The translations under genes were made by a program, and so were the position numbers. DNA of 23,750 nucleotides from Candidatus Diapherotrites archaeon CG08_land_8_20_14_0_20_30_16 (GTDB lineage Archaea; Iainarchaeota; Iainarchaeia; Iainarchaeales; 0-14-0-20-30-16). Positions 1 to 23,750 of the stretch are shown piece by piece (the stretch's first letter is position 1; each line of letters starts with the position of its first letter). Location of the stretch: NCBI GenBank assembly GCA_002779075.1, contig PEXK01000039.1, positions 1 through 23,750 of the forward strand, read 5' to 3'. The notes below the pieces were generated by a model. That model saw only the letters and a program-made list of their open reading frames with translations, was not told the DNA's origin and made no database searches.

Positions 1-492
1 GTTTATGCCTAGATTTTCAAATAAAGCATTTAATTCATTAAAATCATCATATAAATTTCTAATTATACTTTCTAAAGAATTCCAATTTACATTTATTTCT
101 TTTGACAATCTTTCTTCCATATCTAAAAGAGTTACTTCTAAATCTTTTGTTAAAACAAAATGATCTGGATTATTCAAATCACCATGAGAAAATCCTTGTC
201 TATGCATATGTGCAACAACATCTAAAATTTGATTTAAAACTAATGCTTTTTCTGCAGGTCTTAAAAAAGCAAATTTAAGACCTATTGATTCTCCATGACC
301 ATGGTACAATGCAATTCCTCTATGCCCTATACCGTCATATTTTGCTAAGCCTAATAATTGATCAAAAACAGGTTTTTCCAATTTTACTCCTTTTTGCCTT
401 GCTCTTTGCCCCAAGATAAATGATTCTTGAGAAGTTCCATGCTTAGCATAATACCTAATTCCGTTTGAATGACTAAATTCTGTTACAGTCAT
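1..492 (-). CDS. Partial CDS (first 164 codons, runs off the left edge): protein-kinase-like fold protein
   Basis: Hand translation of the reverse strand from the ATG at 492-490 is stop-free down to base 1: MTVTEFSHSNGIRYYAKHG...AHMHRQGFSHGDLNNPDHFVLTKDLEVTLLDME... The HGDL catalytic-loop-like motif resembles small RIO/Kdo/Bud32-type kinases. It is absent from the ORF track only because it is edge-truncated. Confidence 0.45.
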   Translation of the reverse strand, partial: MTVTEFSHSNGIRYYAKHGTSQESFILGQRARQKGVKLEKPVFDQLLGLAKYDGIGHRGIALYHGHGESIGLKFAFLRPAEKALVLNQILDVVAHMHRQGFSHGDLNNPDHFVLTKDLEVTLLDMEERLSKEINVNWNSLESIIRNLYDDFNELNALFENLGIN

Positions 493-584
493 AGACACTC
501 TTTTTGTCCTAGGTAAATGAGAATGAATAACCATAATAAAACATAATGTAAAAAGAATATATACCTTTTCATTATATTAATAAT

Positions 585-1523
585 ATGCATTTTCACACTA
601 TTCATTACCCGAAGGATGAAATTAAACATAGAGATACTGCTGAATGGTGGTACTTTAATGGATTTTTGCAAAGCAAAATTGGACAGTTTGCATACATGCA
701 CACTTTATTTAGAATTGACTTAAGAAATGCAGAATATTTGAAATTGCTGCCACTACACAAAAAAATATTTAATGATTTTTATTTTGCACATTCAATGTTA
801 TTAAATTTGAAAACAAACGAACTGAAAACAGAAATTAAATATCACGTAACACCTACAAAAGAATCATTCAAACAAGATTTATTATTTTTTGAATATGACA
901 ATTGCGAATTATTAGAAAAACCAATTTTTAATTACTTTTTAAAAAATAGTTTTGTTGAACTAAATCTGCACAATAAAAAAAAACCATTACTAGAAAATAA
1001 AAAAGGAATAATAAAAAACAATAAGTACTATACTTATTATTACAGTTTAACCAATCTTCATACTGTGGGAGCAATTAAATGGAAAAACAAATTAATTAAA
1101 GTTAAAGGAAAAAGCTGGCACGATCATCAATGGATGAACAATATGCAACCAGATGTAAAATGGGATTGGTTTTCAGTGCAATTAAATAATAATGAAGAAA
1201 TGGTAGTAAATAGAATGAAATCATCAAATGAAAATAATTGGATTATCTATGCAACCATGATTGACAAAAAACAAAAACAAAAAACAACTCACAACATTAT
1301 TTTCAAACCTCAAAAAACAATCAAATTAAAAAGAATGGAATACCCTATTTATTGGATTATTGAATTGCCAGATTGGAAGATTAAACTAGATATCAAAGCA
1401 ATGCACAAGTCACAACAAATGGATTACAAACTTTTAAAATATTGGGAAGGTCCAACAAAAATAATTTGCACACAAAATAAAAAGAAAATAAAAGGATTAG
1501 GGTTTTTGGAAATGGTTCATTAG
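585..1523 (+). CDS. AttH / CrtC (carotenoid 1,2-hydratase)-like lipocalin-domain protein
   Basis: 312-aa ORF with an ATG start. The N-terminal HYPKDEIKHRDTAEWWYFNGFL matches the family signature (FP.DH..H....EWWY..G.L). The downstream GKSWHDHQW matches the G.AW.DHEW block. Confidence 0.6.
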   Translation: MHFHTIHYPKDEIKHRDTAEWWYFNGFLQSKIGQFAYMHTLFRIDLRNAEYLKLLPLHKKIFNDFYFAHSMLLNLKTNELKTEIKYHVTPTKESFKQDLLFFEYDNCELLEKPIFNYFLKNSFVELNLHNKKKPLLENKKGIIKNNKYYTYYYSLTNLHTVGAIKWKNKLIKVKGKSWHDHQWMNNMQPDVKWDWFSVQLNNNEEMVVNRMKSSNENNWIIYATMIDKKQKQKTTHNIIFKPQKTIKLKRMEYPIYWIIELPDWKIKLDIKAMHKSQQMDYKLLKYWEGPTKIICTQNKKKIKGLGFLEMVH

Positions 1524-1619
1524 AGAATAATTATGATTCATGATATTGCCTGAATAAATAAATACTTTAGATATCTACTACTATCTCTATTTGCATTTGG
1601 ATTAGTGTACAATATAATT

Positions 1620-2144
1620 ATGAAAGATATATTTTCTATAATTGCTACTTTGTTATCTCCGTTGGCAATATATGTTCCACATGTTCTAAGACTCTTTAAA
1701 GTAAAAGTGCCAGAAGATTATATTTTTCCATATTATATTCTTTTGTTTTTAGGGGTGTTTTTGGGAGAATCGATAGGAATATATTTAATGACATACTGGT
1801 GGGACAAAATAGTTCATGCATTTAGCGGAGTCTTATTGTTTATTTGGGGGCTGGCAATAGTTTACAAACAAGAATCAATAAAAAGCATTAAAAAGAATTT
1901 AACAAGGGCTTTTGTATTTGCATTCTTTTTCGCAATATTTATTGAATGTTGCTGGGAACTTTTTGAAATTGGTAATGATACTATAATAGGAACAAACATG
2001 TTGCAAGACGGAACAAGAGACACAACTTTAGATATGACCTTTGAAGCTTTTGGTGCAATAATAGGATCTATACTTGCATATATTACTTTAAATGTTAAAA
2101 AAATCTGGATTCTAGATATTTATTTAAAAGATTTAAGACCGTAA
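1620..2144 (+). CDS. Multi-pass integral membrane protein (possibly YjdF/DUF2238-like)
   Basis: The ORF is tracked from a GTG at 1605. The ATG at 1620 (MKDIFSIIATLL...) is the more likely start. There are four or five hydrophobic helices, and the WDKIVHAFSG and RDTTLDMTFEAFGA motifs are loosely reminiscent of DUF2238. The family assignment is weak. Confidence 0.5.
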   Translation: MKDIFSIIATLLSPLAIYVPHVLRLFKVKVPEDYIFPYYILLFLGVFLGESIGIYLMTYWWDKIVHAFSGVLLFIWGLAIVYKQESIKSIKKNLTRAFVFAFFFAIFIECCWELFEIGNDTIIGTNMLQDGTRDTTLDMTFEAFGAIIGSILAYITLNVKKIWILDIYLKDLRP

Positions 2145-2923
2145 TCCAATTTTCTTTGCTTCTTTTCTTGTGAGATTTCAATTTTCATAGAATCAAAAAC
2201 AGGTGTCAAGATATATCCTTCTTTCATATTTCCAAAAATCTCACATTTCTGAGGAGTTTTCCAAACATAATATGCAACGTATGCACAAAATATTGAATCC
2301 AGCAAATCCTCATAATCTTTTAATGACTTTAGGTTCAATTTATCTATTTCTTTATGGGCTATTTCTTCTGGCAAATTTAAATCCTGCAAATTTTTCAAAT
2401 GATTTTGATATTTTCTGAATGCTTCACAACGAAATTCAAAATTTCTTTTAGGTTTTGCTTTGTATGGAATCACTTTATCCAAAGAAAACAAAACAACCAT
2501 TGAAGGATGAGGAAATACTTCAAAAATCTTTCTTGATTGTTCCTTTTCTTTTATTATAGGATTATGTTCAAAACCAACTCTTTCAAAACGTTGAACTAAA
2601 GTCTCTCCTCTTATTGTGTCTGACCATTGAAGAAATCTTTCTCTGTTCGAGGGGTGGCAACCAGCATTATATTTTCTGAAATACTTGCCCACTAACTCTT
2701 CTGCTATTCTTCTTCCTTTTTGATTGGGAACCACTAAAGGAGCATCTATTGCAACAAGACAATTCTCTTTACCAACAATTTTGTTAATGTAATTTATTAT
2801 TTCATCATCAGAATATAAAACAATACCAGAAACAAAATTAGCTTTATTATTTTCTTCTTTTAAAACAGTAATACCAGAACCATTTTTCTTGGACCATGCC
2901 AAATCAATGCCTACAAAATACAT
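2120..2923 (-). CDS. DUF429-family protein (predicted RNase H-like fold)
   Basis: 267-aa ORF with an ATG start. The N-terminus MYFVGIDLAWS..NGSG, followed by LVAIDAPLVVPNQKGRRIAEE, is the characteristic DUF429 pattern (GIDLAW ... IDAPL..N..G.R..E). Its 3' end overlaps the convergent membrane-protein gene by 25 nt. Confidence 0.6.
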   Translation of the reverse strand: MYFVGIDLAWSKKNGSGITVLKEENNKANFVSGIVLYSDDEIINYINKIVGKENCLVAIDAPLVVPNQKGRRIAEELVGKYFRKYNAGCHPSNRERFLQWSDTIRGETLVQRFERVGFEHNPIIKEKEQSRKIFEVFPHPSMVVLFSLDKVIPYKAKPKRNFEFRCEAFRKYQNHLKNLQDLNLPEEIAHKEIDKLNLKSLKDYEDLLDSIFCAYVAYYVWKTPQKCEIFGNMKEGYILTPVFDSMKIEISQEKKQRKLDYGLKSFK

Positions 2924-3025
2924 AAATAGAAAAAGCTACAAAGAAATAAAAAGAGAAGGGGTTTATTTTGAAAAGTCCTTTTTTAAAAACCAAAAGCAAT
3001 ATACTTGTTGTGGCGTAAATATAAT

Positions 3026-3583
3026 ATGAACAATTTTTTCAAAAAAGTAAACAAAATAGTCAATAAAGTATTACCGTATACTTTAATTCTATTATTAATA
3101 ATTATTATTGCAGAAATGTTCTTTGACATTCAAAATGAAAATATTATTTTGGCGATAAAAATATCAGATGGATTTATAATTGCAGTATTTGTTTTAGACT
3201 TGGCATTTTTATATTATAAATCGAAAGATTTAATTTTCTTCTTCAAAAATTATTGGCTTGACATTCTTGCCGTGCTGCCTCTTGGATTGATGTTTAGAGT
3301 AGGAGAAAATATTTTTAAGATTGGGGCTGAAGCAGAAAAGATTTTTATTGGACAAAGAGTATTACATGAAGTGGCACAAGCAGAAAAACTAATTAAATTT
3401 ACATCAAAACTGGAAGAAGGCGCAAAAATATTTAGATTCCTAGAAGAATTCGCAAAAGTGTTTAGATTTATTCCAAAAACAATAGATTACATAAAAGGAA
3501 CAGATTTATTTACAAAGTTATATTATTCCTATCGTGATGAAAAAACAAATTATGATGGAATCAGAAAATATGGCAAGATATAA
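3026..3583 (+). CDS. Ion-transport-family-like membrane protein: S1-S3-type helices, no pore region
   Basis: The ORF is tracked from a TTG at 3005, with the first ATG at 3026 (MNNFFKK...). It has three hydrophobic helices. The third carries the NYWLDILAVLPLGLMFRV motif typical of S3 and the S3-S4 linker of voltage-gated channels. It is followed by charged amphipathic repeats (AKIFRFLEEFAKVFRFIPK). There are no S5-P-S6 helices and no selectivity filter. Confidence 0.5.
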   Translation: MNNFFKKVNKIVNKVLPYTLILLLIIIIAEMFFDIQNENIILAIKISDGFIIAVFVLDLAFLYYKSKDLIFFFKNYWLDILAVLPLGLMFRVGENIFKIGAEAEKIFIGQRVLHEVAQAEKLIKFTSKLEEGAKIFRFLEEFAKVFRFIPKTIDYIKGTDLFTKLYYSYRDEKTNYDGIRKYGKI

Positions 3584-3616
3584 ATTTGGGTTTGATTTTA
3601 AATTTTCATATTTAGT

Positions 3617-4066
3617 TTATCCTAATTTATTTTCTAATATTGGTTGTCTTGTAAATGTAAATGTTCCTTGCACAAGTAACGATTTGACATCTTGAAGACA
3701 ATTAGAATTGTATGAAATGTCACTAGACCATGTACCAGACATTGTATCTTCTGTTTGTGATCTGATTGTTAAACTAAATTTATCAGAACAATTTGGAAAT
3801 TTTTTTCCACCATAGTAGCTATCTATAAAATAACCTGGTTGAAGATCTTCTTCTAAATTCTCATCAACAATAATATCCATAAATATACTATCATTATTGT
3901 TACCAACCAAATCACTAGTATCTATTAATTCTACCTTTACAGGAATATCTTTTACTGTGCCACCAAATATTGTCATACCGTCAGGCAAATTACTTGTCCT
4001 TGTTTGTGAGATTACTTTTTGTTCACCACTTATTACTTTTTGAAAAGAAAAAAAGCGGTTATTCAT
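3617..4066 (-). CDS. Hypothetical protein, 149 aa, beta-rich, no recognisable family
   Basis: Clean ORF whose ATG start (4066-4064) overlaps the stop of the upstream FtsX-like fragment by 8 nt, a translational-coupling geometry. I see no signal peptide or TM helix. Confidence 0.45.
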   Translation of the reverse strand: MNNRFFSFQKVISGEQKVISQTRTSNLPDGMTIFGGTVKDIPVKVELIDTSDLVGNNNDSIFMDIIVDENLEEDLQPGYFIDSYYGGKKFPNCSDKFSLTIRSQTEDTMSGTWSSDISYNSNCLQDVKSLLVQGTFTFTRQPILENKLG

Positions 4067-4265
4067 ACCTTAATGCATCAATTGGTTTTAATTTTGATGC
4101 AGTTCTTGCTGGTGCTAATCCAGAAACAATTCCTATAATTGTTGATAAAATAATTGCAAAAATAATTAATTCTGGGGTTATTAAAGTTGAACCAAAATCT
4201 CTTGGCAAAGTTCCAGAAATTCCCGATTCAACAAAAATTTCACAAGATTTAAATGATTTAAACAA
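4059..4265 (-). pseudogene. C-terminal remnant of an FtsX-family (MacB/LolC-type) ABC transporter permease
   Basis: The 68-aa ORF ends ...IIFAIILSTIIGIVSGLAPARTASKLKPIDALRYE*, which is the canonical last TM helix plus the G..PA..A.+..P..ALR.E tail of FtsX permeases. Full-length proteins are about 400 aa. Here an in-frame TGA lies 2 codons upstream (4272-4274), the only start is a TTG, and none of the three reverse-strand frames I translated over 4266-4400 shows FtsX-like sequence. Confidence 0.5.
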
Positions 4266-4311
4266 ATCTAATCATAAAAGACCAATAGGATTTTTTTTAA
4301 TATCTCCAATT

Positions 4312-4641
4312 ATGGGATTTTTAGGAGCAATAATCGGCGCAATATTAGTTTATTTTTTAATGAGTAGAATAACAAGAACGCAACAAGTACAAAAAAAGAA
4401 TACTAAAATAATATTAAACTTCTTAACAGACCCAGAAAAGAAAGTTATTGAATTATTATTAAATAATCATGGAACTACATTTCAATATGAATTAAATAGA
4501 ATTCCTGGATTATCAAGAGTTAAAACCTATAGAATATTACAAAACCTAGAAAATAAAAAAATAATAACTAAGGAAAACTTTGGGAAAGTAAATAAAGTTG
4601 TTTTGAATAAAGAACTATTTGAAGTTTTAAAGGAAAATTAA
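4312..4641 (+). CDS. Membrane-anchored winged-helix (MarR/ArsR-like) DNA-binding protein
   Basis: The ORF track extends this frame back to 3970, but that part is antisense to the FtsX remnant and the 149-aa gene. From the ATG at 4312 the protein is one TM helix (MGFLGAIIGAILVYFLM) followed by a wHTH-like segment (EKKVIELLLNNHGTTFQYELNRIPGLSRVKTYRILQNLENKKIITKE). Confidence 0.55.
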   Translation: MGFLGAIIGAILVYFLMSRITRTQQVQKKNTKIILNFLTDPEKKVIELLLNNHGTTFQYELNRIPGLSRVKTYRILQNLENKKIITKENFGKVNKVVLNKELFEVLKEN

Positions 4642-4675
4642 AAATTCTTCTAGTGCTCCTGTCAGAAGTTAAGAA

Positions 4676-5911
4676 TTATTCTAATAACCATTTCCAAACT
4701 GGTTTAATAATTATATTCTTTTTATCAATTGTTATTGTTTTTTCAGTATCATAAGTTAAGATTAAACCTTCTTTTAAATTAAATTCATTCATGGCACTCA
4801 TTATACCATTAATTTCTCTTTTTTCATTATTTTCATTTAATTCCCATGAAACTTGAACTAATTCTTTTGGTTTACCATTTTCTGCAATTAAAAAATCACA
4901 CTCTTTATCAGAATAATCTTTCCAATAATATAATTCCTTGCGCTTTCTAAACAATTCTATTGCAACAATATTTTCTAAAACCTTGGATTTATCATATTCT
5001 GTTTTTGCAATCCGATTAATAAAACCAACATCAATAGCATAAACTTTTTTTGTAGATTGTTCTTGAGACTTATGAGAATATGAAAATTTTGGTAATACAA
5101 ATAATAAATATGCGTCCTCTAAATATGAAATATAATTCTTAATTGTTTCTGGAGCAATAGAAAATTGTTCTGCTTCTTTAGTATATGAAAAATATTTTCC
5201 ATATTTATATAACAAATCTATTGCTAAAGATTCAATAACAGATTTTTCTTTAATGGTATATCTATAAATAATATCTTTGTAAATTACATCTTTTATTAAA
5301 ATATTTAAGTCTAAACCTCTATTCAATACAACATCAGGATATCCTCCATAAATCATATAGTCATCAAAATGTTTTTTGATTTTAGAAATATCTTTCAAAT
5401 TATATTTATCTATTTTATTTTTATCTTTAATTGTTATAATATCTTTGAAAGTAAATGGCAAAATTAAAAAATCAGTATGTCTCCCAGTTAAAAAGGTTCC
5501 TAACTCTTTACTTAATAATTTAGAATTAGAACCAGTAATAAAAACATTATATGTTTTTGCCAAAGTATTGACAAATTTTTCCCAACCATTAACATTTTGA
5601 ATTTCATCAAAGAAAATTGTTTTAAACTCTTTTATTATTTGATTCCCGGCAATAATCAAATTATTAAAATCGTCTATTTTAAATTTACTTAATCGTACAT
5701 CATCAAAATTAACATACAAAACTCTATTATTATAAATTTCTTTGCCCAAGGATAATAAAAAATAGCTTTTTCCAGCACGTCTGGGCCCAGTAATAATTTT
5801 GATCAATTTTGCTTTATAATCAATAATATTTAATTCTGAACGTTTAAAGATAATGTTATTTAAATCTGCCTTTTGCTCATTTATAATGATTTTTAATTCT
5901 TCTATATTCAT
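4676..5911 (-). CDS. AAA-type ATPase with C-terminal DUF4143 nuclease-fold domain (COG1373 family)
   Basis: Walker A is ITGPRRAGKSYF and Walker B is TIFFDEIQNV. The C-terminal ...YYWKDYSDKECDFLIAENGKPKELVQVSWEL is typical of the PD-(D/E)xK-like DUF4143 end. The tracked start is a TTG at 5932; the ATG at 5911 (MNIEELKIII...) is preferred. Confidence 0.8.
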   Translation of the reverse strand: MNIEELKIIINEQKADLNNIIFKRSELNIIDYKAKLIKIITGPRRAGKSYFLLSLGKEIYNNRVLYVNFDDVRLSKFKIDDFNNLIIAGNQIIKEFKTIFFDEIQNVNGWEKFVNTLAKTYNVFITGSNSKLLSKELGTFLTGRHTDFLILPFTFKDIITIKDKNKIDKYNLKDISKIKKHFDDYMIYGGYPDVVLNRGLDLNILIKDVIYKDIIYRYTIKEKSVIESLAIDLLYKYGKYFSYTKEAEQFSIAPETIKNYISYLEDAYLLFVLPKFSYSHKSQEQSTKKVYAIDVGFINRIAKTEYDKSKVLENIVAIELFRKRKELYYWKDYSDKECDFLIAENGKPKELVQVSWELNENNEKREINGIMSAMNEFNLKEGLILTYDTEKTITIDKKNIIIKPVWKWLLE

Positions 5912-5945
5912 AACAAAATAACAACCGAACAACTTAAAAAGTATG

Positions 5946-6000
5946 AGGTTTGTCTTTGACTTTCGACAGATAGTCTAAGGTTTATCCTTGACTTTTAAGA
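5946..6000. repeat. Two tandem 23-nt direct repeats (18/23 identical, 32-nt period) just upstream of the ATPase promoter
   Basis: 5946-5968 is AGGTTTGTCTTTGACTTTCGACA and 5978-6000 is AGGTTTATCCTTGACTTTTAAGA. They lie 35-90 nt upstream of the ATPase ATG (5911). A TATA-like CTTTTTAAG (minus sense, 5933-5941) sits between them and the start. Confidence 0.5.
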
Positions 6001-6028
6001 GTTACTCCTATAATACTCTCTTAAATAC

Positions 6029-6050
6029 TTCAACTCCCAAGACAGGAGGA
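6029..6050 (+). other. Fragment homologous to the 3' end (T-loop to discriminator) of tRNA-Glu, in inverted orientation to the intact gene
   Basis: The plus strand reads TTCAACTCCC-AA-GACAGGAGGA. tRNA positions 53-72 (minus strand) read TTCAACTCCC-GACAGGGGCA. That is 10/10 identical, then a 2-nt insertion, then 8/10. There is no matching 5' T-stem or tRNA body upstream. Confidence 0.6.
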
Positions 6051-6062
6051 TTTGAAAATACT

Positions 6063-6146
6063 TAATATATGGCCTCGAAATGGCTTCGATGAGAAGAGCT
6101 TTCGGGTGCTTAATAAAATTTTGCTTATTGAAAAGAAACTTTATTA
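6063..6146 (+). repeat. Two-hairpin intergenic module, copy A
   Basis: Hairpin 1 spans 6074-6106: CTCGAAA-TG-GCTT...GAGC-TTTCGGG. Hairpin 2 pairs 6111-6117 TAATAAA with 6140-6146 TTTATTA and abuts the tRNA 3' end. The conserved strings AAATGGCTT and AAGAGCTTT are shared with copy B. Boundaries are approximate. Confidence 0.55.
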
Positions 6147-6218
6147 TGCCCCTGTCGGGAGTTGAACCCGAGTCACGAGATTGAGAATCTCATATGATAA
6201 CCGCTACACCACAGGGGC
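6147..6218 (-). tRNA. tRNA-Glu (anticodon CUC), no intron, CCA not encoded
   Basis: Reverse complement: GCCCCTG TG GTGTAGCGGTTATCAT A TGAGA TTCTCAA TCTCG TGAC TCGGG TTCAACT CCCGA CAGGGGC A. It has a 7-bp acceptor stem, a 5-bp anticodon stem (one G-U), anticodon loop TTCTCAA giving CTC, and a 5-bp T stem with a TTCAACT loop. The D arm is of the GGTGTAG...ATCAT type seen in archaeal tRNA-Glu. Confidence 0.9.
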
Positions 6219-6410
6219 GAGGCCTTTCTTTCTTTTAGAAAAAGAACGGAAAGTACATCGTGTAAAAGATTCTTGAAAGAATCTTGTACAAGTATGTTAC
6301 AAACATTCGCCTTTGTAACACCGTCTGTCCAAAGAAAGAAAACAGTGCTTCGCAATCTATTAGATACTATATTTGGGTGAATAAGGATTTATAAAAGTAA
6401 TGCAAATAGT

Positions 6411-6677
6411 TTATAATGAATTGTACCATTCTTCATATTCTTTGTGATTTTTAAAACACTTTACAACTGTAATAATATTATTTTCGACTTGAAACGAAAA
6501 CCTTGTAGAATTTGTAACTTTTTCAACAAAATAAGGCAAACTGTATTTTAAATGTTCCCTTGGTACAAAAGACTGCTTCAATTTAATAAAATGTTTTACA
6601 AATAAAGAATTCAATTGTTCAGACATCTTTCTAAGATCTTTTCTTGCTCTTTCAGCAACTATTAACTCATAGGTCAA
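6411..6677 (-). CDS. RelE/ParE-superfamily type II toxin
   Basis: 88 aa. The N-terminal YELIVAERARKDLRKM and the C-terminal TRFSFQVENNIITVVKCFKNHKEYE follow the RelE/ParE pattern (y.i.....A.kdl.kl ... yRl.y.v.....i.v..i..H..Y). The TTG start lies 2 nt after the antitoxin stop. Confidence 0.6.
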   Translation of the reverse strand: MTYELIVAERARKDLRKMSEQLNSLFVKHFIKLKQSFVPREHLKYSLPYFVEKVTNSTRFSFQVENNIITVVKCFKNHKEYEEWYNSL

Positions 6678-6679
6678 TA

Positions 6680-6940
6680 TTACACCTTAAATTCTTTCCT
6701 AATCTCAGCCAAAGTATATAATTTTTCACCGCTGGCTTTAATTTGTTTCATTTCCTGTTCTGTCTTTTTTCTAACTTTTTTTACTTCATCTAAAGTAACA
6801 GTATCCCAAAAATTGTACTCCCTACCAAAAAGCAACAAAGCAAATCTTATGGCTTCTGCTTTTGTTTTAACAACACCATTCTTAATAGCATTATCAACAA
6901 CACTTTCAGTATAACCCTCTAAACTAACATTTACAATCAT
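6680..6940 (-). CDS. Ribbon-helix-helix (CopG-like) antitoxin
   Basis: It lies immediately upstream of the toxin and is about the same size. The segment VNVSLEGYTESVVDNAIKNGVVKTKAEAIRFALLLF fits a beta-strand plus helix-helix RHH layout. The tracked TTG is at 6946; the ATG at 6940 is preferred. Confidence 0.55.
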   Translation of the reverse strand: MIVNVSLEGYTESVVDNAIKNGVVKTKAEAIRFALLLFGREYNFWDTVTLDEVKKVRKKTEQEMKQIKASGEKLYTLAEIRKEFKV

Positions 6941-7417
6941 AATCAATCACACATAAATATACCACGATATATTTATAAATATTGTGTGTAATCTGTGCAT
7001 TTTCTCTAGCATGCATTGCTACTTTAAAGCACAAATCTAAAAGTAGGCAATAGAATTTAAAGAGTTTGAAAGATATTTGGAATAAACTAAAATGCCTAAA
7101 CTAAGTCTTAGAATTATTCCGCATTAGATCAAAATAATCTTTATATGTTGTTTTACCGGGAATCCCGGTAGTCTACAGTATACGAAGAATTCCCGTAATT
7201 TTGCGAAGAGAACTGGTTTATAAAAGAATTAATAGAATTATGCTATGATTCCAGCACGAAATTTGTAAATGGAACATCAATAATGCTATACAAACCAAGT
7301 TTTAGGTATCTCGATGAAAAGAAGAAAAAAATTTACAAAAAAGAGGAGCAAAAGTTTTTGAGTAGAAACTAATTTTTGATTTTACCATTTTAATTTTACC
7401 ATAGCAATAAAACTTCA

Positions 7418-8356
7418 TTATTGCCTTTCTTTTAAGAATTTGAAAACTGCATTTGATGCAATTGCCCCTTCTCCTGCTGCAACAATTGCCTGTTTGAAAT
7501 GAGGATGGGTAGCAGTTACATCACCTGCTGCAAAAAGGCCTTCAACATTTGTTCTCTGCCATTCATCAACAATAATAAATCCAGCATTGTCAAACTTAAC
7601 ACCCACATCTTTCAAAAACAAAGTCTGTGGGATTGCACCAATTTCAGGAAACAAACCATCAAGCAAAAACGCATTATTTTTGCCTTCAATTTCCATCATA
7701 ACCTTTTCAAGTTTTTTCTCACCAGAGATCTCAACTACCTTTGAGTTAAAAATAATTTCAATATTTTTACATTCATTAATTTTTGAACTATAAATTGGCT
7801 GACATTTTAATTTATCTTGCCTGTAAAAAAGAATTACTTTTTTGCAGTACTCAGAAAGCAACAATGCAGCTTGTGCAGCACTATCGTTTCCACCAATCAC
7901 CCCAATAGTCTTGTTCTTAAACATTCTAGCATCACAAGTTGCACAATAGGACACACCATTTCCAATAAATTTTTCTTCTCCAATTCCCAAATGCCTGCTA
8001 GCCAACCCATTTGCAATAATCAAAGCCCTACACTTAAGAACTTTAGAATCTATAGTCTTTAACACAAAATTTTTTCCTGATTTTTTAATTTCAATAACAG
8101 TATCATTTAGAATTTCTGCATTAAATCCTTCAACAGCATGTTGGCGAATTTTCTGAACAAGCTCAAACCCTGAAATTACCTTAATGCCTGGCCAATTTGA
8201 AATTTCGTGTGATTTTTCAAGCATTCCATAATCTGTGCCAATAATTTTAAACTTTAATTTATACACACCAGCATAAATTCCAGCAGTTAAACCAGCGGGT
8301 CCGCTTCCTAAAATAACCAAATCCAAAACAACCATAAGAATAATAACCAGAAACAT
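7418..8356 (-). CDS. trxB: Thioredoxin reductase (low-molecular-weight TrxR family)
   Basis: FAD motif DLVILGSGPAGLTAG; redox-active CATC (7934-7945) in VSYCATCDARMF; second dinucleotide fold GVIGGNDSAAQAALLL; C-terminal FAAGDV. An alternative ATG at 8335 would remove a 7-aa hydrophobic leader. Confidence 0.85.
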   Translation of the reverse strand: MFLVIILMVVLDLVILGSGPAGLTAGIYAGVYKLKFKIIGTDYGMLEKSHEISNWPGIKVISGFELVQKIRQHAVEGFNAEILNDTVIEIKKSGKNFVLKTIDSKVLKCRALIIANGLASRHLGIGEEKFIGNGVSYCATCDARMFKNKTIGVIGGNDSAAQAALLLSEYCKKVILFYRQDKLKCQPIYSSKINECKNIEIIFNSKVVEISGEKKLEKVMMEIEGKNNAFLLDGLFPEIGAIPQTLFLKDVGVKFDNAGFIIVDEWQRTNVEGLFAAGDVTATHPHFKQAIVAAGEGAIASNAVFKFLKERQ

Positions 8357-8472
8357 TATTTAAAGATATTCCTGTTAAAATTAACACTTGTAAATTAGTT
8401 ATTGTAAAAATTCTTGGTTCTGTAGAAATAAAACCAATAAAATATTTTTATTTGTGTAGGTTTGTTGGCGAA

Positions 8473-8566
8473 ATTATTTAGCATCAAAATGGCTTTTGTA
8501 GAAAAGAGCTTTTGATGTATAAGTAAAAAGTTTGAAATTGTTTATTTGTTTCACAACTTTTTACTT
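8473..8566 (+). repeat. Two-hairpin intergenic module, copy B
   Basis: Hairpin 1 spans 8482-8517: CATCAAAA-TG-GCTTTT-GTAGAA-AAGAGC-TTTTGATG. Hairpin 2 is a perfect 12-bp inverted repeat, 8521-8532 AAGTAAAAAGTT paired with 8555-8566 AACTTTTTACTT. Its right arm contains the S10 stop codon. Confidence 0.6.
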
Positions 8567-8869
8567 TAGTTCAATTTCCACATATACCCTATCTGGCATT
8601 TCTATTTGCATGACTTTTTTTAAAACTAGTTCATTTGCGTAAATATCAATCATGCGCTTATGCACTCGCATTTGCCAATGCTCATAACTTTCAGTGCCAC
8701 CACCGCAAGGACTCTTTCTTGTAGGAACAATCATCTTCTTTGTTGGAAGATAAATTATACCCGTATGCTTAATACCTGATTTCTCAGCAATTTCAATAAT
8801 GTTCTTGCAAACATTATCCAAAAGCTTCATCTCAGGACTGCTCAATTTTACCCTTGCATATGATGTCAT
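8561..8869 (-). CDS. rps10: 30S ribosomal protein S10 (uS10)
   Basis: 102 aa with an ATG start. The sequence ARVKLSS...IIYLPTKKMIVPTRKSPCGGGTESYEHWQMRVHKRMIDI is a clear uS10 pattern. It occupies the conserved position after EF-1alpha. Confidence 0.9.
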   Translation of the reverse strand: MTSYARVKLSSPEMKLLDNVCKNIIEIAEKSGIKHTGIIYLPTKKMIVPTRKSPCGGGTESYEHWQMRVHKRMIDIYANELVLKKVMQIEMPDRVYVEIELK

Positions 8870-8884
8870 AAAATCACTTTATTT

Positions 8885-8962
8885 TTATGAACGTGTCAAA
8901 ATGGTTTTGAACTTTTGACACTTCGTAAAAGTTTTGTAATTTTTGAATTCAAAACTTCTACG
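8885..8962 (+). repeat. Two-hairpin intergenic module, copy C (hairpin 1 has an internal deletion)
   Basis: Hairpin 1 spans 8893-8921: GTGTCAAAA-TG-GTTTTGAAC-TTTTGACAC, a 9-bp outer stem with the same UG junction. Hairpin 2 pairs 8924-8936 with 8950-8962 (13 positions, 1 mismatch). Its left arm CGTAAAAGTTTTG is homologous to AAGTAAAAAGTTTG in copy B. Confidence 0.5.
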
Positions 8963-9025
8963 CTCTGTTGTAATTTCTTGATTTTTCTGAAAGAAATTAT
9001 CAACTATGTCATCGTTAATCACTTA

Positions 9026-9086
9026 TTAAAAAAATAAATAAAAATAAAAAATAAAAAGGCAACTCTAAAGGGGAATACATCCCCTT
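9026..9086 (-). terminator. Candidate terminator after EF-1alpha: GC-rich hairpin followed by a long oligo-T tract
   Basis: In minus-sense, 19 nt after the tuf stop: AAGGGGA-TGTAT-TCCCCTT (9086-9068, 7-bp stem). This is followed by TAGAGTTGCC and then TTTTTATTTTTTATTTTTATTTATTTTTT. Oligo-T is the established archaeal termination signal. Confidence 0.45.
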
Positions 9087-9104
9087 CAACAGCCCCTTTT
9101 AATA

Positions 9105-10370
<1,266 letters not shown>

Positions 10371-10502
10371 TTTTAAATCCCCCCAAATTTAAGATAAACA
10401 CACTAAACAGTAAAATTTTATATACTGCTAGGATTACTTATAAGATATATATATTAAGTAAAAAATATAAAGCCAACCTAGAACCAAATATCTATTTTAC
10501 CT

Positions 10503-13500
10503 TTAATCCATGTAATATGATGCATCTTTAGGTTGTGGTTCCATACCTTTTCTTGTTCTTATTTCTGTTATTAACTTCTTTTGCATATCATGAGGCAACA
10601 TTTCATAGCCTTCATATTCTGCTGTCCATATAACCTTTCCTTGGGTTACTGATCTTGATGCCTGGCTAAACCCAATAAGCTCTTTAACTGGTGCAACACC
10701 AATAATTATTGTTTCTTCACCTTGGGTCTTTATACTTTCTAATCTTGCTCTTCTATTCTGCAATTCTTTTGTCATTGCACCTAAATATTCATTAGGGATT
10801 GATAAATATAATCTTTGTTTAGGCTCAAAAATAACAGGATTAGAAGATAACATTGCACAATATAATCCTCTATTTATTGCAGGAATAACTTGTGCAGGGC
10901 CTCTGTGAATTGCATCCTCGTGCAGAGTAGCATCATCAATATAAACAAAAATTCCTACTACTTTTTCGCCAGCTAAAGGCCCCTTATCTGTAGTTTCATT
11001 GAAGCCTTGAATTAATAATTCTTTTACTTCTAATAATTGAATAATTCCTCTTGTTCTGTTAATCAACATACAACCATTATTAATTGCCCAAACGCTTTTT
11101 GCAGTATCTCTTGGTAATCCAATTGCAATTAATTTTTGTATTTTTTCATCATCCTTATTTTCTCTTATTTTACCAGTTATTTTAGTATCTAATAATTTTT
11201 CATAAAATTCCTTATCCATTGGTTCAACAATCAATTTAAACTTATTATGCTTGTTTGGTGTTTTTGATTCAATAACTGATGAAGCCTTCTGTATTGTTTC
11301 TTCATAAACAACAATTGGTGGACTCACATTAATTGGAACACCATTATCGTGTTCAATTCTGTACTGAACAATTTCTAAATGCAATTCGCCCATTCCACTT
11401 ACTAATATTTCACCAGTAGTTTGTTCTAAGACAGTTCTTACATTTGGATCTTCTTTTACAATTTGTTTTAATACATCTATCAATTTAGGTAGGTCTTTTG
11501 GATTTTTTGATTCAATAGACATTGTTATTACTGGTTCTGCTTTAGACATAAAATTCTCAAATTCTTTTATTGGTTCTTCGGCAATAGTTTCACCTGCACA
11601 AGTATCTTTTGCACCAATTATTGCTGCAATATTTCCTGCAGACACCTCATCAACCAATACTCTTTCGGGGCCCATATAAAGTGCAACTTGCTGTACTTTT
11701 ATTGTTTTTTGTGATCCTACCAAATAAACATCCTTGCCTCGTGTAATAGTTCCAGAATAAATTCTTCCTGTTGCAACATCGCCCGCATGAACATCATGAA
11801 TTAAGTCAGTAACCATCATTGCAAAGGGTCCTTTTGGATCACACTTCAACATGGATTTTCCATATTTACTTTCTAAATCTCCGCCCCAAATATGTGCAAT
11901 TCTATATTTTTGTGCATCTAACGGGGATGGCAGGTGTTTAATTACAACATCTAACAGCACTTTACTAATATGAGTTTTTTTTGCTAATGTTTTTTGGTCG
12001 CCAGCTTTACAATAATCATAAACATCTTTGAATGTAATTCCTAATTCTTTAATTGAATTATAACTCAATGCCCAATTATTAAATCCAGAACCAAATGCAA
12101 CACTTCCTTCTTGCACAGAAACATTCCACCCCCCCTTAAACTCTTCGGGACAAAATTTACTTATTACTTTGTTTACCTCGTTGATTACTTCAACAAATCT
12201 TTTTTGCATTTCTTCAGGAGTAACTTTTAATTCGTTTACTAATCTATCAACTTTATTCAAAAATAAAACAGGTTTAACATATTCTTTCAATGCTTGTCTA
12301 ATAACAGTTTCTGTTTGAGGCATTACGCCTTCAACAACATCAACAACAACAACAACACCATCAACAGCTCTCATTGCTCTTATTACATCTCCTCCAAAAT
12401 CAACATGGCCTGGAGTATCAATTAAATTAATTAAATATTTCTGGCCATCAAGATCATTATAAACCAAGGAAATATTTGACGCATTAATTGTTATTCCTCT
12501 TTCTTGTTCCAATTCATATGAATCCATGAAACATTGTTTACCTGCTAATTCTTCAGATATTACGCCTGATGATGCAATTAGGTTGTCACTCAAAGTGGTG
12601 TTGTGAACAATAAAACCGTCTGCAATGAAATTATGAAATTTATCTACACTAAAATCATAAACAAACTTTTTTTTATTTCTCGTTTTTATTTCTTTGATTT
12701 TTATAAAGGAAGTATCATATCTAGTTAATATATTTAACTCTTTAACTATTTTATCTTCTTTTGGATATCTGTTCAAAATTTTTTGCAAAGATTGTTTTGA
12801 TAACCCTACATTATTGTTTTCATAATTGCAGTAGCCATTAAAAAATGCCATTTGTTGGAGATTATATTTCTCTCTTAATTTTTTAAGAATATTTCCTGAA
12901 ATTGCAACATATTCATTTTTTGCGACTTTTGCTCTATTTAACAAATTTTTGTAAGCTTCTCTTTTATAAGAAATTGAAAATCCAATTTTCTTAAAATTTT
13001 CTAGAGATTTTCTTCCAGAAATATATAATGTTCCCTTTTTATGATTGAATGAACTATCTATATCAAATTTGTAAAGCAGAAGTTGAAGCTCTAAAAGGAA
13101 GTTTTTGCTTCTGCTTGTTACAGAAATTGCACTCCTAGCTTTTTCAATTCCACCATCAACATCTAAGTAACCCCTAATAAATGCGGAAATACATTTCTTA
13201 TCTGATTTTTCTAAAAAAATTGATACTTTCAAATTATATGTTTTTTTATTTTTAGGATACAAAAATAGATTCTCTAAGATTTTCTTTAAAGTTATCCCAC
13301 CGACCTCAATTCTTGTAGCTCTGTTTTTGAAATTTCTTACTTTACAACTAGTATTAAACTCTTTTGCAATACCTTTCACTTCTTCCTGTATTTCTTTGTT
13401 ATTATTTGTTATACTACAACCCAAATCTCCGTCGCCAAAAAATAATCCTGACAAATAATATAGTCTCTCAAAATTTTTTGGCAAATTAATTTTCAAAGAG

Positions 13501-14297
13501 GAATGTACACCTTTACTTTTTATTCCTCTATAGTTTATCCAATTTATTTGATTCCAAATTTCTGTTATTTTAATATTAAATAAGTTACAAACAGATATAA
13601 AATCCATCAGCCTATATTCGCCCCGCCAAACACAATGATAAAAAGACTTTGGTTTCAACAGAGAAATTATTTCAGAGTATACCTCAAAACTTCCTACTTC
13701 CGAGATCTTTTTGTGTAATATCTTTTTTAATTTTGGTTTCAGGATTATGTAAAATCCTTTGTCTCTTGCCAATTCAAATAAAAATTCCTTTTTTTGTTCT
13801 TCTTTATTCATCCCCTTGTGAATTAATTTTCTGCTTGAAACAAGGATTTCAGATTTTTTTAACCTTCCTGCTTCTTTTTCAATTATTTTTCCTTCTTTAT
13901 CTAATATTAAAAATTTGTGTTCTTTTGTTGTTTTTATTTTTCTTCCATTTTCCAAAGTTACTTCTACTAACGGTTCTGTATTTCTCAGTTTCCACAAATG
14001 AGTTATTTTTCCTTCTTTTATTTTCCCTGTCTTTTTATCGAAAGAATTAACTAAAATTGGTCTTTTTAATTTCACTACTATTTCTTCTGTATTTTTATTT
14101 ACAATTTTTCCTTTATCCTTGAATCTATTAAATAACCTTTCTGCTCCTAAATTTTCCCCAGTTGTAAGAGAGAGTCGTGTTTCTGAAGAAACACATTTCC
14201 CATGATCAATATGCGCAACTATGCCTAAGTTTCTAATATTTTTTTGATTGCACATCAATTCTACTGCTTGTTTTGCCACTTCTTCTCTTTTTGCCAT
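10503..14297 (-). CDS. fusA: Translation elongation factor 2 (aEF-2) precursor, interrupted by an intein
   Basis: The exteins read ...NIRNLGIVAHIDHGK | TTLSDNLIASSGVISEELAGK...LIDTPGHVDFGGDV...NKVDR...HEDAIHRGPAQ (diphthamide-site HRG)...YYMD*. The tracked TTG at 14330 adds 11 unlikely residues; the ATG at 14297 (MAKREEV...) is preferred. Extein total is 732 aa, and the intein is 532 aa. Confidence 0.92.
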   Translation of the reverse strand: MAKREEVAKQAVELMCNQKNIRNLGIVAHIDHGKCVSSETRLSLTTGENLGAERLFNRFKDKGKIVNKNTEEIVVKLKRPILVNSFDKKTGKIKEGKITHLWKLRNTEPLVEVTLENGRKIKTTKEHKFLILDKEGKIIEKEAGRLKKSEILVSSRKLIHKGMNKEEQKKEFLFELARDKGFYIILKPKLKKILHKKISEVGSFEVYSEIISLLKPKSFYHCVWRGEYRLMDFISVCNLFNIKITEIWNQINWINYRGIKSKGVHSSLKINLPKNFERLYYLSGLFFGDGDLGCSITNNNKEIQEEVKGIAKEFNTSCKVRNFKNRATRIEVGGITLKKILENLFLYPKNKKTYNLKVSIFLEKSDKKCISAFIRGYLDVDGGIEKARSAISVTSRSKNFLLELQLLLYKFDIDSSFNHKKGTLYISGRKSLENFKKIGFSISYKREAYKNLLNRAKVAKNEYVAISGNILKKLREKYNLQQMAFFNGYCNYENNNVGLSKQSLQKILNRYPKEDKIVKELNILTRYDTSFIKIKEIKTRNKKKFVYDFSVDKFHNFIADGFIVHNTTLSDNLIASSGVISEELAGKQCFMDSYELEQERGITINASNISLVYNDLDGQKYLINLIDTPGHVDFGGDVIRAMRAVDGVVVVVDVVEGVMPQTETVIRQALKEYVKPVLFLNKVDRLVNELKVTPEEMQKRFVEVINEVNKVISKFCPEEFKGGWNVSVQEGSVAFGSGFNNWALSYNSIKELGITFKDVYDYCKAGDQKTLAKKTHISKVLLDVVIKHLPSPLDAQKYRIAHIWGGDLESKYGKSMLKCDPKGPFAMMVTDLIHDVHAGDVATGRIYSGTITRGKDVYLVGSQKTIKVQQVALYMGPERVLVDEVSAGNIAAIIGAKDTCAGETIAEEPIKEFENFMSKAEPVITMSIESKNPKDLPKLIDVLKQIVKEDPNVRTVLEQTTGEILVSGMGELHLEIVQYRIEHDNGVPINVSPPIVVYEETIQKASSVIESKTPNKHNKFKLIVEPMDKEFYEKLLDTKITGKIRENKDDEKIQKLIAIGLPRDTAKSVWAINNGCMLINRTRGIIQLLEVKELLIQGFNETTDKGPLAGEKVVGIFVYIDDATLHEDAIHRGPAQVIPAINRGLYCAMLSSNPVIFEPKQRLYLSIPNEYLGAMTKELQNRRARLESIKTQGEETIIIGVAPVKELIGFSQASRSVTQGKVIWTAEYEGYEMLPHDMQKKLITEIRTRKGMEPQPKDASYYMD
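12600..14195 (-). mobile_element. Intein (Hint domain + LAGLIDADG homing endonuclease) inserted in the EF-2 P-loop
   Basis: Cys1 codon at 14195-14193 (CVSSETRLSL, block A). Block B TxxH is present in GRKIKTTKEHKF. The two LAGLIDADG motifs are LYYLSGLFFGDGDL (about 13418-13465) and FIRGYLDVDGGI (about 13146-13190), each retaining the acidic residue. Blocks F/G read KFVYDFSVDKFHNFIADGFIVHN, with the terminal Asn codon at 12602-12600 and a +1 Thr. It is 1596 nt, in frame. Confidence 0.88.
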
Positions 14298-14443
14298 AAA
14301 TAACCCTTCTATTTTATGGAACTGTTGCAATTTCTGATTTCTTTGAGGAAATTTACAACTGCGCCATAAATCATCAACTTTACTATTTAATTCCTTAAAA
14401 ACATAAAAATAAATTATAAAAAGAAATATGGAAAAATCTTTTA

Positions 14444-15043
14444 CTATCTACTAGATCTTGCAATTCTTTCTATTTCATCTTTTCTTTTTATTGAATAACT
14501 TTTTTGATCTCTAGATGCTGCTAACATTATTCCTGATGCCAAAGCATCTGCAAAAGTTATTTTTGTATTAAAAGTATTTGCAAATACTGCTAAAACAATA
14601 TTTTTTAATGCCTCATCTAATTTTTTAATTGGCGCAACATCAACAGATTCTGCAGATGCAACTCCCCCTTTTGTAATTCTAGTAACATCTTCATTTGGTG
14701 TTGAGTTTTCAATAGCATCTATCAAAACTTGAACAGGATTTTTCCCTGTTTTTTTATTTATAATATCAAATGCACTATCTACTGCTTTCAATGCTAATAA
14801 TTTTTTTCCGCAGTTCAATCTGCCTCTATAAAATTTTCCACCAAGCTTCTTTTTTCCTTGTCCGGATCTCATCAGTTTATTTATCAAACGTTCAATAATA
14901 TTTATTCTTTCTTTGCTTTTTCCTGACGAAATACTTGTTCCAAAAGTGTGCATAGAAAGTCTATTCTCTAAAACAACATACGGCACTAATCCGGCGTCTC
15001 TAATTTTAATTTCTGTTGCATCCCACTTTCCAAATACTTTCAT
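14444..15043 (-). CDS. rps7: 30S ribosomal protein S7 (uS7)
   Basis: 199 aa with an ATG start. It shows an archaeal uS7 pattern (KVFGKWD...LVPYV...INKLMRSG...GKK...A..IV..AF.II) and sits in the conserved position between S12 and EF-2. Confidence 0.9.
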   Translation of the reverse strand: MKVFGKWDATEIKIRDAGLVPYVVLENRLSMHTFGTSISSGKSKERINIIERLINKLMRSGQGKKKLGGKFYRGRLNCGKKLLALKAVDSAFDIINKKTGKNPVQVLIDAIENSTPNEDVTRITKGGVASAESVDVAPIKKLDEALKNIVLAVFANTFNTKITFADALASGIMLAASRDQKSYSIKRKDEIERIARSSR

Positions 15044-15103
15044 ATTTATCCCTTTTTATCAATATCAATTTTCAATACACAAACTTGTACTGTTTAGTGT
15101 GCA

Positions 15104-15532
15104 TTATCTTTTGGCTTTTTCTTTTTTGCCTCTTCTTAATTGTTCTAAAGAAATACCATTTACTTTTTCCACTTTATATGATACACCCCAAAGGTCCCCT
15201 TTTGGTCCGCCTTTTGAGCCATTTATACCAGACACTGTTACTTCATCGTGTTGATCAATATATTTTATTGCACCATCTTTTGGTGCCAAGGCAGTTACTT
15301 TTATGCCATTACTTAACTGCACTCTCACACATTTTCTTAATCCTGAATTTGGCTGTTTTGCTTCAACTGTTCTTTTAAGAAGAACAATACCACTTTTCAT
15401 AGGTGCACCTTGCAGAGGATCTTTCAAAGTGCCAGTATCTCTTTTCCATTTTTTCATATATTTAGCAGACTTTTTTCTCCACATTTTCTTGCTTTTAAGC
15501 ATTTTTCGTGCTGCAAATTCACCATTACTCAT
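15104..15532 (-). CDS. rps12: 30S ribosomal protein S12 (uS12)
   Basis: 142 aa with an ATG start. The sequence [49 protein letters not shown] is the conserved uS12 core. Confidence 0.92.
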
Positions 15533-15545
15533 TCATACCACTCAA

Positions 15546-15562
15546 AAATATATATAAATAAA
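15546..15562 (-). promoter_or_regulatory. TATA-box-like element upstream of S12
   Basis: Minus-sense GTTTATTTATATATATTTT lies about 15-30 nt upstream of the S12 ATG. This is consistent with a separate str-operon promoter giving a leaderless or short-leader transcript. It is sequence resemblance only. Confidence 0.3.
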
Positions 15563-15697
15563 CACTCTAAACATATTAATCCATATCAATCTCAATCTTA
15601 TATGCTACTAAGATGTGGGATATATTACTAGGTTATGGGATTACTTTTTTAGGAAAAAGTATATATTATAGAGTATTTCCCTTTAAAAACATAACTC

Positions 15698-15994
15698 TTA
15701 TTTAAATTCAAGAAGAATCTTAGATTTTCCTTCGCTTATTATTGATGCTACGCTCACAGGATGTGCCAAACCAATAACTTTTCCAAATTCCAAGGGGGTA
15801 TGATTTACCAAAACAAATTGAAGTTTGGCAATCTTGCATAAATGTTTTAATCTTAATCTATCAGCTTCATGAATTGAAGAAGACAATACCAGACCTTTGG
15901 ATTCGCCAAAAAGAACACTTCTTTCACTGTCTTTTGTGCCTACCAAAACTTTTCCTGTTTTATAACATCTTTTTATTTCAACATCAATAGTCAT
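15698..15994 (-). CDS. rpl30e: 50S ribosomal protein L30e (eL30)
   Basis: From the ATG at 15994 (MTIDVEIKRCYKTGKVLVGTKDSERSVLFGESKGLVLSS...FGKVIGLAHPVSVASI) the protein is 98 aa with an L30e/L7Ae-fold pattern. The tracked GTG at 16012 adds 6 residues. It occupies the conserved position after rpoA''. Confidence 0.8.
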   Translation of the reverse strand: MTIDVEIKRCYKTGKVLVGTKDSERSVLFGESKGLVLSSSIHEADRLRLKHLCKIAKLQFVLVNHTPLEFGKVIGLAHPVSVASIISEGKSKILLEFK

Positions 15995-16037
15995 AAATAC
16001 CCCTCTTAACACAATAATTTTATTTGTTAATGTTTAT

Positions 16038-17174
16038 TTATTTTTTCTCTTTATTATCTTCCTTAGGTATTTTATCAAAATCAATTTCTAAATCCACTTT
16101 TCCAACACCTATATTAATTGGCAATCCAGCCATTACATTTTCAACAACGCCTTCAAATTCTTCTTCTTCGCCATACAAAGCAGAATTAAATAAAACTTTT
16201 TCTGTTTGTTCAAATGCTGCACGGGCAAACGGGCTCTTTTTTGTACTTACAATACCTGTACGAACAACCCCTAATACTTCGCCATCATAGCACATAGCAT
16301 CAACAAGCAATAATAAATGTCTTAAATCAACGCCAATTACTGACTTTTTATAAACCTCTGCAATTTCTCTTACTAACAATTCTCTTGCAGCTTCAATACC
16401 AAACACTTTGTATATTTCAGAAATATCATTTGTGTAAGTTCTATAAACATCAACAAATTCCAGATTACTGATATCTTTCAAATTAGAGCCTTGTGTTTTT
16501 ATTACTGACTCGCCAAATTCATCAGATACTATTGCATCGCTTATTCCTAAAATACCAACAATTCCCAAATCCAGCAACTTTTGGAAATATTTTCTTACAG
16601 TAAGCAATGTTTGATCTTTGAACAAAACTTCAAATCCATCTTTTGTTTCCTGAAGCACACTAAGTTTTAAAACTCCTTTTAATATTTTGTACAAGTCCTC
16701 TTTTTTCATATCATATTCGTGCAAAACTTTTGGATCATAAGAAACAAGAATCTTGTGTTCTTTCAAATCCTCTTTTATTTCAATCAAATCAGATAATTTT
16801 TTATATATTATTTGTTTTAAATAATTTTTCATTGAATTTTTATCTGTTTTAAGTCCTTCACGAATAAAAACAGTCATAACAGGATACTTTGTTTTGTTTC
16901 TAGCATCAACTAATTCTTCTAAACGCTTAACACCAGAACCTACAGAAACTTCAATTGCACCAGCATAGTGCTTTGTTCTCAATGTCATCTGAGTTGCAGG
17001 TTCACACATACTATGAGGTGTCAAAATACCAACAGGTTCATAAATAGGCACCAATCGATCTTCATAATATTCTTTACAATCTTGCAAAAATTTATCCTTT
17101 TTTTTGCCTGTTAAACCTTGTTTATCTGCAAAACCCACAATCCTTTTTATCATATATTCTGGCAGTTCTAACAT
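16038..17174 (-). CDS. rpoA2: DNA-directed RNA polymerase subunit A''
   Basis: 378 aa with an ATG start. The sequence VGILTPHSMCEPATQMTLRTKHYAGA...HLLLLVDAMCYDGEVLGVVRTGI...SPFARAAFEQT is the C-terminal third of the largest subunit (trigger loop region). Confidence 0.93.
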   Translation of the reverse strand: MLELPEYMIKRIVGFADKQGLTGKKKDKFLQDCKEYYEDRLVPIYEPVGILTPHSMCEPATQMTLRTKHYAGAIEVSVGSGVKRLEELVDARNKTKYPVMTVFIREGLKTDKNSMKNYLKQIIYKKLSDLIEIKEDLKEHKILVSYDPKVLHEYDMKKEDLYKILKGVLKLSVLQETKDGFEVLFKDQTLLTVRKYFQKLLDLGIVGILGISDAIVSDEFGESVIKTQGSNLKDISNLEFVDVYRTYTNDISEIYKVFGIEAARELLVREIAEVYKKSVIGVDLRHLLLLVDAMCYDGEVLGVVRTGIVSTKKSPFARAAFEQTEKVLFNSALYGEEEEFEGVVENVMAGLPINIGVGKVDLEIDFDKIPKEDNKEKK

Positions 17175-17249
17175 AAAACATCACATCACAGTTTCATGAG
17201 CTGTTGTATAATTTCTATCTTTGTAGAATAAATTTTACAACTGGACATA

Positions 17250-19877
17250 CTAATTCACTTTTCCCAAAATCTGTTTTAATCTGTTTTCTGTAAACAATTC
17301 ATGTTTGTAAGTTTTTTGAGTATATACACCATCATCACCATAAAGATACTGTATTATTTTATTGTCTGCAGTTCTAACACTTCTATCTGGTGCTACGCTT
17401 ATATCTCTCAATGCATTAGATACTCTTCTATACAAATATCCTGAAACTTTAGTAGCAACAGATGTATCAACTTCACCTTCTCTACCACCCATTGCATGGA
17501 AAAATGCTTCTCTTGCTGATAAGCCCTTGTAAAAATTCTTTACAACAAATCCTTTTGCCAAAGCACCTTCGTCTCCTCTTTTATACATTGACATGGTTCT
17601 TGCAGTATATCCTCTTGTTGGCCTTTTTTCTCTTACAGCAACTTGCCCCCAAAGTCCAGATACGTTTGTTAGATTTACTGCTGATCCTTTTGCTCCACTT
17701 AATGCTAAAACCAATGCCCCATATTTTGAATGGGGTCCAAACAAATCACCAATTTTTTGATTTAAAATAAATTTTTCTATATTATCTTTACACACGCCTG
17801 CACTTTTGACCATATAAAATTCAAAAGAATCCTTTATACTTTTTCCTGGCACTTTATCTAATTTTCCTTCTTTGTATTTTTTTTCGTAGTTTCTTGTTTC
17901 TTTAAAAAATTGTTCTAACTGATCCTCTTTAAAAGAATCAAAAGTCTTTGGCAAATCATAATCTTTTAATCCCAGACTTAAACCAAATCTTGTTGCCACA
18001 TCTAAAGATATTCTACCCAATTTATTAAGAAATTCTAATGCTGCTTCTGGTCCGCACACATCATATATTTCTTGCACTATTTTTGCGCTGGATTTTCCAA
18101 CACCACTATTACCAAAGCAGCCAGATTTCAAAATTCCATTTTCGATATTCACAATAGAATCCTTTTTTATTATTTTTTGTGCTGGATTTTCAGGATCTAT
18201 TTTTTTCATTATATTTGATAATTCTGAAGATTCAAACACCATATTGATTTCTTTTGGAAGCATTGCACTAAAAATTGATTTTCCAGAATATTCGGCCCCA
18301 CAATCTGGACTTGGGGGCTCCTCAATACCAAGCATTTGGAAATAATACATTGCCAAATCTCTCGGGATTTTCATATCAAAAAAGGTTAACATAAATGTGC
18401 CAGCAATTGCATCTTCCATCAAAACAATATGTGGTGTTCCTTGTCTTGGTGAAATAATTTGTTCTTTAAGAGAAATTAATTGTTTTGTTTCCATTATTCC
18501 TTCAGGTGTCTGGGGCACATGCAGATTCATTTCATCACCATCAAAGTCTGCGTTGTAAGGCTGTGTTGCACTACCATTTATTCTAAAAGTATTTCCTTTT
18601 GTGACCTTGACTTTGTGAGCCATAATTGATGCTCTATGCAATGTTGGTTGTCTATTAAAAAGTACTAAATCTCCATTTTGCAAACATCTTTCAACAATAT
18701 ATTTTGGGGCTAGTTCTTCTACCATTTGTTCTTTTAATTCATCAGAAACCTTTTTTCTCGCACCATCTGGTCTAATAACATATTTAATAACTGATTTATT
18801 TTTCAACAGGTCTTTGTAAAAATCTAAATTATATTTTGTTATTTTATCTTTTAGTGTTAAAGTTTCTGCAATTTCTTTTGGCACTCCAATTTCATCAACA
18901 TCAATGTACATATCAGGAGAAATTGTTGTTCTTGCTGCATAATTAACTCTTTTTCCCATTAAATTATTTCTTATTAATCCCCCTTTTCCTTTTATTCTTT
19001 GGATTATTGTTTTTAATAGTCTGCCGGATCTATGTTTTGCTGGAGGCACACCAGGAGAATTATTATTAATATAAGTAGTAATATTGTATTGCAAAAGCAT
19101 CCATAAGTCTTCAATTATTAATTGTGGGGTGCCTGCATTTATGTTATCTCTTAATCTATTATTTACTGTTACAATATCTGATAATTTATATGTTAAATCA
19201 TCTTCTGATTTCAGGCCATTATCTAAAGTTATTGGTGGATGTACATTTACAGGAGGAATTGGCAATACAGTTAAAATAAACCATTCTGGTCTTACATTTT
19301 TCAATCCAATTTTTTCCAAATCAGAACTAGGTATCTTTACAAACCATTCTCTTATTTGATTTGGAAACAGTCTTACTAATTTTACCAGATCGCCTTCTTT
19401 TTCAAGGGTATAAAAATTAGTTGGAGGATCTAATTTAGTGTTTAATTTTTGTGTTTCACAATGTGGACAAGTTGTTTTACTTTTAACTTTTATCAACATT
19501 ATTCTATGCAATTCTTCTGCATCTAAATTTTTTGCAGTCATACCCTTTATTTCATCATCTGAAAATAATAATCTGCCACAGGATCTACAAGTAGTATTAA
19601 CTAAAAAATCAACTTTCTTAAAAAAACCAACATGAATAACAGGCCTGACCAATTCCAATCTTCCAAAATGGCCAATACATTTTTCAACAGTTTGGCCACA
19701 CGTTTTACATCTTCTGCCTCTTTCGGCTAGTCCCAAATGCGGATCCATTAACCCCCCTTCAATAGGAAAACCATCTTTATCGTATAAATCAGCAGTTTTT
19801 ATTTCAATTACAGACATTTTTCTTATCTGCTCAGGCGAATATACGCCTAATTTAATACTTCCTATTCTTTTTAACAT
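17250..19877 (-). CDS. rpoA1: DNA-directed RNA polymerase subunit A'
   Basis: 875 aa with an ATG start. Zn motifs CKTCGQTVEKCIGHFG and CRSCG...CPHC are present, along with the catalytic NADFDGDEMNLHVPQ and RQPTLHRASIMAH. Confidence 0.95.
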   Translation of the reverse strand: MLKRIGSIKLGVYSPEQIRKMSVIEIKTADLYDKDGFPIEGGLMDPHLGLAERGRRCKTCGQTVEKCIGHFGRLELVRPVIHVGFFKKVDFLVNTTCRSCGRLLFSDDEIKGMTAKNLDAEELHRIMLIKVKSKTTCPHCETQKLNTKLDPPTNFYTLEKEGDLVKLVRLFPNQIREWFVKIPSSDLEKIGLKNVRPEWFILTVLPIPPVNVHPPITLDNGLKSEDDLTYKLSDIVTVNNRLRDNINAGTPQLIIEDLWMLLQYNITTYINNNSPGVPPAKHRSGRLLKTIIQRIKGKGGLIRNNLMGKRVNYAARTTISPDMYIDVDEIGVPKEIAETLTLKDKITKYNLDFYKDLLKNKSVIKYVIRPDGARKKVSDELKEQMVEELAPKYIVERCLQNGDLVLFNRQPTLHRASIMAHKVKVTKGNTFRINGSATQPYNADFDGDEMNLHVPQTPEGIMETKQLISLKEQIISPRQGTPHIVLMEDAIAGTFMLTFFDMKIPRDLAMYYFQMLGIEEPPSPDCGAEYSGKSIFSAMLPKEINMVFESSELSNIMKKIDPENPAQKIIKKDSIVNIENGILKSGCFGNSGVGKSSAKIVQEIYDVCGPEAALEFLNKLGRISLDVATRFGLSLGLKDYDLPKTFDSFKEDQLEQFFKETRNYEKKYKEGKLDKVPGKSIKDSFEFYMVKSAGVCKDNIEKFILNQKIGDLFGPHSKYGALVLALSGAKGSAVNLTNVSGLWGQVAVREKRPTRGYTARTMSMYKRGDEGALAKGFVVKNFYKGLSAREAFFHAMGGREGEVDTSVATKVSGYLYRRVSNALRDISVAPDRSVRTADNKIIQYLYGDDGVYTQKTYKHELFTENRLKQILGKVN

Positions 19878-19881
19878 ATTC

Positions 19882-21693
19882 TCACGCTAGGTCCTTTATT
19901 TTTATTTTGGGATAAATTGCAATTGATTTTAATTCATCTAAAAACAACTTGAATGAATACGGCATAGACACTTCCAAAACATTAAAACCATTGCAACAAG
20001 GGCAATACAATTTTCCTTGCAACTTGTCATCAACAGCAACAATTCCACAATCATTACAAACTGGCAAGCAAACTTTATCTGAATCTTCAACAAGTTTTTC
20101 ATTCAAAAGCATTGCTGCACCATAACCTACCAAACAATCACTTTCCATTTCACCAAACTTTAGTCCGCCTTCTTTTTCTTTACCTTCAGTTGGTTGTCTT
20201 GTTAATAATTGAACAGGTCCTCTTGAACGTGCCTGTAATTTATTTTTTACTAAATGATACAATCTTCTATAAGCAATAACACCAACATAAATTTCCCCTT
20301 TTATAAGCATTCCTGTTGTTCCATCATAAAAAGTTTCATAGCCATCAGGTCTAAATCCTTGTTCAATCAAACTTTTTTTAATACTATCCAAAGGCTCACT
20401 TGAAAATGGTGTACCATCAACCTCTTTACCTCTCAAACAAGCAACTTTTCCACTCATAATCTCTAATAAATCACCAATTGTCATTCTTGAAGAAATAGAT
20501 GTTGGGTTCAAAAGCAAATCAGGGATTATTCCTCTTGTGCTTACTGGCATGTCTGTTTCTTCAGCCAAAAGTCCAACAACACCTTTTTGCCCATGTTTAG
20601 ATGAAAATTTGTCGCCATTCTCTGGCTGCCTTTCTGTTCTTACCTTCACCTTTAACAACTTTTCGCTGCCACTACTTGAAATATACACTCTATCAATATA
20701 TCCTTCTGTATTTCTCTTAATAAAAAATGATTTGTCTTCATATTTTTCTTCAACTAAACCCAAAGTAGGCAAACTATCCATAAATCTAGGAGGCGCAATT
20801 TTTGATATCAAAACAGTATCTCTATCAACATAGCTTTCTGCTTCTGGCAAAGAATCTTCACCAATAACTTTATATGCTTCCAAGCCTAAAAATCCTTTGA
20901 CTGTTTCATTGGGTATTGAAAAAATTTCTTTCTGACCATCTGGATAAGTCACTTCTCTTTCAGTATATGTTCTGTAATAACTTGCTCTTCCTAAACCCCT
21001 TTGAACACAACCTTTATTCAAAACAATAGCATCTTGAGTATTGAAACCAAAATAAGGAATTATTGCAACAACAAAATTTTGAATTATTGGCCTTTCATCA
21101 ACATTAATAATATCAGAAATTTTTGTTTTTACTAATTGCTTTTGCGGATAATACAAATTATAATATTCTGTATCTGTTCTCAAATAATGATTTGGCCCAA
21201 TAAAACCTATGCCTTGTTTGTACATCTTTGCACCATGCAAAGCTTTTGTTGCCATATCGTGTTCAACAAAAGGCGTCAAAGAAGTTACCAAGCTGTATAT
21301 TGCCCCGGGTTCCAATTCCAAATGTGTATGTTCTTTAGTTACATGTTCCAAATCAATTGCGATATAAAGATTGTCTTCTTCATCAGCATCAATATATTCA
21401 ACTAAACCCTTTTTTAACAAATCATCAAACTTCAATTTATAATTTTGAATTTGATTAATATGTTCTTGATTTAAAAGTACTTTTCCATCTTTCATAGTTA
21501 AGACTGGTCTTTGCAATCTGCCAGCGCCAGTATTAATGTAAACTTCATTTGTATCTTCTTTGAAACCAATGTTTATTAAAGTGTCCAATTGTCCATGTCT
21601 TCTTAGATCTTTTATTCCATTGATTAATTCCAAAGGGCTATCATGAAATCCAACTAATCTTCCATCTAAATATACTTTTGTCTTCTTAACCAT
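19882..21693 (-). CDS. rpoB1: DNA-directed RNA polymerase subunit B' (C-terminal half of split B)
   Basis: 603 aa with an ATG start. Motifs: GDKFSSKHGQKGVVG, PDLLLNPTSISSRMTIG, GGLKFGEMESDCL, and the C-terminal Zn ribbon CNDCG...CPCC. Confidence 0.95.
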   Translation of the reverse strand: MVKKTKVYLDGRLVGFHDSPLELINGIKDLRRHGQLDTLINIGFKEDTNEVYINTGAGRLQRPVLTMKDGKVLLNQEHINQIQNYKLKFDDLLKKGLVEYIDADEEDNLYIAIDLEHVTKEHTHLELEPGAIYSLVTSLTPFVEHDMATKALHGAKMYKQGIGFIGPNHYLRTDTEYYNLYYPQKQLVKTKISDIINVDERPIIQNFVVAIIPYFGFNTQDAIVLNKGCVQRGLGRASYYRTYTEREVTYPDGQKEIFSIPNETVKGFLGLEAYKVIGEDSLPEAESYVDRDTVLISKIAPPRFMDSLPTLGLVEEKYEDKSFFIKRNTEGYIDRVYISSSGSEKLLKVKVRTERQPENGDKFSSKHGQKGVVGLLAEETDMPVSTRGIIPDLLLNPTSISSRMTIGDLLEIMSGKVACLRGKEVDGTPFSSEPLDSIKKSLIEQGFRPDGYETFYDGTTGMLIKGEIYVGVIAYRRLYHLVKNKLQARSRGPVQLLTRQPTEGKEKEGGLKFGEMESDCLVGYGAAMLLNEKLVEDSDKVCLPVCNDCGIVAVDDKLQGKLYCPCCNGFNVLEVSMPYSFKLFLDELKSIAIYPKIKIKDLA

Positions 21694-21701
21694 ACAATCA
21701 C

Positions 21702-23165
21702 TTATTTTTCGGAGACGTTTAATTTTCTTAAAAGAGAGTCTAAATCACTACCTTCATAATCTGTTGTAACTCTAGACATTACAGCTAAATTTTTAATCAA
21801 TCCACAATTTGGACCATCTGGTGTTTCAATAGGGCACACTCTTCCCCAAGCAGTACCATGAACACTTCTTGCTTCATAATTCTCTCTACTGCTATCTAAA
21901 GTAGATTTTACTTTTCTAGCTTCAATTATTGGATTCAACCAATTGTAACGCGTAAAAAAAGAACTTACGCCAGTTAGTTTTCCAGCCCAGATACCTGTAG
22001 CCATGCCAAACATAATTCTATCTGTAACAACATCTGGTCTGATAATTGTGTTTATTTTTAATCTTCTTCTTCTTACTATATTTCTATCAATCTGAAATTT
22101 AATATCATTTATAAAATAATTAATTGCCTGCATAAATTGTCTTTCCAAAAGTTTACCGCTAAGCTCTATTCTTTTATTATTGTAACTATCCTTATCATCT
22201 TCATCTCTCAAATTGTAAGCTAATTCTATTGCTCTCTGTGCCATTCCAATCAAATAATATGCTTTCAAAATTCTTTTATCTTCTGTCTGGCCAATATGTG
22301 GCAACAAAAAATTATCTAGTATTTCATATGTCCTCTTTAATCTATATGCTAAAATCTGACCAGGAGCAACATATTTTCCAATTTGATCCAAGGCCTCTTC
22401 TTCACTTTCAATATTTAATCTGCTAAAATTCAATAGAACATCGTTTTGAATCTCAGAAATATTTTCAAATGTATTTGTAAAATCTTCTTTTGTTTTAAAG
22501 CACAAAGCTCTTAATAAAACAAAGAATTTCAATTTTTTAGGACTCGAAGGAAAACTTATTTCCAATATTCCATTTGGATTTCTTACAAGCCTTACTTTAC
22601 CTTTAAATGCTCCTCTTGTAGATAAAACCTCAGAGACACATTTGGAGCCATCTCTTGAAACCATTATTTTATCTGAAGCTAAGACCTCTTGATTAACTAA
22701 AACTTTTTCTACTCCGTTTATTACAAAATAGCTTCCCAAATCTTTTGGATCTTCTCCTGCGATTATTAATTCATCATCATTTAAACCACACAAATTACAC
22801 AATTTAGATTTAACCATAACAGGCAATTCTCCAATTGCTGTTCTTTTAGTATCCTGAAGAACGCCTTTTCTATAAAGTTCTATATCTGCAAAAATAGGCG
22901 CACTATATGTTTTATCTCTCAAACGAGCCTCCATAGGAAAAAAATCAGTTCTACGAGAACCATCTTCTTCAACCAACTGTGGTCTTAAAATTTGGACATT
23001 GTTTAATCTAACTTCAACATCCTCAACTCTAGACAATATAGATGAATTCTCTTGAATAATTTGAGGCACTTTGACAAAAATAAATTGATTATAGGATTCA
23101 ATATTCTGTTGAATAATAGTATTATCTTTATAATACGATTTTATTAATTCCCAACCAAAACACAC
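21702..23165 (-). CDS. rpoB2: DNA-directed RNA polymerase subunit B'' (N-terminal half of split B)
   Basis: 487 aa. The GTG start is preceded by a GGTGAT Shine-Dalgarno-like string and lies 13 nt after the rpoH stop. Motifs: QQNIESYNQFI, IGELPVMVKS, GSYFVINGVEKVLV, PIETPDGPNCGLIKNLA. Confidence 0.93.
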   Translation of the reverse strand: MCFGWELIKSYYKDNTIIQQNIESYNQFIFVKVPQIIQENSSILSRVEDVEVRLNNVQILRPQLVEEDGSRRTDFFPMEARLRDKTYSAPIFADIELYRKGVLQDTKRTAIGELPVMVKSKLCNLCGLNDDELIIAGEDPKDLGSYFVINGVEKVLVNQEVLASDKIMVSRDGSKCVSEVLSTRGAFKGKVRLVRNPNGILEISFPSSPKKLKFFVLLRALCFKTKEDFTNTFENISEIQNDVLLNFSRLNIESEEEALDQIGKYVAPGQILAYRLKRTYEILDNFLLPHIGQTEDKRILKAYYLIGMAQRAIELAYNLRDEDDKDSYNNKRIELSGKLLERQFMQAINYFINDIKFQIDRNIVRRRRLKINTIIRPDVVTDRIMFGMATGIWAGKLTGVSSFFTRYNWLNPIIEARKVKSTLDSSRENYEARSVHGTAWGRVCPIETPDGPNCGLIKNLAVMSRVTTDYEGSDLDSLLRKLNVSEK

Positions 23166-23178
23166 AATATCACCAAGT

Positions 23179-23412
23179 TCAAACCACTAATCTGTAATAA
23201 TTTATAAGATCGCCAAATACAGATCTTCGTTCTATCTTCACAATGTCACCTGGTTTTACAGGTATTTGTGCTATGCTTGAATCAGTACTTTTTATTTTGG
23301 GCAATTCGCTTTTTGTTACATTATATTTTTTTAAAAGAGTTACTTCATCATCTTTAGACAAAATTAAGTGTTTAGGTACTAAGAAATGACGAGTAATATC
23401 AAAATTGGCCAA
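23179..23412 (-). CDS. rpoH: DNA-directed RNA polymerase subunit H (Rpb5-like)
   Basis: 77 aa. The sequence HFLVPKHLILSKDDEVTLLKKYNVTKSELPKIKSTDSSIAQIPVKPGDIVKIERRS...YYRLVV matches the archaeal RpoH pattern (H.LVPKH.iL...E...ll.ky.i....LP.I...DP.......GDVvkI.R.S...g....YR.Vv). It uses a TTG start. Confidence 0.85.
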   Translation of the reverse strand: MANFDITRHFLVPKHLILSKDDEVTLLKKYNVTKSELPKIKSTDSSIAQIPVKPGDIVKIERRSVFGDLINYYRLVV

Positions 23413-23458
23413 AAAGAACCCTCCACACTAATGAAATGGAAAATAGATTATATATTAA
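23413..23458 (-). promoter_or_regulatory. rpoH upstream region: Shine-Dalgarno GGAGGG plus TATA-like box
   Basis: Minus-sense GGAGGG (23424-23419) lies 6 nt upstream of the TTG start, which supports that start codon. A TTAATATATAA string (about 23447-23458) lies 35-45 nt upstream. This is the head of the whole rpo cluster and is shared with a divergent plus-strand gene. Confidence 0.4.
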
Positions 23459-23553
23459 GCAAGGGGACAAGTATTTAAAGGTTTGTTTACAAAAAGCAAA
23501 GCTATTTAAATGTGTCCTTTTATTTTTTTTTATACTCTTTTTTGTGATCTATT

Positions 23554-23750
23554 ATGAATTTCAAAAAACTATATCTCTTACTATACAAGTATCTTCGATT
23601 ACAAAACACCCGCTATGTTAGCCTTTTTGAATACTTATTAGAAGTATCTAAAGAATTTCCAAAAATCGATGGAATAAACATATTTTTGAAAACAGAAGAC
23701 GGTTTAAATAGGTTTCCTGTTTTAGGAGATATTCAAGACAAAAATTTAAT
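23554..23750 (+). CDS. Partial CDS (first 65 codons, runs off the right edge), uncharacterised
   Basis: An in-frame TGA at 23545-23547 is followed by the ATG at 23554, then a stop-free frame to the window end: MNFKKLYLLLYKYLRLQNTRYVSLFEYLLEVSKEFPKIDGINIFLKTEDGLNRFPVLGDIQDKNL. It is divergent from rpoH. Two TATTTAAA boxes lie upstream (about 23472 and 23504). A faint GAF-like feel is not enough for a family call. Confidence 0.4.
   Translation, partial: MNFKKLYLLLYKYLRLQNTRYVSLFEYLLEVSKEFPKIDGINIFLKTEDGLNRFPVLGDIQDKNL

Follow-up and report, generated by a model that had tools for sequence, protein, structure and literature searches.

We consider it highly probable (about 0.9) that the gene for archaeal elongation factor 2 (aEF-2) in the window, the 23,750-nucleotide stretch of DNA analysed here, carries a class-1 intein with a two-motif, single-chain LAGLIDADG endonuclease in the Walker-A/G1 loop of this housekeeping protein, and the intein is predicted to splice and to home. 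Because the intein interrupts the P-loop, all activity of this EF-2 depends on protein splicing. The host is a low-GC DPANN-type archaeon whose nearest named relatives are Candidatus Diapherotrites.

The interrupted aEF-2 gene

The precursor is encoded on the minus strand at 10503..14297 (1264 aa plus stop, ATG at 14295..14297), in agreement with identical public gene calls; an alternative TTG start would extend it to 10503..14330. It scored 979.3 bits against the aEF-2 equivalog profile TIGR00490 (cut-off 738.45), matched the five EF-2 domains GTP_EFTU, D2, EFG_III, EFG_IV and EFG_C, and has the G1-G4 motifs and the His of the diphthamide loop. The gene lies in the canonical S12-S7-EF2-EF1α-S10 operon. 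On the same strand, an N-extein of 34 aa (14196..14297), which aligns with intein-free EF-2 N-termini and ends in GIVAHIDHGK, the first half of the G1/P-loop, is followed by the intein (12600..14195) and then by a C-extein of 698 aa plus stop (10503..12599), which starts with the +1 Thr (TTLSDN...) and holds the remaining G domain and domains II-V. The junctions read AHIDHGK/CVSSETR...DGFIVHN/TTLSDN (slashes mark the insertion points here and below), so the insert keeps the reading frame, separates Lys34 from Thr35 of the G1 motif and occupies residues 35-566 counted from the ATG, or 46-577 from the TTG. Its excision yields a 732-aa protein in which AHIDHGKTT, DTPGH, NKVD and the diphthamide-loop HEDAIHRG are all present. 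The initial annotation had described a 1264-aa EF-2 frame from the ATG and a 532-residue block between the Lys and Thr of G1 whose removal leaves 732 aa; the frame was confirmed, and the block and its removal proved exact to the base.

The intein is not an assembly artefact, because the identical 1264-aa protein was found on four contigs, two of which were shown to come from two ENA assemblies; one ENA assembly contig matched the window at 99.98% over 9.8 kb. This recurrence in independent assemblies answers the possibility of an assembly error that had been raised at the outset.

Intein domains and predicted splicing

The intein comprises 532 aa (~62 kDa) from Cys1 to Asn532 and was recognized by PF14890, PF14528, TIGR01445 and TIGR01443 as well as by AF2 modelling and Foldseek. 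Pfam Intein_splicing (PF14890) matched at 1.1e-30 (106.9 bits, cut-off 35.8) and LAGLIDADG_3 (PF14528) at 2.3e-14 (53.8 bits, cut-off 22.5), and since the profile E-values range from 1e-30 to 1e-14, the match is not due to chance. The N-terminal half of the Hint splicing domain (intein residues ~1-122, 13830..14195, minus strand) includes block A with Cys1, whose codon is at 14193..14195; TIGR01445 matched residues 1-97 above its cut-off, and this half forms beta strands in the model and was aligned with PI-PfuI and the Pab PolII intein. Within it lies block B, TTKEH (13917..13931, minus strand), a TxxH motif with Thr90 and His93. The C-terminal Hint half with blocks F and G (12600..12716, minus strand) contains VYDFS with Asp514 and then ...FIVHN with His531 and Asn532, and TIGR01443 matched residues 511-532 (27.5 bits, cut-off 15.6). 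PI-PfuI, the Pab PolII intein and VMA inteins were also the sequence matches in the PDB. Sequence and model thus show these marks of a class-1 intein: Cys1, TxxH, His-Asn followed by a +1 Thr, the Hint fold and a host motif that can be restored.

We compared the splicing residues among 43 intein homologues at 26-66% identity. C1, H93, D514 and N532 are invariant, whereas T90 was found in 42/43, H531 in 40/43 and the +1 Thr in 42/42. At block B position 91 the window intein has Lys, whereas 39 of the 43 homologues have Pro. Thr is the weakest of the three possible +1 nucleophiles, and both features count against taking efficient splicing for granted.

The LAGLIDADG homing-endonuclease domain spans intein residues ~240-405 (12981..13478, minus strand), as indicated by PF14528, the model and Foldseek. 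Both of its motifs have the metal-binding acidic residue: motif 1, LSGLFFGDG (13428..13454, minus strand), carries the catalytic Asp255, an Asp in 38 of the 41 homologues having the domain, and motif 2, IRGYLDVDG (13152..13178, minus strand), carries the catalytic Asp347, an Asp in 37/40. The two catalytic aspartates are needed for endonuclease activity, yet they are insufficient for it. In the AF2 model of the intein (pLDDT 95.3, pTM 0.94) the order α-β-β-α-β-β-α is seen twice, and residues 242-392 fit a pseudo-dimeric fold. Foldseek with the model returned the TliVMA intein (7qss, 2e-21), PI-TkoII (2cw7, 6e-21), PI-PfuI (1dq3, 3e-20) and PI-SceI; its nuclease part was matched by I-DmoI, by E-DreI and by the corresponding domains of PI-PfuI and PI-TkoII. 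The splicing residues and both acidic LAGLIDADG motifs named in the initial annotation therefore stand where they were placed, the former conserved among the 43 homologues, and the Hint and LAGLIDADG profiles that it proposed to search matched above their curated cut-offs. The EF-2 intein of the window is well preserved and probably still mobile.

The conserved residues, read in the light of established intein chemistry, suggest the following route. A 143-kDa precursor would be translated with a broken GTP-binding loop, after which the Hint domain would fold. With the help of the block-B residues Thr90 and His93, Cys1 would undergo an N-S acyl shift, and the thioester would then move onto the +1 Thr hydroxyl. 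Cyclization of Asn532, assisted by His531 and Asp514, would free the intein (predicted mass 62.0 kDa), and an O-N shift would then leave a native Lys-Thr peptide bond in an 82-kDa EF-2 (predicted 81.7 kDa) with an intact AHIDHGKTT loop. The freed intein may then cut intein-free EF-2 alleles site-specifically across the sequence encoding HIDHGK/TTLSD, and repair from the occupied allele would copy the intein in, which is also the presumed route of its entry into this lineage.

Empty sites, relatives and origin of the intein

The closest orthologue (P0207, 85% aa identity) has an uninterrupted site in the same gene context as the window, rpoB-A'-A''-L30e-S12-S7-EF2-EF1α-S10. Its locus is colinear with the window across the junction (82% nt identity over 2190 nt, no gap), and no intein-like DNA is present near it. 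None of the ~36 closest EF-2s, from 85% down to 61% identity, contains an intein; all are 729-735 aa long. Intein-free orthologues aligned straight through the junction with zero extra residues, as the proposed extein alignment was meant to verify. The candidate homing site could be reconstructed by joining its 5' half (14196..14225, minus strand), GGCATAGTTGCGCATATTGATCATGGGAAA, to its 3' half (12570..12599, minus strand), ACCACTTTGAGTGACAACCTAATTGCATCA. The product is identical at 49/60 nt to the allele of the closest relative (L021), which is uninterrupted, GGAATAGTTGCACATATTGATCATGGTAAAACAACTTTATCTGATAATCTAATTGCTGCA. L021 thereby offers a natural empty target site in a sister lineage.

We found an intein at the EF-2 K/T site in more than 50 protein clusters, mostly from DPANN archaea and also from Methanothermus fervidus DSM 2088 (ADP77444.1). 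The window intein is thus not a new allele; the allele is already in dozens of public archaeal genomes, where it has gone unremarked, and a paper naming an EF-2 intein was not found in the literature searched. These inteins range from full-length forms to mini-inteins, and each step of the homing cycle is represented in the family: full-length copies with both Asp, the M. fervidus copy that has lost both, and mini-inteins. The most similar intein (P0002, 57.5% identity) resides in an extein that is only 52.8% identical, whereas the closest intein-bearing exteins (61-62% identity) hold inteins that are only 37-38% identical. Because the nearest EF-2s are empty and the relatedness of inteins and exteins is discordant, parsimony over the database hits points to lateral acquisition by homing, and because the closest orthologues all lack the intein, its entry would postdate the split from the 85%-identical relatives. 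The intein/extein discordance also lends indirect support to the predicted cleavage of empty alleles.

The EF-2 inteins form one clade in a neighbour-joining tree (bootstrap 90/100). They group with the aIF5B P-loop inteins at 98/100, followed by the P-loop inteins of SRP54/FtsY, MCM and T2SSE, and the closest relatives of the EF-2 intein lie nearly all at GK-T/S sites of aIF5B, SRP54, FtsY, MCM and T2SSE ATPases. Its best NCBIfam match was PRK14845 (1.5e-37), the aIF5B/IF-2 intein type of Methanocaldococcus and Pyrococcus IF2. A link to aIF5B/IF2 P-loop inteins had been suggested at the start, and it held: outside EF-2 no inteins are more closely related, and their HGK/T position is homologous.

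A further and more far-reaching reading, which we hold only tentatively and at slightly less than even odds, joins two propositions: that an archaeal GK/T Walker-A intein superfamily has spread ectopically among P-loop NTPases, and that the window intein is a comparatively recent lateral arrival with a putatively active endonuclease. Such a superfamily may connect EF-2 with aIF5B and more distantly with SRP54, FtsY, MCM and T2SSE, that is, paralogous and even non-homologous NTPases. Ectopic moves would use the near-identical DNA encoding GK-T/S.

A possible but rather doubtful alternative is that the intein still splices while its endonuclease is no longer active, in which case it would be a passenger, fixed and passed on vertically, that owes its persistence solely to the lethality of an imprecise deletion in the P-loop of an essential gene. 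The composition of the intein bears on this. As first noticed, it is rich in Lys and Asn relative to the exteins (K 15.2% against 8.6%, N 7.9% against 4.5%), and its GC is 0.268 against 0.328. These features are no sign of foreignness; they are general to these inteins in every host examined. In the three hosts examined the intein GC lies 6-7 points below that of the extein yet follows the host GC, which argues for a residence long enough to ameliorate and would fit a nuclease that has fallen silent in the meantime. The degenerate relatives (M. fervidus without both Asp, and the mini-inteins) also fit a silent endonuclease, and proof of a very recent transfer, in the form of a close relative sharing the intein, was not found (best intein identity 57%). 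On the other hand, both Asp are present, and the full LAGLIDADG fold with its two-fold symmetry, together with the helical regions of DNA-binding type that flank it, is intact in the model at pLDDT >90. Even among very divergent homologues ~92% retain the Asp, an argument that nuclease function is still under selection in the family, and the emptiness of all the closest orthologues speaks for an entry after the split from the 85%-identical relatives.

Switch roles have been proposed earlier for RadA, MCM and other P-loop inteins, and the EF-2 intein might likewise have been co-opted as a conditional switch in which redox, temperature or another stress sets splicing, and with it active EF-2 and global translation. 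We regard this as improbable. The insertion does disable GTP binding until splicing, and the catalytic Cys1 is redox-sensitive in principle, but the intein occurs sporadically and is missing from all nearest relatives, the N-extein GIVAHIDHGK offers no evident Cys partner around position -3, and the sequence features fit plain parasitism as well as regulation. Novikova et al. 2016 (PMC4760082) do read the clustering of inteins in P-loops as a sign of functional retention.

That the block is no intein at all (a non-splicing insertion domain specific to the lineage, a pseudogenized EF-2 or a chimeric misassembly), a notion raised solely because the source is a metagenome contig and for which we found no support, is extremely unlikely given 1264 open codons, Hint and LAGLIDADG profiles and fold, a junction that orthologues cross without extra residues, four identical contigs and more than 50 same-site alleles.

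These results document the EF-2 K/T site as a widespread, unnamed intein allele of DPANN archaea and one cultured methanogen. They also provide evidence from archaea that inteins in the P-loops of different GTPases and ATPases are mutual closest relatives, which bears on how inteins colonize new genes. If the joint reading of ectopic spread and recent arrival is true, the window and L021 would be a natural occupied/empty pair for the study of homing into an essential DPANN translation gene. For EF-2 marker-gene phylogenies, the intein must be excised beforehand. The general understanding of inteins is unchanged by this case.

Comparison with known inteins

The other carriers of the EF-2 P-loop intein are, apart from M. 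fervidus, MAGs of Candidatus Diapherotrites, Micrarchaeota, Nanohaloarchaea, Nanoarchaeota, Woesearchaeota and Aenigmatarchaeota. Their inteins share with that of the window the host protein, the insertion point (HGK/C...HN/T) and the splicing residues, but none of them exceeds 57.5% identity to the window intein, which belongs to a host lineage otherwise intein-free in EF-2. The M. fervidus intein (412 aa) has Gly and Arg in place of the two endonuclease Asp, which the window intein retains, and P0001 and P0030 are mini-inteins of 162-168 aa, unlike the full-length window intein. Public records annotate such proteins just as 'elongation factor EF-2', for example M. fervidus ADP77444.1 (UniProt E3GYR2, 1142 aa), and pipelines apply this simple label to intein-bearing proteins of 1100-1280 aa in general.

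Among solved structures, PI-PfuI, PI-TkoII and the TliVMA intein have, like the window intein, a Hint domain split by a two-motif LAGLIDADG endonuclease, together with accessory DNA-binding regions. The model resembles 1dq3, 2cw7 and 7qss with TM-scores of 0.55-0.78 and E-values of 2e-21 to 3e-20, and its rmsd to solved inteins and mini-inteins was 1.6-2.6 Å over ~124 columns. The sequence identity to these three is only 16-18%, and their hosts (RNR, PolB and V-ATPase) differ from EF-2, as do the target sites.

The aIF5B/IF-2 P-loop inteins occupy the homologous position in a paralogous translational GTPase (GHVDHGK/C...HN/T[TS]LLD) and have the same architecture, with full-length similarity to the window intein at 24-30% identity. 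They differ in host gene, and the EF-2 inteins form a separate clade, so there was no recent jump from aIF5B. Inteins are uncommon in the core machinery of translation: in Novikova et al. 2016 (PMC4760082), aIF2 is among the top 15 archaeal intein hosts and EF-2 is not, and transcription/translation components are said to 'contain few inteins'. For the eukaryote Anaeramoeba, Gallot-Lavallée et al. 2023 (PMC10710043) described P-loop-to-P-loop intein transfer. Both there and in the EF-2 case, related inteins are found in Walker-A loops of different proteins; the Anaeramoeba elements are eukaryotic mini-inteins in a single genome, whereas the EF-2 pattern involves archaeal, endonuclease-bearing inteins in many genomes.

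An intein in the GTP-binding loop of aEF-2

The aEF-2 precursor lies in an open reading frame on the minus strand (10503..14330 by ORF scan), and its first ATG (14295..14297) gives a product of 1264 aa. A block of 532 aa (12600..14195, minus strand; residues 35-566 counted from the ATG) interrupts the GTPase G1 motif between its Lys and its Thr, with the junctions AHIDHGK|CVSSETR … DGFIVHN|TTLSDN. Its excision leaves a 732-aa protein with AHIDHGKTT, DTPGH, NKVD and the diphthamide-loop HEDAIHRG, and the empty site reconstructed by removing the intein in silico is GGCATAGTTGCGCATATTGATCATGGGAAA|ACCACTTTGAGTGACAACCTAATTGCATCA. Within the insert, also on the minus strand, are TTKEH (13917..13931) and the two motifs LSGLFFGDG (13428..13454) and IRGYLDVDG (13152..13178). 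Compared with the exteins, the insert has more Lys (15.2% against 8.6%) and more Asn (7.9% against 4.5%), and its GC content is lower (0.268 against 0.328). The initial annotation, made from the sequence alone, had described a Lys/Asn-rich LAGLIDADG intein splitting the P-loop of aEF-2; because coordinates, junctions, motifs and composition all agree with that description, the observation is confirmed exactly.

The profile searches that it had proposed gave matches above the cut-offs throughout: Pfam Intein_splicing (1.1e-30, 106.9 bits, cut-off 35.8), LAGLIDADG_3 (2.3e-14, 53.8 bits, cut-off 22.5), and TIGR01445 and TIGR01443, the NCBIfam models of the N- and C-terminal splicing regions. The whole protein scored 979 bits against the aEF-2 equivalog TIGR00490 (cut-off 738). 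A sequence search of the PDB matched PI-PfuI, the Pab PolII intein and VMA inteins. The AlphaFold2 model of the intein, built on an alignment of 43 homologues, had a mean pLDDT of 95.3 and a pTM of 0.94; Foldseek matched it in the PDB to the TliVMA intein (7qss, 2e-21), PI-TkoII (2cw7, 6e-21), PI-PfuI (1dq3, 3e-20) and PI-SceI, its Hint part to many mini-inteins at an rmsd of about 2 Å, and its nuclease part to I-DmoI and E-DreI. Conservation was scored over 43 homologues whose identity to the window intein is only 26-66%: Cys1, His93, Asp514 (block F) and Asn532 were invariant, 42/43 homologues had Thr90 and 40/43 had His531, position +1 was Thr in 42/42, and the LAGLIDADG aspartates were retained in 38/41 and 37/40. 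The insert is thus a class-1 intein with a single-chain, two-motif LAGLIDADG endonuclease, a reading supported as a whole by profiles, fold, conserved splicing residues and an empty orthologous site.

On the sequence evidence, the insert is neither an assembly artefact nor a resident domain of the protein. Four contigs carry a gene for exactly this 1264-aa protein, which speaks against an assembly error; two of them, from two ENA assemblies, match the window at 99.98% (over 9.8 kb) and at 99.5-99.9%, respectively. The closest intein-free orthologue, P0207 (733 aa), is 85% identical in the exteins and stands in the same gene context, rpoB''-rpoB'-rpoA'-rpoA''-L30e-S12-S7-EF2-EF1α-S10. Its gene is colinear with the spliced window CDS (82% over 2190 nt), crossing the junction with no gap and no extra residues, and 49/60 nt around the insertion site match. 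No intein-like sequence was found elsewhere in the P0207 locus, and tblastn found no other intein-like or free-standing LAGLIDADG sequence in the window. A second contig with the identical precursor, L001, differs from window 14293..17224, the 2.9 kb upstream, by 10 mismatches and 5 gap openings, and in the rest by 6 mismatches and 2 gap openings; these differences are strain-level microdiversity around a conserved intein-bearing gene.

Predicted splicing and homing, and distribution of the same-site inteins

The conserved residues and the known biochemistry of inteins suggest that splicing would begin with an N-S acyl shift at Cys1, aided by Thr90 and His93, after which the thioester would move to the hydroxyl of Thr+1. 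Cyclisation of Asn532, aided by His531 and Asp514, and an O-N shift would then restore the Lys-Thr bond and the GTP-binding loop, with predicted products of 81.7 kDa (EF-2) and 62.0 kDa (intein). The window intein is, on its sequence, very likely splicing-competent. The targets of the free intein would be empty EF-2 alleles, cut across the stretch that encodes HIDHGK|TTLSD by means of Asp255 and Asp347, each predicted to lie at the base of a LAGLIDADG helix; that the nuclease is currently active is plausible, with odds slightly better than even. In three other EF-2 inteins (P0023, P0024 and P0018) the penultimate His is replaced by Glu or Gln (…EN|T or …QN|T); in other inteins, Asn cyclisation is known to be altered by such variants.

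About 40 EF-2 protein clusters with an intein at exactly the HGK|C site were found by searching with the precursor, and about nine further same-site clusters by searching with the extein. They come from MAGs named as Candidatus Diapherotrites, Micrarchaeota, Nanohaloarchaea, Nanoarchaeota, Woesearchaeota and Aenigmatarchaeota, from one single-cell genome, and from the cultured methanogen Methanothermus fervidus DSM 2088 (ADP77444.1 / E3GYR2); every one of the intein-bearing proteins is annotated just "elongation factor EF-2". Judged by sequence, the family shows each stage of the homing cycle: full-length inteins with both Asp residues, the degenerate 412-aa intein of M. fervidus, in which both are replaced (by Gly and Arg) and no LAGLIDADG Pfam match is recorded, and mini-inteins of 162-168 aa. 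A word-indexed search with the intein alone returned one match, Lys/Asn-rich words having crowded the candidate list, and all that a genome-collection scan with the intein protein found were distant inteins, in MAGs of Nanoarchaeota and Woesearchaeota; the homologue sets used here came from an exhaustive search of representatives and the full-precursor search.

The K|T allele is already in public sequence databases with its Pfam intein domains precomputed, one public carrier being the complete genome of a cultured archaeon, and the window copy is a well-preserved further example of it. Our literature search found no paper naming an EF-2 intein, and the list of the top 15 archaeal intein hosts in a 2016 survey (PMC4760082) does not include EF-2; the allele may have been catalogued before, for example in the supplementary tables of Novikova 2016.

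In the spliced-extein search, some 36 EF-2 orthologues ranked closest, with identities from 85% down to 61%; all were 729-735 aa long and hence intein-free. Of the best 120 extein matches, no more than about a tenth carried an intein. The closest intein, that of P0002 (57.5%), sits in an extein just 52.8% identical, while the closest intein-bearing exteins (61-62%) hold inteins merely 37-38% identical. Because the closest orthologues are intein-free and the relatedness of inteins and exteins is discordant, the simplest reading is that the intein was acquired laterally by homing, after the split from the intein-free relatives. An argument from foreign composition was rejected: intein and extein GC are 0.268/0.328, 0.318/0.392 and 0.407/0.476 in three hosts, and since the same offset of 6-7 points recurs in hosts of differing GC, as does the Lys/Asn richness, low GC is a family trait that follows the host. 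We also compared codons at the 3' side of the insertion point between the window and five homologous loci (L021, the closest relative's empty site, and L025, L026, L024 and L027). The first six C-extein codons of the window (12582..12599) are ACC ACT TTG AGT GAC AAC, and those of the three nearest empty alleles are AC[AT] AC[TG] TT[AG] TC[TA] GAT AAT; the Ser codon has moved out of the TCN family to AGT, and in its GAC and AAC codons the window resembles other occupied alleles. This codon switch directly 3' of the insertion is a faint hint of homing, and may be what is left of a co-conversion tract.

The surrounding operon

Many archaea have nusA between the L30e/L7Ae-family gene and S12. It is absent from this position both in the window (15533..15697) and in its closest relative (L021, 4731..4831), where just a short spacer is seen. 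Two adjacent minus-strand genes (19882..21693 and 21702..23165) encode RNA polymerase subunit B in two parts, the 487-aa product covering Rpb2 domains 1-3 and the 603-aa product domains 4-7. The conserved operon is flanked by an AAA_14/DUF4143 ATPase (4676..5932, minus), a CrtC/lipocalin-like protein (585..1523, plus) and small ORFs for which no Pfam match was found (1605..2144, 3005..3583 and 3617..4066). Two abutting 88-aa ORFs (6411..6677 and 6680..6946, minus) lie in an otherwise ORF-poor 1.5-kb stretch beside tRNA-Glu(CTC) (6147..6218), the only Rfam match in the window; their layout suggests a small cassette of two genes, such as a candidate toxin-antitoxin pair.

Kinship with other P-loop inteins

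The exhaustive HMMER search of 1.84 billion representatives gave 1249 matches at E ≤ 0.001, and the best, with host identities checked by Pfam, were in order the inteins of EF-2, aIF5B, SRP54 and FtsY, and then T2SSE-type ATPase, MCM and RNR. The insertion sites are GHVDHGK|C…HN|T[TS]LLD in aIF5B and GxxGxGK|C…HN|TT in SRP54 and FtsY, and the top NCBIfam match of the window intein is PRK14845, an intein-containing IF-2 model (1.5e-37). A neighbour-joining tree was built from 96 P-loop inteins; it is distance-only, and its taxa were picked by similarity to the window intein. In it, the EF-2 inteins were monophyletic (90/100) and formed with those of aIF5B one clade (98/100) that left out the SRP54/FtsY, MCM and T2SSE inteins. 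The initial annotation had raised an ectopic transfer between paralogous GTPase P-loops; within the limits of such a tree, the 98/100 clade supports this link as an ancient event and not as a recent one. The closest relatives of the EF-2 intein include full-length LAGLIDADG inteins in SRP54, FtsY-like, T2SSE (VirB11/PilB-type) and MCM proteins (P0079, P0083, P0090, P0098, P0056, P0101 and P0172), where they occupy the corresponding GK|T/S position of the Walker-A loop; some of these inteins, e.g. those of P0056 and P0101, contain an HTH_3 domain.

Beside the window intein itself, a putative archaeal "GK|T" P-loop intein superfamily would be the more interesting angle, together with the natural pair formed by the occupied and empty EF-2 sites. 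The clustering of inteins in P-loops is well known from the survey of Novikova et al. 2016 (PMC4760082), and for the eukaryote Anaeramoeba there is a published case of intein transfer from P-loop to P-loop (PMC10710043).
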